Below, one piece after another: positions 1-64,000 of a stretch of 64,000 bases of DNA. Under the pieces are notes generated by a model. That model was given only the letters and a program-made list of their open reading frames with translations. It was not told where the DNA came from and did not search any database. The stretch is from NCBI GenBank assembly GCA_934101425.1, contig CAKOQQ010000001.1, positions 35,781-99,780 of the forward strand, given 5' to 3'. Source of the DNA: an uncultured Bacilli bacterium. Lineage in GTDB: Bacteria > Bacillota_I > Bacilli_A > RF39 > UBA660. Each line of letters opens with the position of its first letter. Within the stretch, counting starts at the first letter, position 1. A program made the position numbers and the translations under genes.

Positions 1-25
1 TTTTCTTTTTTCCATAATTTCCTCC

Positions 26-382
26 TTAGAATTCTAATCCGTTTTCACGTGCAGCATCAGCTAATGCTTTTACACGTCCATGATAAAGATATCCACCTCT
101 ATCAAATTTTACTTTTGAAATTTTTGCTTTTTTAGCTCTTTTAGCTAATAATTCTCCAACTTTTTTAGCAGCTTCTACATTGCCTCCATTTTCAAGTTTT
201 AACTCTTTGTCGATTGAAGAAGCACTAACTAAAGTTACTTTCTTTTCATCATCAATGATTTGTGCAAAGATATTACTATTTGATCTGAAAACATTTAATC
301 TTGGTTCGTTACCAACTAATTTAGCTTTTACACGATCATGTCTAACTTTACGCATTTCATTACGAGATACTTTGTTTATCAT
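26..382 (-). CDS. rplR: 50S ribosomal protein L18
   Basis: 118 aa with a typical L18 sequence ([18 protein letters not shown]...[18 protein letters not shown]). It sits downstream of rplF in spc-cluster order. Confidence 0.9.
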
Positions 383-405
383 AAGTATAATCTCCTTTAC
401 TCTAA

Positions 406-939
406 TTATTTAGAAGCTTTCTTTCCTTCTTTTCTTCTTACAACTTCATCCTTATAACGAATACCTTTTCCTTTATATGGTTCTGGTTGTCTTATTTTTC
501 TTACATTTGCAGCAAATTCACCTAATAATTGTTTATCAGCACTTGTAAGTACTAATTCAGTATTACTTGGGCATTCTGCTTTAATTCCATCTGGAATAAC
601 AACTTCAACTGGATGAGAATATCCAGCAGTTACAACTAATGTGTTACCTTTTAAATTGAAACGATAACCTACACCAATTGATTCTAATCCTTTTGTGAAA
701 CCTTCTGTAACACCAGTAATCATATTTGTGATGTTAGCATTTGCAGTTCCATGGAAGTTTTTGAATTCATCATTACTTCTAGTTAATGTTAATTCATTAT
801 CTTTAATTGTTACAGTTATATTTTGGTTAATTTCAGTTGAAAGAGTTCCTTTAGGTCCACTTACAGTAACTGTAGTACCTTCTACTTTTACAGTTACTCC
901 TTGTGGAATAGTAATTATTCTATTACCTATTCTACTCAT
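406..939 (-). CDS. rplF: 50S ribosomal protein L6
   Basis: 177 aa that starts [12 protein letters not shown] and has the tandem L6 domains. Its position in the spc cluster fits. Confidence 0.9.
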
Positions 940-940
940 A

Positions 941-1339
941 TTACCAAATGTATGCTAATACTTCTCCACCTAAAGATTCTTTTCTAGCTTCTTTATCAGT
1001 CATTATACCTTTAGATGTAGATATAATAGCGATTCCTAAACCATTTAATACTCTAGGTAGTTCTTCTACTTTAGCATAAACTCTAAGTCCTGGTTTACTA
1101 ATTCTCTTTAAACCAGTAATAACTCTTTCTTTCTTTTCACCATATTTTAAATTTAAAACCATAACATCTTGTACTTTATCTTTTTTAATTTTAACGTCAG
1201 AAATATATCCTTCTTCTTTTAAAATTCTTGCAATTTCTAATTTTATTCTTGAAGCGGGTACTTCAACTTCTTTATATCTCATTGCATTTGCATTACGAAT
1301 TCTTGTAAGCATATCTGCAATTGGATCTGTTACAACCAT
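941..1339 (-). CDS. rpsH: 30S ribosomal protein S8
   Basis: 132 aa with the S8 signature ([13 protein letters not shown]...GGEVLAYIW). Confidence 0.9.
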
Positions 1340-1356
1340 AATTATCCTCCCTTCAA

Positions 1357-1542
1357 TTACCAGCTAGATTTTCTAACACCTGGTATTTGTCCTTTGTAAG
1401 CTAATTCTCTAAAACAAATACGACATATTCCATATTTTTGTAATACTGCGTGAGGTCTACCACATCTGTTGCAGCGAGTATATTCACGGACTTTAAATTT
1501 TTGTTTACGATTAGCTTTATTAATCATACTTTTTTTAGCCAT
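1357..1542 (-). CDS. rpsN: 30S ribosomal protein S14, type Z (zinc-binding)
   Basis: 61 aa with a CxxC...CxxC zinc ribbon (CNRCGRP...CRICFREL). It lies between rplE and rpsH. Confidence 0.9.
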
Positions 1543-1556
1543 AATTTCCTCCTTAG

Positions 1557-2096
1557 CTACTTCTTAAATGGCATACCGAAGCCTTTTAATAAGTCGTACG
1601 CTTCTTCATTTGTCTTTGCTGTAGTTACAAAAACTATATCCATACCGCGTACTTTAACAACGTCATCATATACTATTTCTGAAAAAATTAATTGTTCAGT
1701 TAACCCTAAAGTGTAGTTTCCTCTTCCATCAAAAGCTTTATTAGAAATTCCTCTAAAGTCTCTAACACGAGGTAATGTAATACTAATTAATTTATCTAAG
1801 AAGTTATACATTTTTTCACCTCTTAAAGTTACTTTACATCCGATTGCTTGACCTTCTCTTAATTTAAATCCAGCGATTGCTTTCTTAGATTTAGTAGCAA
1901 CTGGTTTTTGATCTGTGATAGCTTCTAAGTCTTTCATAGCAGCTTCTATGAATTTTGCATTACTTGTAGCATCACCACATCCAATATTGATAACAATTTT
2001 ATCTAATTTTGGAGTTTCCATTTTATTTTTATAATTATATTTTTCAATTAAACTAGGTACGATTTCGTTTACATATTTTTCTTTTAGGCGGTTCAT
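1557..2096 (-). CDS. rplE: 50S ribosomal protein L5
   Basis: 179 aa that starts MNRLKEKY and carries the L5 motifs. Confidence 0.9.
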
Positions 2097-2114
2097 TTAA
2101 TGTCCTCCTTCCAA

Positions 2115-2423
2115 TTAATCAATACTTTCATTTGATTTTTTTGCAATTCTAATTTTTTTACCTTTTTTATCAGTAGAATGTCCTATTCTGGTAGGTTTCT
2201 TAGTTTTAGGATCTATTATCATTACATTAGAAGCGTGTATAGGAGCTTCCATTTCAGTAATAGTTCCACCATCGGCACCATTAGGTTTATTATGTTTTTT
2301 AACGATATTTACGCCTTCAACAATTACCTTATTATCTTTAGATAATGTTTTAGTAATTAAACCTTCTTTACCTTTATCTTTACCAGCGATAACAACTACT
2401 TTATCTCCAGTTTTTAATTTCAT
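2115..2423 (-). CDS. rplX: 50S ribosomal protein L24
   Basis: 102 aa with a KOW-type motif ([19 protein letters not shown]). Confidence 0.9.
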
Positions 2424-2432
2424 AATTTCCTC

Positions 2433-2801
2433 CTATAATACTTCTTTAGCAAGAGAAACAATCTTCATAAAATCTTTATCTCTTAATTCTCTTGCAACTG
2501 GTCCAAACACACGAGTTCCAATAGGGCTCTTATCATCTTTGATAATTACACAAGCATTATCATCGAATTTGATGTAGCTTCCATCTTCTCTTCTTAGACC
2601 GAATTTACTTCTAACTATTACAGCTTTAACAACTTTTCCTTTTTCAACCGTTCCATTAGGAGTTGCCTTTTTTACAGTTCCAACAACTATATCACCAATA
2701 TTACCAGTCTTAACTTTGCTTCCACCTAGAACTCTAATAACAAGTAGTTCACGAGCTCCAGAGTTATCAGCAACTTTTAAACGAGTTTCTTGTTGAATCA
2801 T
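2433..2801 (-). CDS. rplN: 50S ribosomal protein L14
   Basis: 122 aa that starts [16 protein letters not shown], a conserved L14 N-terminus. Confidence 0.9.
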
Positions 2802-2826
2802 ACGTTTTTCCTCCTTTTACTAACAG

Positions 2827-3081
2827 TTATAGAATAACTGCTTTTTCTACTATCTCAACTAATCTAAAATATTTAGTTTTTGATAATGGTCTTGTTTCAA
2901 CGATACGAACTGTATCGCCAACTTTAGCTTCATTCTTTTCATCATGAACACTATATTTTTTAGAAGATTTAATTCTTTTTTTATACAAGCTATCTTTTTT
3001 GTAAGTTTCAACTAAAACAGTAATAGTTTTATCTCTTTTGTCACTTACAACTTTACCAACTAATTCATGTCTTTCTTTCAT
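2827..3081 (-). CDS. rpsQ: 30S ribosomal protein S17
   Basis: 84 aa with S17-like sequence ([12 protein letters not shown]-like; KTITVLVE). Confidence 0.9.
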
Positions 3082-3089
3082 AATTCCTC

Positions 3090-3284
3090 CTATTTATTTA
3101 ATTCTCTTTCTCTAAGAACTGTTTTCATACGAGCAACTTGTTTTCTTAGTTCTCTCAATCTTGATGGTTTTTCAAGATTTCCTGTAGCTTGATTAAATCT
3201 TAAATTAAATAATTCTTCTTTAGATTCTTCGATCTTTTTAAGTAGTTCTTCGCTTGTCAAATCTCTTATTTCTTTGTTTGTCAT
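3090..3284 (-). CDS. rpmC: 50S ribosomal protein L29
   Basis: 64 aa with L29-like sequence ([19 protein letters not shown]). It overlaps the end of rplP by 4 nt. Confidence 0.85.
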
Positions 3285-3706
3285 GCTACATCACCACTTT
3301 CTTTTTTAACAAATTTGCACTTTATAGGTAATTTATGCATAGCTAATCTTAAAGCTTCTCTTGCTACTGCTTCATCAACACCAGCGATTTCAAACATAAT
3401 TTTACCTTTTTTAACTACTGCAACCCATGCTTCTGGTTGCCCTTTACCTTTACCCATACGAGTTTCTAAAGGAATTTTAGTTAATGATAAGTGTGGGAAA
3501 ATGTTTATCCAAACTTTTCCTCCTCTTTTCATATAACGAGTCATAGCTACACGAGCTGCTTCGATTTGTTGTTGAGTTATCCAAGCACCTTCTTGAGCCA
3601 TTAGGCCATATTCACCGAAATGTAAGCTTGTATTACCTCTACTTACACCATCATATTTTAAACGGTGAGGTCTACGATATTTAGTTCTTTTTGGTATGAC
3701 TGCCAT
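3281..3706 (-). CDS. rplP: 50S ribosomal protein L16
   Basis: 141 aa that starts [12 protein letters not shown] and contains [15 protein letters not shown], closely matching Bacillus L16. Confidence 0.9.
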
Positions 3707-4361
3707 TTTTACTACCTCCCTCAGTTTTCTTTTCAGGAAGGATTTCTCCTTTATAAATCCATACTTTTACACCGATTTTACCATAAGTAGTATCAGCTTC
3801 TTTATGAGCATAATCAACATCAGCTCTTAAAGTATGAAGTGGAATATTACCTTCAGTATAACCTTCTGTTCTAGCCATATCAGCTCCACCTAAACGGCCT
3901 GATACTGCAGTTTTAATTCCTTTTGCTCCTGCTTTCATTGTATTTCTAATTGCTCTTTTTTGAGCGATTCTAAATGATACACGATTTTCAATTTGATGTG
4001 CGATATTTTCTGCAACTAATGCAGCTACAAGATCTGGATTCTTAACTTCCATAATAGAAATTTGAATATTTTCTTTTACTAATTTAGTTAATTCCTTTTT
4101 AATCTTTTCGATTTCTTCTCCACCGTGACCCATAATAACACCAGGTTTAGCTGTATTAATTGTTATTTCTGTCTTAGCGTCTGTTCTATCGATAAGAATA
4201 CTTGAAACTGCTGCGTCTTTTACTTTTCCTGCTAAATATTTACGAATTTTATTATCGTTGTCTAAATATTTAGAAAAATTCTTATTATCTGCAAACCACT
4301 TAGATTCCCAAGTTTTATTAATTCCAATTCTCATTCCTATTGGACTAACTTTTTGACCCAT
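3681..4361 (-). CDS. rpsC: 30S ribosomal protein S3
   Basis: S3 KH-domain sequence ([18 protein letters not shown]...). I trimmed the start from the six-frame ORF to the internal ATG at 4361, which is preceded by a GGAGGT RBS. Confidence 0.9.
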
Positions 4362-4377
4362 CAGTTTACCTCCTTCA

Positions 4378-4713
4378 TTAATTTCTTTCACTTACTACTA
4401 CTGTTATATGACTTGTTCTTTTCATAATTGGATCTACATGTCCACGAGAACCCATTCTAGCTCTCTTCATAGTAGCGCCTTCATCTACAAAGGCTTCTTT
4501 TACATATAATTTATTTTTATCTAAACCTAAATTGTTTTCTGCATTTGCAGTAGCAGATACAAGAACTTTTTTTATAATTCTTGCTCCTTCTTTATTTAGG
4601 TTTTCTAATATATCTAAAGCTTCTTTAACATCTTTGTTACGAATTAAATCTATAACTAAACGAGCTTTACGAGGTGCAATTCTTACTGTCTTTGCAATCG
4701 CTTTTGCTTCCAT
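4378..4713 (-). CDS. rplV: 50S ribosomal protein L22
   Basis: 111 aa with L22-like sequence ([20 protein letters not shown]). Confidence 0.9.
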
Positions 4714-4733
4714 TTTAGTCCTCCCTTCGTTTA

Positions 4734-5006
4734 TTACTTACCAACTTTGTTTTCGCCATGTCCACCAAACTTACGAGTTGGAACAAATTCACCTAACTTA
4801 TGTCCAACCATATCTTCTGTTACATAAACTGGAATAAATTCTTTTCCATTATGAACAGCGAATGTGTGTCCGATAAATTCAGGATAAATAGTTGAACGGC
4901 GAGACCAAGTTTTAATTACTTCTTTTTTACCTGATTCGTTAACTTTTGAAATTTTAGCCATTAAATGGCCATCTACAAAAGGTCCTTTTTTTAAACTTCT
5001 TGCCAT
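4734..5006 (-). CDS. rpsS: 30S ribosomal protein S19
   Basis: 90 aa that starts [15 protein letters not shown], the S19 N-terminus. Confidence 0.9.
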
Positions 5007-5022
5007 TTAAACCATCCTTTCA

Positions 5023-5853
5023 CTATTTTTTACGACGACGTACAATTAAACTATTTGAAGCTTTTTTCTTGTTACGTGTCTTATATCCTAATGCTGGTTT
5101 ACCCCATGGAGTAACTGGTCCTTTACGTCCAATTGGAGCACGACCTTCTCCACCACCATGTGGGTGGTCATTAGGGTTCATAACAGAACCACGAACTGTT
5201 GGTTTGATACCCATATGTCTTTTTCTTCCTGCTTTACCAACATTTACTAATTCATGATCTGCATTTCCTACTTCACCGATAGTAGCTCTACAAGTTCCTA
5301 ATACTTTACGAACTTCACCACTAGTTAAGCGAAGTAAAACATATTTTCCTTCTTTACCTAAAATTTGTACTGAAGCACCAGCAGTTCTTGCCATTTGTGC
5401 TCCCTTACCAGCTTTAAGTTCAACATTGTGAACCATTGTTCCTTCAGGAATTTGTTCAAGTGGTAATGTATTACCAACTTTAATATCAACATTATTTCCG
5501 CTAACGATTCTATCATTAACTTTTAAACCTTTAGGTGCAATAATGTATCTTTTTTCACCATCAACATAATTAATTAAAGCTATGTTTGCTGTTCTATTTG
5601 GATCGTATTCGATTGAAGCTACAACACCTTCGATATTATCTTTATTTCTTAAGAAATCAATAACACGGTATTTTCTTTTAGCTCCACCACCACGATGCCT
5701 TAAAGTTATTTTTCCTTGATTATTTCTTCCGCCACTTTTTTTAGCAGTAACTAATAAACTTTTTTCTGGAGTTGTTTTAGTTATTTCGTCATTTATTAAA
5801 GTTGACATGCCACGTCTAGCGTTAGTTGTAGGTTTATAATTCTTTATTGCCAT
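5023..5853 (-). CDS. rplB: 50S ribosomal protein L2
   Basis: 276 aa containing the L2 signature [24 protein letters not shown]. Confidence 0.95.
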
Positions 5854-5867
5854 AATTTCACCCCACT

Positions 5868-6149
5868 TTAGTTAAGTTCAATAGAACTTCCTTCTTGTAA
5901 TTTTACGTATGCTTTTTTAACTTTGTTAGTATATCCAGTGTATTTACCAACTCTCTTTTTTCTTGGTCTTACATTAACTGTATTTACACTTTCTACTTTA
6001 ACATTAAATAACTTTTCAATAGCTTCTTTAATTTCTGTTTTATTAGCTTTAACTGAAACACTAAATACATAAGTGTTTTCTTTTTGTGCTAAGTCACTAC
6101 TTTTTTCTGTAATGATTGGTGCTTTAATAATATCTCTATAGTTATTCAT
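5868..6149 (-). CDS. rplW: 50S ribosomal protein L23
   Basis: 93 aa with L23-like sequence, lying between rplD and rplB. Confidence 0.85.
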
Positions 6150-6772
6150 TAACTAAGCACCTCCTCAATATTTTTAACAGCTTTTTCTGTAATTATTAAT
6201 TTATCAGCTGAAACTAAATCTAATACATTGATTTCATTATCTTGTAATAAAATAACTTCATCATTATTTCTTGTTGATAAAATAACATTTTCATCTAATT
6301 CATCTGTAACAACTAAGATATTTTTTGAAGCATTTAATGCTTTAAACATATTAGCTGATTCTTTATATTTGTTAGTTTCAAATTTTAAGTCATCAATAAC
6401 AACTAATTCACTATTGATAAATTTATATGATAATGCAGATAGAAGAGCTAATCTTCTTTCTTTCTTATTCATTTTCTTAGAGTATGATCTTGGATGTGGT
6501 CCAAATACTACTCCTCCACCTGGCCAGTGTGGAGCTCTTGTACTACCTTGTCTTGCTCTACCTGTACCTTTTTGTCTCCAAGGTTTTCTTCCTCCACCAG
6601 AAACTTCACTTCTAGTTTTTGTTGATGAAGTACCTTGTCTTTGATTGTTTTGTGCTAATACTATAGCATCATATAAAACTGCATCATTTGGTTCAATTCC
6701 CCAAACATTTTCATTTAAGTTAATATCTTTTACTTTTTCACCTTTAATATTTAAGACAGCAATTTTCTTCAT
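6149..6772 (-). CDS. rplD: 50S ribosomal protein L4
   Basis: 207 aa containing the L4 motif [16 protein letters not shown]. Confidence 0.9.
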
Positions 6773-6783
6773 ATTTGTCCTCC

Positions 6784-7512
6784 TTATTCAGTAACTTCAG
6801 TAGTTTCAGTTTCAACTACTTCTGCATTTTCAACTATAGGTGTTTCTTCATAAGATATTAATGCTGGGCGTTCATTAACTTTTCCTTCGTTTTTAGTTGC
6901 AGTTTTAATAATTACTAATGAATTTTTAGCTCCTGGAACATTTCCTTTTACTAAAATTACATTATTTTCAACATCTACAGAAACGATTTCAAGATTTTGA
7001 ATAGTTACTGTTAATGTTCCCATGTGTCCTGGTAATTTTTTACCTTTGAAAACACGCATTGGTCTCATAGTTCCCATTGAACCTGGTCTTCTATGATAAT
7101 GAGATCCATGTCCCATAGGTCCTCTACTTTGACCATGTCTTTTAATAACACCTTGGAACCCTTTACCTTTAGTAGTTCCAGTTACATCAACGATTTCTCC
7201 TTCAGCAAAAATATCAGCTTTGATTTCTTGTCCTAAAGAATATTCGTTAATATCTACATCCCTAATTTCTTTGAAGAAGCGCTTAGGTGTAGTCTTAGCT
7301 TTGTTAGTAATACCAACAGAAGCTTTAGTCGCTAACTTTTCTCTCTTTGTACTAAAACCTAATTGAATAGCTTCATAACCATCGTTATCTTTAGTTTTGA
7401 TTTGTGTAACAACATTTGGTTCAACTTCGATAACAGTTACAGGAACTACTTCACCATTAGTTCTGAATACTTGAGTCATTCCAATTTTACGACCTAAGAT
7501 TCCTTTTTTCAT
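6784..7512 (-). CDS. rplC: 50S ribosomal protein L3, with a roughly 30-aa acidic C-terminal extension
   Basis: 242 aa that starts [16 protein letters not shown]. The C-terminal tail ...[20 protein letters not shown] is longer than a typical L3. Confidence 0.9.
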
Positions 7513-7524
7513 ATTTTCCTCCTA

Positions 7525-7833
7525 TTATAATTTAATTTGAATATCAACACCACTTGGAATGTCAAGGTGAGTTAAAGCCTCAACTGTTTCCTTTGTAGGG
7601 TTTGTGATATCAATTAGTCTTTTGTGTGTTCTTTTTTCAAATTGTTCACGAGAATCTTTATATTTGTGAACAGCTCTTAAAATTGTAATTTTTTCAACTT
7701 CAGTTGGTAATGGAATTGGTCCACTTACTTCACCGCCAGTTCTTTTAACTGTTTCAACAATTTTAGCGCAAGCAGTATCAAGACTCTTGTGTTCAAATGC
7801 TTTTAATTTAATACGAACTTTGCTCTTAGACAT
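7525..7833 (-). CDS. rpsJ: 30S ribosomal protein S10
   Basis: 102 aa that starts [19 protein letters not shown]. It is the first gene of the S10 operon. Confidence 0.9.
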
Positions 7834-7966
7834 TTGGTATCCTCCTTTCGCCTATATCAAGTATAGACTTGCTCCGTGTAAAAACCTGATTTATAGTTTG
7901 ATTTTTGTAACAACTCAACCTGGTGTATCAGCAACCTCACACATCCACGCACGCTACACATACAAA
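7834..7966 (-). promoter_or_regulatory. 5' leader of the S10 operon, about 130 nt, comparatively GC-rich and structured. Possibly an L4-type autoregulatory leader.
   Basis: An untranslated stretch between a consensus promoter and rpsJ. It has locally higher GC (ccacgcacgctacac, cctggtgtatcagc) than its AT-rich surroundings. Confidence 0.35.
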
Positions 7967-7995
7967 ATTATATCTAATTATTATAAGAAAATCAA
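7967..7995 (-). promoter_or_regulatory. Sigma-A type promoter for the S10 operon, TTGATT-17-TATAAT
   Basis: On the minus strand there is a -35 TTGATT (plus 7990..7995), a 17-nt spacer and a -10 TATAAT (plus 7967..7972). Confidence 0.55.
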
Positions 7996-8003
7996 GTGTT
8001 TTT

Positions 8004-8031
8004 AGAAAAAAAATGAACTTTTATGTTCATT
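8004..8031 (-). terminator. Rho-independent terminator after pilin gene 8027..8950
   Basis: Hairpin AATGAAC-ataaaa-GTTCATT followed by a run of 9 T on the minus strand. It overlaps the stop codon. Confidence 0.6.
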
Positions 8032-8950
8032 TTAATTCTATTCTTTTTCCATGATTTTTAAACCATTTAATTACAACTGCATTTTTAACATCGTCGCCGC
8101 CAGTAATAGTTAATATTTTATATTTACTATTATACCAATTATTTTCTTCATAATAAGGGACATAAAACCCATTTTCTTTATCTATTGCATATAATATAAC
8201 ACCTTTATTAGCTTTTATGGTACTACCAAAAGGAAAATCTATTTTGTCAAAAGCTCCTGAAGTAAATCCGGCAGTAATACCAAAGGCACTAATTTGTAAA
8301 TCCATTGGTAATGGGGCATCAAACGGCAAATAAAGTGATGTAATACCTATATACTTTTTGCCATTAGAAGTAAATGTCAAGTTAGCATCTGATAAATCTA
8401 TTAGTTTATTAGCTTGTGAAGTAAAACCATCATTATAAGTAGAAACAGTACTAAATTTGTATCCTGTATCATCTAAAAGCCAAGTTGTATTAGTTAAATC
8501 TGTAACATCTTTATTTAATTCAATATAATTATCGGGTGTTTCTTCTTTTCCGTCTTCTTTCACTTCTTCAAATGTGCAATTCTTTTCACTTTCTTTATTA
8601 CTGTTTATAGTACCGTTAGCACTTATTTCTATGCAATAACCCGAAATGTACATTTTTCCATATGCATTACCTTCTTTATCATACTTTAAATATCCTTTGC
8701 TAGCCTTATCACCATCATAAGTAAATGGGCTATTCGATAAATCAATTTTATCTGTGTTTATATTATCCATTATATTTTGCAAATAATATGCTTTTGCTGC
8801 ACTCACTACATTTCTTGCGCTTGCTTCTGCCGCTGCTTTTTTAGAGTCTTCTATAATATTTAATACTGCTGGAGTTGCTATTAGTGCTATTACTGCTAGT
8901 ATCACTATTACGGCTAGTAACTCTATTAGTGTAAACCCTTTCTTTTTCAT
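8027..8950 (-). CDS. Type IV pilin-like protein with a class III signal peptide. One of three paralogs of about 300 aa.
   Basis: The N-terminus MKKKGFTLIELLAVIVILAVIALIATPAVLNIIEDSKK is a prepilin motif (G|FTLIE with Glu at +5). The first ~125 aa are near-identical to 38575..39474 and 44825..45733 (shared GYC(I/V)E...NGT motif), and the C-terminus is divergent. I trimmed the start to the internal ATG. Confidence 0.8.
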   Translation of the reverse strand: MKKKGFTLIELLAVIVILAVIALIATPAVLNIIEDSKKAAAEASARNVVSAAKAYYLQNIMDNINTDKIDLSNSPFTYDGDKASKGYLKYDKEGNAYGKMYISGYCIEISANGTINSNKESEKNCTFEEVKEDGKEETPDNYIELNKDVTDLTNTTWLLDDTGYKFSTVSTYNDGFTSQANKLIDLSDANLTFTSNGKKYIGITSLYLPFDAPLPMDLQISAFGITAGFTSGAFDKIDFPFGSTIKANKGVILYAIDKENGFYVPYYEENNWYNSKYKILTITGGDDVKNAVVIKWFKNHGKRIELK

Positions 8951-8971
8951 ATATCCTCCTCTATTTATAAG

Positions 8972-9007
8972 AAAACAAAAAAACAAAAAAACTAGGAATT
9001 TCCTAGG
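8972..9007 (-). terminator. Terminator-like or attenuator hairpin plus U-tract in the pilin leader (copy A)
   Basis: Minus-strand stem CTAGG-AAATT-CCTAG followed by TTTTTTTGTTTTTTTG. It lies between an upstream small ORF and the pilin RBS. Copy B at 45758..45792 has the same arrangement with a G.U-compensated stem. Confidence 0.45.
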
Positions 9008-9039
9008 TTTTATGTTTTATATATATGACTAATTACTAT

Positions 9040-9099
9040 TTAGTTAGTAAATAATATCGCCCAAGAAATATAAGAAGTATTATTTTTTGTATTAGCCAT
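9040..9099 (-). CDS. Conserved 19-aa upstream small ORF (MANTKNNTSYISWAILFTN), a possible leader peptide, preceding the pilin gene
   Basis: An ATG with an AAGGAAGT RBS 7 nt upstream. Its paralog at 45815..45880 encodes MANTNYNASHICVRVYLITIY. The first ~11 codons are conserved and the rest diverges. The six-frame track misses it because it is under 60 aa. Confidence 0.4.
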   Translation of the reverse strand: MANTKNNTSYISWAILFTN

Positions 9100-9122
9100 A
9101 CATTTACTTCCTTACTATATTA

Positions 9123-9151
9123 AGTATATATCTTTTCTATTAAGTTGTAAA
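9123..9151 (-). promoter_or_regulatory. Promoter TTTACA-17-TATACT driving the small ORF and the pilin gene (copy A)
   Basis: -35 TTTACA at plus 9146..9151, a 17-nt spacer, and -10 TATACT at plus 9123..9128. The identical architecture recurs at 45904..45932. Confidence 0.45.
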
Positions 9152-9165
9152 GAAGAATATATTAT

Positions 9166-9810
9166 TTAAAATGAATTCGATATTTTTCTTTTTATTAATA
9201 CATATAGTATTATTACTAAAAATGATGATCCACCAATGAGCATATAAGTTTTAATTGATACTTTTTGCTTTTCGCCTAATTTTATATATATTGTATGATC
9301 AACGCCTTCATCTAAATCACCACTTTCAAAACGCCATGTATATGTGTTTTGTTTTTTACTATGAGCATTAGTCTCTATTAATTTTCTATTTGTTTTTATA
9401 TTAATAACTACATCATCCAATTTGGTTCCATAATCACCATTTCTAATTGCATCAGAAGTTTTTATAGTTATTATATTATTTTCCTCTTTTATACTTACTT
9501 CATCATAAAATAAATTAACAATTGAATTTGATTCTAAATTTTTAATTTTTCCACTAGATGTATATTCATATCCAGTTACATCTATGCTTTTTTCTATAAT
9601 TTTTTCTTTATAGTTTGGCTTTTCTTGCCTAATAGTAGCTATCATAACATCAATGTTATTATCTTCTTCTTCAAGTTGTTCTTTCAATAAATTTTGATTT
9701 CCATATAAAAGCAAAGAATCTTTATAACTGTTATCTTTAATAATTAGATTATATTCAGCACTACATCCAGTTATGAATATAGCACATATTAAGATTAAAT
9801 ATTTTTTCAT
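9166..9810 (-). CDS. Lipoprotein with a C-terminal transmembrane anchor. An architectural paralog of 12529..13149.
   Basis: Signal peptide with a lipobox (LILICAIFITGC). A C-terminal hydrophobic helix (LIGGSSFLVIILYVLI) is followed by the basic tail KRKISNSF. Confidence 0.6.
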   Translation of the reverse strand: MKKYLILICAIFITGCSAEYNLIIKDNSYKDSLLLYGNQNLLKEQLEEEDNNIDVMIATIRQEKPNYKEKIIEKSIDVTGYEYTSSGKIKNLESNSIVNLFYDEVSIKEENNIITIKTSDAIRNGDYGTKLDDVVINIKTNRKLIETNAHSKKQNTYTWRFESGDLDEGVDHTIYIKLGEKQKVSIKTYMLIGGSSFLVIILYVLIKRKISNSF

Positions 9811-9818
9811 ATATACTC

Positions 9819-10841
9819 CTATGCGTATGGTCTAGTTACCATAATATACCATGGATTACCATTAGAAGGTGAAAATTTATATGACGGGCTATTTTTTATT
9901 TGAACTCCACCATTAGCTGAATGAATAATAGAAGTTATTCTTCCATTGGATACAGATAAAACGATTCCTACATGCAATATACAATTATATCTGTCGCATC
10001 TATCTCCGTGAGTAGTACCAACACAATTTGTACATTTACCACTTTTATTATACCTACTTGTAAAGAAAACATCGCCTGGTTTGATATCTGATTGTTTTAC
10101 ACATTTATTTCTTGTGTTTTTTGCTAATCTTGCAGCTGTTAAATCTGGAACATAATTTTTGTAAACCCAACTAACAAAATCAGAGCAATCCATCTTTTTA
10201 TATGGCGTTCCAATCTTAGTTTTTGCATTTGCTATTGCACTTTTAGCTATTCTTTCATTATATGTATTAGAACTAACAAAATTAGTACATCCTTTCCCAT
10301 ATGATGTTCCACCACTATAACCAGGTTCTTTATCATTATTGTTATTATTGTTACTATTGTTATTGTTGTTATTTTTATTATTGTTATTATTGTTATTTTT
10401 ATTTTCTTTCTCTTCTTTTATTTTTGCTTCTTCTCTTTTTATTTTTTCTTCTAGTTTCTTTTGAAGTTCCATTTCTTCTCTTAATTTTCTCTTTGCTTCT
10501 GCTTCTAAAATCTCTTTTTCTCTTAATGCTTTAATATTTTCATTTGTAGCATTAATCCAACAACTATTATTTTCTAATTTTTTTTCTCCAATTGACTCCA
10601 TTACAACATTATGTATTGGAATTATCAAAAATACCATTACACATGCTATTATTTTTTTTATAAATAGCATAGTGTATTCTCTCGAAACCTCTTTTGATAT
10701 AATTTGTTTAAGTAAAGTTATTGAAGAAGAAATAACTGTTATTATTGGTATAAAAACTAGTATAACCATCAAAATTGTTTTTATAATATAAATAACTCTT
10801 AAACTACTAGATGTGTTACATATTATTTGTAATATATTCAA
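9819..10841 (-). CDS. Membrane-anchored NlpC/P60 peptidoglycan endopeptidase with a poly-Asn linker
   Basis: Two N-terminal transmembrane helices, then a charged coiled region (KREEAKIKEEKENK), then an N-rich low-complexity linker. The C-terminal NlpC/P60 catalytic residues are present: DCSDFVSWVY (Cys), ILHVGIV (His) and IIHSANGG. Confidence 0.7.
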   Translation of the reverse strand: MNILQIICNTSSSLRVIYIIKTILMVILVFIPIITVISSSITLLKQIISKEVSREYTMLFIKKIIACVMVFLIIPIHNVVMESIGEKKLENNSCWINATNENIKALREKEILEAEAKRKLREEMELQKKLEEKIKREEAKIKEEKENKNNNNNNNKNNNNNNSNNNNNNDKEPGYSGGTSYGKGCTNFVSSNTYNERIAKSAIANAKTKIGTPYKKMDCSDFVSWVYKNYVPDLTAARLAKNTRNKCVKQSDIKPGDVFFTSRYNKSGKCTNCVGTTHGDRCDRYNCILHVGIVLSVSNGRITSIIHSANGGVQIKNSPSYKFSPSNGNPWYIMVTRPYA

Positions 10842-10842
10842 A

Positions 10843-11394
10843 TTAACCTCCTATTCTAAAGTCACATTTATCAATAAATTTATCTTTACTTTTTATACTA
10901 TATATTAATATAGTTGCCGCCAAAATGAAATTTACTATTAAAAATATTATTTTTATATTAGATTGTAAATTAGACCATAAATTCTTGAGAGCTTCAGTAT
11001 TTACAAATATCTTTTCATCATCAAATGTTTTTAAACTACTAACCATCTTATTAAACATTGAGTAATAGTTATACACTAATAACAAAATAAGTCCTACAAG
11101 TGAATACTTAAATACTTTTTCCCCATCATCTTTATAACAAACAAAATATTTAAAAGTATATTTTACACCATAAATTGTGGAAAAAAATACTATTAAGTAA
11201 TTTATAATACTTTTTGTACCAAAATAAATGTAATAATAACTACTACTTGTATTAGACATATTTTTAGCTAAAAAAGCAAATACTTTATTACTTACAAATC
11301 CGCCAATTAAAGTAAAAACAACAAAACATATTATAAAGACTATTATTAAATTAATAGTCATAACAATACTATTCATTAAAGGTCTTCTTCTCAT
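10843..11394 (-). CDS. Polytopic membrane protein, hypothetical
   Basis: 183 aa with about five hydrophobic segments. It sits immediately upstream of, and is co-oriented with, the NlpC/P60 gene (2-nt gap). Confidence 0.4.
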   Translation of the reverse strand: MRRRPLMNSIVMTINLIIVFIICFVVFTLIGGFVSNKVFAFLAKNMSNTSSSYYYIYFGTKSIINYLIVFFSTIYGVKYTFKYFVCYKDDGEKVFKYSLVGLILLLVYNYYSMFNKMVSSLKTFDDEKIFVNTEALKNLWSNLQSNIKIIFLIVNFILAATILIYSIKSKDKFIDKCDFRIGG

Positions 11395-11441
11395 ATTATC
11401 ACATCTTAATTATATCATAACTAAAAATAAAAAACCACTCA

Positions 11442-11660
11442 CTATTTAGTGAATGGTAAAATTGCCATAAATCTAGCTTTTTTAACTTCTTGAGCAATAT
11501 GTCTTTGATGTTTTGCACATGCACCAGTGATTCTTCTTGGTAAGATTTTACCTTTATCACCACTTACATATTTTTTTATAATATCAGCATCTTTGTAATC
11601 AACGCTTTTTCCTGCACACATTTGACATATTTTTTTCTTTTTTCTATAAAATTCTGCCAT
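11442..11660 (-). CDS. rpsR: 30S ribosomal protein S18
   Basis: 72 aa ending [10 protein letters not shown], an S18 signature. It follows ssb. Confidence 0.9.
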
Positions 11661-11673
11661 GTTTTCCTCCTTA

Positions 11674-12132
11674 TTAATCTAGGAAGTTGTCATCGATAGA
11701 AACGCTATCACCAAATTCAGCGAATGGATCATCATTAACATCTACATCATTATGTGGTGTATCTGCATAATCATATGGAGTAGGAGCACTACTACTTGTA
11801 CTAGGACTAGAGTCTTTCTTTCCTCCAACAAAATGAATTGTATCTACAACTACATCAAAACTTGATCTTCTATTTCCATCTTTATCATCGTAACTTCCAG
11901 TTTGTATTCTTCCTTCAAGAGCAATAAGACTTCCTTTATCAAAATATTGACATATAAGTTCTGCTTGTTTTCTCCAAGCTACAATATTTATAAAGTCAGC
12001 TTCTCTTTGACCTTGACTATTAGTAAAATTTCTATTTACTGCTATTGAAAATCTAGTTGTTGGAATATTAGTACTTGTGTATCTTAATTCAGGTTTAGCA
12101 GTAAGTCTTCCTAGTAAACAAACTCTATTCAT
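11674..12132 (-). CDS. ssb: Single-stranded DNA-binding protein
   Basis: An OB-fold N-terminus ([19 protein letters not shown]...), a Gly/Ser/Pro-rich linker and an acidic C-terminal tail (DDNFLD). It sits in the rpsF-ssb-rpsR arrangement. Confidence 0.85.
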
Positions 12133-12142
12133 TTTATACCTC

Positions 12143-12433
12143 TTAGTCTTCTTTCTTTGTAATTAAATGTCTTACGATGTCTGAACTGATTAATGCTAAT
12201 CTATCAAATTCTTTAATTGCTTTGTCATCATCAGCACTTACTTCTAGAACAAAATAATATCCACTTTTGAAATCTTTAATTTCATAAGCTAATTCTCTTT
12301 GTCCCATTTCAGTAAATTCGTTTACTTTTCCACCATTTGTAGTAATTACATTCTTAAAACTTTCAGTAACTTTTTTAAGATCGTCTTCACCTACTGTAGG
12401 TCTAACTATAAACATAATTTCATAATTTTTCAT
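12143..12433 (-). CDS. rpsF: 30S ribosomal protein S6
   Basis: 96 aa that starts MKNYEIMFIVRP, the S6 N-terminus. Confidence 0.9.
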   Translation of the reverse strand: MKNYEIMFIVRPTVGEDDLKKVTESFKNVITTNGGKVNEFTEMGQRELAYEIKDFKSGYYFVLEVSADDDKAIKEFDRLALISSDIVRHLITKKED

Positions 12434-12528
12434 TTCTACACCTCCTTATGGACTTTTGGCCTGTTTAGGCAAGGAGTAATTTAATACTCGTAATGATTAT
12501 AGCAAACTTAAATTATTTTGTAAAGCAT

Positions 12529-13149
12529 TTATATACTATTTGCTTTTCTTATCTTTTTAAGTACTATAAATAATATAACTACTGCTATTCCTAATATTAT
12601 ATATATAGTATATGAACTAGCAGATACTTTATCATATTCGTTAGAAAAAGTAATATTTATAGGTTTATCCATATAATTATCTTTATTTATAACCCATACA
12701 TAATATTTTCCTTCTCTTTTATCAGAATTATTATTTTTAGCTTTATACATTGACTTAATTCTTATTTTTACTTCTTCTAAATCAGGATACATATCAAAGC
12801 ACTTAAATTCTTCTGTTGTACTAACTACTATTTCTTGTCTTCTTACAACACTTACATTATCATAACACTTAGTTAAAAAAGTCATTAGTTCATAATTATC
12901 ATAGTCATTAGTATAAGTATATTCTTTTGAAATAGCACTATTAGAAGTATATATTAAATTTTTACTATAATTTTCAAAACCTTTTTCAAAGTTAGCAAAT
13001 TCACTAGTTAAATCTTTATCCTTCAAATACTCTTTTGTACCAGTTATTAGTAATGTTTCTTTTACTTCATCTCTTGAAAATTCTATTTCTATATTAGCAG
13101 TACAACCTGTTATTAATAGTAATAGTATTATTAAGTATAATTTTTTCAT
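12529..13149 (-). CDS. Lipoprotein with a C-terminal transmembrane anchor (paralog of 9166..9810)
   Basis: Lipobox LLLLITGC. C-terminal hydrophobic helix (IYIILGIAVVILFIVL) followed by KKIRKANSI. Its start overlaps the end of the upstream gene by 4 nt. Confidence 0.6.
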   Translation of the reverse strand: MKKLYLIILLLLITGCTANIEIEFSRDEVKETLLITGTKEYLKDKDLTSEFANFEKGFENYSKNLIYTSNSAISKEYTYTNDYDNYELMTFLTKCYDNVSVVRRQEIVVSTTEEFKCFDMYPDLEEVKIRIKSMYKAKNNNSDKREGKYYVWVINKDNYMDKPINITFSNEYDKVSASSYTIYIILGIAVVILFIVLKKIRKANSI

Positions 13150-14069
13150 TTTTCCACCTCACATAATTTCTTACATGTAGGATAGCTTTTATAAACTACT
13201 TTAGCAGGTTCAATTCTATCATCGCTTTTAAAGTATAGGCCATACTTATAAGCATTATTGTGTGCCCACTCTTTAGTCTTTTCATCGGCAAAATATAGAT
13301 TAGCACTTATTCCATAACTATATAATTCACTATCCGGATTTATAATATAATCACATTTAGTATTACAGTCATCATCACTACTATTCCATACTTCTAAAAA
13401 CTTATCATAACTTCTATAACCAATACTTATTTTTATTTTATTTTCAGAATCAGTTATCATTTTACTTAATCTATCATAAAATATTGGATTAAGACCATAA
13501 TTATTATCTCTTCTATTCATATCTTTTGCTGATCCTAATATATAAAATATACCATTTTTATATTCTAGATTTCCCCATTTATTATCATTAAATTTAGTTA
13601 TTATAGTAGATGTTCTTGTTTCATTATTATTTTTATTTTCAGAATTTATCTTTGATATTTCTTTTTTATTATATTCTTTAATACTATTTTCTAGTTTTAA
13701 GTATTCTTCTTCTACTACGTTTTTATTTTCTTCTACTTCTTTTTTATTCTTTTCTAAAATATTTATATTTTCTAAATTAGCGTATTTAAGGCAATAATTA
13801 ATATTTGATTTATATTCATCTAAGCCTTTAAATGAATATATAATTAAATACATTACTGATACAATAACTAGTGAAAGCAAAAATGATTTAAAAAAAGATT
13901 TCTTTGTTTTACTACTTCTAATACCAGTAATAAGATTATATATGATTTTTATTAAAAATATAAATGGTATTAAAGCACAAATAAATAATACTACATACTT
14001 AGTATATTTAATTATGTTAAATATTAGTTTCAAATCTTCTAACTTAGTACAATCTAAGAGTATATACAT
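13146..14069 (-). CDS. Membrane-anchored VanY/M15B-like D,D-carboxypeptidase domain protein with degenerate zinc ligands (probable pseudo-peptidase)
   Basis: N-terminal transmembrane helices and a charged coiled region. The C-terminus has the SIGYRSYD motif typical of M15B. In the expected SxHxxGxAxD block it reads SELYSYGISANL (His to Leu, Asp to Asn). In the expected EPWH block it reads IEPAKVVY (His to Lys). The neighbouring motif EWAHNNAYKYGLYF is conserved. Confidence 0.55.
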   Translation of the reverse strand: MYILLDCTKLEDLKLIFNIIKYTKYVVLFICALIPFIFLIKIIYNLITGIRSSKTKKSFFKSFLLSLVIVSVMYLIIYSFKGLDEYKSNINYCLKYANLENINILEKNKKEVEENKNVVEEEYLKLENSIKEYNKKEISKINSENKNNNETRTSTIITKFNDNKWGNLEYKNGIFYILGSAKDMNRRDNNYGLNPIFYDRLSKMITDSENKIKISIGYRSYDKFLEVWNSSDDDCNTKCDYIINPDSELYSYGISANLYFADEKTKEWAHNNAYKYGLYFKSDDRIEPAKVVYKSYPTCKKLCEVEK

Positions 14070-14104
14070 AAATCCTCCTCTAAAGAAAAAATGTGAAAAT
14101 AAAT

Positions 14105-15205
14105 TTACACATTAAATCTGAAATGACAAATATCCCCATCTTGCATAATGTAATCTTTTCCTTCAAGTCTCATAAGACCATTTGCTCTTACATTAGCTTC
14201 ATTACCACATTTTTCTAAAGCTTCATAGCTCATTACTTCTGCTCTTATAAATCCTCTTTCAAAATCACTATGAATAATACCAGCACATTCTGGAGCTTTC
14301 ATACCTTTAGTAAATGTCCAAGCTTTTACTTCATCAGATCCTACAGTAAAATATGTTGCAAGTCCAAGTAAATCATAAGTAGCTTTAATTAATTTATCAA
14401 GGCCACTTTCTTTAATGCCTAAATCTTCTAAGAATGTTTTTTTATCTTCATCAGATAATTCACTTAATTCTGATTCTATTTTAGCACAAACAGTTATAAC
14501 TTTACTATTTTCTTCTTTGGCATAATTACGAACTTTTTCTACATAATCATTTGTATCTGTAAGTAAATCACTTTCTTCTACATTTGCCATATATATAATT
14601 GGTTTTAAAGTTAAGAAATTAAAAGCTTTTATCATAGCTAATTCTTCACTAGTAAAATCTAGACTTCTTATCGGTTTATTTTGTATTAGCGCTTCTCTTA
14701 TCTTATTTAAAAGCTCAACTTCTTTAATAGTTTCTTTATCTTTACTCATAGAAGCTTTTTTACCAATTTTAGAAAGTCTCGTTTCTACAACTTCTAAATC
14801 TGCAAGTATAAGCTCTATATTTATTATTTCTATATCACGTATAGGATCAACACTAGATTCAACGTGAATAATGTTATTATCATCAAAACATCTAACAACT
14901 TCTACTATAGCATCTACTTCTCTTATATGTGATAAAAATTTATTTCCAAGTCCTTCACCTTTACTAGCTCCTTTTACAAGTCCTGCTATATCTGTGAATT
15001 CAAATGACGTAGGGATAACTCTTTCTGGAACATATAAGTTTTCTAAAAATTCCATTCTTTTATCTGGCACAATAACCATTCCTACATTTGGATCAATAGT
15101 TGCAAATGGATAATTTGCAGCTAATATATTTTTCTTTGTAATTGCATTAAATAATGTGGACTTTCCTACATTTGGAAGTCCTACAATTCCTGCTGTTAAA
15201 GCCAT
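14105..15205 (-). CDS. ychF: Ribosome-binding ATPase YchF (Obg-family GTPase)
   Basis: G1 motif GIVGLPNVGKSTLFNAIT and a C-terminal TGS domain. 366 aa, the usual YchF length. Confidence 0.9.
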   Translation of the reverse strand: MALTAGIVGLPNVGKSTLFNAITKKNILAANYPFATIDPNVGMVIVPDKRMEFLENLYVPERVIPTSFEFTDIAGLVKGASKGEGLGNKFLSHIREVDAIVEVVRCFDDNNIIHVESSVDPIRDIEIINIELILADLEVVETRLSKIGKKASMSKDKETIKEVELLNKIREALIQNKPIRSLDFTSEELAMIKAFNFLTLKPIIYMANVEESDLLTDTNDYVEKVRNYAKEENSKVITVCAKIESELSELSDEDKKTFLEDLGIKESGLDKLIKATYDLLGLATYFTVGSDEVKAWTFTKGMKAPECAGIIHSDFERGFIRAEVMSYEALEKCGNEANVRANGLMRLEGKDYIMQDGDICHFRFNV

Positions 15206-15217
15206 TTTATCCCCCCC

Positions 15218-16738
15218 CTATAAAATTACATGTGTACTAGGTCCAAGTGGTAAATTAGCTACATACCAACCTAATATAATTACTAACCAAGTACAAGCCA
15301 TAATAACTATAACTGGCATCATTAATTTTAATGTACCAAATATTGTAATTTTCTTTTTTTCATTTGTATTATATTTTTCTAGGAATGCTAATAAAATTAT
15401 AAAATATACAAATAATGGTGTAATACATTTTCCTATAGAATCTGCAGCTTTAAATACCATTTGTGCATAATCGGGACTAGTACTAGCTTTCATAAATAAT
15501 GGTACCATTATAGGTGATATAAGTGTCCATTTTTCTGTAGTACCAGGTATAAATATACTCATTATTATAATTGCAAAGAACATAACAACTACTAATATAA
15601 ATGCTGGTACATCAAGTCTACTAACTAAATTTACAAGACCAGAACTTATTACTTCTGGTATATTAGTCCAATTTAATAAGCCTAATAATTGAGCTGTAAA
15701 GAATAATAATACAAATAAATAACCTAATTCTTCAAAATTAACTGATAATCCTACACTATAATCATTTGTATCCTTAAAGTTTTTAGAAACAAAACCATAT
15801 ATAAAACTACAAATCATAAGTGTAATTAAAAATATAAATAATATGCCATAATTAAATGGTGATTCACTACCTAATAGTTTTTCAATATAAGTGTTACCAG
15901 GCCCTAATAATAATCCAGATTTATAGGCTCCTGGAACAATTTCATATATAACAGCTACTAAAATAAGTAAAAAAGCAATTAAACTATAAAATAAACCTTT
16001 TCCAGATTCTTTCTTTTCTTCTGTTATTATTTCATTTTTACCTATCTTAGGGTATAAAAATTTCTTTATAGCACTAGTACCAACAATACATAAAAGTATT
16101 GTAGCAGTAATCATTATATATAAATTTGATAATGGATTAAATACATATGTAGAATCAACTGTTGCTGTTGCTGCTGCACTTGTACTTATTCCCATAGTTA
16201 TATCATCCATATTATAGAATAATCCTGCACCATAACCAAGTGTAATACCTAAGAATATTGTATATATACCCAGTAATGGTTTTTTACCAGCTTGTTCATA
16301 TATAACAGCCACTAAAGGAATAAGTATTATATAACTATATTCTCCTATAATAGATGATACAACACCTACTAATAATGTTAAAAAGATAAGAAAATCAATA
16401 TTTATTTTTTTTACTTTTTTAAACATTACTTGGAATAATCCACTAGCTTCTCCTATACCAATAGCCATAAGAGACATTATAAGTAAAAATAATGGTCTTA
16501 ATAATTCTAAATTAGTAATAGAATTCTTAATTATAGAAATAATACCATTAAAACTAAGCGCATTATTAACAGTTATAATAGGTGATGATTCTAAAGTATT
16601 ATTGTTTATAACAGACTTTGAAACACCAACTTCCATCATAGATAAGACTGTGCTTGCAATCATAGTTATAAGTATTAATACTATAATAGTTATAACAGGC
16701 CCTACTGATAGTCTCTCTTTAATTGATTTTTTAGCCAT
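15218..16738 (-). CDS. AbgT-family transporter (p-aminobenzoyl-glutamate transporter family)
   Basis: 506-aa polytopic protein. Its C-terminal region (SPIMVPLFM...AQMVFKAADS...WLVIILGWYVANLPLGPS) parallels the E. coli AbgT C-terminus. Confidence 0.6.
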   Translation of the reverse strand: MAKKSIKERLSVGPVITIIVLILITMIASTVLSMMEVGVSKSVINNNTLESSPIITVNNALSFNGIISIIKNSITNLELLRPLFLLIMSLMAIGIGEASGLFQVMFKKVKKINIDFLIFLTLLVGVVSSIIGEYSYIILIPLVAVIYEQAGKKPLLGIYTIFLGITLGYGAGLFYNMDDITMGISTSAAATATVDSTYVFNPLSNLYIMITATILLCIVGTSAIKKFLYPKIGKNEIITEEKKESGKGLFYSLIAFLLILVAVIYEIVPGAYKSGLLLGPGNTYIEKLLGSESPFNYGILFIFLITLMICSFIYGFVSKNFKDTNDYSVGLSVNFEELGYLFVLLFFTAQLLGLLNWTNIPEVISSGLVNLVSRLDVPAFILVVVMFFAIIIMSIFIPGTTEKWTLISPIMVPLFMKASTSPDYAQMVFKAADSIGKCITPLFVYFIILLAFLEKYNTNEKKKITIFGTLKLMMPVIVIMACTWLVIILGWYVANLPLGPSTHVIL

Positions 16739-16746
16739 ATATCCTC

Positions 16747-16932
16747 CTAAAACTTAACTACTTTTTTTAGTTTCTTATTAAATTCTATTCTACTCATCAT
16801 TATAGCTCTTCCACAATTAAGACATTTAATCTTAATATCAGCACCTACTCTTGTTACTTCCCATTCATTAGTACCACAAGGATGAGCTTTTTTCATAATA
16901 ACAATACTTCCAACTTGATACATCTTATCCAT
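16747..16932 (-). CDS. DUF951 family small protein (YyzM-like)
   Basis: 61 aa containing CGTNEW...CLNCG. It lies in the ychF-parB neighbourhood, as it does in Bacillus. Confidence 0.55.
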   Translation of the reverse strand: MDKMYQVGSIVIMKKAHPCGTNEWEVTRVGADIKIKCLNCGRAIMMSRIEFNKKLKKVVKF

Positions 16933-17725
16933 TTCTTACCACCAATTGATCATATGGAATCGAAATATCATGTTTCTTTAATTCTTCAAATATTTCTTTT
17001 CTTAAAGTTCTTTGAACTGCAAAATGTGCTCCTGGTTTAGTTGTAACTGTAACTCTATAAGCTAGGCTAGAAGCATCATATGAGTTTATTCCAAGTATTG
17101 TTATATCGCCTTTTAAATCTTTCATAGTTTTAGATAATCTACTAAATAGATTATTTAAAACTTTTTCTAATTTATCTAAATCTTCTTCATAAGCTATAGG
17201 AATATCTATAATAGCTAAATCATTTGATACTGTATGATTTACTACTTCAGTAATATTTCTATTAGCTATCATAAATACTTCACCTTCATATGATTTTATT
17301 TTAGTAGTTTTAAGTCCCATATAAATAACATCGCCTCTAAAACCACTAATAGTAACATTATCACCAACTTCAAATTGATTTTCAAGTATTATAGTTATAC
17401 CAGATATAAAATCTTTTAAAGTATCTTGAACTGCAAGTCCAACTACTAAACTAAATACTCCAAGTGAAGCAATTAGTGATTTAGTATCAACATTATATAC
17501 CTCTAAAATCATAAGTAAAGCAATTATATATAAGAAATACTTAACTATATTAGTAGTTAATTGTCTTAATGTATTATGCTTTTTTTCATCCATAATTTTA
17601 GATTTACGACTAAATACGTTTAAAATTATTTTCTTTATTATCTTATATAAAATAGTAGTTACTATAAATATAATAATAGGGGCATAAAATCTCTTATCGA
17701 GAATTATACTTAATATATGTTTCAT
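16925..17725 (-). CDS. MscS-family mechanosensitive ion channel
   Basis: N-terminal transmembrane helices plus the MscS beta domain (GITIILENQFEVGDNVTISGFRGDVIYMGLKTTKIKSYEGEVFMIANRNI). Confidence 0.75.
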   Translation of the reverse strand: MKHILSIILDKRFYAPIIIFIVTTILYKIIKKIILNVFSRKSKIMDEKKHNTLRQLTTNIVKYFLYIIALLMILEVYNVDTKSLIASLGVFSLVVGLAVQDTLKDFISGITIILENQFEVGDNVTISGFRGDVIYMGLKTTKIKSYEGEVFMIANRNITEVVNHTVSNDLAIIDIPIAYEEDLDKLEKVLNNLFSRLSKTMKDLKGDITILGINSYDASSLAYRVTVTTKPGAHFAVQRTLRKEIFEELKKHDISIPYDQLVVRNG

Positions 17726-17728
17726 ATA

Positions 17729-18598
17729 TTACTCCTTTACATTTAATATTTCTAAAATTCTATTTAAATCTGCAACATTAGTAAAAGATATTTCAATTTT
17801 TTTATCTTTTATTTTAATTTTAGTATCAAGTTTATCTCTTAATAAATCTTCTACATACTTATAATCATTATTATCAACTTTTTTAGTAATTTTAACTTTC
17901 TTTTCTTCTTTTGAAGAAATATCTTCTACATCACGTACTGTAATATTTTCTTCATCTATTTTATGAGCTAACCTAATAATTTCTTCATCACTTTCAAGCT
18001 TACTTAATGCTCTAGCATGCCCCATACTTATTTTACCTTTAGAAACTAATTCTTGAACTTCACTAGGTAATCTAAGCAAACCAATTACATTAGTTATATA
18101 ACTTCTACTTTTACCAACTTTAGTACTTAAATTTTCATGAGTCATATGACTCTTTTCTAATAATTGTTTATAAGCTAAAGCTTCTTCAATTGGATTTAAA
18201 TTTTCTCTTTGAATATTTTCTAGTAATGAAATTTCTGCCATTTGTTCATCAGTAAATGGTCTTACTATTGCAGGAACTTTATCTAAACCAGCTAATTTAG
18301 AAGCTCTATATCTTCTTTCACCAGCAATAATTTCATAACCTTTAACACTCTTTTTAACAATAATAGGTTGAATAATACCATGTTCTTTAATTGATACTGC
18401 AAGTTCAGTTAACTTTTCAGGATCAAATTCTTTTCTAGGTTGATAAGGATTAGGTCTTAATTCAGATACATCAATTTCTACTATTTCTTCTTTAGGAGTA
18501 GATTCATAAATCTTTTTTTCGATACCCTCTAAATCTAAATTTTCATTATTGAATAATTGTTCTAACCCCATACCTAAAGCTCTTTTTCTATTTTCCAT
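17729..18598 (-). CDS. parB: Chromosome partitioning protein ParB/Spo0J
   Basis: ParB box (IQPIIVKK...YEIIAGERRYRAS) and an HTH. Its start overlaps the end of parA. Confidence 0.85.
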   Translation of the reverse strand: MENRKRALGMGLEQLFNNENLDLEGIEKKIYESTPKEEIVEIDVSELRPNPYQPRKEFDPEKLTELAVSIKEHGIIQPIIVKKSVKGYEIIAGERRYRASKLAGLDKVPAIVRPFTDEQMAEISLLENIQRENLNPIEEALAYKQLLEKSHMTHENLSTKVGKSRSYITNVIGLLRLPSEVQELVSKGKISMGHARALSKLESDEEIIRLAHKIDEENITVRDVEDISSKEEKKVKITKKVDNNDYKYVEDLLRDKLDTKIKIKDKKIEISFTNVADLNRILEILNVKE

Positions 18599-19373
18599 TT
18601 CTTAAAATAACCTCCTTTGCTAAATTAAGATATGCATCAGTACCTTTATTTCTTGGATCATAAGCAATAATTGGTTTACCATGTGATGGTGCTTCTGATA
18701 ATCTAACTAATCTAGGAATTATAGTATCATATACTTTTTCCTTAAAATAACTTCTTACATCTTCAGCTACTTCAAGTCCTAGTAATGTTCTACTATCTAA
18801 CATAGTTAGTAAAACACCTTCTATACTTAAAGTAGGATTTAAGTTCTTTTGTGCAAACATAATAGTATTTATAAGTTGCATAACACCTTCTAGTGCAAAA
18901 AATTCACATTGAATAGGTATTAATACTGAATCTGCTGCAGTTAATGCATTAGTAGTTAAAATACCTAAACTAGGTGGACAATCAATTATTATGTAATCAA
19001 ATACTTCTTTAGCTGCTTCAATATGTTTTTTTAGTTGCATACTTCTATTAAAAGTATTATCCACACTGCCCATTTGAATAAATTCAACATCTATACCAGC
19101 TAAGTTAACAGTAGCAGGTATTATATATAAATTTTTAAACTTTGTTTTAATAATAACTTCTTTTAAATTAGCTTTATTAGTTAATAATTCATATACGCTT
19201 TTATTATAATCTTTTTTAGATACGCCAAGTCCTGTAGTGCTATTACCTTGAGGATCTAGGTCTATTAAAAGGGCTTTTTTACCTAAAACACCTAATGATG
19301 CTGATAAATTTATACTAGTAGTAGTCTTACCTACACCGCCTTTTTGATTAACTAACGCTATAATTTTGCCCAT
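18588..19373 (-). CDS. parA: Chromosome partitioning ATPase ParA/Soj
   Basis: Deviant Walker A motif KGGVGKTTTSINL. 261 aa. Confidence 0.85.
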   Translation of the reverse strand: MGKIIALVNQKGGVGKTTTSINLSASLGVLGKKALLIDLDPQGNSTTGLGVSKKDYNKSVYELLTNKANLKEVIIKTKFKNLYIIPATVNLAGIDVEFIQMGSVDNTFNRSMQLKKHIEAAKEVFDYIIIDCPPSLGILTTNALTAADSVLIPIQCEFFALEGVMQLINTIMFAQKNLNPTLSIEGVLLTMLDSRTLLGLEVAEDVRSYFKEKVYDTIIPRLVRLSEAPSHGKPIIAYDPRNKGTDAYLNLAKEVILRNGK

Positions 19374-19493
19374 ATTATCACCATTTCTAATACTCTTTTA
19401 ACATATATTATTTTATCATAAATAGTCTAAAAAAAAAAGTAAATATATAATAAGTTAAAGTATTTTAATATTTTATTACACATAAATTTTATT

Positions 19494-19823
19494 ATGAAAG
19501 AATTTCCGCCAAATATAAATCCCGAGTATTTTTCTTTATTAGCAGTTATAAGTGCTTATGTATATGAAAATGATTATAATGCAAATGAATTAAATTCAAT
19601 AGGTAACTGGTTAATATTATTAGGTCAATTTTTACTTACAACAGCCGCACAACAGCAACTTATAAACGCTAGATACTCAAATAATACAGGTAGTAATATT
19701 AAAAGTGATAGCGATAACCATTATACTAAAAATAAAGAAAAAGCTAATAAAGAAGACTTAGATAATTTAAAGAAAATAGTAGATGAAATTTTAGTTGAAC
19801 TAAAAAGAATAAATGATAAATAA
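19494..19823 (+). CDS. Hypothetical small protein. The only plus-strand gene in this region.
   Basis: 109 aa with a hydrophobic or amphipathic central segment (NWLILLGQFLLTTAAQQQL) and a K/E/D-rich C-terminus. I do not recognise a family. Confidence 0.35.
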   Translation: MKEFPPNINPEYFSLLAVISAYVYENDYNANELNSIGNWLILLGQFLLTTAAQQQLINARYSNNTGSNIKSDSDNHYTKNKEKANKEDLDNLKKIVDEILVELKRINDK

Positions 19824-19827
19824 TCAT

Positions 19828-21441
19828 TTATTCACTTAATTCTTTTTCTAATTTACCTTGTTTATCACCAAGTATACTTCTTTGTTCATTTACTTTATTT
19901 ATAGCAGAATTTATAGTATCTATATAAGTTACAAAGTTTGGTGTACCATTTGTTCTTACCCCAAGAGCTGATGATGTAAATGTATATTTTAGAAGTCCTA
20001 ATTCTTTATCAATCGAATTACCTATTTTTAATACTTGGATACTATTAAAAGTAGTTTCATTATATATTCTATCTATTTCATCTTGTAAAGCTACCATTTC
20101 CTCCATGATAGAATTTATATCAGAATTACTATTACCATTAGCAGCTTTAACTGATAATTCATTCATTCTTTGTAATATACTATGAGTTTCTGTTAGTGCT
20201 CTTTCCATTATCTTTATCGCACTAATTAGATTTCGTTTATATGAATCCATATCATCAGGGTTTAATTCTTTGCCTACTAATTTATCTAATATAACCTTAT
20301 TAGCAGTTATTTTATCATCAGTTATATTATTTATATCAATAATAGTTAAGCCTGTTGCACTAAATTTCAAACTAGAATCATTTACTGAATTAGCTATTTC
20401 ATCTAAATTTCTTTTAAATAAAGTATTTGCTTCTATAATAAGTGCTTTTTTATCTATTTCAGTATTAGTAGCCATTAAAGCTTGTACATGTAACTCTTGA
20501 GCTCTAGATAATACTTTAGTATATAAAGCTCTTTTACAAGCCTCATCTGCACATGATTCTAAAGATTTACTATATTCTAATGAATTTTGATATGCTCCAA
20601 ATATACTTCTTTGTTCACTTACTTTATTTATAGCAGATTCTATTCTTTTCATATAATCTTTAAAATCAGGAGTTGTTCTTTGCTTTACATCTAATCCTTC
20701 TGAATTAATAGTATATTTTAATAAATCTACTATTTCATTAAACATATTATCTTCTTGTAAAACTTTTTCATTTTGAAAAGATGTTTCATTATATATTCTA
20801 TCTATTCCATCTTGTAGCTCTATTAGTTCATCCATAATAGAAGCTATATCAGAACTTGTATTAGTATCATTTGCAGCTTTAACTGATAATTCATTCATTT
20901 TTTGTAATATGCCATGAGTTTCTGTTAGTGCTCCTTCAGCAACTATAATTTCACGTAATAATAAATCATTAAAATTGGCACTTGACTTACTAACACAACT
21001 AGCACTAGTAGTAAACTCTTCTATTAAAAATTTATCTTCTTCTATACTATAATAATTACAATATTTATCATTATAAAATACTGCTGACACTAGTAATCTA
21101 TTAGTCTTACGAATATATCCTGTAGTATCATTCAAAGCTTTATCCATACTTACCGTTTCATTTTCTACTGTTACACCTTTAAGTTCTAAAACATTAATTT
21201 TACCTTCTGTTAATGAATAATAACTATCTTTCTCATCACCATTTAAAAAATCATAATTATTTACACTTCTCATTACACTTTGTACAGAAGCTTTAAAAGC
21301 TTCTCTTTTTGAGTCTTCTACAATATTTAATACAGCAGGTACCGCTATTGCTGCAATTATTGCTAGTATTACTATTACTGCGAGTAACTCTATTAGTGTA
21401 AATCCTTTCTTACTTTTATAATTACCTTTTACTTTCTTCAT
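19828..21441 (-). CDS. Type IV pilin-like protein fused to two tandem flagellin D1-like units (pilin-flagellin chimera)
   Basis: The N-terminus MKKVKGNYKSKKGFTLIELLAVIVILAIIAAIAVPAVLNIVEDSKRE is a prepilin signal. The body contains AEGALTETHGILQKMNELSVKAANDTNTSSDIASIMDELIELQDGIDRIYNETSFQNEKVL. This is near-identical to the B. subtilis Hag D1 N-helix (AEGALTETHAILQRVRELVVQAGN...EIDGISNRTEFNGKKLL). It also contains IESAINKVSEQRSIFGAYQNSLEYS, matching the Hag D1 C-helix (AINQVSSQRAKLGAVQNRLEHT). A second unit follows (ALTETHSILQRMNELSVKAANGNSNSDINSIMEEMVALQDEIDRIYNETTFN; INSAINKVNEQRSILGDKQ). The flagellin D0 termini are absent. Confidence 0.85.
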   Translation of the reverse strand: MKKVKGNYKSKKGFTLIELLAVIVILAIIAAIAVPAVLNIVEDSKREAFKASVQSVMRSVNNYDFLNGDEKDSYYSLTEGKINVLELKGVTVENETVSMDKALNDTTGYIRKTNRLLVSAVFYNDKYCNYYSIEEDKFLIEEFTTSASCVSKSSANFNDLLLREIIVAEGALTETHGILQKMNELSVKAANDTNTSSDIASIMDELIELQDGIDRIYNETSFQNEKVLQEDNMFNEIVDLLKYTINSEGLDVKQRTTPDFKDYMKRIESAINKVSEQRSIFGAYQNSLEYSKSLESCADEACKRALYTKVLSRAQELHVQALMATNTEIDKKALIIEANTLFKRNLDEIANSVNDSSLKFSATGLTIIDINNITDDKITANKVILDKLVGKELNPDDMDSYKRNLISAIKIMERALTETHSILQRMNELSVKAANGNSNSDINSIMEEMVALQDEIDRIYNETTFNSIQVLKIGNSIDKELGLLKYTFTSSALGVRTNGTPNFVTYIDTINSAINKVNEQRSILGDKQGKLEKELSE

Positions 21442-21502
21442 AATATCCCTTACTCTCTACTATAACAAATATAGCATATTTTAAACAAAAAAGGAAGACC
21501 AA

Positions 21503-21751
21503 TTAGTCTTCCATAAGTCCTACATATTCAAATATGGTTTGTGCTAAATCTAAGTCTGTAACTGCTTCTACAACTTTTACACCATCATTTAAGAATTCAT
21601 GTAATAGTTCGTATGAATCTGTTACTTCTTTTGCATCATCAGTTGTTTTTACACATACATAATAATTTTCATCTTCATATATAGCTTGTCTTAATATTAA
21701 ATATTTTTCACCATTGCCTAGTGTCATTACTTGATTAATTCTATTTTCCAT
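21503..21751 (-). CDS. Small acidic protein, possibly DUF1292 (YrzB-like)
   Basis: 82 aa. The pattern VMTLGNGEKYLILRQAIYEDENYYVCVKT, followed by an acidic C-terminus, resembles YrzB family proteins. Confidence 0.35.
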   Translation of the reverse strand: MENRINQVMTLGNGEKYLILRQAIYEDENYYVCVKTTDDAKEVTDSYELLHEFLNDGVKVVEAVTDLDLAQTIFEYVGLMED

Positions 21752-21759
21752 AAACTCTC

Positions 21760-24666
21760 CTATCTAGTTCTTCCACCAGTAGTATTTTCATTTACTTCTT
21801 CTGGAGGAGTTAATCCTAATGCTGCATAGAAGTTATTAGCATCATCTAATGAAATACTACTATCCATACTATTTTCTGATTGTACTTCTACAGGTGCTGG
21901 TGGTTCTACTGGCAATTCATAAATAGGTTCACTGCCAGCATGCCCAACTGGAACAAATTCTTCTTTTATAAGTTCATCATTTTCATTAACTTTTGAATCT
22001 TTTGATTCTTCAGGAGTTTTATTTACGTCATCATATGAAATTCCTAATGATTCATAGAAATCTTTAACATCATCTTCTGAAATTCCACTATCTAATTTAT
22101 TTTCACTTGAACTTGGATTTCCATTTGGATTATTTTTATCAACTGTAACATTTACTTGATTTCCATTTTTTTCTGCATCAATTATAGAATCTCCATAATT
22201 TGCATCTATATTACCATTATCATTATATACATATTCTCCACTACCATTTATTATAGATTCACCTGGATTTAATATAATTTCACTTAAATCTGGTGTAACT
22301 GGAGTTGGATCCGGAGTTACAGGTGTTGGATCTGGTGTAACTGGAGTTGGGTCCGGAGTTACAGGCGTTGGATCCGGTGTAACTGGAGTTGGATCTGGTG
22401 TAACTGGAGTTGGATCTGGTGTAACTGGAGTTGGATCCGGAGTTACAGGTGTTGGATCTGGTGTAACTGGAGTTGGGTCCGGAGTTACAGGCGTTGGATC
22501 CGGTGTAACTGGAGTTGGGTCTGGAGTTACAGGTGTTGGATCAGTATTTGATGGTGTAGAAGGTGTAGTTGGAGTCTTATCAGGAGTTGTTTTATCTGTC
22601 TTTGTTGGTGTTTCAGTATTAGTATTATTTTTTTCTTCTTCTAAATCATCAAAGTTAAATGTAGGCATTTCTACTTCATCTACTATGCCAGTAGTTGGAG
22701 CATCACTTATATTTCTAGTATTTGCATCACAACCTTTTAATCCTACTAAAAGCCCTGCTACTACTAATCCTCCAGCAGCAATTTGTTTCTTATGTTTTTT
22801 AACCCATTCTAATGCTTCTTTACCTTTTTCTCTCATTTTTTTACCAAGGTCTTTTAAAGCAACTATTACGCCTTTCTTTTCAGCGTCATTTTTTAATTCG
22901 TTAGATGCTGGTTCAAAAGCAACAACTGGAACTACTGTTTTACCTTTATCTTTTTCAGGTTCTACTACTGGAGCAACTGGTACTACTGTAGTTTTTTCTT
23001 CCTTTTCTTCTTCTTTAGTTTCTTCAGCAGCTGGAACAAGAATATTTTTAGGAATTTCAACCTTAAGTAATTCTTTACCATCTGGTCCAAAAATTACTAT
23101 AAAGTTTCTTCCATCTTTATCTTGGTTAACAACACCATTTAATGGTGTTGCACCTGTACCAAGTACAAATGGAACTGCTGTTTTATCTTTTTCTTCAGGT
23201 TCTACTACTGGAGCAACTGGTGTCACTGGAGTTTCTTCTTTAGCTTTTTCTTCAGCTTCTTTCTTTTCTGCTTCTTTTTTAGCTTTTATAGAAGCATCTA
23301 AATCACCAACTATATGATCTATAGTTTCAGAAACATTGAATTCAATAAATGCTAATCTTGATTTAGTAGCTGCTATACCTGCAACTAATTCATCTCTTTC
23401 AATTCTATCTAATCTTTGTTGTGATTTATTTATTTTCTTAGCATCTTCAGCTATTTCTTTATTTATTTTTTCTATTTCTGTTTTTAATGGTTTTGTTAAT
23501 TCTCTTAATCTATCAATATTACCACTTAACATGCCTTTTTCACTTCTTAAAGTATGCATTGTAGTCATATTTCTAGTAATTTCTTGATTTTTTCTTTCAA
23601 TTTCAGCTCTTAGGTGTTTTCTCATTGGATGGTTTTGACTAGGTAGACCATCCATTTCTTTTTGTCTTTGTTCAATTATTCTTTGAGCTGATATATTTGC
23701 AGCTTCTAACTTACGAACTTCATTATTAATTTCTGCAATTCTAGCTCCATTAGCTTTAATTTCATCAGTATAACTATCTAAGTCATTTTGTTTAGATTCT
23801 TTTATTTCAGTTAATCTAGCACCTAAAACACCACGATAATTATCTTCATTTGATAATTTTTCTTCTAATTCAGCTAATCTGGGTTCATATTTAGCTAATG
23901 CATCTTCTAGTTGTATTCTTTCTTCACTTCTAGCTGCTGCATCTCTAAGTAAGAATTGTTTAGGTAATCTATCTCTATATTCTTCTAACTTAGCCATTAC
24001 AACTTCTTCACTAATGTTACCTCTTTCAACATCAGTAATTAAATCATTTAATGAAGTTGCAAAATTATATTCAGCTAACATAGATTCAGTACTAGCATTC
24101 TTAATTTCAGTATTTAATCTAGTTATTTCAGCTCTATCAGCATCTTTTAATGCTTCAATATCAACTGTTGCACTACCTGTAGTAGCTTCTTCTTGTTCTT
24201 TTATTGCTTCTTCAAGTTCATGTATGTTAGCATTTAATTCTTCTAAGTCGCTATTTCTTTTAGCAGCTCTTCTTTCTAATCTTTGAATATTAGAATCTAA
24301 AGTAGTAAGTAAAGCTTGATCATTATATTGTTCAGCTAATTCTCTATTTTTTCTTTCTTGTTCTAATCTTCTATCGATACCAATAATATCAGCTGCAAGT
24401 CTATCACTTCTAGCAATCATATCTTCTAAGTCTACTTTATTTTGTTCAACACTATTGTCATATAAAGCAACTCTACCAGTTCTATAATTTTCATCATTTT
24501 TTAATTTTTCTTCTAATTCGCTAATTCTTCTTTCAGCACGTTCAGTAACTCTTCTTGCTTGATCAAATCTTTTAGCTTGTTCACTAATAGTTACTTCATC
24601 TAATCCGTCAATAGGTAATTGACTTTTTAAATCTCTTAGACTTTTTAATATTTCTTCTCTTTCCAT
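21760..24666 (-). CDS. Large membrane protein with four parts. There is an N-terminal coiled coil of about 470 aa, then a single transmembrane segment, then a PT-rich linker of 14 tandem DPTPVTP repeats, and a C-terminal region.
   Basis: 968 aa with no signal peptide. The first ~470 aa is a heptad-rich R/E/L/A/D-rich sequence. The hydrophobic segment is IAAGGLVVAGLLVGL. The tandem repeat is (DPTPVTP)x14. Two C-terminal motifs have the pattern DDxxxFYxxLG(I/L). Confidence 0.6.
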   Translation of the reverse strand: MEREEILKSLRDLKSQLPIDGLDEVTISEQAKRFDQARRVTERAERRISELEEKLKNDENYRTGRVALYDNSVEQNKVDLEDMIARSDRLAADIIGIDRRLEQERKNRELAEQYNDQALLTTLDSNIQRLERRAAKRNSDLEELNANIHELEEAIKEQEEATTGSATVDIEALKDADRAEITRLNTEIKNASTESMLAEYNFATSLNDLITDVERGNISEEVVMAKLEEYRDRLPKQFLLRDAAARSEERIQLEDALAKYEPRLAELEEKLSNEDNYRGVLGARLTEIKESKQNDLDSYTDEIKANGARIAEINNEVRKLEAANISAQRIIEQRQKEMDGLPSQNHPMRKHLRAEIERKNQEITRNMTTMHTLRSEKGMLSGNIDRLRELTKPLKTEIEKINKEIAEDAKKINKSQQRLDRIERDELVAGIAATKSRLAFIEFNVSETIDHIVGDLDASIKAKKEAEKKEAEEKAKEETPVTPVAPVVEPEEKDKTAVPFVLGTGATPLNGVVNQDKDGRNFIVIFGPDGKELLKVEIPKNILVPAAEETKEEEKEEKTTVVPVAPVVEPEKDKGKTVVPVVAFEPASNELKNDAEKKGVIVALKDLGKKMREKGKEALEWVKKHKKQIAAGGLVVAGLLVGLKGCDANTRNISDAPTTGIVDEVEMPTFNFDDLEEEKNNTNTETPTKTDKTTPDKTPTTPSTPSNTDPTPVTPDPTPVTPDPTPVTPDPTPVTPDPTPVTPDPTPVTPDPTPVTPDPTPVTPDPTPVTPDPTPVTPDPTPVTPDPTPVTPDLSEIILNPGESIINGSGEYVYNDNGNIDANYGDSIIDAEKNGNQVNVTVDKNNPNGNPSSSENKLDSGISEDDVKDFYESLGISYDDVNKTPEESKDSKVNENDELIKEEFVPVGHAGSEPIYELPVEPPAPVEVQSENSMDSSISLDDANNFYAALGLTPPEEVNENTTGGRTR
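22292..22542. repeat. Coding tandem repeat with a 21-nt unit (42-nt super-unit), about 12 copies, encoding DPTPVTP
   Basis: ggtgtaactggagttggatcc / ggagttacaggtgttggatct alternate on the plus strand within CDS 21760..24666. Confidence 0.85.
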
Positions 24667-24680
24667 TCTTTACCTCCTCT

Positions 24681-26048
24681 TTATTTTCTATTACAGTATT
24701 TGAATATTACTTCAACCTTTAATTCTTCATTATCTTCAATATCTTTTAAAGATTTAACATCATATTCAAGTTCTTCTAAACTTTTTAACATTTCATTTTT
24801 CTTTAATGCTTCTTTATTTACTTTAACCCATTCACTTGAAGTAGAAGGCATTTTGTCGTCTTTTTCTAACTTATAGAATCTATATACTGTAGCTTTAGTA
24901 GATTCATCTTTAATATATCCACTTGCTGGTGCAGATAAATAATATGTATTTTCATCACTAGCACTTGTTTTATTTGATGGATAATATGATCTATATGATT
25001 TAGTATTCTTATACCATTGATATGCAGTTACTGTTTTACTTTGACATCTAATGCCATTAAATCTATAATCTGCGCTATTCTTTTCTGATTCTTTACATAC
25101 TGTTGTAGTCCAATTACTCCAGTTTTCACATACTGTTCCGTCTTGTACTACTGTGTGCCCATCACAAGTTGCCACTATACCATTTGTTCCTTGTGAAGTA
25201 TCTACTTCTAAGAATGAACCTGTAGTTCTATTTGGACAATATACTGTAGATAAAACATTTTGTCCTGGTAGTCTAGAATCTTTACATACAAATCTCCATT
25301 TTGCTACTACTTGTTTTCTATAATAAGTAATATTTTTAGAATTTCCTTTATTTGGATAACCACTTGGTGCAGTTGCACTATAAGCGCCATTATTCCAGTA
25401 TGAAGTTCCACCAGCTACTTCTTTATAATATTTGTAACCAGTAGATCCTTTGTCATCTGTTAAATTATATTCACTATTTGGAGCAGTTTTATAATATTCC
25501 TTAACTTTGTTAATATCAGTTTCTTTGTTAGGATAATATACTTTAGTTCCTTTTTCTAATCTAGAAGCTATGAAACTAAATTCTACATTTGATGAATCAA
25601 CTTCTAAATCTGATTCTTTGCCTGTAACACATCCGCCAAAAGTAGTTTCTTCGCTAGTACAATTTAAAACTGGTGTATATTGATAATTTCCACTTTCTAA
25701 TTTACTAACTTTTACATAAGTACTTGCATCAGCACAATCACTAAATGAATCTGGATACTTAAGTAAATTTTCACTCTTTAAATCTTTTAAAGTAACAGTT
25801 ACTTGATCACCATAAGATTCAGGTAACTTATCTGCATAATTCTTATAGTATTCTTTAGCAGCTTTTACTAAATCATCGTATCTATCTACATTAGATTTTC
25901 CACAACCTTTTAGTAAAAGTAATATAATAATAACTGCAACAATTACTAGTATACCAAAAAAGATTCCCTTTACTATTTTCTTTCTATTCTCTTCTTTTTC
26001 TTCGTCTAATTCTTCACTTTCGTATTCATACGAATCGTTTTTAAACAT
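24681..26048 (-). CDS. Type II membrane protein with an acidic cytoplasmic tail and a Cys-rich extracellular domain, hypothetical
   Basis: 455 aa. An N-terminal E/D-rich segment (ESEELDEEKEENRKK) is followed by one transmembrane helix (IFFGILVIVAVIIILLLL). The ectodomain has about 16 Cys and many Tyr, Asn and Thr. A 14-nt gap separates it from the upstream large gene. Confidence 0.45.
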   Translation of the reverse strand: MFKNDSYEYESEELDEEKEENRKKIVKGIFFGILVIVAVIIILLLLKGCGKSNVDRYDDLVKAAKEYYKNYADKLPESYGDQVTVTLKDLKSENLLKYPDSFSDCADASTYVKVSKLESGNYQYTPVLNCTSEETTFGGCVTGKESDLEVDSSNVEFSFIASRLEKGTKVYYPNKETDINKVKEYYKTAPNSEYNLTDDKGSTGYKYYKEVAGGTSYWNNGAYSATAPSGYPNKGNSKNITYYRKQVVAKWRFVCKDSRLPGQNVLSTVYCPNRTTGSFLEVDTSQGTNGIVATCDGHTVVQDGTVCENWSNWTTTVCKESEKNSADYRFNGIRCQSKTVTAYQWYKNTKSYRSYYPSNKTSASDENTYYLSAPASGYIKDESTKATVYRFYKLEKDDKMPSTSSEWVKVNKEALKKNEMLKSLEELEYDVKSLKDIEDNEELKVEVIFKYCNRK

Positions 26049-26122
26049 AAAATCACCATTCCCTCAAGTATAATATACCATTTTTATTATAATTTATCAA
26101 GAAAAAAGAAGATTTTATCTTC

Positions 26123-27370
26123 TTATTTTACATAATTTACAAATTCAGCAAATGTTGTTGTAGAAGCTATTGTATATCTTGGTATTCTGTATAAATCCGT
26201 TCGCTTTTGGTATGCAACACCTTTTACACCTGCAGCCCCTATAAATGCCATCCTATATCCAGCTTTAATTAATTCTTGTTTTGAATAATCATTATATTCA
26301 TAAAATGGATAGCAGAATACTTTAGAGCCGCCTAAAATTTCGCTACTTTTCTTTAAATCTTCTTGAATAGTTGCACTAGGCAAGCACTTAATTCCGCCGC
26401 CTTGACCACCAGGACAAACACCAGTAACATGCATACCATGGCTATGTGAGTGTAATTCTAAATAATCACTTTTAAAATTTTCTGGTTTATATGTATTTGT
26501 AATTAAAAACATAGTTGCATGAACTTTATACTTTTCAAGAATTGGAATTGCTCTAAGTCCTAAATATCCATCATCAATAGTTATAACGGCACTTTTTTCT
26601 GGAATTCTAATTTTACCAGTTAAAAATAATTCTAAATCATTCATTTTTAAAGTAAAATATCCGTTTTCACTTAGATAACCCATATGAGATGAGAACTGGC
26701 TTTCAGTATGACAAATGATATTTGTACATACTTCTGTTTTAGGATCATAAATCGCATGATAAACTAAAGTTCTAATCCACGTTCTTGTCTTAGCTTCAGT
26801 ATTGATTTTATCGACTATAGTAGCATCATCTTTTAAGATATACATTAGTTTATTATTATATTCAACATAATACTTATCATCATCAAGAATAATAATCGGT
26901 AAACTAACTCCTTCATTTATACTATATGTTAACTTTCCATCAATATATAAATTCGTAGTATCTTTAGTAACTGCATTTACGTTAAATACAACATAATTTT
27001 TATACCAGTCATCAACTTCAGTAAGACTATCTATTTTCTTTATATCTTTATAATCTATATACCAATCCTTATTTTTAATTTTAAAATATTTAGTGTTTTC
27101 ATCTATTTCAGTTTCATCTAATTCTAATTCATCATTTACTTTACCTATTATATTACCATTAGCGTCATATAAATTAACCAAATCATTAGTTTTAACATAT
27201 TTACTATAACAATTTTGTATTTCTGCTTTTTTAGCTAATCTTTCATTTTCATTATATATTTTTTCTTTTTTTAGTTTTTCTCTACTATAAAACGAATACC
27301 CAAATATTCCTGCTATAATAATAACCAATATTATAAACATAGCTCTTATCTGTTTCATAAAATCACCCAT
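26123..27370 (-). CDS. Membrane-anchored polysaccharide deacetylase (CE4/NodB family)
   Basis: An N-terminal transmembrane helix and CE4 motifs: ITIDDGY, HATMFLI, LELHSHSHGMH, YRIPRY. Confidence 0.75.
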   Translation of the reverse strand: MGDFMKQIRAMFIILVIIIAGIFGYSFYSREKLKKEKIYNENERLAKKAEIQNCYSKYVKTNDLVNLYDANGNIIGKVNDELELDETEIDENTKYFKIKNKDWYIDYKDIKKIDSLTEVDDWYKNYVVFNVNAVTKDTTNLYIDGKLTYSINEGVSLPIIILDDDKYYVEYNNKLMYILKDDATIVDKINTEAKTRTWIRTLVYHAIYDPKTEVCTNIICHTESQFSSHMGYLSENGYFTLKMNDLELFLTGKIRIPEKSAVITIDDGYLGLRAIPILEKYKVHATMFLITNTYKPENFKSDYLELHSHSHGMHVTGVCPGGQGGGIKCLPSATIQEDLKKSSEILGGSKVFCYPFYEYNDYSKQELIKAGYRMAFIGAAGVKGVAYQKRTDLYRIPRYTIASTTTFAEFVNYVK

Positions 27371-27407
27371 TTTATTATACCATAAGTATACAAAAAAGAA
27401 GCACTAT

Positions 27408-28505
27408 TTATGCTTCATTTAAACTTTTTGTTAATTTAATTTTAATTTCTTTAAATTTAGAATCTCTATAACATTTAACAGTAATAGTGTCTCCTACATC
27501 GTATTTATATAATAAATATCTAAAATGAGCACTACTTTTTACTTTAACATTATCAACAGATGCTATAACATCTCCTTTTTTAAGTCCTGCAATATCTGCT
27601 GGGCTACCATCTTCTACTGATGTTATAACCACTCCATTTTCTACTTCATCATCTATTTTTATGCCTTCTCTATATAAATTCCATTCATCAGTAATTTCAG
27701 TCATAGTTACGCCTAAGTATGGTCTTACTATAGCTTCTCCCTTTTCAAGCCTATCAGTTAATCCCATAACTATTTCAATAGGAATAGCAAAACCCATACC
27801 TTCTACATTTTCATCCACTATTTTTAGAGAATTAACACCAATTACCTCTCCATTTATATTACATAAAGGTCCTCCACTATTTCCTGGAGAAATAGCTGCA
27901 TCAGTTTGAATTACTTCCATAATAACACTGGTATTATTTGATTTAACAGAAACTTCTCTTGCAGTACCTGATAAAATACCTTTTGTAACAGTACCAATAT
28001 ATTCTATGCCAAGTGGTGATCCTACTGTAAATAATGTATCACCAAGTTTAAGAGAAGTACTATCTCCAATACTTGCAACACCTTCTACACCATCAACATC
28101 TATTGCTAAAACAGCTATATCAGCATATTCATCACTACCTAAAACTTTAGCTTCTAAAGTAGCACCTGATGTACTAGTTACCATAACACTAGTTGCACCA
28201 TTTATTACATGATGATTAGTTATAATATAACCATATTTAGAATCTTTTTTATATACAAAACCTGTTCCGCTTGATGATAAAGTTTTATTTTTATATGAAG
28301 CTATATAATATACAGCATCATATATTTTTTCAATACCAGGTTGTATAGTATCATTTTCAGTAACAGAAACTGTTTTTACTTCTTCCTTTTTTACTATTTC
28401 AGTGTTTTCACCTTTCAAATAATTTTTATATATGAAAGCGCCACCGAAAAAACCTATAAATAAAGTTACTAAGACAGTAACAATATATACTATCTTTTGT
28501 CTCAT
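27408..28505 (-). CDS. htrA: HtrA/DegP-family serine protease with a PDZ domain
   Basis: Transmembrane anchor, then a trypsin-like domain with catalytic His (ITNHHVI), Asp and Ser (GNSGGPL), then a C-terminal PDZ (GVVITSVEDGSPADIAGLKKGDVI). Confidence 0.85.
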   Translation of the reverse strand: MRQKIVYIVTVLVTLFIGFFGGAFIYKNYLKGENTEIVKKEEVKTVSVTENDTIQPGIEKIYDAVYYIASYKNKTLSSSGTGFVYKKDSKYGYIITNHHVINGATSVMVTSTSGATLEAKVLGSDEYADIAVLAIDVDGVEGVASIGDSTSLKLGDTLFTVGSPLGIEYIGTVTKGILSGTAREVSVKSNNTSVIMEVIQTDAAISPGNSGGPLCNINGEVIGVNSLKIVDENVEGMGFAIPIEIVMGLTDRLEKGEAIVRPYLGVTMTEITDEWNLYREGIKIDDEVENGVVITSVEDGSPADIAGLKKGDVIASVDNVKVKSSAHFRYLLYKYDVGDTITVKCYRDSKFKEIKIKLTKSLNEA

Positions 28506-28513
28506 AAAGCCTC

Positions 28514-29443
28514 CTATATTTCTTTTATATCTTCGAAGTTATTAGGGAAACCTAATTTCATAAGTAAAGTTTCTTTAGATAAAGTAAGTATTTTACTTTC
28601 AAGTATCTTCATTTCGTAATTAAACTCATTAAAAAAATCATTAAAATCTGATTTAGTTAATAATTCCTTTAACATTATAATAACTGAGAATAAATCATTT
28701 TTACCATATATATACTCATCATCTATTTTATTTATCTTTAATATTTCATGAATTTTATTATCAGGAATAGACTTTTGAGTTCTATTAGAATATAACATAT
28801 CTTCATGAGCACATAAATTTCTATAGTTTGCAAGTATACTTAAATATATTTTCATAGTATCAACTGAGACACCAAAATAAGCAGCTATTTCAGTTTGATC
28901 TTCTATTGTTAATATGCTATAAAATTCAGATACAATACCTAAAGAAAGTACTTTTACTAAGATCCATAAAGGTATATAACCGTAATTATTTATATAGTGC
29001 AAAGTAGCTGAATGTTTAGTTCCATTAACTCTTATTTGTCTTTTCATTTTATTTAATACATCTTTTACTTGTCTACTCTTTAATGGATCTTGATTAAAAT
29101 TCTTAGGATTTAAATAATCTCTATCTTTAAACCCATACTTTTTAGAAAGTTGATAACTCATAATAGACTTAATATTGTTTTCAATAACTAAAATGTTTTT
29201 AAAAAATATATTTCTTATTCTTCTATCAAAAGTAAAAACTCCATAAAGTTCATCAAAAGTAGTACCATCTATATATTTATCTTCTCTAGTATTTTGCATA
29301 AATAAATGTCTATATCCATTTAAGAAAAAATAATTTTCACGAAGTAAAATTTCTTTTGCTCTATCATAATCTTCTACGATTAACCCTCTTGACTCTAAAA
29401 TATCAATTTGTTCATTAATTGTCTTAAATATTTTGCTCTTCAT
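28514..29443 (-). CDS. Abi_2 family abortive-infection protein (AbiD/AbiF-like)
   Basis: The N-terminus (FKTINEQIDILESRGLIVEDYDRAKEILLRENYFFLNGY) matches the Abi_2 N-terminal region, which has the form IDEQIELLKSRGL...YYRLSGY. 309 aa. Confidence 0.65.
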   Translation of the reverse strand: MKSKIFKTINEQIDILESRGLIVEDYDRAKEILLRENYFFLNGYRHLFMQNTREDKYIDGTTFDELYGVFTFDRRIRNIFFKNILVIENNIKSIMSYQLSKKYGFKDRDYLNPKNFNQDPLKSRQVKDVLNKMKRQIRVNGTKHSATLHYINNYGYIPLWILVKVLSLGIVSEFYSILTIEDQTEIAAYFGVSVDTMKIYLSILANYRNLCAHEDMLYSNRTQKSIPDNKIHEILKINKIDDEYIYGKNDLFSVIIMLKELLTKSDFNDFFNEFNYEMKILESKILTLSKETLLMKLGFPNNFEDIKEI

Positions 29444-29467
29444 ATTATCACCACTCTTATTATATCA

Positions 29468-30106
29468 TTATTTTAAATATTCTTTTATACCATTACATAA
29501 GCTTTTACTAACTTTTTCTTGATATTTACTATTTGTAAGCAAATATCTTTCATTTTCATTAGATAAAAACCCAACCTCTACAAGTATTCCTGGTATTTTT
29601 ATATTTTTTAGCAAATATAAATTATTTTTCTTTTTATAAGTTCTATTGCCATTTAAATTTTTAATGTTTTTATCCATTATAGAAGCTAAAACTTCATTAG
29701 TAGAATTATTATCATCATAAAATATTTGTACTCCATGCCAAGAAGTACCATATGAATTTAAATGAATAGAAATAAATAAATCAGCATTTGAATTATTTAT
29801 AGCTCGCACACGATTATTTAAATCACTCTTTTTGTGATTATTAGTACTAATAGATAAATCTATATCATCATATCTAGTTAAATAAACAATCGCCCCATTA
29901 TTTTCTAATTCTTTTTTTAACTTTAAGGCTATAGATAAATTAATATCTTTTTCATATATATCTTTATAAGTTGCACCAGGATCTATTCCACCATGCCCTG
30001 GATCAATATATATTACTTTACCTATTAAATCTAAATTTTCTCCTTTCACATAACTAATAATAGATATATTTAGTATGAGCAATACTAAAGCAAATAATTT
30101 TTTCAT
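29468..30106 (-). CDS. cwlD: N-acetylmuramoyl-L-alanine amidase (Amidase_3 family, CwlD-like)
   Basis: Signal peptide, then the motif IYIDPGHGGIDPGA, and a 212-aa size typical of CwlD. Confidence 0.7.
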   Translation of the reverse strand: MKKLFALVLLILNISIISYVKGENLDLIGKVIYIDPGHGGIDPGATYKDIYEKDINLSIALKLKKELENNGAIVYLTRYDDIDLSISTNNHKKSDLNNRVRAINNSNADLFISIHLNSYGTSWHGVQIFYDDNNSTNEVLASIMDKNIKNLNGNRTYKKKNNLYLLKNIKIPGILVEVGFLSNENERYLLTNSKYQEKVSKSLCNGIKEYLK

Positions 30107-30174
30107 AAGATCACCAATTAATCTTATGCAATAATTTTAAAACTTAATTATGTGAAATTTATGTATAAAATATG

Positions 30175-30822
30175 TTAATTTTTAAAACCTATAGCAGCAT
30201 CTACCGGTATAGAAAAGCATATTCCTTTTCCATCAGTATTTAATCCTACTTTTTTATTGATTGCTTCCATTACTTTAATCTTTATATCATTATCTACAAT
30301 AATCATAACAATTTCTTTTTCTGGATCAATACTAATACCTAGTATTTTAGTCGCTTCTTTAGCTTGAAGGCCACGGCCTCTAATTAGAGTTCCCCCTGTT
30401 GCACCAGATTTTTTTGCAGCATTCATAACTTCTTCAAAATATCCTTCAGTCACAATAGTAAATATAAGTGATTTGTTAGATTTATCCATATGAATAACCT
30501 CCTTATTATTTTTAAATTTATCTTGTAAGAATTTATTAGAAGCAGTTATAGGAATACTATAAGCAACTCCAGCACCTGGATACTTTAATAATTCTTTTAA
30601 TACAGTACATATATCATACTCTAAATATTCAGGAATAATACACATTACTATCTGTTTTTTTACTTCATTTAATCCAAAATAATCCATTAAACTAGGTGAA
30701 GCTGTACCTAAAGCTCTAGTTAAAGTAAATGAATTTATTTCAAAACCTTTAAGCACATTTATAAACTTATCTTCACTACCCATTTCAGTTACGATAGTAA
30801 GTAACTTAATTCTAGTTAGCAT
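30175..30822 (-). CDS. Tandem P-II-like domain protein that partners the DUF1538 membrane protein
   Basis: Two GlnB-like repeats (KLLTIVTE...G and LIFTIVTEGYFEEVMNAAKKSGATGGT). Its start overlaps the upstream DUF1538 gene. I trimmed the start to MLTRIKL, which has a GGAGTG RBS. Confidence 0.5.
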   Translation of the reverse strand: MLTRIKLLTIVTEMGSEDKFINVLKGFEINSFTLTRALGTASPSLMDYFGLNEVKKQIVMCIIPEYLEYDICTVLKELLKYPGAGVAYSIPITASNKFLQDKFKNNKEVIHMDKSNKSLIFTIVTEGYFEEVMNAAKKSGATGGTLIRGRGLQAKEATKILGISIDPEKEIVMIIVDNDIKIKVMEAINKKVGLNTDGKGICFSIPVDAAIGFKN

Positions 30823-32323
30823 AAGTATCACTCCAATCATATTCAACAATTTCTGTATGATATCTATGTTTATCCTTGTATTTTTCTTTAACTTTATATA
30901 CTAATCCTAATATTTGAATCATAATAAGTGGAGTCATAGCAACAAGTGCAACTAATCCAAAAGCATCAGTTAAGGGATTACCACAAACTCCTACACTAGC
31001 ACCTATACTAATAGGTAGTAAGAATGTAGCAGTCATAGGTCCAGATGCAGCTCCACCAGAATCAAAGGCAATAGATGTAAACAAGCTTGGAGTAAATAAA
31101 GTTAGTAATAAAGTAACTAAATACCCTGGAACTATTATATATAAAATAGATATACCAGTTAAACTTCTTAACATAGCTAATCCAACAGATGCACTTACTC
31201 CAATAGATAAGAAGATACTTATCATATTTTTCTTTATAGCACCTTCAGTAATTTCTTCTATTTGACTAGTTAATACTTTAACAGCCGGTTCCGCTTTAAC
31301 AGTAACAAAACCAATTACAAATCCAAGGGGTATAAGCATCCACTTATAAGCAGTTTTAGAAATACTATTACCAATAAAAGAACCTACAGGCATAAGTCCC
31401 ATATTAGCACCTAATAAAAACACACTTAAACCAATTATAGTTATTATCATACCTAAAAAAACTTTTCTAGTATCTTTTTTATTAGTAATTTTATACTTAA
31501 ACAAGAAATATAAGTATACAACTAATATAGGTATAATAGCTTCTAATACTTCTATAAAATAAGATAAAATACCAGTTGAATATACATTTATTACCTCAAA
31601 TAAACTTTCATATTGCTTTACTACACTAGGTACATATGAAGTATTTAAATTAAAAATAATTCCCAATAATAATACAACTAATATAGGTCCAACAGAACAT
31701 AAACCAACTAAGCCAAAACTACTTTCTTTTTCTTTCTTACTTACATTAACACTAGCAAGACCTACACCAAGAGCAACAATAAAAGGTACACTAATAGGAC
31801 CAGTTGTAACTCCACCAGAATCAAACGCTAATGGAATAAATTCATTTGGTGTAATAAATAGTATTAAGAATATAATTATATAAGCAAAAATAAGCACTTT
31901 AGTTAAATTAATATTATATTTGGTCTTAAGCACAGCAAAAACTAAAAACATACCAACACCTATACCTACAGATAATATAAGAATAATATTAGGTATAGAT
32001 GTCATTTGTTCCGCTAAAACCTTTAAATCAGGTTCAGCAACAGTTATTACAATACCAATTATAAAAATAAGTATACAAGATATAAATAATCTACTCTTTT
32101 TAACTAAAATATTACCAACCTTTTCACCAATAAGTTCCATAGAAACTTCAGAGCCAAAAGTAAATAAACTAATGCCAACTATAATAAGCACCATAGAAAT
32201 ACTAAAAGAAAGTAATGTAGATCTAGTAAAATCTATAAAAAAACTAAGCATCACTACAATTAGTATTATTGGTAAAACAGATGTAATTGAATCTTTAAAA
32301 ATATTTTTTAATTTTTTTATCAT
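30812..32323 (-). CDS. DUF1538 family membrane protein (internally duplicated)
   Basis: About 500 aa and polytopic. It has duplicated motifs (FDSGGVTTGPISVPFIVALGVG and FDSGGAASGPMTATFLLPISIG). I trimmed the start to MIKKLK, which follows a GGAGAG RBS. Confidence 0.5.
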   Translation of the reverse strand: MIKKLKNIFKDSITSVLPIILIVVMLSFFIDFTRSTLLSFSISMVLIIVGISLFTFGSEVSMELIGEKVGNILVKKSRLFISCILIFIIGIVITVAEPDLKVLAEQMTSIPNIILILSVGIGVGMFLVFAVLKTKYNINLTKVLIFAYIIIFLILFITPNEFIPLAFDSGGVTTGPISVPFIVALGVGLASVNVSKKEKESSFGLVGLCSVGPILVVLLLGIIFNLNTSYVPSVVKQYESLFEVINVYSTGILSYFIEVLEAIIPILVVYLYFLFKYKITNKKDTRKVFLGMIITIIGLSVFLLGANMGLMPVGSFIGNSISKTAYKWMLIPLGFVIGFVTVKAEPAVKVLTSQIEEITEGAIKKNMISIFLSIGVSASVGLAMLRSLTGISILYIIVPGYLVTLLLTLFTPSLFTSIAFDSGGAASGPMTATFLLPISIGASVGVCGNPLTDAFGLVALVAMTPLIMIQILGLVYKVKEKYKDKHRYHTEIVEYDWSDTYAN

Positions 32324-32382
32324 AGTACTCTCCATTATAATTATAACACGATATTATTATTTTTTTATTATTTAGACACTAT

Positions 32383-32412
32383 TTTACAAAAAAAGATAGA
32401 ATAATCTATCTT
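32383..32412 (-). terminator. Rho-independent terminator of pilin paralog A
   Basis: AAGATAGA-ataa-TCTATCTT followed by TTTTTTTG on the minus strand. It overlaps the stop codon. Confidence 0.6.
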
Positions 32413-33647
32413 AATTTATCTCTACTTACTTCTATAACTGGGCGCACACCGGGGCCGCTTGCATTAGCCACGTTGTTGTCGTGGCTCAAGATGCCAATGT
32501 AGTAAACGGTAAAAGCGGTGTTAAAATTGCCGGAATATGCAGTATTTGTCCAGTATGCACCGGCACTAGAATCAGCTACATTACATCCATATGTTGTACA
32601 TTCTCTTGTATTATCAAATAGCCATGCATATCTGTTTGTTCCTGCTGCTCCTTTGTATTCTGTATTTGAATTTGTATGGAAGTAATAACGGTTATTATTC
32701 CAATTTGGATATCCTGTTATTTTTGCTATTTCACTTGCTTCTATTAGTCTAGCTGTACTTTTAACAGCACCATTCCAAGAAGCTATATCATTTTCTAATT
32801 GTGTTTTTACTTCAACTGGACCATTGGCATTTTTTCCACTTGATGCCCATGCAACTTTTGCTGTTGTATTATGATCTAGTAGTAAATTAACTGTATTATT
32901 TCCTTCATCATTAAATGCATACCATTTCATACATCCATTACTTTTACTAGTATTTGATGTAGCTTCTTCTTTAGAACAAACACTATTACTATTTGGATTA
33001 AAATATATAGCTGTTCCATTTGCATATTTATTATTTGATACATATACATTTCTATATACTGTCGAGCTTATTCCTTTTGTATCTGTAGCTGTATATTTTA
33101 CTTGATATATTCCTTCAGCACTCATCACTAAATTACTTTTATCTATAACTATATTTGATATGGCATTACCATCAGAATCAGTTGCAGAGGCACCAAGTTC
33201 AGTATAAGTAGCATTTAAATTATAAGTAACCATTGGTGATCCATTAAAATTTATTATAGGAGACTTTTCTCCATCTCTAGTAGTAATAGTACTTTCTACT
33301 ATATCATAAGTATAAGTTTCACCTTTTTTCTTTATTTCAATTGTAAGAGCATCATCAAAATATTTATCATCATTAGGATTTTTTACTTCTTTTTTTATTA
33401 GTCCTGAACTTTTTAATTGACCTAATGTTATTTTAACAACAAATTCTTCTTTTCTTGGAAGTAAGCCTGAATTAGCACTTGCATAAGCCTGAACTGCTTC
33501 TATTATTGTACTTATTTGTGTATTATAAGCTTTTTCTTTTGATTGCTTTATATATTTATTTACTGATGGTACTGCAATTACTAGTATTAGCGACAATATA
33601 ACTATTACTGCTAGTAATTCTACTAATGTAAAACCTTTCTTTTTCAT
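32406..33647 (-). CDS. Pilin-like protein (class III signal) with a DUF5011 Ig-like domain and a C-terminal DUF1566/lectin-like domain. Tandem paralog A.
   Basis: The N-terminus is MKKKGFTLVELLAVIVILSLILVIAVPSVNKYIKQSKEKAY. The Ig-like segment is GSPMVTYNLNATYTELGASATDSDGNAI...YQVKYTATDTKGISSTVYRNVYV. The C-terminal domain (MKWYAF...ARLIEASEIAKITGYPNW...YWTNTAY...GVRPVIEVS) resembles DUF1566. Confidence 0.7.
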   Translation of the reverse strand: MKKKGFTLVELLAVIVILSLILVIAVPSVNKYIKQSKEKAYNTQISTIIEAVQAYASANSGLLPRKEEFVVKITLGQLKSSGLIKKEVKNPNDDKYFDDALTIEIKKKGETYTYDIVESTITTRDGEKSPIINFNGSPMVTYNLNATYTELGASATDSDGNAISNIVIDKSNLVMSAEGIYQVKYTATDTKGISSTVYRNVYVSNNKYANGTAIYFNPNSNSVCSKEEATSNTSKSNGCMKWYAFNDEGNNTVNLLLDHNTTAKVAWASSGKNANGPVEVKTQLENDIASWNGAVKSTARLIEASEIAKITGYPNWNNNRYYFHTNSNTEYKGAAGTNRYAWLFDNTRECTTYGCNVADSSAGAYWTNTAYSGNFNTAFTVYYIGILSHDNNVANASGPGVRPVIEVSRDKLR

Positions 33648-33669
33648 ATTATTCCTACTTTCTACATTA

Positions 33670-33698
33670 ATTATATTTATTTATCTTTTATAAGTCAA
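33670..33698 (-). promoter_or_regulatory. Perfect consensus sigma-A promoter TTGACT-17-TATAAT for paralog A
   Basis: Minus strand: -35 TTGACT (plus 33693..33698), a 17-nt spacer, and -10 TATAAT (plus 33670..33675). It lies directly downstream of paralog B's terminator. Confidence 0.6.
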
Positions 33699-33708
33699 GA
33701 AATAAAAA

Positions 33709-33728
33709 AAGATAGAATATTCTATCTT
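33709..33728 (-). terminator. Rho-independent terminator of pilin paralog B
   Basis: Perfect 20-bp palindrome AAGATAGAATATTCTATCTT followed by a run of 7 T. Confidence 0.6.
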
Positions 33729-35002
33729 AATTTACTTTTTAATACGGTAATAACTGGGCGAACACCGAGGAAGTCTGAATCAGCCACGTCGGTGCTGTAG
33801 AAGGAGCCCTCGTTGGACACGAACCAAGCGAAGCCAGAACTGCCGGAATATGCAGTATTTGTCCAGTATCCATAAGTACTAGAATCTGCTACATTACATC
33901 CATATGTTGTACATTTATATGTATTATCAAATAGCCATGCATATTTGTTTGTTCCTGCTGCTCCTTTATATTCTGTTTGTGTATTATCATGAAAATAATA
34001 CCCGTTATTATTCCAATTTGGATATCCTGTTATAGTAGCTATTTCACTTGCTTCTATTAGTCTAGGGTTTAAACTACTTTTCCAAGCTTTTGTATCGCTT
34101 TTTAGTTGTTTTAATGCTGTAATTGGGCCTTTACTATTATTTCCATAACTCCCATACTCCGCTTCTGTTCCACCAGCTTCAATATAATCTTCTTTTGATG
34201 CCCACGCAACTTCATCTGTCGTATTATGGTCTAGTATTAACTTTATATAAAGACTTCCATCATCTAAAAAACTATACCATTTCATACACCCATTACTTTT
34301 ACTTGTATTTATACTAGCTTCTTCTTTAGAACAAACACTATTACTGTTAGGATTAAAATATATAGTTGTTCCATTTGCATATTTATCTTTTATTACATAT
34401 ACATTTCTATATACTGTTGAGCTTATTCCTTTTGTATCTGTTACTGTATACTTTACTTGATATATTCCTTCAGTACTCATAACTAAATTACTTTTATTTA
34501 TAACTATATTTGTTAAAGCTTTTCCATCAGAATCAGTTGCTGAGGCACCTAAATCATTATATGTATCATTTAAATTATAAATAACCATTGGTGATCCATT
34601 TAAAGTTATCTTAGGAGCTTCTTCTCCATCTCTAGTAGTAATAGTGTTTTCTACTACTTCATATATATAATTTTCTTTATTTTTCTTTATTTTAATTGTA
34701 AGTGCATCATCAAAGTATTTATCATCATTAGGATTTTTTACTTCTTCTTTTATTAACCCTGCACTTTTTAATTGACCTAATGTTATTTTAACAGATATAT
34801 TTTCTCTATTTGGAAGTAACTCAAGATTTGTGCTTGCATAAGCCTGTGCTGCTTCTATTATTGTACTTATTTGTGCATCATATGCTTTTTCTTTTGATTG
34901 CTTTATATATTTATTTACTGATGGTACTGCAATTACTAGTACTAGTGATAATATAATTATTACTGCTAATAATTCTACTAATGTGAAACCTTTCTTTTTC
35001 AT
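33722..35002 (-). CDS. Pilin-like protein with DUF5011 Ig-like and DUF1566-like domains. Tandem paralog B.
   Basis: 426 aa. It has the same N-terminal prepilin sequence and the same C-terminal GVRPVITV...KLR ending as paralogs A and C. Confidence 0.7.
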   Translation of the reverse strand: MKKKGFTLVELLAVIIILSLVLVIAVPSVNKYIKQSKEKAYDAQISTIIEAAQAYASTNLELLPNRENISVKITLGQLKSAGLIKEEVKNPNDDKYFDDALTIKIKKNKENYIYEVVENTITTRDGEEAPKITLNGSPMVIYNLNDTYNDLGASATDSDGKALTNIVINKSNLVMSTEGIYQVKYTVTDTKGISSTVYRNVYVIKDKYANGTTIYFNPNSNSVCSKEEASINTSKSNGCMKWYSFLDDGSLYIKLILDHNTTDEVAWASKEDYIEAGGTEAEYGSYGNNSKGPITALKQLKSDTKAWKSSLNPRLIEASEIATITGYPNWNNNGYYFHDNTQTEYKGAAGTNKYAWLFDNTYKCTTYGCNVADSSTYGYWTNTAYSGSSGFAWFVSNEGSFYSTDVADSDFLGVRPVITVLKSKLR

Positions 35003-35021
35003 ATTATTCCTACTTTCTACA

Positions 35022-35050
35022 TTAATTATATTTATTTATCTTTTATAAGT
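35022..35050 (-). promoter_or_regulatory. Perfect consensus sigma-A promoter TTGACT-17-TATAAT for paralog B
   Basis: -35 at plus 35045..35050, a 17-nt spacer, and -10 at plus 35022..35027. Confidence 0.6.
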
Positions 35051-35062
35051 CAAGAAATAAAA

Positions 35063-35082
35063 AAGATAGAATATTCTATCTT
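35063..35082 (-). terminator. Rho-independent terminator of pilin paralog C
   Basis: The same AAGATAGAATATTCTATCTT palindrome followed by a T-run. Confidence 0.6.
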
Positions 35083-36332
35083 AATATACTTCTTGATACA
35101 GTGATAACTGGGCGCACACCGTAATTTGAACGGACAACTTGATAATAACGTAATACTCCATCAGAATCAATTATCCAAGCATAATCATTAAATCTAGTAT
35201 ATGCAGTGTTTGTCCAATATCCAAAAGTACTAGAATCAGCTACATTACATCCATATGTTGTACAAGAGCTTGTATTATCAAATAGCCATGCATATTTGTT
35301 TGTTCCAACACTTCCTGTATATTCTGTTGTACTATTATTATGCAAATAATAATAATCTGCACCAGCTGTCCAACTAGGATTATCAGTTATTGTAGCTATT
35401 TCACTTGCTTCTATTAGTCTAGCTGTACTTTTAATAGCACTATTCCAAGAAGCTATATCACTATTTAATTGTGTTAATACTTCTTGTGGGCCATCTTCAT
35501 TAGTACCACTAGATGCCCATGCAACTGTTGCTGTCGTATTATGATCTAATAATAAAGTCATTTTTTCACTAGTTCCATTATCTAATATACTATACCATTT
35601 CATACAACCTGTTTTAGTGCCTGTTGTGCTTACTGCTTCAGCACTAGTACATTTAGCATTTGTAACTGGGTTATAATAGTATACTCGACCACTTACTAAA
35701 TTAGATACTGCACCATCTCTTACTACTACATTTCTATATATTGTTGTAGTAGTTCCATATGAATCAGTTGCTGTATATTTAATATAATATACACCTTTTA
35801 CACTCATATCTAGTGATGATGAATCAACATTAACATCACTTATTACTTTTCCATTATAGTCATAGGCACTAGAGCCTTCTTCTTGATAAGAAGAATTTAT
35901 ACTATAATAAACTACTGTATTTCCTGTCAATTTTATTGAAGGACTATTATTAGTAGTTTCTCTTACCTTTATAGTATCCTCATCTATTTCATATGTATAT
36001 CTATTACCTTTTTTCTTTATAATAAAAGTTAATGCATCATCAAAGTATTTATCATTATAAGGATTTTTTGTATCATTTTTTACAATACCTTCTATCTTTA
36101 ATTGACCTAATGTTATTTTTATTATTTCATCATCGTTTTCTGGCAATATTTCATTATTCATGTTGGCATATGATTCTACAGCATCTAATAATTCACTTAT
36201 TTGAACTTTATATGCTTTTTCTTTTGATTGTTTTATATATCTATTTACTGATGGGACAGCAATTACTAATATTATTGATAATATTACTATTACAGCGAGT
36301 AACTCTACTAACGTAAATCCCTTTTTATTCAT
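35076..36332 (-). CDS. Pilin-like protein with DUF5011 Ig-like and DUF1566-like domains. Tandem paralog C.
   Basis: 418 aa. The N-terminus is MNKKGFTLVELLAVIVILSIILVIAVPSVNRYIKQSKEKAY. It shares the C-terminal domain and ends GVRPVITVSRSILR. Confidence 0.7.
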   Translation of the reverse strand: MNKKGFTLVELLAVIVILSIILVIAVPSVNRYIKQSKEKAYKVQISELLDAVESYANMNNEILPENDDEIIKITLGQLKIEGIVKNDTKNPYNDKYFDDALTFIIKKKGNRYTYEIDEDTIKVRETTNNSPSIKLTGNTVVYYSINSSYQEEGSSAYDYNGKVISDVNVDSSSLDMSVKGVYYIKYTATDSYGTTTTIYRNVVVRDGAVSNLVSGRVYYYNPVTNAKCTSAEAVSTTGTKTGCMKWYSILDNGTSEKMTLLLDHNTTATVAWASSGTNEDGPQEVLTQLNSDIASWNSAIKSTARLIEASEIATITDNPSWTAGADYYYLHNNSTTEYTGSVGTNKYAWLFDNTSSCTTYGCNVADSSTFGYWTNTAYTRFNDYAWIIDSDGVLRYYQVVRSNYGVRPVITVSRSILR

Positions 36333-36357
36333 ATTTTTCCTACTTTCTACTATATTA

Positions 36358-36386
36358 ATTATATTTATTTATTTTTTATAAGTCAA
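36358..36386 (-). promoter_or_regulatory. Consensus sigma-A promoter TTGACT-17-TATAAT for paralog C
   Basis: -35 at plus 36381..36386 and -10 at plus 36358..36363. Confidence 0.55.
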
Positions 36387-36495
36387 GATTTGATTTATAT
36401 ATCATATAAATTAGTAATAATAGGTTTTTTATTCACACCCTTTTTAAGTAAGTGAATATCCTATTAATGAAAATAAATGAAGGGGTGGATTATAT

Positions 36496-36930
36496 ATGTG
36501 TAATAATAATGAGACAAATAATACTTCATGCATATCTGAAATTTTAGCTGTTATATGTCTTTTACAACAAAACGCTAGTTGCTGTGGTGACACTTGCCTA
36601 GATACTTGTGATAGAGGTTTCTTAGGTTGTGGAACTACTAGTTTAGGTTGTAATACAAGACCTATAATTCTATATACGACTGCAGGAAACGGAACACCAT
36701 TTTCTATGCCAACCACTAAAACAGCATTAACTTGTGATGGTGCTACTTGCTCCAGTGTATGCAGAATTGAAAAAATAGATGGAAATTGTGCAACATTTAG
36801 AGTATTACAAGAAAATACAGATCAAACATCAGCTTATCCTTATGAAGCTACAAACTCATTTTTTACAATGAATTTAAATTGCTTATGTGCAATTAGATGC
36901 TTAAATGATACTTACGTAGAATGCATATAA
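36496..36930 (+). CDS. cotZ: CotY/CotZ-family spore coat or exosporium protein (Cys-rich)
   Basis: 144 aa. DGNCATFRVL and LNCLCAIRCLND parallel B. subtilis CotZ (HGSCATLSLL and LDCFCAINCLNP). Confidence 0.7.
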   Translation: MCNNNETNNTSCISEILAVICLLQQNASCCGDTCLDTCDRGFLGCGTTSLGCNTRPIILYTTAGNGTPFSMPTTKTALTCDGATCSSVCRIEKIDGNCATFRVLQENTDQTSAYPYEATNSFFTMNLNCLCAIRCLNDTYVECI

Positions 36931-36957
36931 AAACTTCACATTGTGAAGTTTTTTTAT
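36931..36957. terminator. Bidirectional terminator between cotZ-like (+) and 36954..37256 (-)
   Basis: AAACTTCACA-tt-GTGAAGTTT flanked by A and T runs. Confidence 0.55.
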
Positions 36958-37256
36958 TTGGCATAATTTATATCTATAATATCATTTATATTAATTCTTT
37001 CATTTTGCATAGTAAGAATATAGTCAGGACCTCTACCAATAATTCTTTTTGTTATAGTTTTATCTTCTAAAGTTATTTCTACATCAGCTTTATATATATA
37101 GTTTTTAGCATTAAAAATAGCATCTATTTTATCTCTAACACTTTTACCTATTAGACTAGGTCTTTTATTTTTTTCATCTAATTTAGAATAATATACAGAA
37201 TTATTATTAGCATTCCTTATATTCTTATTAGCAAATACTTTAGGAAGTTTATCCAT
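36954..37256 (-). CDS. Hypothetical 100-aa protein, possibly YabP/YqfC-like and sporulation-associated
   Basis: Weak resemblance only: C-terminal ...ININDIIDINYAK, size, and a neighbouring cotZ. Confidence 0.2.
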   Translation of the reverse strand: MDKLPKVFANKNIRNANNNSVYYSKLDEKNKRPSLIGKSVRDKIDAIFNAKNYIYKADVEITLEDKTITKRIIGRGPDYILTMQNERININDIIDINYAK

Positions 37257-37289
37257 ATTTCACCTCACTAAAGTTTATTCTTATATATT

Positions 37290-38519
37290 TTATTTTATAC
37301 CATGAGTACGAATATAATTATGTATTACTTTTGAGCCTTCCTTACCAATGTGATTTATATCACCACTTTTTTCATATCCACTTTTTAAATGTCCTTCGCT
37401 ATTTTTTAATGATTCAGCCACATTTAAGAAATATACATTTTCTTCTTCGCACATTTCAGCTAAATAGTAGTTATATTTGTTTATTTTTTCATTAGTTAAA
37501 TTACCTTTTAAACTAGTAGCTTTTGGTACTGGAAGTATTGATTGAATAACTACTACTGTATTTGGACTAGATTCTTTTATTTCTTTTATTAATTCTCTAT
37601 AGTTAGATATAAAGAAATCTTTTTCTTCTGTTGCAACAGAATTTTCACCAAGAGCGATAATTATTTTTTTTGGCTTCTTTTCTTTTACCATTTCTACTAA
37701 TGTTTTACCGGTTTCTTGATAATTTACATCTATTTTAGCCGTTAACATTTGTTCTGAAGTAGCTCCATTTTTCTTCCATAAAGCTACTGGATAATAACTT
37801 TTATAATATATGAAAGTAGAATCTCCAGCAAATACGAAACTATTCGCATAATTTTCTCCCATATCACTTGTTTCTTTTAATATAGCTTTAGTAAAATATC
37901 CATCTAAACTAAAATCAGTTAAAGATTGTTCAGTAGGACTATTGGTAACTACTTTTACTACTCTAGTTTCTTTAGCTTCATTACCACTATTATCTCTTAC
38001 AGTATATGATACTTCATATGTACCTTCTTTAGTACTATCTATATTATTAGTAATTTTTACATTTTTAGTAATATCTTTATCTAAATTATCTGATGCTGTA
38101 TAACCCGGTTCATTATATTTTTCGTTTTTCTTAAGTACTACAGTGCCACCTTTTAATATAATAGTTGGTTTTATACTATCTTTTATTCTAACTAATTTTT
38201 TAGTACTAACACTTTTTTTACCTTCCCTATAAGTAAAAGTTACTTCATATTTGCCACTTTTATAACTAATATCAGTTACTTCTACATTACTAGTTACATC
38301 TTTCTTCTTATAAGTAGCTTTAAAACTAATGTCTACACCACTTTCATTAGAAATAAAGTATTCTTCACTTATATTTATTTTTAAATTACTTTTAAATATT
38401 AATTTTATTAGTCCTATAAATAAGTATATTATTAAAAATAATACTACTAATGCTGTAAAAACTCTTTTATAATTTAATCTTCTTTTCTTTTTCTTAGCCA
38501 TTTTTATCCTCCATATCAT
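37290..38519 (-). CDS. Membrane-anchored protein with a DUF5011 Ig-like domain and a C-terminal SGNH/GDSL hydrolase domain
   Basis: N-terminal transmembrane helix. The Ig-like segment (IKPTIILKGG...YNEPGYTASDNLDKDIT...GTYEVSYTVRDNSGNEAKETRVVKV) is the same type of domain as in the tandem pilins. SGNH blocks present: VFAGDST, ALGEN, DINH. Confidence 0.6.
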   Translation of the reverse strand: MIWRIKMAKKKKRRLNYKRVFTALVVLFLIIYLFIGLIKLIFKSNLKINISEEYFISNESGVDISFKATYKKKDVTSNVEVTDISYKSGKYEVTFTYREGKKSVSTKKLVRIKDSIKPTIILKGGTVVLKKNEKYNEPGYTASDNLDKDITKNVKITNNIDSTKEGTYEVSYTVRDNSGNEAKETRVVKVVTNSPTEQSLTDFSLDGYFTKAILKETSDMGENYANSFVFAGDSTFIYYKSYYPVALWKKNGATSEQMLTAKIDVNYQETGKTLVEMVKEKKPKKIIIALGENSVATEEKDFFISNYRELIKEIKESSPNTVVVIQSILPVPKATSLKGNLTNEKINKYNYYLAEMCEEENVYFLNVAESLKNSEGHLKSGYEKSGDINHIGKEGSKVIHNYIRTHGIK

Positions 38520-38574
38520 AATAACGATTATAACACAAAATTAATATAATAAAAAGGATAGTTTAACTATCCTT

Positions 38575-39474
38575 CTATATTTTAGATAATACTGTTACTA
38601 ATCCTAAACTTGGTAAGTCAAGTGTCATATACCCATACTCACTATCAAACTCAGTTAATTCAATTAATGATACTTCTTCAGTATTAGGATTTATTAGCAT
38701 AACTAATAAATTATTCATTTCTTCTACTTTAGCGGCTTCACATGTAAATGTTAAAGTTATATTTTTATCATGAGTAAATGATAAAGTATTGCCTTCTTTT
38801 ATAGCTATATCATAAATAGGTGTTAAAGCATCATAATCTTCTACATTTACTTTTACTCCTGTAGTAGTTACTAAATTAGTTGTGTTTTTATTTAAAGCAT
38901 TAAGTAATTCTTCAAATGTAACTATTTCATCATCACTATTAAATCTTTCTACAGCCTTACTTACTAAAGTACTAGAATATCTTTTAGGATTAGATATATA
39001 TACTTTAATATTACTATTTCCAACTAAAATATTTTCTATGATAAAGCCTGCTCTACCATCTGTAAGTACTGGATTATCTTCTATTACTGGTGTTTCTATA
39101 GTGCATTCACTTTCATCTGTTTTAGTGCTTGTAATAGTTCCATTAGATGATACTTCAATGCAGTATCCTGATATATACATTTTACCACTTGCATTACCGT
39201 TAGTATCATAACTAAGTAATCCTTTTTTAGCTTGTTCTCCATCATATTTTAATGTGTTAGTGCTTAAATCAACATTAGAATTTGGCTTATTATCCATTTT
39301 ATTTTGCATATAATGTTTTTTTGCAGTGTCTACTATATTTCTTGCACTTGCTTCTGCTGCACTTTTCTTTGAGTCTTCTATAATATTTAATACTGCAGGG
39401 GTTGCAATTAGTGCTATTACTGCTAATATTACTATAACCGCTAATAGCTCTATTAATGTAAATCCTTTTTTCAT
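38575..39474 (-). CDS. Type IV pilin-like protein, paralog of 8027 and 44825
   Basis: MKKGFTLIELLAVIVILAVIALIATPAVLNIIEDSKK plus the shared ~125-aa N-terminal domain. I trimmed the start to the ATG that follows a GGAAG RBS. It appears co-transcribed with the upstream DUF368-like gene. Confidence 0.8.
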   Translation of the reverse strand: MKKGFTLIELLAVIVILAVIALIATPAVLNIIEDSKKSAAEASARNIVDTAKKHYMQNKMDNKPNSNVDLSTNTLKYDGEQAKKGLLSYDTNGNASGKMYISGYCIEVSSNGTITSTKTDESECTIETPVIEDNPVLTDGRAGFIIENILVGNSNIKVYISNPKRYSSTLVSKAVERFNSDDEIVTFEELLNALNKNTTNLVTTTGVKVNVEDYDALTPIYDIAIKEGNTLSFTHDKNITLTFTCEAAKVEEMNNLLVMLINPNTEEVSLIELTEFDSEYGYMTLDLPSLGLVTVLSKI

Positions 39475-39529
39475 ATAATCTTCCTTTTCACAAAAATAAT
39501 TATAACATACTATCAAATATTTTTAAATT

Positions 39530-40303
39530 CTATTTATTTAATTTATAACCAAAATATATACCAGTAATAAACAAGATTATTCCTATAATGTATTCATGTA
39601 TTAAATAAGTACTTATAATCATTTTTAATAAAACTAAAATAGATGATAATGAAAAACCTAATATAACAAAATAAAAGTCTATTTTATAATTATCGAGTAA
39701 ATACTTTATTAACTTTGTTAGCAAAAAAAGAAATATTGCCATACCTAATAAAAAAGGCACTAGATCTATTATTAATAATTTACTAAACATCGTCATTATG
39801 TAATTATAACTACCTAACATTAAATGGATACTAGTTCCACTTACTCCTGGTACTATCATGCTTATTAGTTCTATACCACCTAGCATAATAAGCGTTATAA
39901 AACTATAATTAGTTATTTTTATATTTACATTATTAATTAATATCATTAAAAGTATGGGAATAATACTAAGTAAGATGTTTTTTATAGTAATTTTTGATTT
40001 AATTTCTACTAATATTTCTTTTAATCCGCCAATAATTAGTCCTATAAAAAGTAACATAGTCCAAAAATAATAGTTATTTACAAAATATAGCACAACATTA
40101 CTAAAAAAAACTATAGAAATACCCATTCCAATACTTAATAATGTCAAATATTGTATACTTTTTTTGTTAAATAAATTATTTAAAGCTCTAATACTTTCTT
40201 CGTATACTCCTAAGCTAATTGCAAGTACAGCTCCACTTACTCCTGGTAGTATTTTACCTATGCCAATTATAAAACCATATAGTATTAATTTAAACATATT
40301 CAC
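39530..40303 (-). CDS. Polytopic membrane protein with a duplicated PGVSG motif (DUF368-like)
   Basis: 257 aa, about 8 transmembrane segments, with internal repeats ILPGVSGAVLAISLG and IVPGVSGTSIHLMLG. Confidence 0.4.
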   Translation of the reverse strand: MNMFKLILYGFIIGIGKILPGVSGAVLAISLGVYEESIRALNNLFNKKSIQYLTLLSIGMGISIVFFSNVVLYFVNNYYFWTMLLFIGLIIGGLKEILVEIKSKITIKNILLSIIPILLMILINNVNIKITNYSFITLIMLGGIELISMIVPGVSGTSIHLMLGSYNYIMTMFSKLLIIDLVPFLLGMAIFLFLLTKLIKYLLDNYKIDFYFVILGFSLSSILVLLKMIISTYLIHEYIIGIILFITGIYFGYKLNK

Positions 40304-40351
40304 CTCTATACATTGTATTTATTTATATGGTAAAATATTATTGGTGATGAT

Positions 40352-41734
40352 ATGTATGATGTAGCGGTAGTAGGAGCTGGTCCTGCTGGATTATTTGCTT
40401 GTTATGAACTTATAGAAAATAATCCCAAATTAAAAGTAATATTAATAGACAAAGGTAAAAAAGCAGAAAATAGAGTATGCCCTATGACTAAAAATGGTGG
40501 CAAATGTTTAAATTGTAATCCATGTGCAATTTTATCAGGTTATGGCGGAGCTGGAACTTTTTCTGATGGCAAATTAAATTTTATTCCTAAACTTGGTAAA
40601 TCTGATTTATTTAAATATATGAGTATAACAGAAGCTAATAAACTAATTGACGATACTGAAGTTATATTTAATAAATTTCATATGGATGCCGAAGTATATC
40701 CATCAAATATTGATGAAGCAAATGAAATAAAAAAAGAAGTAGCTAAAACAGGAGCTAGACTTTTACTTATTCGTCAAAAACACTTAGGTAGTGATAAGTT
40801 ACCTCACTATATTAAAGAATTTAGTGATTATTTAGAAAACAAAGGTGTAACTTTAAAAGAAAACTTAGATGTACTTGATATTAAAAGTATTAAAAAAGAT
40901 GAACATGAAATAATAACTAATAAAGAAATTATAAAAGCTAAAAAAGTTATAGTAGCACCTGGTAGAACCGGCGCTAAATGGATACAAAGTCTAGCAGACA
41001 AATATAATATTTCTTATGTATCACAAAGTATAGAAATCGGTGTTAGGGTAGAAGTTAGAAAAGAAATATTAGAAGATATAACTAATGTAATATATGATCC
41101 TACAATATTTATTAAGACTGATACATATTCAGATGAAATAAGAACATTTTGTACTAATCCTGGTGGATTTGTTGCAAAAGAAAACTACTATGGATATATT
41201 TGTGTAAATGGACATTCGCTAAAAGACATTAAATCGGATAATTCTAATTTTGCTTTTATAAGTAAAGTTGGACTTACTCATCCTGTTACTAACACTAGAG
41301 AATATGGAGAATCTATAGCTCATATCGCTAATGTTCTTGGAGATTCTAAACCTATAATTCAAACACTTAGAGATTTGAAAAAAGGCAGAAGAAGTGAATG
41401 GAAAAGAATAAATAAAGGATTTATAGAACCTACACTAAAAGATTGTGTAGCAGGTGATTTAGCTTTAGTATTACCTCATAGAATAATTACTAATATAATA
41501 GAAGGGCTTGAAAAATTAGATAAAATTATTCCTGGTGTAAATAATGATGAAACACTTTTATATGGTCCTGAAATTAAATTCTTTAGTAATGAAATAACTA
41601 CTAATAATAATTTCAAATTAGAAGATTATGATATATATTTTGTAGGTGATGGAGCTGGCAAAGCAGGAAATATAGTTACAGCCGCTGCAACTGGTTTAGT
41701 AGCCGCTAGAGACATAATAAAGAACGCTAAATAG
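40352..41734 (+). CDS. FAD-dependent oxidoreductase (COG2509-type NAD(FAD)-utilising dehydrogenase)
   Basis: N-terminal Rossmann motif DVAVVGAGPAGLFA and C-terminal FVGDGAGKAGNIVTAAATG. 460 aa. Confidence 0.65.
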   Translation: MYDVAVVGAGPAGLFACYELIENNPKLKVILIDKGKKAENRVCPMTKNGGKCLNCNPCAILSGYGGAGTFSDGKLNFIPKLGKSDLFKYMSITEANKLIDDTEVIFNKFHMDAEVYPSNIDEANEIKKEVAKTGARLLLIRQKHLGSDKLPHYIKEFSDYLENKGVTLKENLDVLDIKSIKKDEHEIITNKEIIKAKKVIVAPGRTGAKWIQSLADKYNISYVSQSIEIGVRVEVRKEILEDITNVIYDPTIFIKTDTYSDEIRTFCTNPGGFVAKENYYGYICVNGHSLKDIKSDNSNFAFISKVGLTHPVTNTREYGESIAHIANVLGDSKPIIQTLRDLKKGRRSEWKRINKGFIEPTLKDCVAGDLALVLPHRIITNIIEGLEKLDKIIPGVNNDETLLYGPEIKFFSNEITTNNNFKLEDYDIYFVGDGAGKAGNIVTAAATGLVAARDIIKNAK

Positions 41735-41745
41735 CGTTCTTTTTC
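41722..41745. terminator. Bidirectional terminator between the FAD gene (+) and the P-type ATPase (-)
   Basis: GAACGCTA-aa-TAGCGTTC followed by TTTTTC. Confidence 0.5.
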
Positions 41746-44356
41746 ATACACCAGTATTTATACCTTTCTTCTTTAATATATATTTTCTTATAAAATCTAC
41801 AGGAATTACAGTACTAGATATAAGAATCATAATAAATAATTCTTTTAAAGTAAGACCAGAAGTTCTAAATATAGTACCACCATAATATATAAGTAAAAGT
41901 TGTATAACAAGTATTAAACTTATTATAAATATAAATACTCTATTTTTTATTAAATTAGATAATATATTAAGTCTATTAGTACGAGCATTAAAACTATTAA
42001 ATATAGATATAAATATAAATAAACCAAAAAAAGCAGTCATTAAGTATATATTATTTGGACTAGGTCTAAATAAACTATTTATAAATTTACTCTTTAAAAA
42101 GAATATACATAATAAAGATGAATATATACCAGTAAATAATATTTCATTTAGCATATAACTATTTATTATATGTTCATTTTTATTTTTAGGCTTTTCATGC
42201 ATATACTCAGTAAGAGCTGGTTCATAAGAAAAAGCAAGTCCAGCAAGAGTATCCATTACCATATTTATCCATAACATTTGAATAACTGTAACTGGTACTC
42301 CAACTCCTATGAATGGTCCTATTATTGATAAAGATACAGCACACAAATTTACAGTAAGCTGAAATATTATAAATTTTCTAATACTTTTAAATATTGTTCT
42401 ACCATACAAAATAGCAGATGTAATAGATTTAAAATTATCATCTAATATAACAATATCAGCAGCTTCCTTAGCAACTTCAGTCCCACTTCCCATAGCAAAT
42501 CCTATATCAGCTTTTTTTAAAGCAGGAGCATCGTTTACTCCATCTCCAGTCATACCTACTACTAAATCCATTTCTTGAGATAATCTAACTAATCTACTTT
42601 TATCAATAGGTAAAGCTCTAGCAACTACTCTTATTTTACTTAATTTTTGTTTTACTTCTTCATCAGTCATCTTATCTAACTCATCACTAGTTAAAACTAA
42701 ACTATCTTTTTCAATTAAACCTATTTCATTAGCAATATTATAAGCAGTATCTTTATTATCTCCTGTAATCATAACAGTTTGTATGCCAGAAGATTTAACT
42801 AATTGAATGCTTTCTTTAATATTTTTTCTTATTTCATCTTTTATAAGAATAATACCTACTAAAGTTATACTTCTTGTAGTAGCAGAAAAAGTACCTACTA
42901 ATATTACTCTAATACCTCTTTTAGTATAACTATCAATTAAACTATTAATTTTACTTTTACTATATATTTTCTTTATATTACCTAAATTATCATAATAATT
43001 AGTTACATAAGGTAATATTTTTTCTGGTGCCCCTTTAATTAAATTTATATTATCAGTATAAGTAATTGAATACTTATTTTTGCTATCAAAAGGTACCACT
43101 TTATTTTTATTTATTTTTACTTCTTCCATAAAAAAACCTAGTAAAGCTCTATCAGTAATATTACTACCAGTAATTACATTATTTTCAATAAAACTATCAT
43201 TGTTACCAACCATACTAAGTTTTAATATGTCATAATACTTTCTATTTTTTATTTCATTCTTATTGTAATAGTGATTTAAATCTCCATCTATTACATCAAT
43301 TACTTCTAATTTACCATTTGTAAGAGTCCCTGTTTTATCAGTAAATAAAATATTTATATTTCCAGAAGTTTCTATACCTACTAATTTTCTTACTAAAACA
43401 TTATTTTTAAGCATACGCTTCATATTTGATGATAATACTAAAGTAATCATCATAGGAAGTCCTTCTGGTACAGCTACTACTATAACAGTTACAGTAAGAG
43501 TTAGTGCATATAAAATATAGCCAAACATTAATCTAAAGTTAGTTATAGTATTTATAATATTATTTATATTATAACCATTATCAATTACTATAACTTTAAA
43601 TAAATAAGAAAAACTAACTAAAAATGAGGCTATATATCCTAATTTGCTAATAATAGATGCTAACTTACGTAATCTTATTTTTAAAGGACTATCTATTTTC
43701 TTTTCTTGTAGTTCTAATGATAACTTACCATAAAAAGTATTATTACCAACACTAGTAACTTTCATTTTACCTCTTTTACTATATACAGTAGTTCCTCTAT
43801 ATAAAGTGTTTTCATAAATAGTTTTAACAGCTTCTTTAGTTTCACCATTTATAGATGATTCATTTACTTCAATAGTTCCTTCAATTAAAATTCCATCGGC
43901 AGGTATCATATCACCAGACTCTAATAAAACAATATCACCTACTACAATATCATCTATATTTACAGTTACTAATTTATTATCTCTATATACTTTTGCTTTT
44001 AATTTAGAAGATTCTTCTTGCAACTTTATAAAAGCTTTTTCACTACCATATTCAGATATAGTAGATATAAAAGATGCTAAAAATATAGCTATTACTATAC
44101 CAATAGTTTCATACCAATCAAAATTTTTCATAAAGAATACTAATTTAATTGCAAGAGCTATTAAAAGAATTCTAATTATAGGATCTCCAAAAGATTCTAA
44201 TAATAAACTTAAAAAACTATTCTTTTTGCTAGTTGTTATACTATTATTTCCATATTTATTTCTACTAATTTCTACCTCTTTGAAATCAAGTCCCATATTG
44301 CCTCCTAATAAAGTATATAAACTACTTTCTTTATTAGAAGAAAATTTATTCGACAA
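41744..44356 (-). CDS. Cation-transporting P-type ATPase (type IIA, Ca2+-ATPase-like)
   Basis: DKTGTLT phosphorylation site, MITGDN, GDGVNDAPALKKADIGFAMG, and 10 transmembrane segments. 870 aa. Confidence 0.85.
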   Translation of the reverse strand: MSNKFSSNKESSLYTLLGGNMGLDFKEVEISRNKYGNNSITTSKKNSFLSLLLESFGDPIIRILLIALAIKLVFFMKNFDWYETIGIVIAIFLASFISTISEYGSEKAFIKLQEESSKLKAKVYRDNKLVTVNIDDIVVGDIVLLESGDMIPADGILIEGTIEVNESSINGETKEAVKTIYENTLYRGTTVYSKRGKMKVTSVGNNTFYGKLSLELQEKKIDSPLKIRLRKLASIISKLGYIASFLVSFSYLFKVIVIDNGYNINNIINTITNFRLMFGYILYALTLTVTVIVVAVPEGLPMMITLVLSSNMKRMLKNNVLVRKLVGIETSGNINILFTDKTGTLTNGKLEVIDVIDGDLNHYYNKNEIKNRKYYDILKLSMVGNNDSFIENNVITGSNITDRALLGFFMEEVKINKNKVVPFDSKNKYSITYTDNINLIKGAPEKILPYVTNYYDNLGNIKKIYSKSKINSLIDSYTKRGIRVILVGTFSATTRSITLVGIILIKDEIRKNIKESIQLVKSSGIQTVMITGDNKDTAYNIANEIGLIEKDSLVLTSDELDKMTDEEVKQKLSKIRVVARALPIDKSRLVRLSQEMDLVVGMTGDGVNDAPALKKADIGFAMGSGTEVAKEAADIVILDDNFKSITSAILYGRTIFKSIRKFIIFQLTVNLCAVSLSIIGPFIGVGVPVTVIQMLWINMVMDTLAGLAFSYEPALTEYMHEKPKNKNEHIINSYMLNEILFTGIYSSLLCIFFLKSKFINSLFRPSPNNIYLMTAFFGLFIFISIFNSFNARTNRLNILSNLIKNRVFIFIISLILVIQLLLIYYGGTIFRTSGLTLKELFIMILISSTVIPVDFIRKYILKKKGINTGV

Positions 44357-44367
44357 AAAAAGTAGAA

Positions 44368-44763
44368 TTATCTTTCTACTTTTCTTTTTACTAATTCTTT
44401 AGCTTTCATAACAGCTAATTCTTTTTTAGCTACTTCATCACCATAAGAAGCAAGAACAGAAACCATTATCTTATCATATTTAACAGAAACACCAGCATAT
44501 CTAGAATTAGACATTACATAATGATCTACATCACTTGGTAATACTTTACCACTTAAAATTCTATTTTTTAATTCATGGCATTTAACAAGTGACATCTTTT
44601 TTGTATCTATATCTACAAAAATAGGTGTTACACTAATTCCAGCATCTTTCATTAATGTTTCAAATATTTGATAAGAAACTTCTCCTCTTTCAAATTTAGA
44701 TAATCTAAAACCAATTTGCATAACTTCAGGTGAAGTTAAAACATCTCTATAATTTTTTTCCAT
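44368..44763 (-). CDS. Hypothetical cytoplasmic protein
   Basis: I trimmed the start to MEKNYRDV, which follows a GGGGGT RBS. A candidate TTGACA-17-TATTAT promoter lies upstream. I do not recognise a family. Confidence 0.35.
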   Translation of the reverse strand: MEKNYRDVLTSPEVMQIGFRLSKFERGEVSYQIFETLMKDAGISVTPIFVDIDTKKMSLVKCHELKNRILSGKVLPSDVDHYVMSNSRYAGVSVKYDKIMVSVLASYGDEVAKKELAVMKAKELVKRKVER

Positions 44764-44824
44764 ATTAAAACCCCCATTTGTGTTATATATAATAACACCA
44801 AAATAGGAGTTTGTCAAAATTTAA

Positions 44825-45733
44825 CTATACCTTCATTGCAAACATCGTAGGGCCAAGGATTGGTAATGTTACAGTTGCATATCCATTTTTTTCGTCATAA
44901 TCACTTAAAGAAACAAAATATACTTTTCCAGTTTCAGAATCTACTTGTATAACTATTAAATCTTCTTTTGTTAGATTTTTAATACCTTCTGATTCTATAA
45001 TAAGTTCTATTTCTGAACTTGTTTCAAAAGATAATGTATTATTTTCTAAGATAGCGATATCATAAAAACTAGTAAATATTTCATAATTATTTAAATTAAT
45101 AACTTCGCCACTAGTATTTTTAATATTTTCTGTTGTATCAACAGACAAGTTAGTTAACATATCTTGTAAGTTCATTGTAGAATTTTCTTTATTGCGATTT
45201 TTTACTACTTCTCCAACAGTTTTGTTAAGATAAGCATCTGGCCTTGCTACATATGCGCCAATATTTGAGTTTCCTGATATAACTTTATTAACAGCAATAC
45301 CATTAAAAGCATCTGAAGCTACTGGATTATCAGTAGTTGTTGAATCATTTTCTATACTACATTCACTTTCTTTTACTTTGTCACTACTTACTGTTCCATC
45401 GCTTTTAATTTCTACACAGTAACCTGATACATACATTTTTCCATATGCATTACCATTCTTATCATAGCTTATAGATCCTTTAGTAGCTTGTTCACCATCA
45501 TATGCTAAAGTCTTTTTGGATAAGTCTATTGTTCCTATGCTTATGTTATCCATTAAATTTTGCATATAATATGATTTTGCTGCACTCACTATATTTCTTG
45601 CACTTGCTTCTGCTGCTGCTTTTTTAGAGTCTTCTATAATATTTAATACTGCAGGAGTTGCAATTAGTGCTATTACTGCTAGTATCACTATTACGGCTAA
45701 GAGCTCTATTAATGTAAATCCTTTCTTTTTCAT
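44825..45733 (-). CDS. Type IV pilin-like protein, paralog of 8027 and 38575
   Basis: MKKKGFTLIELLAVIVILAVIALIATPAVLNIIEDSKKAAAEASARNIVSAAK... Its N-terminal ~125 aa are near-identical to the other two. The C-terminal region is related to that of 38575. Confidence 0.8.
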   Translation of the reverse strand: MKKKGFTLIELLAVIVILAVIALIATPAVLNIIEDSKKAAAEASARNIVSAAKSYYMQNLMDNISIGTIDLSKKTLAYDGEQATKGSISYDKNGNAYGKMYVSGYCVEIKSDGTVSSDKVKESECSIENDSTTTDNPVASDAFNGIAVNKVISGNSNIGAYVARPDAYLNKTVGEVVKNRNKENSTMNLQDMLTNLSVDTTENIKNTSGEVINLNNYEIFTSFYDIAILENNTLSFETSSEIELIIESEGIKNLTKEDLIVIQVDSETGKVYFVSLSDYDEKNGYATVTLPILGPTMFAMKV

Positions 45734-45757
45734 ATTCCCTCCTTCTATTTATAAGAA

Positions 45758-45792
45758 AACAAAAAAAACACAAAAATCCAGGAATTTCCTAG
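45758..45792 (-). terminator. Attenuator-like hairpin plus U-tract in the pilin leader (copy B)
   Basis: Minus-strand CTAGG-AAATT-CCTGG (one G.U wobble relative to copy A) followed by ATTTTTGTGTTTTTTTTG. Confidence 0.4.
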
Positions 45793-45814
45793 TTTTTATG
45801 TTTTATATACATGA

Positions 45815-45880
45815 CTAATAGATGGTTATTAAATATACCCTCACGCAAATGTGAGAAGCATTATAATTTGTATTAGCCAT
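45815..45880 (-). CDS. Conserved 21-aa upstream small ORF (MANTNYNASHICVRVYLITIY), paralog of 9040..9099
   Basis: AAGGAAGTG RBS followed by an ATG. The N-terminus MANT.N.S.I is shared with copy A. It contains an internal inverted repeat CTCACatttgcGTGAG. Confidence 0.4.
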   Translation of the reverse strand: MANTNYNASHICVRVYLITIY

Positions 45881-45903
45881 ATACTTCACTTCCTTATTGT
45901 ATA

Positions 45904-45932
45904 AGTATAATACTTTTTATTTTGTTTGTAAA
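45904..45932 (-). promoter_or_regulatory. Promoter TTTACA-17-TATACT (copy B), identical in architecture to 9123..9151
   Basis: -35 at plus 45927..45932 and -10 at plus 45904..45909. Confidence 0.45.
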
Positions 45933-45934
45933 TA

Positions 45935-47650
45935 TTATTTTAACTTACTATAGTAATCCTTTTCTAATATTAATCTTGAATATCTATATTCTTTAAATAT
46001 ACTATCTCTTATTTCTTCTACTTCTGTTTTACTAAGTAGACCACTAGTTACTTTTTCATAATTAGCGTTATACTTATTACCATTGTAAATAAAACTTCCT
46101 GTTTGAAATACTATTGTACTTATATCATCACTAAAAATATCTTTTCCCATAAGTAATTTATTGTCATAAGTTATACCAAACAAATTTAATACTGTTGGAA
46201 GTACATCTATAGTACTGCAATATTTATCTACTACAGTATTTTTTATTTCACTATTATAGATTATTAAATTAGTATGATATCTATCAAAATAATCATTTAT
46301 TTTTTTTCTTTCTTTTAATTCACTTTCACTTAGTGTATATGGTGGGTGATCACCCGCTAATACTATTACAGTATCTTCTAATTTATTTTTTTCTTTTAAA
46401 GCATTTATCAAATATTCTAGTGCTTTATCTAGTTCTATTTGTGATGCCATATAATTTTTTACTATTTCACTATATGGTAAATCTTCTACTAAATATTTAT
46501 TTTTCTTAATTGAATATCTAGTGTCATCATAATTAGCATGTCCACTCATAGTTGTGTAATATACTAAAAAGTTATCTAAATCTATATAATCACTAACTGT
46601 AGATGAAATCATATCATAATCGCTTTGTCTTGAACAATCAATTCGTTTTTCTAAACCATTTCCGCAAGCTAAATAAGTTTGATATCCCATATTTTTCATG
46701 TATTTATCTCTATCATAATAATTATATTCATAATTATGATAAGAAAAACTTTTATAATTTAATACATGTGGATACGAATATATAAAGTAGTTATTTACAC
46801 TATCTTTCATACTAGTAGTGTTATTTGCAGGAAGTAGTGAAGTATCAAGTACATACTGACTATCTGCAGTAGATACTGGATATAATGGTGTATAATAATT
46901 TGTAAAATTAAATCCACTATTTATCATTTCATAAAGTGTTGGGGTAGTTTCTTTTGATACTCCTATTGGATAAAATGATTCTGCTAATATAACTATTAAA
47001 TTCTTACCTTTAAATATACCAGTATAAGCATTATTAGAGTGATTATCTTTGCTAGATAAATATTCACTTATTTCACATATCTCATCATTATCACATATGC
47101 TATTTAAATTATATATATCGTGATCTTTAAATTTAAATATTGTTTTAAATAAATCTAATTTCAAACTTGTAATAAGACCAAATTCTTTAACATTTTCATC
47201 ATTATTTTGAATTTTAAAATATAAATTATATTTACTATATAAAGATTTATTATCTGCTAATATAATTATCATTGATATTAAGTATAGTAATACTACTATT
47301 ATTAATTTTATTTTTATACTTATCTTTATTTTTTTGAAGTTAATATTAACTAAAATAAGTGGTATAAAAAATAATAATAATTTTAAACTTAATTTACCAA
47401 TTACTACTGAAGTAAATTTTACTGCTTTAACATTATTAAATATATTTGATATTGTTAAATTACATTCAAACATACTAAAATACATATAATAGCCTATAAA
47501 TATTATTGTAAATAAGCTATATATTATATTTTTTATCCATTTTTTATTTATTAAACTCATAAGTATGTCACATATAGTTGCTACTAAAATAGCTACTATA
47601 GATATAGTCCTTTTACATAAAATGGCATACAATATTTCTAAATACAACAT
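45935..47650 (-). CDS. LtaS-family lipoteichoic acid synthase-like protein (sulfatase/alkaline phosphatase superfamily)
   Basis: An N-terminal 5-transmembrane domain plus an extracellular domain containing NLIVILAESF and the Thr-nucleophile motif VSTADSQY (as in LtaS GKTADSE). 571 aa. Confidence 0.65.
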   Translation of the reverse strand: MLYLEILYAILCKRTISIVAILVATICDILMSLINKKWIKNIIYSLFTIIFIGYYMYFSMFECNLTISNIFNNVKAVKFTSVVIGKLSLKLLLFFIPLILVNINFKKIKISIKIKLIIVVLLYLISMIIILADNKSLYSKYNLYFKIQNNDENVKEFGLITSLKLDLFKTIFKFKDHDIYNLNSICDNDEICEISEYLSSKDNHSNNAYTGIFKGKNLIVILAESFYPIGVSKETTPTLYEMINSGFNFTNYYTPLYPVSTADSQYVLDTSLLPANNTTSMKDSVNNYFIYSYPHVLNYKSFSYHNYEYNYYDRDKYMKNMGYQTYLACGNGLEKRIDCSRQSDYDMISSTVSDYIDLDNFLVYYTTMSGHANYDDTRYSIKKNKYLVEDLPYSEIVKNYMASQIELDKALEYLINALKEKNKLEDTVIVLAGDHPPYTLSESELKERKKINDYFDRYHTNLIIYNSEIKNTVVDKYCSTIDVLPTVLNLFGITYDNKLLMGKDIFSDDISTIVFQTGSFIYNGNKYNANYEKVTSGLLSKTEVEEIRDSIFKEYRYSRLILEKDYYSKLK

Positions 47651-47678
47651 ATTATCACCATATCAATTATATCATGTA

Positions 47679-48470
47679 TTATTTTTTTATTTTATTAAAA
47701 TTACAATGTTTGCACAATTTTTCACATTTTTTATTATTTTTAAAGCCATTTAACATATCAGTATATCGTTTACTATTTATAACATCACTAATATTATCTT
47801 TATAGATATTACCTAAAGTAATTATTCCATTACTATCTAGACAACAGGGTACTATAGAACCGTCTACTAATATACCTATATGATCTCTTAATGCGTAACA
47901 AGTTCCTTCATTGTATATATTGTTATTTACATCAGGCCAAATAAATTCTTCATCTATATCCAAAAAGATATTTTCTTTTATCTTACATTTTTTTAATTCT
48001 TCTATATTTGTATTAAAATACTTATTTATATATTTGAGTATATCTTTACTATATTTGTTTTCAGTCCAAAATCTTAATGAAATATAAGTGTATTTAGATA
48101 ATATATCTATACTATCTAAAATATTAGATATATATTTTTCTAAAGGAATATTACCACTATAGCTATGTAGTGATATATTTATTTGTCTTATGTTTTTATT
48201 ATTTTTAATCTTATCTATTAAATAGCCATTTGTAGTTATATTTATTTTATATCTTTTAGAAGCTACATCAATTATTTCATTTATATTAGGGTGCAATAAA
48301 GGTTCACCTAACACATGTAAATATAAATATTTAGTATAATTTTCTAACTTATCTAATATTAAATTAAAATTATCCAATGTTATAAATTCATTTTTTCTTT
48401 TATTATGTGGACAAAAATCACATGATAAATTACAATTGTTAGTTATTTCTATATAAACTTTTTTATACAT
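47679..48470 (-). CDS. Radical SAM protein with a C-terminal SPASM/twitch Cys cluster
   Basis: CNLSCDFC (CxxxCxxC) near the N-terminus, a GEPLL motif, and C-terminal Cys motifs (CYALRDH...VPCCLD...CEKLCKHC). 263 aa. Confidence 0.6.
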   Translation of the reverse strand: MYKKVYIEITNNCNLSCDFCPHNKRKNEFITLDNFNLILDKLENYTKYLYLHVLGEPLLHPNINEIIDVASKRYKINITTNGYLIDKIKNNKNIRQINISLHSYSGNIPLEKYISNILDSIDILSKYTYISLRFWTENKYSKDILKYINKYFNTNIEELKKCKIKENIFLDIDEEFIWPDVNNNIYNEGTCYALRDHIGILVDGSIVPCCLDSNGIITLGNIYKDNISDVINSKRYTDMLNGFKNNKKCEKLCKHCNFNKIKK

Positions 48471-48506
48471 ATTTACCTCTCTTAAACAAAAAAATAAACC
48501 ATAAGT

Positions 48507-48833
48507 TTATTTTTCATCTTTCTTTATTGCATTATATATACATGAATAACTTCTAGTGTTATAAAATTTACAAAATTTTCTAATACTAACAGTTGATTTT
48601 GAATATAATTTTCTTATTTTGTCTTTTTCTTCTTCTGATAAAGCGTTTATGGGTTTCCTATCTTTATTTCCATGAACCAAACTAATAGTATTATTTTCTA
48701 TTTGTTTTTTTAGTTTAAATATATATTTTGGATGGTAACCACATATTTCAGCTATTTCATTATAAGTTAAATAACTTTCTTTATTTAACTTCTTTTTTAT
48801 TAATTTAATAGCTTCTTCTTTATCATTTTTCAT
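48507..48833 (-). CDS. HTH-domain protein that resembles the N-terminal (OrfA-like) part of an IS-family transposase. A possible remnant.
   Basis: Its sequence (YLTYNEIAEICGYHPKYIFKLKKQ...HGNKDRKPINALSEEEKDKIRKLY) is HTH-like and resembles the DNA-binding part of an IS630/IS3-type transposase. A second short ORF of about 56 aa (MIEKILFDKDL...) lies just upstream at roughly 48840..49010. No catalytic domain follows either of them. Confidence 0.3.
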   Translation of the reverse strand: MKNDKEEAIKLIKKKLNKESYLTYNEIAEICGYHPKYIFKLKKQIENNTISLVHGNKDRKPINALSEEEKDKIRKLYSKSTVSIRKFCKFYNTRSYSCIYNAIKKDEK

Positions 48834-49048
48834 TTTATCACCTATATATTAATAACTTTATCATAACTAATCATTTTATATGTATCATTCATATCAGTTC
48901 TATAAAAAGCTTTTCTTTCTTTAGGATTATATTTTAAGAATAATATATTTATATTTTTTCTACCTATTACTTTTTCTATTAAGTCTTTATCAAATAATAT
49001 TTTTTCTATCATAACTTTCCCTTCTCGGGTAGTTATTATATATTATTT

Positions 49049-50353
49049 TTAATTTTTGTCAAATTCAAAGAAAACAATATAACTATTATTTGTAAGATAT
49101 TCATATACTTTATCATTAGTATCTAATATATTTTTCTTATCACTCACCATTAGTATATCATAACTACTAGTTTTTTTTAACTTATAATCGTATTTATCTA
49201 ATTTATAAGATTTATTATTAGTAGTTACTACAGAAAAATTATTAGAATTAGTATATAAATTTACTTTACCATCATAATTAAGAGTATCTATATATCTACC
49301 AAATATATCTACTACTATTATCTTACCATTTTCATAATTAAAGAATAATTTATTATCATAAATATTTAATGTATTTAAATAAGCATCATTTTCTAAATTA
49401 TTAGTATATAATTTATCAGCTAATCCGGATGTATTAAATATAGCAAAAGAGGCTACTCCCTTTATATTATATACATAGTAATTATTATTATAATATACTA
49501 GTTTTCCCGCTTTAAATCCATTTAATTTGTTATCGGCAACATCTAATTCAATTGTTTCTACTTCATCATCTATTACATTTATTTCTTTACCATCTATTAT
49601 TACTAATTTATTATCTATTATAAAGGCATTTGATACTATCATATCAGCACTTACCTTTTTTTGCCATACTTTAATTCCATTATTTAGTTTAAGAGTAAAA
49701 ACAGTTGCTGCATCATCATTTAAATAACCGATTACATAAATATCATCATTATTCTTAACAATATTAGTTACATCTATCCCTTTATCTTTTTCTAATCCAA
49801 AATCAGCGTATGAAATATCATATGACCATTCTAAATCCAAATCTTTATTAAATTTTAAAATAGAAGATGTTTTAGTACCATTACTAATATATGATGCACC
49901 AATATATCCATCGTCCACTTCTTCTAGTTTATATAAATTACCATTGCCATTTAAATTACCTATAACCTTTAATTTAAAATAAACTCCAGAATCATCTTTA
50001 CATGTACTATCTATAGAAATAGTATATACTCCATTATCTAATTTTTTATAAATCGATTTACCTTTACAATCATTACTTTTAACAATATCATTATTATTAA
50101 ATTCTTTTTCTTCTTCTACTTCTTCTTTTATAAAACTTTCAATATTATTTAATACTTCAATATTATAAGTAGTTGCTAGTGACTTTTTAACTTTTTCATC
50201 GTCATCTACTTTTATATTTATAGTTCCTATATTTACTTTTCTTTCTTCTTCTACTTTTTCTTTTTTATTACCATATTTATCTACCGCTACATAAATAGTT
50301 AATCCTACTATAAATATAAATATTATTCCTAATATTATTGTTCCTTTTTTCAC
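49049..50353 (-). CDS. Membrane-anchored hypothetical protein with a repeat-rich extracytoplasmic domain that may be a beta-propeller
   Basis: N-terminal transmembrane helix (IILGIIFIFIVGLTIYVAV) plus an N/Y/D-rich repetitive body. 434 aa. Confidence 0.35.
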   Translation of the reverse strand: MKKGTIILGIIFIFIVGLTIYVAVDKYGNKKEKVEEERKVNIGTINIKVDDDEKVKKSLATTYNIEVLNNIESFIKEEVEEEKEFNNNDIVKSNDCKGKSIYKKLDNGVYTISIDSTCKDDSGVYFKLKVIGNLNGNGNLYKLEEVDDGYIGASYISNGTKTSSILKFNKDLDLEWSYDISYADFGLEKDKGIDVTNIVKNNDDIYVIGYLNDDAATVFTLKLNNGIKVWQKKVSADMIVSNAFIIDNKLVIIDGKEINVIDDEVETIELDVADNKLNGFKAGKLVYYNNNYYVYNIKGVASFAIFNTSGLADKLYTNNLENDAYLNTLNIYDNKLFFNYENGKIIVVDIFGRYIDTLNYDGKVNLYTNSNNFSVVTTNNKSYKLDKYDYKLKKTSSYDILMVSDKKNILDTNDKVYEYLTNNSYIVFFEFDKN

Positions 50354-50393
50354 GTTATCACCTAATTAATTATATCATAAAAAAGCTAGAGAA

Positions 50394-52190
50394 TTAACTT
50401 TTCTTTTCTAGCATTTTTATTTTAACTCTTTCAGATATTAATCTAGATGTTTCTTTGTCATAACCTAATCTAATTTTTAATTCATCTATAGTTTCTTTAT
50501 TAAGATTACCACTTATTTTTAATACTTCAAATATTTCATCTATTAAAGCATCATATTTATCATCTATAGTTTTTAATTCTCTATCTATTTCTTTAACTCT
50601 TTTTTTATGCATACCTTTTACTACGCTGGCACTATTTAAATCAAGTGCACTAGTCATTTCACTATATACATCATCTACATGAGTTCTTGGTATACCATCT
50701 ATTTTTCCTTCTTTTTCTTCTTCGATTAAAGTAATATTTCTTTTACCTACATAACCTCTTTTTTTATCTATTAAATATACTGAATGACCTTGTCTTTGTC
50801 CCAAATAACAATTACCATAATGCCATGAATCAATACCTGTTAATGAAGCTGTTCTAAGTACTGTTACTTTATCAAATTTAGTTTCACTATCTTGATGTAA
50901 ATGTCCTACAAATACATATACATTTTTAGCTTTATTATATTCATTAGGATATTGATATTTTACTGCTTCTGCAATAACTTTATCAGAAAGATTTTTGCCT
51001 TCTGGATTCTTACCATGACTAAATACTATTAGATTATCACCAAAAGAATAACAAGTAGTATATCTTAAATCTTGATAACCAAAACTAACTTCAACTTTAG
51101 GATCATCTGTTAAATTATATAAATCATATAAATTTGTAAACAAACTAAAGCTTGATTTTTCATCATGATTACCTGGATTACCTTTAAGTATTACTTTATC
51201 AAATTCTCGCTTTAAAGTTTCAATCATTCTAATATATCCAACTTTACCCCATAAATAAACTTCTTTAAATCTTGTATCATTATTTTGAGGAGTACCTGCA
51301 GTAGTTTTATCATCTACAGTATCACTATTAAAGAAATCATTACCAACACCTAGTATTAAGTTAGATGCTTTTATTCTTCTTTGATAATCTACTATTTCTT
51401 CTACTACTTTTTTTATTCTATACATAGCTTGTTTTGTAGAATAATCTTCACTATCTACTATAGATGCTAATTTACCTAAATGAAGTTCAAGACCAGGGGA
51501 TACCATTAATAAATCTTTATCTAAATCTAAAGGAGTCATTTCTTCTTTATTAAATAAATCAAAAGGAGTTAACTTTCTTTGTTTTAAAAAATCACTTAAA
51601 AATTTATCACATTCTTCTTTACTATAAAATAGAATTGGATTTTTTCTTCTTCCTATTACTACAGTAAATTTATCATTTAATACTTTATTTAATTGATCTG
51701 TGCCATCACTATTTTTAGTTTTAACAGGGGTATTCCAACCACCCATTACTACTTTTTTTACTTCAAAATTACTAGGATCAAATCCTAAATAATTAAGTAG
51801 AAATGCTTCATTATTTATTTTTTCAAGTACTTTTCTTCTTATTTCTTCAGGACTATCTGTTAAATCAACATTAAATATATCCTTATAATCACTTTTAGGA
51901 ATTGATAATGTTCTAGTTAGTGGTGTATCACTATCAATAACTTCTTCATGTATTTCTTCTTTTTTCTTTAATTTTGGTGTGTACTTACAATATTCAAAAA
52001 ATAATTGTGGATTTACTGATGTTGTAAAATTAATTGATTTAAATCTCGATGATAATAAACTAGGTGTTATCTCTTTTTTCTCTATATCAAAATATATTTT
52101 AGCTCCTTCACTCCAAGTAGTAATTATTCCTTCATTTTTTAATGTACCTATATAAAAGATAAGTGTTTCATTTAATTCTATTTTCCCCAT
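50394..52190 (-). CDS. Calcineurin-like metallophosphoesterase domain protein, with N- and C-terminal extensions
   Basis: The central region has the GNDFF (GDxxD-like), GNHD and GHLH motifs of the metallophosphatase fold. 598 aa. Confidence 0.5.
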   Translation of the reverse strand: MGKIELNETLIFYIGTLKNEGIITTWSEGAKIYFDIEKKEITPSLLSSRFKSINFTTSVNPQLFFEYCKYTPKLKKKEEIHEEVIDSDTPLTRTLSIPKSDYKDIFNVDLTDSPEEIRRKVLEKINNEAFLLNYLGFDPSNFEVKKVVMGGWNTPVKTKNSDGTDQLNKVLNDKFTVVIGRRKNPILFYSKEECDKFLSDFLKQRKLTPFDLFNKEEMTPLDLDKDLLMVSPGLELHLGKLASIVDSEDYSTKQAMYRIKKVVEEIVDYQRRIKASNLILGVGNDFFNSDTVDDKTTAGTPQNNDTRFKEVYLWGKVGYIRMIETLKREFDKVILKGNPGNHDEKSSFSLFTNLYDLYNLTDDPKVEVSFGYQDLRYTTCYSFGDNLIVFSHGKNPEGKNLSDKVIAEAVKYQYPNEYNKAKNVYVFVGHLHQDSETKFDKVTVLRTASLTGIDSWHYGNCYLGQRQGHSVYLIDKKRGYVGKRNITLIEEEKEGKIDGIPRTHVDDVYSEMTSALDLNSASVVKGMHKKRVKEIDRELKTIDDKYDALIDEIFEVLKISGNLNKETIDELKIRLGYDKETSRLISERVKIKMLEKKS

Positions 52191-52206
52191 TTTTCCTCCT
52201 AAAAAA

Positions 52207-52232
52207 AAGACTACAAAAAAGTAGTCTTATAA
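52207..52232. terminator. Bidirectional terminator hairpin AAGACTAC-aaaaaa-GTAGTCTT
   Basis: Perfect 8-bp stem flanked by A and T runs, downstream of 50394..52190. Confidence 0.5.
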
Positions 52233-52483
52233 ACTAATAACTAAATCGCAATGTAATCTTCTTATTCCCATATCAATCACTCGCTTACTATATTAATAAT
52301 AACACTATATATTATTTTATGCAATAAAAAAAGAGATATTTCTCTTTTTATGTGTTTTGTACTAGTTAGTTATAAAAGCCAACCCCTTTATAATACAAAA
52401 CACATGAGTACTCTAATTTAAGTATAATATATTTATATATTTTTGCAATACTAAATTAAAAAACTTTACATGTGTTTTGTAAA

Positions 52484-52849
52484 CTATTTTTTAGTACAAT
52501 CTACTGTAGTTAAAGAACCAGAGCATACATAGCCGTCTATCTCAACATCTCTAATTACTATATCTTCCAATTCTTCATCATAATTCCACATACCTACATA
52601 AACTTTATCAATAGGTAAATCGCCAACTCTACCATATGCTTCATATGTTTTATTTAATATATTTGTTTCATATTGAGTCTTAGCCGCTGTAAGTACTGCT
52701 TTAGCACTAATAATTGCAGCATCTTTAGTAACCTCTAAAGTATCATCCTTCTTAGGTGGAGTATTTTTATTTTCTTCATTATCATCTTTATTATTACAAC
52801 CTGATAATAATAACATTCCACATAAAAGTACTAAATATAATTTTTTCAT
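52484..52849 (-). CDS. Small lipoprotein
   Basis: Signal peptide with a lipobox (LLLSGC). 121 aa. Confidence 0.5.
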   Translation of the reverse strand: MKKLYLVLLCGMLLLSGCNNKDDNEENKNTPPKKDDTLEVTKDAAIISAKAVLTAAKTQYETNILNKTYEAYGRVGDLPIDKVYVGMWNYDEELEDIVIRDVEIDGYVCSGSLTTVDCTKK

Positions 52850-52865
52850 ATCATCACCAATTATA

Positions 52866-53957
52866 TTATATCATACTTTTTATTAAATCTACTTTATTTA
52901 ATTTTTCATAACTTAAATTATTTTTACCAAAATGTCCAAAACAAGTAGTTTTAGTATAATCTAAATGTTTTAGATCTAACTCACTAATTATATTTTTAAC
53001 ACTAAAATCAAATACTTTATTTATTATACCTAGTATTTTTTCTTCAGATATTTTATTTGTATTAAATGTATTTATACTTATAGATATAGGATTTTTAACA
53101 CCTATTAAGTATGATACTTGTATTTCTATTTTATCAGTTATACCAGCAGCTACTACATTTTTAGCTACATATCTTGCATAATAAGCAGCACTTCTATCTA
53201 CTTTTGATGGATCTTTTCCTGAAAAGGCTCCACCACCAACTTTAGCAAAAGAATGATAACTATCTACTACTATTTTTCTACCAGTTAATCCTGCATCACC
53301 ACTAAATCCCCCTATATTAAATCTACCTGTTGGATTAGTTATAAATTCATCTACAGATACATTATACTTATTACATATTTCTTTTGCTAATTTAATAATA
53401 ATTTTATCAGTTTCTTCTCTTTCTAACTCAGTATTTTGATAACAAATTGTAAAATTAGTTATTTTAATTAACTTATCATTATCATATAAACCAGTTATTT
53501 CAGCTTTACCATCAGGTAAAAATCTATTATCTTCTTTAACTAAATTAGCATATGCTTCACTAAATAATTGTAGTATTACCATAGAAACTGGTAAATAATA
53601 TTCGGTATCATTAGTAGCATAGCCAAACATCATACCATTATCACCAGCACCATTTACTTCTTCATTAGTACCAAGAGCTATATCAGTACTTTGAACTCCT
53701 AAATTATTTATTATTTCATAATTAGTATCATATCCAACAGAATCAAGTACAGCCTTAACTATTTTTTCTACGTTGATACTTGCTTTTGTTGTGACTTCTC
53801 CAGTTACAAATATTTTACCTTTACCACCACATACTTCTATACCACATCTTGAATTTTCATCAGACTTTAAACACACCTCTAAAATGGCATCACTTATTTG
53901 ATCACATACTTTATCTGGGTGTCCCCTAAATACTATTTCATTACTATATAACTTCAT
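52866..53957 (-). CDS. metK: S-adenosylmethionine synthase
   Basis: GHPDKVCDQISDA near the N-terminus and GGGAFSGKDPSKVDRSAAYYARYVAKNVVAAG near the C-terminus, both matching conserved MetK blocks. Confidence 0.9.
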   Translation of the reverse strand: MKLYSNEIVFRGHPDKVCDQISDAILEVCLKSDENSRCGIEVCGGKGKIFVTGEVTTKASINVEKIVKAVLDSVGYDTNYEIINNLGVQSTDIALGTNEEVNGAGDNGMMFGYATNDTEYYLPVSMVILQLFSEAYANLVKEDNRFLPDGKAEITGLYDNDKLIKITNFTICYQNTELEREETDKIIIKLAKEICNKYNVSVDEFITNPTGRFNIGGFSGDAGLTGRKIVVDSYHSFAKVGGGAFSGKDPSKVDRSAAYYARYVAKNVVAAGITDKIEIQVSYLIGVKNPISISINTFNTNKISEEKILGIINKVFDFSVKNIISELDLKHLDYTKTTCFGHFGKNNLSYEKLNKVDLIKSMI

Positions 53958-53989
53958 AAATCCTCCTTACAAATGAAATAAATCATCCT

Positions 53990-54115
53990 ATAAAGAAAAA
54001 ACACACTCAAAGATAACCATGAGTGTGTTATCTTATAGACTCTAGCATTACCACCTAACTAAATAGGTTGGTGTGATTTCATAGGGCTAGTCCCTCCATC
54101 ACTCTTTATAAGATG
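53990..54115 (-). ncRNA. SAM-I (S-box) riboswitch with an intrinsic terminator, in the metK leader
   Basis: Minus strand: CUUAUAAAGAGUGAUGGAGGGACUAGCCCUAUGAAAUCACACCAACC...GGUGGUAAUGCUAGAG...UAUAAGAUAAC, with P1 CUUAUA/UAUAAG and the GGAGGGAC-GCCC-AUGAA core. It is followed by the hairpin AACACACUCA...UGAGUGUGUU plus UUUUUU. Confidence 0.85.
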
Positions 54116-54137
54116 TATCTTAATTTTATATCATAAA

Positions 54138-54449
54138 TTATTTGTTGTCAATAACACTTTCTAAATAAATTTTATTTTTAAAAGCCCCTCTTTTTTCTAC
54201 CTTCATTTTCCTTATAATATCAAATTCTATTAAAGACATTTTTTTATAATCTAATATAGCTAACATAACTTCATATAAATCTGCTAGTTCTTCTATATCA
54301 TTTCCATCTAAATATTCATTTAATTCTTCTTTTAATTTCCTATTAAGTTCTTTAAAATATTCCTCATCATCTAATATTCTAACTATTGGAGTAGCTCCAT
54401 TTTTTTTAATAATATCAGGAATATTATCTCTTACTAACTTATTATACAT
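54138..54449 (-). CDS. MazG-like nucleoside triphosphate pyrophosphohydrolase (small all-alpha NTP-PPase)
   Basis: 103 aa that starts MYNKLVRDNIPDII, the pattern typical of the MazG/HisE-like family. Confidence 0.55.
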   Translation of the reverse strand: MYNKLVRDNIPDIIKKNGATPIVRILDDEEYFKELNRKLKEELNEYLDGNDIEELADLYEVMLAILDYKKMSLIEFDIIRKMKVEKRGAFKNKIYLESVIDNK

Positions 54450-55092
54450 GAAACATCCTCATAAATTCAGATGGAACTTTACTTTCAAATGTCATAACTT
54501 CATTAGTAATTGGATGTCTTATAACCAATTTATTGGCATGAAGTCCTAGTCTTCTTAAAGGATTAGTTTTAGCATTATACTTTTTATCGCCTATAATAGG
54601 TGAACCTATATTACTTAATTGAGCTCTTATTTGATTTTTTCTACCAGTAGTTATTACTATGTCAAGTAAACTATAACTTTTACTTTCTTTTAAAACTTTA
54701 TATTTAGTTATTGCTAATTTACCATTATCACTTACATATACATGATGAATGCTATTTTCCATTAAGTGATTTTTTAAAGTATCTTCTTTTTTCTTTAATT
54801 TTCCTTCTACTACAGCTACATATTTTCTTTCAATAGCATATATATCCCAATTATTTTGTAAGATATCTTTTATTTCTTCTCTTTTGGCAAATAATACTAA
54901 ACCACTAGTTTCCTTATCTAATCTATGAACAATAAAAATTTTGTTACTTTTTCTTTTCGTTTTTTCATACATAAGAACTTTATGATATAAAGTATTATCT
55001 CGTTCTTTTTCTGTACCTATTGTAAGTAAATGAGCATCTTTATTTACTACAATTATATCTTTATCTTGATAAACAATATCTAACTTCTTCAT
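54442..55092 (-). CDS. RluA-family pseudouridine synthase
   Basis: The catalytic motif HRLDKETSGLVLFAK is present. 216 aa. Confidence 0.8.
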   Translation of the reverse strand: MKKLDIVYQDKDIIVVNKDAHLLTIGTEKERDNTLYHKVLMYEKTKRKSNKIFIVHRLDKETSGLVLFAKREEIKDILQNNWDIYAIERKYVAVVEGKLKKKEDTLKNHLMENSIHHVYVSDNGKLAITKYKVLKESKSYSLLDIVITTGRKNQIRAQLSNIGSPIIGDKKYNAKTNPLRRLGLHANKLVIRHPITNEVMTFESKVPSEFMRMFHV

Positions 55093-55099
55093 AACCCTC

Positions 55100-55675
55100 C
55101 TATAAATTATCTTTTATTTCACTAAATAAATCATATACATTATATCCAAGTAGTGAATCTATATACTCTTTTAATTTATATACTTCTTTAATATGATACT
55201 GTGTACTTTCTGTTACCCCTCTTCTTAAAATAATATCAATAAGTCTTTTATCTACTGTATTTACTACATTCGTACACATCAAATCACACAAATTTATAAT
55301 TTTTTCATAAATAGTATACTCATGATTTTTAATAAATTGTGTTCTAAATGGTATATCTTCTGGAAGACTTCCAGCTGTGCATAAATAATCATTATTTAAG
55401 TATGAATGAGTTAAACAAATATTGGCATATTCATCACTATATCCTAACTCTTTAATATAATTAAATCCATTTAAATCATGAAGTGGAAAACTACCAAATC
55501 TTTTACCAATATCATGAATATAACCTAATACTCTAGCTTTTTCTTTATCTAAATTTAATTTTTCTGCAATAACACTTGCAGTATCTCCAACACATATACT
55601 ATGGCTAATCCATCTATTATCAGGAGCTAAACTACCTTCTTCATTTAACAATTTTAAAGCTTCTTCTTTATTCAT
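55100..55675 (-). CDS. HD-domain phosphohydrolase (YqeK-like)
   Basis: HSICVGDTASVIAEKL...GYIHDIGK. 191 aa. Confidence 0.6.
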   Translation of the reverse strand: MNKEEALKLLNEEGSLAPDNRWISHSICVGDTASVIAEKLNLDKEKARVLGYIHDIGKRFGSFPLHDLNGFNYIKELGYSDEYANICLTHSYLNNDYLCTAGSLPEDIPFRTQFIKNHEYTIYEKIINLCDLMCTNVVNTVDKRLIDIILRRGVTESTQYHIKEVYKLKEYIDSLLGYNVYDLFSEIKDNL

Positions 55676-55774
55676 ACTATCACCTATTTAATTATATCAT
55701 ATTTTTTTACAAAAATATACAAACATTTGTTTGCTTTTAAACAAAATATATTGTATACTTAAATAGGTGGTAAT

Positions 55775-56980
55775 ATGGACATAAAAGAAAAATTAAAAAT
55801 ACTTGCAGATAGCGCTAAATATGATGCTTCTTGTTCATCAAGCGGTAGCAATAGAAAAGGAAGCTATGGAAATGCTAATATATCTGGTATATGCCATTCA
55901 TTCTCTAGTGATGGTAGATGTATTTCTCTTTTAAAAATTCTTATGACTAATATTTGTATATATGATTGCAAATATTGTATAAATAGAAGATCAAATAATA
56001 ATGTAAGAACTATATTTACTCCTTATGAAATATGTAATATTACTATGAATTTCTATAAAAGAAATTATATAGAGGGATTATTTTTAAGTTCTGGTATTAT
56101 TAAAAGTCCTGATTATACAATGGAAAAAATGATAGAAACGATAACACTACTTAGAAGAAAATACAAATTTAGTGGGTATATACATGCTAAAGCAATACCA
56201 GGTTGTAGTGAGGCACTCTTAAAAAAATTAGGATACTTAGTTGATAGGTTAAGTGCCAATATAGAATTACCAACTGATAATGGATTAAAATTACTAGCAC
56301 CAAATAAAGATTTAAATAAAGTAAGTAAAATTATGAAATATGTAAATACTAATAAAAATAAAAGTTTTGTTAGAGCTGGTCAAAGCACACAAATGATTAT
56401 AGGCGCCACAAATGAAAGCGATTTGGATATAATTAGTAAAAGTGAAAACTTATATAATACTTATAATTTAAAAAGAGTATTTTATTCAGCTTATATACCA
56501 GTTAATAAAGATAAAAATTTACCAGCACTTATAGTTCCACCATTAAAAAGAGAACATAGACTTTATCAAGCAGACTTCTTGCTTAGATATTATAATTTTA
56601 CTGTGGAAAACTTACTTGATAAAAATAATCCAAATTTTAATATACTTTTAGATCCAAAATGTGATTGGGCAGTAAAACATTTAGATGAGTTTCCAAAAGA
56701 AATAAATACATGCTCATATAATGACCTACTTAAAATACCAGGAATAGGAGTTTTAAGCGCTAAAAGAATAATATCATCTAGAAAATACTTTAATTTGGAT
56801 TTTAAAGACTTAAAGAAAATGGGTGTTGTTCTTAAACGAGCTATATATTTTATAACATGTAATAATAAATACTATATAAGTCATAAATATTTTAAAAAAA
56901 GTTTTATTGTGGAAAACTTATTATTAGAAGATAAAACTACTAAAATAGAAACTAATAATACACAACTTACATTATTTTAA
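55775..56980 (+). CDS. Putative DNA modification/repair radical SAM protein (TIGR03916-like)
   Basis: The Cys cluster CIYDCKYC, a size of about 400 aa, and a conserved operon partner (DUF4130) immediately downstream with an ATGA overlap. Confidence 0.6.
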   Translation: MDIKEKLKILADSAKYDASCSSSGSNRKGSYGNANISGICHSFSSDGRCISLLKILMTNICIYDCKYCINRRSNNNVRTIFTPYEICNITMNFYKRNYIEGLFLSSGIIKSPDYTMEKMIETITLLRRKYKFSGYIHAKAIPGCSEALLKKLGYLVDRLSANIELPTDNGLKLLAPNKDLNKVSKIMKYVNTNKNKSFVRAGQSTQMIIGATNESDLDIISKSENLYNTYNLKRVFYSAYIPVNKDKNLPALIVPPLKREHRLYQADFLLRYYNFTVENLLDKNNPNFNILLDPKCDWAVKHLDEFPKEINTCSYNDLLKIPGIGVLSAKRIISSRKYFNLDFKDLKKMGVVLKRAIYFITCNNKYYISHKYFKKSFIVENLLLEDKTTKIETNNTQLTLF

Positions 56981-57735
56981 TGAATAAATTATATACATAT
57001 AAAGATACTTTTAGTAGTTTACTAAGTTTAATAAAATATTTATCCACATTTAATATAAAAAATATAAATATTAAAAATGACTTATACACACCTAATTTAT
57101 TAGAAAGAGAGATATTTTTAGATATAAATACTCTAAATATAGAGGCAGTAATCATAAATGATATAGGCATAATTAACTTTAATGTACTATTTTACCTTTA
57201 TTTATCTAATGAAAAAAATAAAGAAAATATAATGTATTACTTTTATTTAAATGCATTAAGATATAAAGATACTATATTAAAAAGAAGAAATTTAAATTGT
57301 GTTACTGAAGCAAATAGAATTATCAAATATGTAAAAGGTGAAAATCATAAGTTTAAAGGATTTGTTAGATTTAAAGAACTTAATAGTAAAATACTTTATT
57401 CAGAAATAAATCCAACCAATAATATATTACCAATACTCTCTATTCATTTTAAAAATAGACTTAAAGAAGAATGTTGGATTATTAAAGATGTTAATAGAAA
57501 TATATATGCGTTATATGATAAAAAAGCTATACAAATAGTGAATGTGGAAAAAATCCCCTTAAATGTGGAAAACTTGAGTAATACCGAAATAGAAATGGAA
57601 ACCATGTGGAAAACTTTTTATAATACTATTGGTATAGAAGAAAGAAAAAATAATAGATGTAGAATGAACTTTATGCCTAAAAAATATTGGAAATACATTT
57701 TAGAAGTGAGGGATATAAATGAAGAAAGTAATTAG
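56980..57735 (+). CDS. DUF4130 domain protein (TIGR03915-like partner of the radical SAM protein)
   Basis: KGFVRFKEL...ILPILSIHFKNRL...CWIIKDVNRNIYALYD and a C-terminal ...MPKKYWKYI, the pattern typical of DUF4130. Confidence 0.55.
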   Translation: MNKLYTYKDTFSSLLSLIKYLSTFNIKNINIKNDLYTPNLLEREIFLDINTLNIEAVIINDIGIINFNVLFYLYLSNEKNKENIMYYFYLNALRYKDTILKRRNLNCVTEANRIIKYVKGENHKFKGFVRFKELNSKILYSEINPTNNILPILSIHFKNRLKEECWIIKDVNRNIYALYDKKAIQIVNVEKIPLNVENLSNTEIEMETMWKTFYNTIGIEERKNNRCRMNFMPKKYWKYILEVRDINEESN

Positions 57736-59206
57736 TGGAAATGAATTATATGACAATATGACAAAAGCAACAAGCTTAATTTGTAGTACTGTTAAAACTA
57801 CATTAGGGCCTAAAGGATGTAATGTTATAATTGATGAATCAAACTTATCACCATATATTACAAATGATGGTGTCACAATTGCTAATAATATTTGTAGTGA
57901 CGATGAAGTAATAAACGCTATACTAACTATTACTAAAGAAGCTAGTATAAAAACTAATAATGATGTTGGTGATGGTACTACTTCCACATTAGTACTTTTA
58001 GAAAAAATATTTAATGAAGGACTAAAAGAAATAAAATGTGGAAAAAATCCTATGATACTAAAAAAAGAGCTTTATGAAGATTTAGAAGATATAATATTAG
58101 AAATAAATAAATATAATAAGAAACCTTCTAATGATGATTTACTTAAAATAGCAACTATATCAGGTGGTAATAATAAAATAGGAGAAAATGTTACTAAGTC
58201 TTATTTAAAAAGTAATGAAATAGAAATTATAGAAGACACTGAAACTTATATAGAAGAAATAAATGGTTATACATTTGATACCATAATCGCAAGTCCATAT
58301 TTCTTCAAATATAATAAAGAACTATCATATAATAATTCTTACATTATACTTTTTGATAATGATATATGTAGTACCGAAGAAATCGCTAATATATTAAACT
58401 ATACAATAAATAATGATAGATCACTAATTATAGTAGCAAATGATTACAGTGAAAATTTTATAAATGAAACAATTAATTTATATTTAGATAGTGATATAAA
58501 AATATGTCTACTTAAAAATCCCGAATATGGCATAAGAAGATATCAACTATATGAAGATTTAAAAGCTATAACAAAAGCAAATATAACTAATGATATTATT
58601 ACAATAAACGATATTGGTACTATAAACACTATAAAAATAAATAATGAAAATACAAATATAATGTTTACATATGATAATGATATAAAAAATAGAATAAAAG
58701 AAATAACAAAAAGTGGATTTGATGAATACTATATAAGTCAAAAATTAGCAATGTTTACATCATCTCTTATAAAAATACATATTAGTGCAAATACAGATAC
58801 TGAAAGAAAAGAGATGAAAATGCGTTATGATGATGCCTTATGTGCTATAAGAGAAGCTAAAAATGGTATTATTCCTGGTAGTGGACTTATTTTATATCAA
58901 ATAAGTAACAAATGTAAAAATAAAATATTTAAAAACTCTCTTTCAGCTATTTTAGATCAAATACTATATAATGCCGGATTAGATGAAAATAAAATAAAAG
59001 ATTACATAAAAAGTAACAATTTCCAAAAAATATACAATATTATTAATGACATGTATGAAAGTGTAGATGATACTAGTGTACTAGATCCTACATCTGTGGT
59101 AATAAATAGCTTAGTAAATGCAACTTCCATAGCTAGTATGTTACTTACTACTACATCAATTATAGTAAATGAGCATATAGAAACTCACTATACAAATGAA
59201 ATTTGA
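57719..59206 (+). CDS. Divergent, truncated GroEL/Cpn60-like chaperonin paralog
   Basis: TLGPKGCNVIIDES (GroEL has TLGPKGRNVVLDKS). NDVGDGTTSTLVLLEKIFNEGLKEI (GroEL has NDAAGDGTTTATVLAQAI..EGLKAV). GKNPMILKKEL, ATISGGNNKIGENV, SPYFFKYNKE, and RYDDALCAIREAKNGIIPGSGLIL (GroEL has [25 protein letters not shown]). It is 495 aa, with no GGM tail. Its start overlaps the DUF4130 gene by 17 nt. Confidence 0.75.
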   Translation: MKKVISGNELYDNMTKATSLICSTVKTTLGPKGCNVIIDESNLSPYITNDGVTIANNICSDDEVINAILTITKEASIKTNNDVGDGTTSTLVLLEKIFNEGLKEIKCGKNPMILKKELYEDLEDIILEINKYNKKPSNDDLLKIATISGGNNKIGENVTKSYLKSNEIEIIEDTETYIEEINGYTFDTIIASPYFFKYNKELSYNNSYIILFDNDICSTEEIANILNYTINNDRSLIIVANDYSENFINETINLYLDSDIKICLLKNPEYGIRRYQLYEDLKAITKANITNDIITINDIGTINTIKINNENTNIMFTYDNDIKNRIKEITKSGFDEYYISQKLAMFTSSLIKIHISANTDTERKEMKMRYDDALCAIREAKNGIIPGSGLILYQISNKCKNKIFKNSLSAILDQILYNAGLDENKIKDYIKSNNFQKIYNIINDMYESVDDTSVLDPTSVVINSLVNATSIASMLLTTTSIIVNEHIETHYTNEI

Positions 59207-59252
59207 TTTTTTTAATTAAACATGCTAAAATACATAACTCGTAGGTGATTAT

Positions 59253-59900
59253 ATGGAATATGAAAATAAAGAGTTATGTTCTTCTTGTAAAGGTATGTGC
59301 TGTAAGAAAAGTGGTTGTGACTACTTTGTTAGTGATTTTGAAAGAATTACAAAAGATGAAATATTAAAAGCTCTTTTACCTGGTAAAATATCAATTGTTT
59401 CAGCATTTAAAAAAAGTGTTATAAATGGTAAAGTTATACTTACACCATTCTTATATTTACGAGCTAGAAATAAAGATAGAGATATAGTAGACTTATTCTC
59501 TATGAAAAAAACTTGTTCAATGCTTACTGATACTGGATGCTCATATAGTTTAGAAGATAGACCTGGTGGAGGCGTAAACCTTATACCTAAGAAAAACGGT
59601 TGTAAACCTCTTAAAGATCCTATTGAAGAAATGAGAAAATGGGAACCATATCAAGGAGTACTAGCAAAAATTGTAAAAAGAATAACAGGCAAAAGTGTTG
59701 ATAAAGTTTTAAGAGAAGATGTTGAAGAAGTATTGTATCAAATATTAACAGAACAATTTGATGGAATAAGTAAAAGAGAAATAGCTGATATAGTAAGTGG
59801 ATTACAAGATTTAATATTAGCATTTCCTAATGAATATGAAAACGCTAAAATAAGAGCAAAGAAATATATTAAAATATACGAAAAAAAGACTACTGAGTAG
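59253..59900 (+). CDS. YkgJ-type CxxCxxCC zinc/iron-chelating domain protein (FliB/UPF0153-like family)
   Basis: N-terminal CSSCKGMCCKKSGCDY. 215 aa. It is the last gene of the radical SAM / DUF4130 / GroEL-like operon. Confidence 0.5.
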   Translation: MEYENKELCSSCKGMCCKKSGCDYFVSDFERITKDEILKALLPGKISIVSAFKKSVINGKVILTPFLYLRARNKDRDIVDLFSMKKTCSMLTDTGCSYSLEDRPGGGVNLIPKKNGCKPLKDPIEEMRKWEPYQGVLAKIVKRITGKSVDKVLREDVEEVLYQILTEQFDGISKREIADIVSGLQDLILAFPNEYENAKIRAKKYIKIYEKKTTE

Positions 59901-59910
59901 TCTTTTTATT
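59884..59910. terminator. Bidirectional terminator AGACTAC-tga-GTAGTCT plus a T-run
   Basis: It overlaps the stop of 59253..59900 and shares its stem sequence with the hairpin at 52207..52232. Confidence 0.5.
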
Positions 59911-59916
59911 ATCTAA

Positions 59917-59993
59917 TGGGGCGACATAAGGGAATCGAACCCTTGCATAACGGAACCACAATCCGCCGTGTTAACCCCTTCACCAATGTCGCC
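59917..59993 (-). tRNA. tRNA-His (anticodon GTG) with an encoded G-1 and CCA
   Basis: Minus strand: G-GCGACAT-TG-GTGA-AGGGGTTA-ACAC-G-GCGGA-TTGTGGT-TCCGT-TATGC-AAGGG-TTCGATT-CCCTT-ATGTCGC-C-CCA. The 7-bp acceptor stem, T-loop TTCGATT, anticodon loop with GTG, G-1:C73 and discriminator C are hallmarks of tRNA-His. Confidence 0.85.
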
Positions 59994-60053
59994 ATGTCAT
60001 ATAGACATATATATAATATCAGTTTTTTATTGTTTTGGCAATACTTTTTTTTA

Positions 60054-60080
60054 ATAATTAAAACACCTATACACATAACA
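60054..60080 (+). promoter_or_regulatory. Candidate sigma-E-like sporulation promoter upstream of cotJ (ATAATT-14-CATAACA)
   Basis: -35-like ATAATT at 60054..60059, a 14-nt spacer, and -10-like CATAACA at 60074..60080. The sigma-E consensus is ATATT-14-CATACA-T. By analogy, cotJ is sigma-E dependent in Bacillus. Confidence 0.3.
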
Positions 60081-60114
60081 CCTAATTACATAAATTATGT
60101 TAGGAGGTAAGTCA

Positions 60115-60573
60115 ATGAATAATAATTATTATAATCAAAATATGTTTGATACTACAAACTTAACTAGTGACTATTATAATTATGTAAATAATAATTATAA
60201 TCAGCCATATAATCAAAATATGAAGAATATAAATATATATAACCCATATCAAGGTTATATAAGAGGTAATATGTTTCCTGATTTATATAACACATATAAA
60301 ATAAATGCACCTTTTGAAATTGAGCCATTAAATGAACAGGCTGATATGCTTACTAATATTGACGCTTATTCATTTGCATTAAAAGACTTAAATTTATATT
60401 TAGATGTTTACCCTAATGATAAAACTATGATTGATTTATATAATAGATATTTAATGCAAAAAAAGCAAATTGTTAGAGATTACGAAAATAAATATGGGCC
60501 TTTAACATTAGATAGTGAATCATTAAATAAATATCCTTGGGCGTGGGATGGTAAACTCCCATGGGATAGATAG
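60115..60573 (+). CDS. cotJB: Spore coat protein CotJA-CotJB fusion with an N/Y-rich low-complexity N-terminus
   Basis: The N-terminal part has the CotJA motif PYQGYIRGNMFPDLYNTY. The C-terminal part, AYSFALKDLNLYLDVYPNDKTMIDLYNRYLMQKKQIVRDYENKYGPLT...PWAWD, matches CotJB. I trimmed the start to the ATG after the AGGAGGT RBS. Confidence 0.75.
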   Translation: MNNNYYNQNMFDTTNLTSDYYNYVNNNYNQPYNQNMKNINIYNPYQGYIRGNMFPDLYNTYKINAPFEIEPLNEQADMLTNIDAYSFALKDLNLYLDVYPNDKTMIDLYNRYLMQKKQIVRDYENKYGPLTLDSESLNKYPWAWDGKLPWDR

Positions 60574-60582
60574 GAGGTTAAT

Positions 60583-61143
60583 ATGTGGGCATATGAAAAA
60601 AAATTACAATATCCTGTTAACATAAACAAAAAGGATTTGAAATTAGCTAAATATTTACTAAGTCAATATGGTGGTCCTGATTCAGAACTTGCTGCTGCTA
60701 CTAGATATCTAAATCAAAGATATACTATGCCAGATGATAAGGGGAAAACACTTCTTACTGATATTGGTACTGAAGAATTAGGTCACTGGGAAATGATCGC
60801 CGCTATGATATATCAACTTATGAAAGGTGCAACTATAGAAGAATTAAAAGAAGCTGGATTAGGTGCAAATTTTGCACAACACGATCATGCTCTTTTCATA
60901 ACAGATGCTAATGGAGTACCTTTTACTACTTCTTATATAGAAGCTAGTGGAGATTTTATAGCTGATTTAGAAAGTGATATGGCAGCTGAACAAAGAGCTA
61001 GAGCTACTTATGAACATTTAATGGATTTAACTACTGATCCAGAAGTAATAGCACCACTAGCATTTTTAAGACAAAGAGAAATTGTTCATTATCAAAGATT
61101 TAAAGAACTAAGAAATTACTATTTAGAAAATAATACTAAATAG
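60583..61143 (+). CDS. cotJC: Spore coat protein CotJC (manganese catalase family)
   Basis: MWAYEKKLQYPVNI...ELAAATRYLNQRY...EELGHWEMIAAMIYQL. 186 aa, directly downstream of cotJB. Confidence 0.85.
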   Translation: MWAYEKKLQYPVNINKKDLKLAKYLLSQYGGPDSELAAATRYLNQRYTMPDDKGKTLLTDIGTEELGHWEMIAAMIYQLMKGATIEELKEAGLGANFAQHDHALFITDANGVPFTTSYIEASGDFIADLESDMAAEQRARATYEHLMDLTTDPEVIAPLAFLRQREIVHYQRFKELRNYYLENNTK

Positions 61144-61185
61144 TATTTTTTTTTATTTTTTTTACATAATAATATTGGTGACTTT

Positions 61186-61812
61186 ATGAAATATATTATG
61201 ATGCTATTATTATTATTTACTGTAGGGTGTACAAAAAATATAAATATAGATAATATACAAAATATAAATTATAAAAATGTAGCATTTTTAGATTATGATT
61301 ATAAAAATATAATTGATAATGTTAATGGGAAATATAGTAAAACTAATAAAATTGATGATAACAATAGTACTATAACAATTGTAGATAAATATAATATAAA
61401 TACTTTTTATATTACTAAAAATAAAATATATACAGTTTATGATAATGATATATACTATAAAGAAAATAAGGACTTATTATCAATCTTAGATAGTAAATAT
61501 CTAGAATATACTAATACTAATTTCTTTACTATTACATATAATACTACCTACACTAAAAGTGATTCTTTAAATATTAAACTTGATAATACTGATAATAATT
61601 ATAATTTGGAATTAAAAGATACAATATATAATTTAAATATATATGATAACAGTAATGATGAACTTTTATATAGCATTGATAATATAGATAATAACTCTAT
61701 AAATATAAGAACTAATAAAGATATTAAAATAACTTTTGAAAATAAATATAACTTTATATTTTCTATAACAAGAGATAATGATGAATTTATTACAAAAATA
61801 AAACAAAAGTAA
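61186..61812 (+). CDS. Asn/Tyr-rich lipoprotein, hypothetical
   Basis: Signal peptide with a lipobox (LLLFTVGC). Low-complexity body rich in N, Y, I, D and K. Confidence 0.45.
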   Translation: MKYIMMLLLLFTVGCTKNINIDNIQNINYKNVAFLDYDYKNIIDNVNGKYSKTNKIDDNNSTITIVDKYNINTFYITKNKIYTVYDNDIYYKENKDLLSILDSKYLEYTNTNFFTITYNTTYTKSDSLNIKLDNTDNNYNLELKDTIYNLNIYDNSNDELLYSIDNIDNNSINIRTNKDIKITFENKYNFIFSITRDNDEFITKIKQK

Positions 61813-61980
61813 TTACTTTTGTTTTTCATTCATACGAGCTTTTTTAGCTTCACGGCATTCTTTACATCTAACAGGTTCATTAGTAAAACCTTTTTCTTGA
61901 TAAAATTCTTGTTCACCAACAGTGAAAATGAATTCTTTACCGCAGTCTTTACAAATAATCTTCTTATCTTGTTTTTCCAT
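61813..61980 (-). CDS. Small zinc-ribbon protein of 55 aa
   Basis: MEKQDKKIICKDCGKEFIFTVGEQEFYQEKGFTNEPVRCKECREAKKARMNEKQK. This follows the CxxC...GEQEFY.EKGF.NEP.RC..CR pattern of a conserved small zinc-ribbon family. The six-frame track misses it because it is under 60 aa. Confidence 0.5.
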   Translation of the reverse strand: MEKQDKKIICKDCGKEFIFTVGEQEFYQEKGFTNEPVRCKECREAKKARMNEKQK

Positions 61981-62111
61981 ATTATCCCTCCTTCATTAGA
62001 TTGATTTAAAGTTATAGTTCCTAAAGGAAGTGATAATTTTTAAACCTTTATAAATATATCATATTCATTAAAAATAATCAATAAATTGAATATAATTTAT
62101 TAGAGGTGAAT

Positions 62112-63035
62112 ATGAAAAAAGTATTATTACTTTATGGTGGAATGTCAACTGAACATGATGTTTCCTTGTCTTCCGCTAAAAGTATATTAGATAATTATGA
62201 TACAAACTTATTTGAAATAACACCAGTTTATGTAGATAAAAATAATAACTGGTGTTTAAATAATAGTAAAATTGATAATATCATATCATTTTTAAAAGAA
62301 TTTGATATAGTATTTCCCATAATTCATGGTTATGGTGGAGAAGATGGAAAATTAGCTGGATTACTTGATATGTTTGATATTAAGTATGTTGGATCTGGAG
62401 TATTATCTAGTGCAATAGGTATGGATAAGGAAATAGCTAAAATAATATTTAATTATTTAAATATACCTACAGTTCCTTCCTATACTATTAGAAATCTAAA
62501 AGATATTAAAAAAATGCCATTTTCTTATCCTGTTATAGTTAAACCAGCTAATGGTGGTTCATCAGTAGGTATTAGTAAAGTAAATAATAAAAATGAATTA
62601 AAAGAAAAAGTAATGGAAGCATTTAAATATGATAATAAGGTACTAATAGAAAAATATATTAAAGCTAGAGAATTAGAATGTGCAATATTAAAATATAAGA
62701 AACTTATAGTATCTGATATTGGTGAAATTAAAAGTGAAAATGAATTATATGATTATGAAGCTAAATATATTAAAAAATCAAATACTATAGTACCTGCAAA
62801 TATCCCTAAAAATATTAAAAAAATAATTCAAGAATATTCTAGACGAGTATTTGATTTCTTAGATTGTAAAAATTTATGTAGAATTGATTTTTTCTACAAT
62901 GAAGAAAATGATAAAATATATTTAAATGAAATAAATACTTTGCCAGGATTTACCGAAATAAGTATGTACCCTAAATTAATGATAAATGAAAAAATAAGTT
63001 ATAAAAATCTTATAACTTATTTACTTCAAGAATAA
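62112..63035 (+). CDS. ddl: D-alanine--D-alanine ligase
   Basis: MKKVLLLYGGMSTEHDVSLSSA, the ATP-grasp motif VIVKPANGGSSVGISKV, and a C-terminal EINTLPGFTEISMYPKL. It is unusually short at about 307 aa. Confidence 0.8.
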   Translation: MKKVLLLYGGMSTEHDVSLSSAKSILDNYDTNLFEITPVYVDKNNNWCLNNSKIDNIISFLKEFDIVFPIIHGYGGEDGKLAGLLDMFDIKYVGSGVLSSAIGMDKEIAKIIFNYLNIPTVPSYTIRNLKDIKKMPFSYPVIVKPANGGSSVGISKVNNKNELKEKVMEAFKYDNKVLIEKYIKARELECAILKYKKLIVSDIGEIKSENELYDYEAKYIKKSNTIVPANIPKNIKKIIQEYSRRVFDFLDCKNLCRIDFFYNEENDKIYLNEINTLPGFTEISMYPKLMINEKISYKNLITYLLQE

Positions 63036-63215
63036 ATCATCAGGGTGCATATTAAAATATTTAGATATTTTAATCGCTTCATCATAATGTAATTTTCTTT
63101 TTCTTGTTTCTAACATATGATAATAAGCTACACTAGTATTTAAAACTTTAGCCATCTCTTTTAATGTAATTTTATTTTCTTTTCGCATTTTTATTAGTTT
63201 ATTAGTATTATACAT
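63021..63215 (-). CDS. XRE-family HTH transcriptional regulator (small, Cro/CI-like)
   Basis: ITLKEMAKVLNTSVAYYHMLE is an HTH. 64 aa. It overlaps the 3' end of ddl convergently. The true start may be an internal Met. Confidence 0.55.
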   Translation of the reverse strand: MYNTNKLIKMRKENKITLKEMAKVLNTSVAYYHMLETRKRKLHYDEAIKISKYFNMHPDDLFLK

Positions 63216-63295
63216 ATTTTTATTGTAACATAACCTAGACTATTAGTCTATATTTAATATTGGTATTTTATTATAAAATTAATTTAGGTGATATT

Positions 63296-63508
63296 GTGAC
63301 TAATATATATAATACAATTGGTAAAAACATTAAAAAGTATCGGAAGTTAAAAGGTTGGACACAACGTGAACTAGCTGAAAAGTTATATGTTAGTGAAAGT
63401 TTTATATCAAAATTAGAATCAGTCACATATCAAACTATAGCAATAGATACCTTAGAACAAATTGCTAAATTATTAGATACAAGTATTAAAAATTTCTTTG
63501 ATGAATAA
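63296..63508 (+). CDS. XRE-family HTH transcriptional regulator, divergent from 63021..63215
   Basis: KNIKKYRKLKGWTQRELAEKLYVSESFISKLE. I placed the start at the GTG that follows an AGGTGA RBS. Confidence 0.55.
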   Translation: MTNIYNTIGKNIKKYRKLKGWTQRELAEKLYVSESFISKLESVTYQTIAIDTLEQIAKLLDTSIKNFFDE

Positions 63509-63513
63509 TAAAA

Positions 63514-63542
63514 AAGCTATGATCTTAACATAGCTTTTTTTC
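63514..63542. terminator. Bidirectional terminator AAGCTATG-atcttaa-CATAGCTT plus a T-run
   Basis: It lies between the plus-strand XRE gene and the minus-strand typA. Confidence 0.5.
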
Positions 63543-64000
63543 TATCGTTTGCATTTAATATCTTTTTTCTTAATCTTATACTATTTGGTGTAACTTCTAC
63601 AAGTTCATCAAAATTTATATAATCAAGAGCATATTCTAGACTAATTGGTCTTGGTCTTTTTAAGACTACTGTATGATCTGAACCAGCAGCTCTTGTATTA
63701 GTTAATTGTTTACCTTTTACTGGGTTAACAGCTAAATCATTATCTCTAGAACATTCTCCAACTATTTCTCCTTCATATACATCTACACCAGGTCCTACAA
63801 ACATGGTTCCTCTATCTTCTAATAATCCTAATGCATATGCAGTTGTTTTACCATTTTCCATAGAAACTAATACCCCTTCTTTTCTTTCTACAGTAATATT
63901 ATTTTCGTATGGAAGATATTCTTTAAAGCTATGATTCATAATTCCATAACCTTTAGTAATATTCATAAATTCAGTTGCAAATCCAATTAAGCTTCTAGAT
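63517..64000 (-). CDS. typA: Translational GTPase TypA/BipA, C-terminal portion (the gene continues beyond the window)
   Basis: ...KQLTNTRAAGSDHTVVLKRPRPISLEYALDYINFDELVEVTPNSIRLRKKIL matches the BipA C-terminus. The 5' end lies off the window edge. Confidence 0.75.
   Translation of the reverse strand, partial: SRSLIGFATEFMNITKGYGIMNHSFKEYLPYENNITVERKEGVLVSMENGKTTAYALGLLEDRGTMFVGPGVDVYEGEIVGECSRDNDLAVNPVKGKQLTNTRAAGSDHTVVLKRPRPISLEYALDYINFDELVEVTPNSIRLRKKILNANDRKKAMLRS

What the first reader, a model, noticed from the sequence alone, without database searches (positions are those of the whole stretch)
55775..59900. Operon joining a putative DNA-modification radical SAM pair to a divergent GroEL paralog and a CxxCxxCC metal-binding protein
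Four plus-strand genes are translationally coupled, with ATGA and 17-nt overlaps. The first is a TIGR03916-like radical SAM protein (Cys cluster CIYDCKYC). The second is its usual DUF4130 partner. The third is a 495-aa protein that is clearly homologous to GroEL across its equatorial, apical and equatorial regions (TLGPKGCNVIID, GDGTTS, GKNPMILKKEL, SPYFFKYNKE, RYDDALCAIREAKNGIIPGSGLIL). It is highly diverged and shorter than GroEL, and it lacks the GGM tail. The fourth is a YkgJ/FliB-family CxxCxxCC protein. No groES is adjacent. A dedicated chaperonin-like subunit embedded in a radical-SAM operon suggests an assembly or maturation factor specific to this system, and not the housekeeping GroEL. 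I do not know of this combination having been described.
Basis: partly seen in the sequence, partly recalled or inferred. Interest (0 to 1): 0.75.

Follow-up and report, generated by a model that had tools for sequence, protein, structure and literature searches.

The report
GroEL-derived subunit of SOS repair cassette
In at least 80 species of uncultured, low-GC gut Bacilli, a strongly diverged GroEL homologue is always fused into one translationally coupled operon with an uncharacterised DNA-repair radical-SAM enzyme pair, behind a LexA-type (DNA-damage) operator, so a chaperonin relative seems to have become a dedicated part of a DNA-damage response.

Summary
Window 55775-59206 encodes a TIGR03916 radical-SAM protein, its TIGR03915/DUF4130 partner and a 495-aa group I chaperonin homologue. 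The three genes overlap by 1 nt and by 17 nt. The fourth gene does not belong to the unit: it has no YkgJ match, sits 46 nt downstream, and in a relative it lies next to cotJB-cotJC with no module upstream.

The three-gene order holds in every related locus that has upstream DNA. This covers 80 GTDB species MAGs and about 10 metagenome loci, and it includes members only 37-39% identical. Flanking genes differ from locus to locus.

The chaperonin homologue is 27-29% identical to E. coli and B. subtilis GroEL. Its ATP site stays invariant. It has lost R197/E386, Y199, L234, E238, V264, the inter-ring contacts and the GGM tail. No groES or CIRCE element is nearby.

A palindrome C[G/A]AAC-N4-GTTT[G/A], matching the Firmicutes LexA box, overlaps the promoter in 71 of 75 loci.

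Best reading: an SOS-controlled repair cassette whose third subunit is a GroES-independent, client-dedicated chaperonin derivative. I found no description of it in the literature.

I could not test whether these genomes also carry a canonical groESL.

The parts
55720..55733 (.). 14-bp palindromic operator CAAACATTTGTTTG. It matches the Firmicutes LexA (Cheo) box and overlaps the -35 region.
   Evidence: Occurs once in the 64-kb window; 0.06 expected by chance. An equivalent site C[G/A]AAC-N4-GTTT[G/A] lies at -54..-59 from the rSAM ATG in 72 of 75 distinct loci. 71 of 75 sites have at most 1 core mismatch, against a background of 0.039 per 107 nt. It matches the C. difficile lexA/recA boxes GAAC-N4-GTTT (PMC4234289).
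55730..55759 (+). Putative sigma-70 promoter: TTTGCT, 18-nt spacer, TG-TATACT (extended -10).
   Evidence: Read from the sequence. A TATAAT-like -10 lies at the same distance from the ATG in the other loci. This is a consensus match only.
55775..56980 (+). [quoted passage not shown] Carries a C-terminal helix-hairpin-helix.
   Evidence: 593.8 bits. C61-x3-C65-x2-C68 is invariant in 75 loci, as are C20, C40 and C49. HHH_3 at residues 310-349. Similar to the ComEA HhH domain, E=0.009.
56980..57735 (+). DUF4130 / TIGR03915 partner protein, without a UDG domain.
   Evidence: PF13566 at 147.6 bits and TIGR03915 at 194 bits, matching positions 1-242 of the 243-position profile. The start overlaps the rSAM stop by 1 nt (TAATG). 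The overlap is 1-8 nt in 69 of 77 loci.
57719..59206 (+). Diverged group I chaperonin (GroEL) homologue, 495 aa. ATP site kept. GroES, ring and allostery residues and the GGM tail lost.
   Evidence: A 17-nt overlap with DUF4130, preceded by GAGGGA. The overlap is 4-41 nt in 81 of 83 loci.

Best explanation
Window 55720-59206 is a self-contained three-gene operon that is probably induced by DNA damage.

Shown:
- It encodes the TIGR03916 radical-SAM enzyme, which has a [4Fe-4S]/SAM motif, three further invariant N-terminal Cys and a DNA-binding HhH tail.
- It encodes the enzyme's constant partner, TIGR03915/DUF4130.
- It encodes a translationally coupled GroEL-derived protein.
- This arrangement defines a whole clade of chaperonin homologues in uncultured low-GC gut Bacilli.
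- A LexA-box-like palindrome overlaps the promoter.

Inferred:
- LexA represses the operon, and DNA damage derepresses it.
- The rSAM-DUF4130 heterodimer acts on damaged or modified DNA.
- The chaperonin derivative still binds and hydrolyses ATP but no longer works with GroES or as a canonical double ring.
- It serves as a dedicated folding, assembly or stabilising factor for the rSAM-DUF4130 complex, which is a partial TIM-barrel Fe-S enzyme. It is made in fixed proportion with its client.
- In this lineage it takes the third-component position that a uracil-DNA-glycosylase domain holds in other phyla.
For: Linkage:
- rSAM -> DUF4130 -> Cpn in L001, L004, L006 and L007.
- The same order in all 80 GTDB species loci where upstream DNA exists.
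- The same order in the most distant members: P0175 (39% identical), P0166 and P0283.
- Flanking genes differ. The commonest flank family occurs in 14 of 85 loci.
- Start and stop codons overlap in nearly all loci.

Family:
- The derived clade is monophyletic in 100 of 100 NJ bootstraps.
- All linked proteins are at most 40% identical to B. subtilis GroEL. GroES-linked proteins are at least 53% identical.

ATPase kept:
- T30, G32, P33, D52, D87-T90, D398, G414, G416, N479 and D495 are invariant or nearly invariant in 121 members: D52 and N479 are each replaced in one member, the others never.
- The AF2 model (pLDDT 88) has the three-domain GroEL fold. TM-score is up to 0.83 to ATP-bound Hsp60.

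Canonical features lost:
- R197->T, E386->T/K/I, Y199->L/I, L234->A/S, E238->N and V264->S.
- The inter-ring residues are not kept, and a deletion removes E434/D435.
- The GGM tail is replaced.
- AT-rich GroELs that have a GroES neighbour keep most of these residues.

Regulation:
- Operator statistics.
- CIRCE occurs only upstream of a canonical groES and never at a module locus.
- The TIGR03916/03915 operon is reported as LexA-regulated in Verrucomicrobia (PMC4951493).

Precedent for a chaperonin acting within the SOS response:
- E. coli GroE stabilises UmuC and is needed for Pol IV levels (PMC6590174).
- An AF3 model supports an rSAM-DUF4130 heterodimer (bioRxiv 10.64898/2026.08.19.745780).
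Against: - No experiment exists. The client relationship is inferred only from gene linkage.
- The protein is acidic like GroEL (pI about 4.7). This fits a chaperone but does not show what it binds.
- Two of the eight classical substrate-groove residues have become small or polar, so general polypeptide binding may be impaired.
- No lexA, recA or uvr promoter from this lineage was available to show that the palindrome is this lineage's LexA box.
- In one MAG (L084) only the last 94 codons of the rSAM gene remain, while DUF4130 and Cpn are intact.
- Whether a canonical groESL coexists is unknown.
Confidence: 0.5

Rival explanations
1. The GroEL-derived protein is a working subunit of the repair machine, not a chaperone for the enzyme. 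As an ATP-driven ring or clamp it would remodel or unfold proteins on DNA, for example DNA-protein crosslinks, stalled complexes or spore DNA-binding proteins. Alternatively it would present DNA to the rSAM-DUF4130 active site.
For: - Coupling is strict and stoichiometric, as expected for subunits of one complex.
- The apical domain is the most remodelled part: 24% identity to B. subtilis, with new invariant residues such as E238->N.
- A conserved new C-terminal motif, NEY..NN....YNE[LI], replaces GGM.
- The protein sits where other phyla have a DNA-acting UDG domain (PMC4951493).
- LigD genes lie nearby in 10 of 85 loci.
Against: - There is no gain of positive charge. Apical pI is about 4.9 and whole-protein pI is 4.7.
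- No added DNA-binding domain was found.
- I know of no chaperonin with such a role.
- Six of the eight hydrophobic groove positions stay hydrophobic, as in a polypeptide binder.
Confidence: 0.2
2. It is the lineage's only GroEL, a degenerate housekeeping chaperonin that happens to lie next to the rSAM pair and has kept that position by descent.
For: - No second Cpn60 or any Cpn10 was found in the 64-kb window or in about 1 Mb of related loci.
- Some relatives of these organisms (Mollicutes) are known to lose groESL. This is my own knowledge and was not tested here.
- I could not show a canonical groESL in any module-bearing genome.
Against: - The linkage survives complete shuffling of the flanks, and overlapping start and stop codons are maintained.
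- The promoter carries a LexA-type operator and no CIRCE. A repressed promoter suits an essential chaperonin poorly.
- Mean pairwise identity within one group of Bacilli is 49%. E. coli and B. subtilis GroEL are 62% identical across phyla.
- The GroES-contact and ring-contact residues are lost.
- The window's organism carries spore-coat genes (cotJB/cotJC). That sporulation implies a typical Firmicute that keeps groESL is my inference and was not tested.
Confidence: 0.07
3. The palindrome is the operator of a regulator other than LexA, so the operon is not part of the SOS response. The rest of the model is unaffected.
For: - About half of the sites read CAAAC instead of CGAAC in the left half.
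- No lexA, recA or uvr promoter of this lineage could be compared.
Against: - The consensus CGAACAAATGTTTG matches B. subtilis GAAC-N4-GTTC. It matches the C. difficile lexA, recA and ruvC boxes GAAC-N4-GTTT even better.
- The site overlaps the -35 region, as repressor sites do.
- The same gene pair is reported as LexA-regulated in another phylum.
Confidence: 0.12

Closest known systems
Client-dedicated GroEL paralogues. Examples from my own knowledge: rhizobial groESL copies co-regulated with nif or nod genes, Mycobacterium GroEL1 with mycolate synthesis, Myxococcus GroEL2, Chlamydia GroEL2/3.
   Same: A duplicated group I chaperonin that keeps the ATP site, diverges in the apical domain and the C-terminal tail, and is tied to one pathway.
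   Different: The protein here is far more diverged (27-29% identity to GroEL). It is embedded by overlapping codons inside the client operon, has no groES, appears to be under a LexA-type operator, and is tied to a DNA repair or modification system. No NCBIfam model recognises it above cut-off.
TIGR03916/TIGR03915 (radical SAM + DUF4130) cassette with a family-4 uracil-DNA glycosylase domain
   Same: The same two proteins, adjacent and in the same order. They are predicted to form a heterodimer and are reported as LexA-regulated elsewhere.
   Different: No UDG domain is fused to DUF4130 here. A stand-alone UDG is nearby in only a few loci. A GroEL-derived protein is the constant third gene. 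The function of the pair itself is still unknown.
Co-chaperonin-independent phage GroEL homologues (phage EL gp146, phage OBP; PDB 6hdd, 6tmt)
   Same: GroEL homologues that work without GroES and lack the usual double-ring behaviour. They appear as weak PDB matches.
   Different: They are not closely related: 47-63 bits, against about 186-221 bits for cellular GroELs. No family member was found in IMG/VR, where the best match is 32% identical.
E. coli GroEL/ES support of SOS polymerases (UmuC, Pol IV)
   Same: A chaperonin is needed for the stability of SOS-induced DNA-damage proteins (PMC6590174).
   Different: In E. coli the housekeeping, heat-shock-regulated GroE does the job. Here a separate, specialised copy is encoded inside the damage-inducible operon.

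Membership tests
Group I chaperonin (GroEL/Cpn60, PF00118) | Full-length Cpn60_TCP1 domain above Pfam's gathering score | tested here: met
   121.7 bits against 34.3; residues 23-484 match profile positions 3-488 of 490.
Group I chaperonin (GroEL/Cpn60, PF00118) | Three-domain fold (equatorial, intermediate, apical) | tested here: met
   AF2 pLDDT 88. All top Foldseek hits are GroEL or Hsp60, with E about 1e-39 and TM-score up to 0.83.
Group I chaperonin (GroEL/Cpn60, PF00118) | Nucleotide-binding and catalytic residues (GDGTT; D52, D87, D398; G414/G416; D495) | tested here: met
   Invariant or nearly invariant in 121 family members; D52 is E in one member, the rest never vary. G415 is replaced by S or A.
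Canonical GroEL (NCBIfam TIGR02348 equivalog) | Score above the curated equivalog cut-off | tested here: not met
   270.9 bits against 582.1. The protein is below the cut-off of all six GroEL models.
Canonical GroEL (NCBIfam TIGR02348 equivalog) | Adjacent groES (Cpn10) gene | tested here: not met
   No GroES-like sequence in the window or in any module locus. The canonical loci L094, L180 and L183 do have Cpn10 upstream.
Canonical GroEL (NCBIfam TIGR02348 equivalog) | Apical residues that bind GroES and substrate (Y199, Y203, F204, L234, L237, E238, L259, V263, V264) | tested here: not met
   Y199->L/I, L234->A/S, E238->N (120 of 121) and V264->S. Y203, F204 and L237 are kept. AT-rich GroES-linked controls keep Y199 and E238 and have an aliphatic residue (L, V or I) at L234.
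Canonical GroEL (NCBIfam TIGR02348 equivalog) | Inter-ring and allosteric contacts (R197-E386, A109, E434, R452, E461, S463, V464) and the GGM C-terminal tail | tested here: not met
   R197->T in 110 of 121 members. E386 varies. E434 and D435 are deleted. The remaining contacts are not conserved. The tail is replaced by NEY..YNE[LI].
Canonical GroEL (NCBIfam TIGR02348 equivalog) | Heptameric ring or tetradecamer assembly; ATP-dependent folding | not testable with these tools
   Only monomer prediction was available. The N- and C-terminal strands that form the inter-subunit sheet are predicted.
Canonical GroEL (NCBIfam TIGR02348 equivalog) | HrcA/CIRCE heat-shock operator (Firmicutes) | tested here: not met
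   No CIRCE in the window with up to 3 mismatches, and none in about 95 module loci. It was found only upstream of the canonical groES in L094-L096.
TIGR03916 radical SAM (rSAM_link_UDG) | Score above cut-off, CxxxCxxC motif, adjacency to TIGR03915 | tested here: met
   593.8 bits against 343.5. C61/C65/C68 are invariant. DUF4130 is the next gene in all loci.
TIGR03915 / DUF4130 | Score above cut-off | tested here: met
   194 bits against 112.25; PF13566 at 147.6 bits against 27.
TIGR03915 / DUF4130 | Fused or adjacent family-4 UDG domain (frequent but not universal in the family) | tested here: not met
   The protein is 251 aa and matches only the DUF4130 profile. UDG genes lie nearby in only 4 distinct loci of about 90: L001 (also sampled as L002 and L003), L006, L024 and L076.
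LexA (SOS) regulon of Firmicutes | Cheo-box palindrome GAAC-N4-GTT[C/T] in the promoter, conserved across species | tested here: met
   71 of 75 loci have at most 1 core mismatch, and 72 of 75 sites lie at -54..-59. Background is 0.039 per 107 nt. The site is unique in the window.
LexA (SOS) regulon of Firmicutes | Binding by LexA; induction by DNA damage; the same box at lexA and recA of the same genome | not testable with these tools
   No lexA, recA or uvr gene lies in the window or the fetched loci.
YkgJ/FliB CxxCxxCC family (PF03692), claimed for gene 4 | Match to the Pfam model; CxxCxxCC motif | tested here: not met
   No PF03692 hit at E<=10. The motif is C9-x2-C12-x3-C16-C17. There are no PDB, PHROG or PADLOC matches.

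The most novel reading that the evidence does not exclude
A member of the chaperonin superfamily has been recruited as an integral ATPase subunit of a DNA repair or modification machine. It would act on DNA-bound proteins or nucleoprotein substrates together with a radical-SAM enzyme, rather than folding newly made proteins. This would be the first chaperonin-family protein with a role in nucleic-acid transactions.
Probability: 0.2. Interest if true: 0.9.

Novelty: new variant of a known kind. Interest (0 to 1): 0.72.

Why it matters
[quoted passage not shown] A lineage in which the pair has acquired an obligatory, translationally coupled chaperonin derivative adds two things.

First, it gives a new handle on that system. 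The enzyme may be hard to fold or assemble, or it may need an ATP-driven partner. This could explain why it has resisted characterisation, and it suggests co-expressing the Cpn-like protein with it.

Second, it gives a natural example of how far GroEL can diverge. The protein is 27-29% identical to GroEL and lacks a GroES partner, the double-ring contacts and the GGM tail, yet it keeps its ATPase site. That makes it useful for asking what the minimal chaperonin is.

It also extends the predicted SOS regulon of uncultured gut Bacilli.

Tried and rejected
1. Looking for a canonical groESL in the same genomes. The single genome-contig scan had already gone on the family itself. I then searched for AT-rich canonical GroELs among the hits to a distant family member.
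- P0274 is a canonical groES-groEL in an unrelated MAG.
- P0343 turned out to be Fusobacteria-like.
- P0285 (35% GC) and P0339 (24.5% GC) have Cpn10 upstream. Their flanks share only 30-40% identity with module-bearing loci. No link could be made.

2. Other SOS genes carrying the same box in the fetched DNA. Every further match was the same palindrome read on the other strand.

3. Phage origin. No family member is in IMG/VR; the best match is 32% identical. PADLOC gave nothing.

4. A conserved fourth gene. Clustering the flank ORFs found none.

5. Gene 4 as a YkgJ protein. Rejected. It travels with cotJB-cotJC.

6. A DNA-binding surface on the Cpn-like protein, judged by charge. None found; it is acidic in all domains except a near-neutral intermediate domain.

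7. Literature. DUF4130 appears in 2 papers and TIGR03916 in 1. None mentions a chaperonin. Combined searches returned nothing.

8. The first NJ tree script timed out. It was redone with a faster distance calculation.

Full report
**The observation**

One search lists four + strand ORFs at the stated coordinates.
[quoted passage not shown] It carries C61-x3-C65-x2-C68, and it has an HHH_3 match at residues 310-349.
- Gene 2 (56980-57735, 251 aa) is DUF4130/TIGR03915 (147.6 and 194 bits).
- Gene 3 (57719-59206, 495 aa) matches Cpn60_TCP1 end to end (121.7 bits). It reaches only 244-293 bits on the five general NCBIfam GroEL models (207 bits on the sixth, PRK14104), whose cut-offs are 352-1041.
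- Gene 4 (59253-59900, 215 aa) matches nothing in Pfam or NCBIfam. At E<=10 its only hit is DUF7659, at E=0.016.

The junctions are as follows. Genes 1 and 2 meet at TAATG, a 1-nt overlap, not ATGA. Genes 2 and 3 overlap by 17 nt, with GAGGGA upstream. Gene 4 starts 46 nt after gene 3. A tRNA-His gene on the minus strand (59917-59992) follows gene 4.

**Source of the window**

The window is part of a 189-kb contig from a Hadza gut metagenome. Its GC content is about 25%. Spore-coat genes cotJB and cotJC lie just downstream.

**Conservation of the module**

A protein search found more than 1000 relatives of gene 3. The best 120 are 45-54% identical, 486-526 aa long and unnamed.

Four of these were looked up on long contigs (L001, L004, L006, L007). 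Each shows rSAM, then DUF4130, then Cpn60, abutting or overlapping, with entirely different neighbours.

A scan of one genome per GTDB species found 286 stretches encoding relatives. The best 80 are all MAGs of uncultured gut bacteria from human, rabbit, goat and mouse. They are labelled Bacilli, Tenericutes, Mycoplasma or Erysipelotrichaceae.

tblastn with the window's proteins shows the same three genes in the same order in every locus that reaches far enough upstream. Identities to the window are 69-76% for rSAM, 44-59% for DUF4130 and 43-54% for Cpn. There is one exception: in L084 only the last 94 codons of the rSAM gene remain.

Gene 4 occurs in none of these loci, and no locus has a second Cpn60 gene.

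Clustering the three ORFs on either side of the module found no conserved neighbour. The commonest flank family is in 14 of 85 loci. A LigD-like gene is near the module in 10 loci.

Start and stop codons overlap almost everywhere.
- rSAM to DUF4130: overlap of 1-8 nt in 69 of 77 loci.
- DUF4130 to Cpn: overlap of 4 nt in 39 loci and of 17-41 nt in 42 loci.

Since only these three genes stay linked while the surroundings are shuffled, selection, not mere descent, is the likely cause.

**The chaperonin homologue**

PDB sequence matches are all GroEL or Hsp60, at 137-221 bits. An AF2 model built on 39 family sequences has pLDDT 88. It shows the equatorial, intermediate and apical domains, with TM-score up to 0.83 to ATP-bound mtHsp60 and 0.79 to GroEL-ADP.

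I aligned the family to E. coli and B. subtilis GroEL. The window protein is 27% and 29% identical to them. The two GroELs are 62% identical to each other.

The ATP site is kept. In 121 family members T30, G32, P33, D52, D87, G88, T89, T90, D398, G414, G416, N479 and D495 are invariant or nearly invariant; D52 and N479 are each replaced in a single member.

Many canonical features are lost.
- The R197-E386 salt bridge: T in 110 of 121 members; E386 becomes T, K or I.
- Y199 becomes L or I. L234 becomes A or S. E238 becomes N in 120 of 121. V264 becomes S.
- The inter-ring residues A109, R452, E461, S463 and V464 are not kept.
- A 12-residue deletion removes E434 and D435.
- The GGM tail is replaced by a conserved NEY..NN....YNE[LI] ending.

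AT-rich GroELs that do have a groES neighbour (P0339, P0285, P0355, P0311) keep E386, Y199 and E238, and mostly R197 and L234. Base composition therefore does not explain these changes.

The apical domain is the most diverged part: 24% identity to B. subtilis and 44% within the family. The protein stays acidic, with pI about 4.7.

Across 75 loci the mean pairwise identity is 75% for rSAM, 54% for DUF4130 and 49% for the Cpn-like protein. That is far less conserved than a housekeeping GroEL normally is.

**Limits of the family**

An exhaustive HMMER search of 1.84 billion cluster representatives gave about 55 representatives at 250-410 bits. All are about 500-520 aa long and have the NE-type tail. 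Below them lies a heterogeneous set at 227 bits or less, which includes canonical GroELs at about 200 bits.

The least derived members are P0175, P0166 and P0283. They are 37-38% identical to B. subtilis GroEL and still have GGG at positions 414-416. They too follow rSAM-DUF4130 with overlapping codons. Upstream of L092 lies CAAACAATTGTTTA.

Among the hits to P0175, every module-linked protein is at most 40% identical to B. subtilis GroEL. Every other protein is at least 53% identical. The three checked in that second group have Cpn10 immediately upstream.

An NJ tree recovers the derived clade in 100 of 100 bootstraps. The clade plus the intermediate group is recovered in 66 of 100. The branches are long, so the tree is only indicative.

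No family member occurs in IMG/VR.

**Regulation**

The 99-nt region upstream of gene 1 contains CAAACATTTGTTTG at 55720-55733. It overlaps a TTTGCT-18-TGTATACT promoter. The palindrome occurs once in the window, against 0.06 expected by chance.

In 75 distinct upstream regions the best site has the consensus C-[G/A]-A-A-C-A-[A/T]-[A/T]-T-G-T-T-T-[G/A]. It lies at -54..-59 from the ATG in 72 of them. It has at most 1 mismatch to the GAAC-N4-GTTT core in 71 of them. The background rate is 0.039 per 107 nt.

This matches the B. subtilis LexA operator GAAC-N4-GTTC and the C. difficile lexA, recA and ruvC boxes GAAC-N4-GTTT (PMC4234289). The TIGR03916/03915 operon has already been predicted to be LexA-regulated in Verrucomicrobia (PMC4951493).

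The HrcA operator CIRCE is absent from the window and from all module loci. It is present upstream of a canonical groES.

I could not compare lexA or recA promoters of this lineage, because none lie in the fetched DNA. SOS control is therefore a strong inference, not a demonstration.

**Gene 4**

Gene 4 has no match in Pfam (PF03692 included), NCBIfam, PHROGs, PADLOC, the PDB or IMG/VR.

In JGI metagenomes a 64%-identical homologue (L188, L189) lies directly upstream of cotJB-cotJC, with minus-strand genes, not the module, on its other side. Gene 4 belongs with the cotJ cluster, not with the radical-SAM operon.

**Is it the only GroEL?**

Searching for canonical GroELs from the same organisms did not produce a linkable case.

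The indirect evidence points against a housekeeping role whichever way that test falls.
- The promoter carries a LexA-type operator, not CIRCE.
- GroES-contact and ring-contact residues are lost.
- The protein evolves fast.
- The operon linkage is strict.

**Mechanism**

Shown: the anatomy, the linkage, the retained ATP site and the conserved operator.

Inferred:
- LexA represses the operon, and DNA damage induces it.
- The rSAM-DUF4130 heterodimer acts on DNA. Support comes from the AF3 model in bioRxiv 10.64898/2026.08.19.745780 and from the rSAM protein's ComEA-like HhH tail.
- The GroEL derivative, made in fixed ratio with the pair, works without GroES as a dedicated folding, assembly or stabilising factor for this Fe-S enzyme.

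Two precedents fit this reading. E. coli GroE stabilises UmuC and supports Pol IV levels (PMC6590174). From my own knowledge, obligate GroEL clients are enriched in TIM-barrel folds, and several bacteria keep client-specific GroEL paralogues.

The main rival, which I put at about 0.2, is that the protein is a working ATPase subunit of the repair machine. The housekeeping-only reading gets about 0.07.

**Novelty**

The two components are known kinds: specialised GroEL paralogues and the rSAM-DUF4130 SOS cassette. I did not find their combination described.
- DUF4130 occurs in two papers and TIGR03916 in one. None mentions a chaperonin.
- Combined searches returned nothing.
- NCBIfam release 20 has no model that recognises the protein above cut-off.

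I rate this a new variant of a known kind, with real interest for both chaperonin and DNA-repair specialists.

Noticed in passing
window 59253-61143: Gene 4 (215 aa, N-terminal CxxCxxxCC, no family match) is followed by a minus-strand tRNA-His (59917-59992) and then by cotJB and cotJC. A 64%-identical homologue in L188/L189 sits in the same position upstream of cotJB-cotJC without the rSAM module. It may be an undescribed companion of CotJ spore-coat genes, perhaps in the place of cotJA.
   Followed up: partly
window 55100-55675 (-): An HD-domain protein gene diverges from the same 99-nt intergenic region. The palindromic operator lies 58 nt upstream of its ATG as well, so it might be co-regulated. 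This neighbour is not conserved in other loci.
   Followed up: partly
window 54030-54114 (-): SAM riboswitch (RF00162, 67.4 bits) upstream of metK (52866-53957).
   Followed up: no
window 19828-21441 (-): A 537-aa protein with a prepilin-type N-terminal methylation motif (residues 11-34) followed by two flagellin-N-like stretches (about 143-234 and 368-472). This is an odd pilin/flagellin combination.
   Followed up: no
window 47679-52190 (-): A radical-SAM/SPASM protein (263 aa) lies next to two small ORFs (108 and 56 aa) and two large proteins with no family hits (434 and 598 aa). This may be a peptide-modification cluster.
   Followed up: no
L007 11573-12952; L030 9028-10446 and 8 further loci: A LigD-like gene (3'-phosphoesterase + primase-polymerase) lies within three genes of the rSAM-DUF4130-Cpn module in 10 of 85 loci, in varying orientation.
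   Followed up: partly
L084 4977-7548: In the mouse-gut MAG MGBC100111 only the C-terminal 94 codons of the rSAM gene remain upstream of intact DUF4130 and Cpn-like genes. There are no Ns in the sequence. This could be a deletion, pseudogenisation or an assembly artefact.
   Followed up: partly
window 59150-59206 and family alignment: The Cpn-like family ends in a conserved motif...[LIV]INE[YH].NN.N....YNE[LI], in place of the GGM repeats. Its function is unknown.
   Followed up: no
L183 5540-7379: A 24.5% GC contig with very tightly overlapping genes carries a canonical groES-groEL pair. Its GroEL is only 54% identical to B. subtilis GroEL and lacks a GGM tail. AT-rich reduced genomes can therefore hold quite diverged yet GroES-linked GroELs.
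   Followed up: partly
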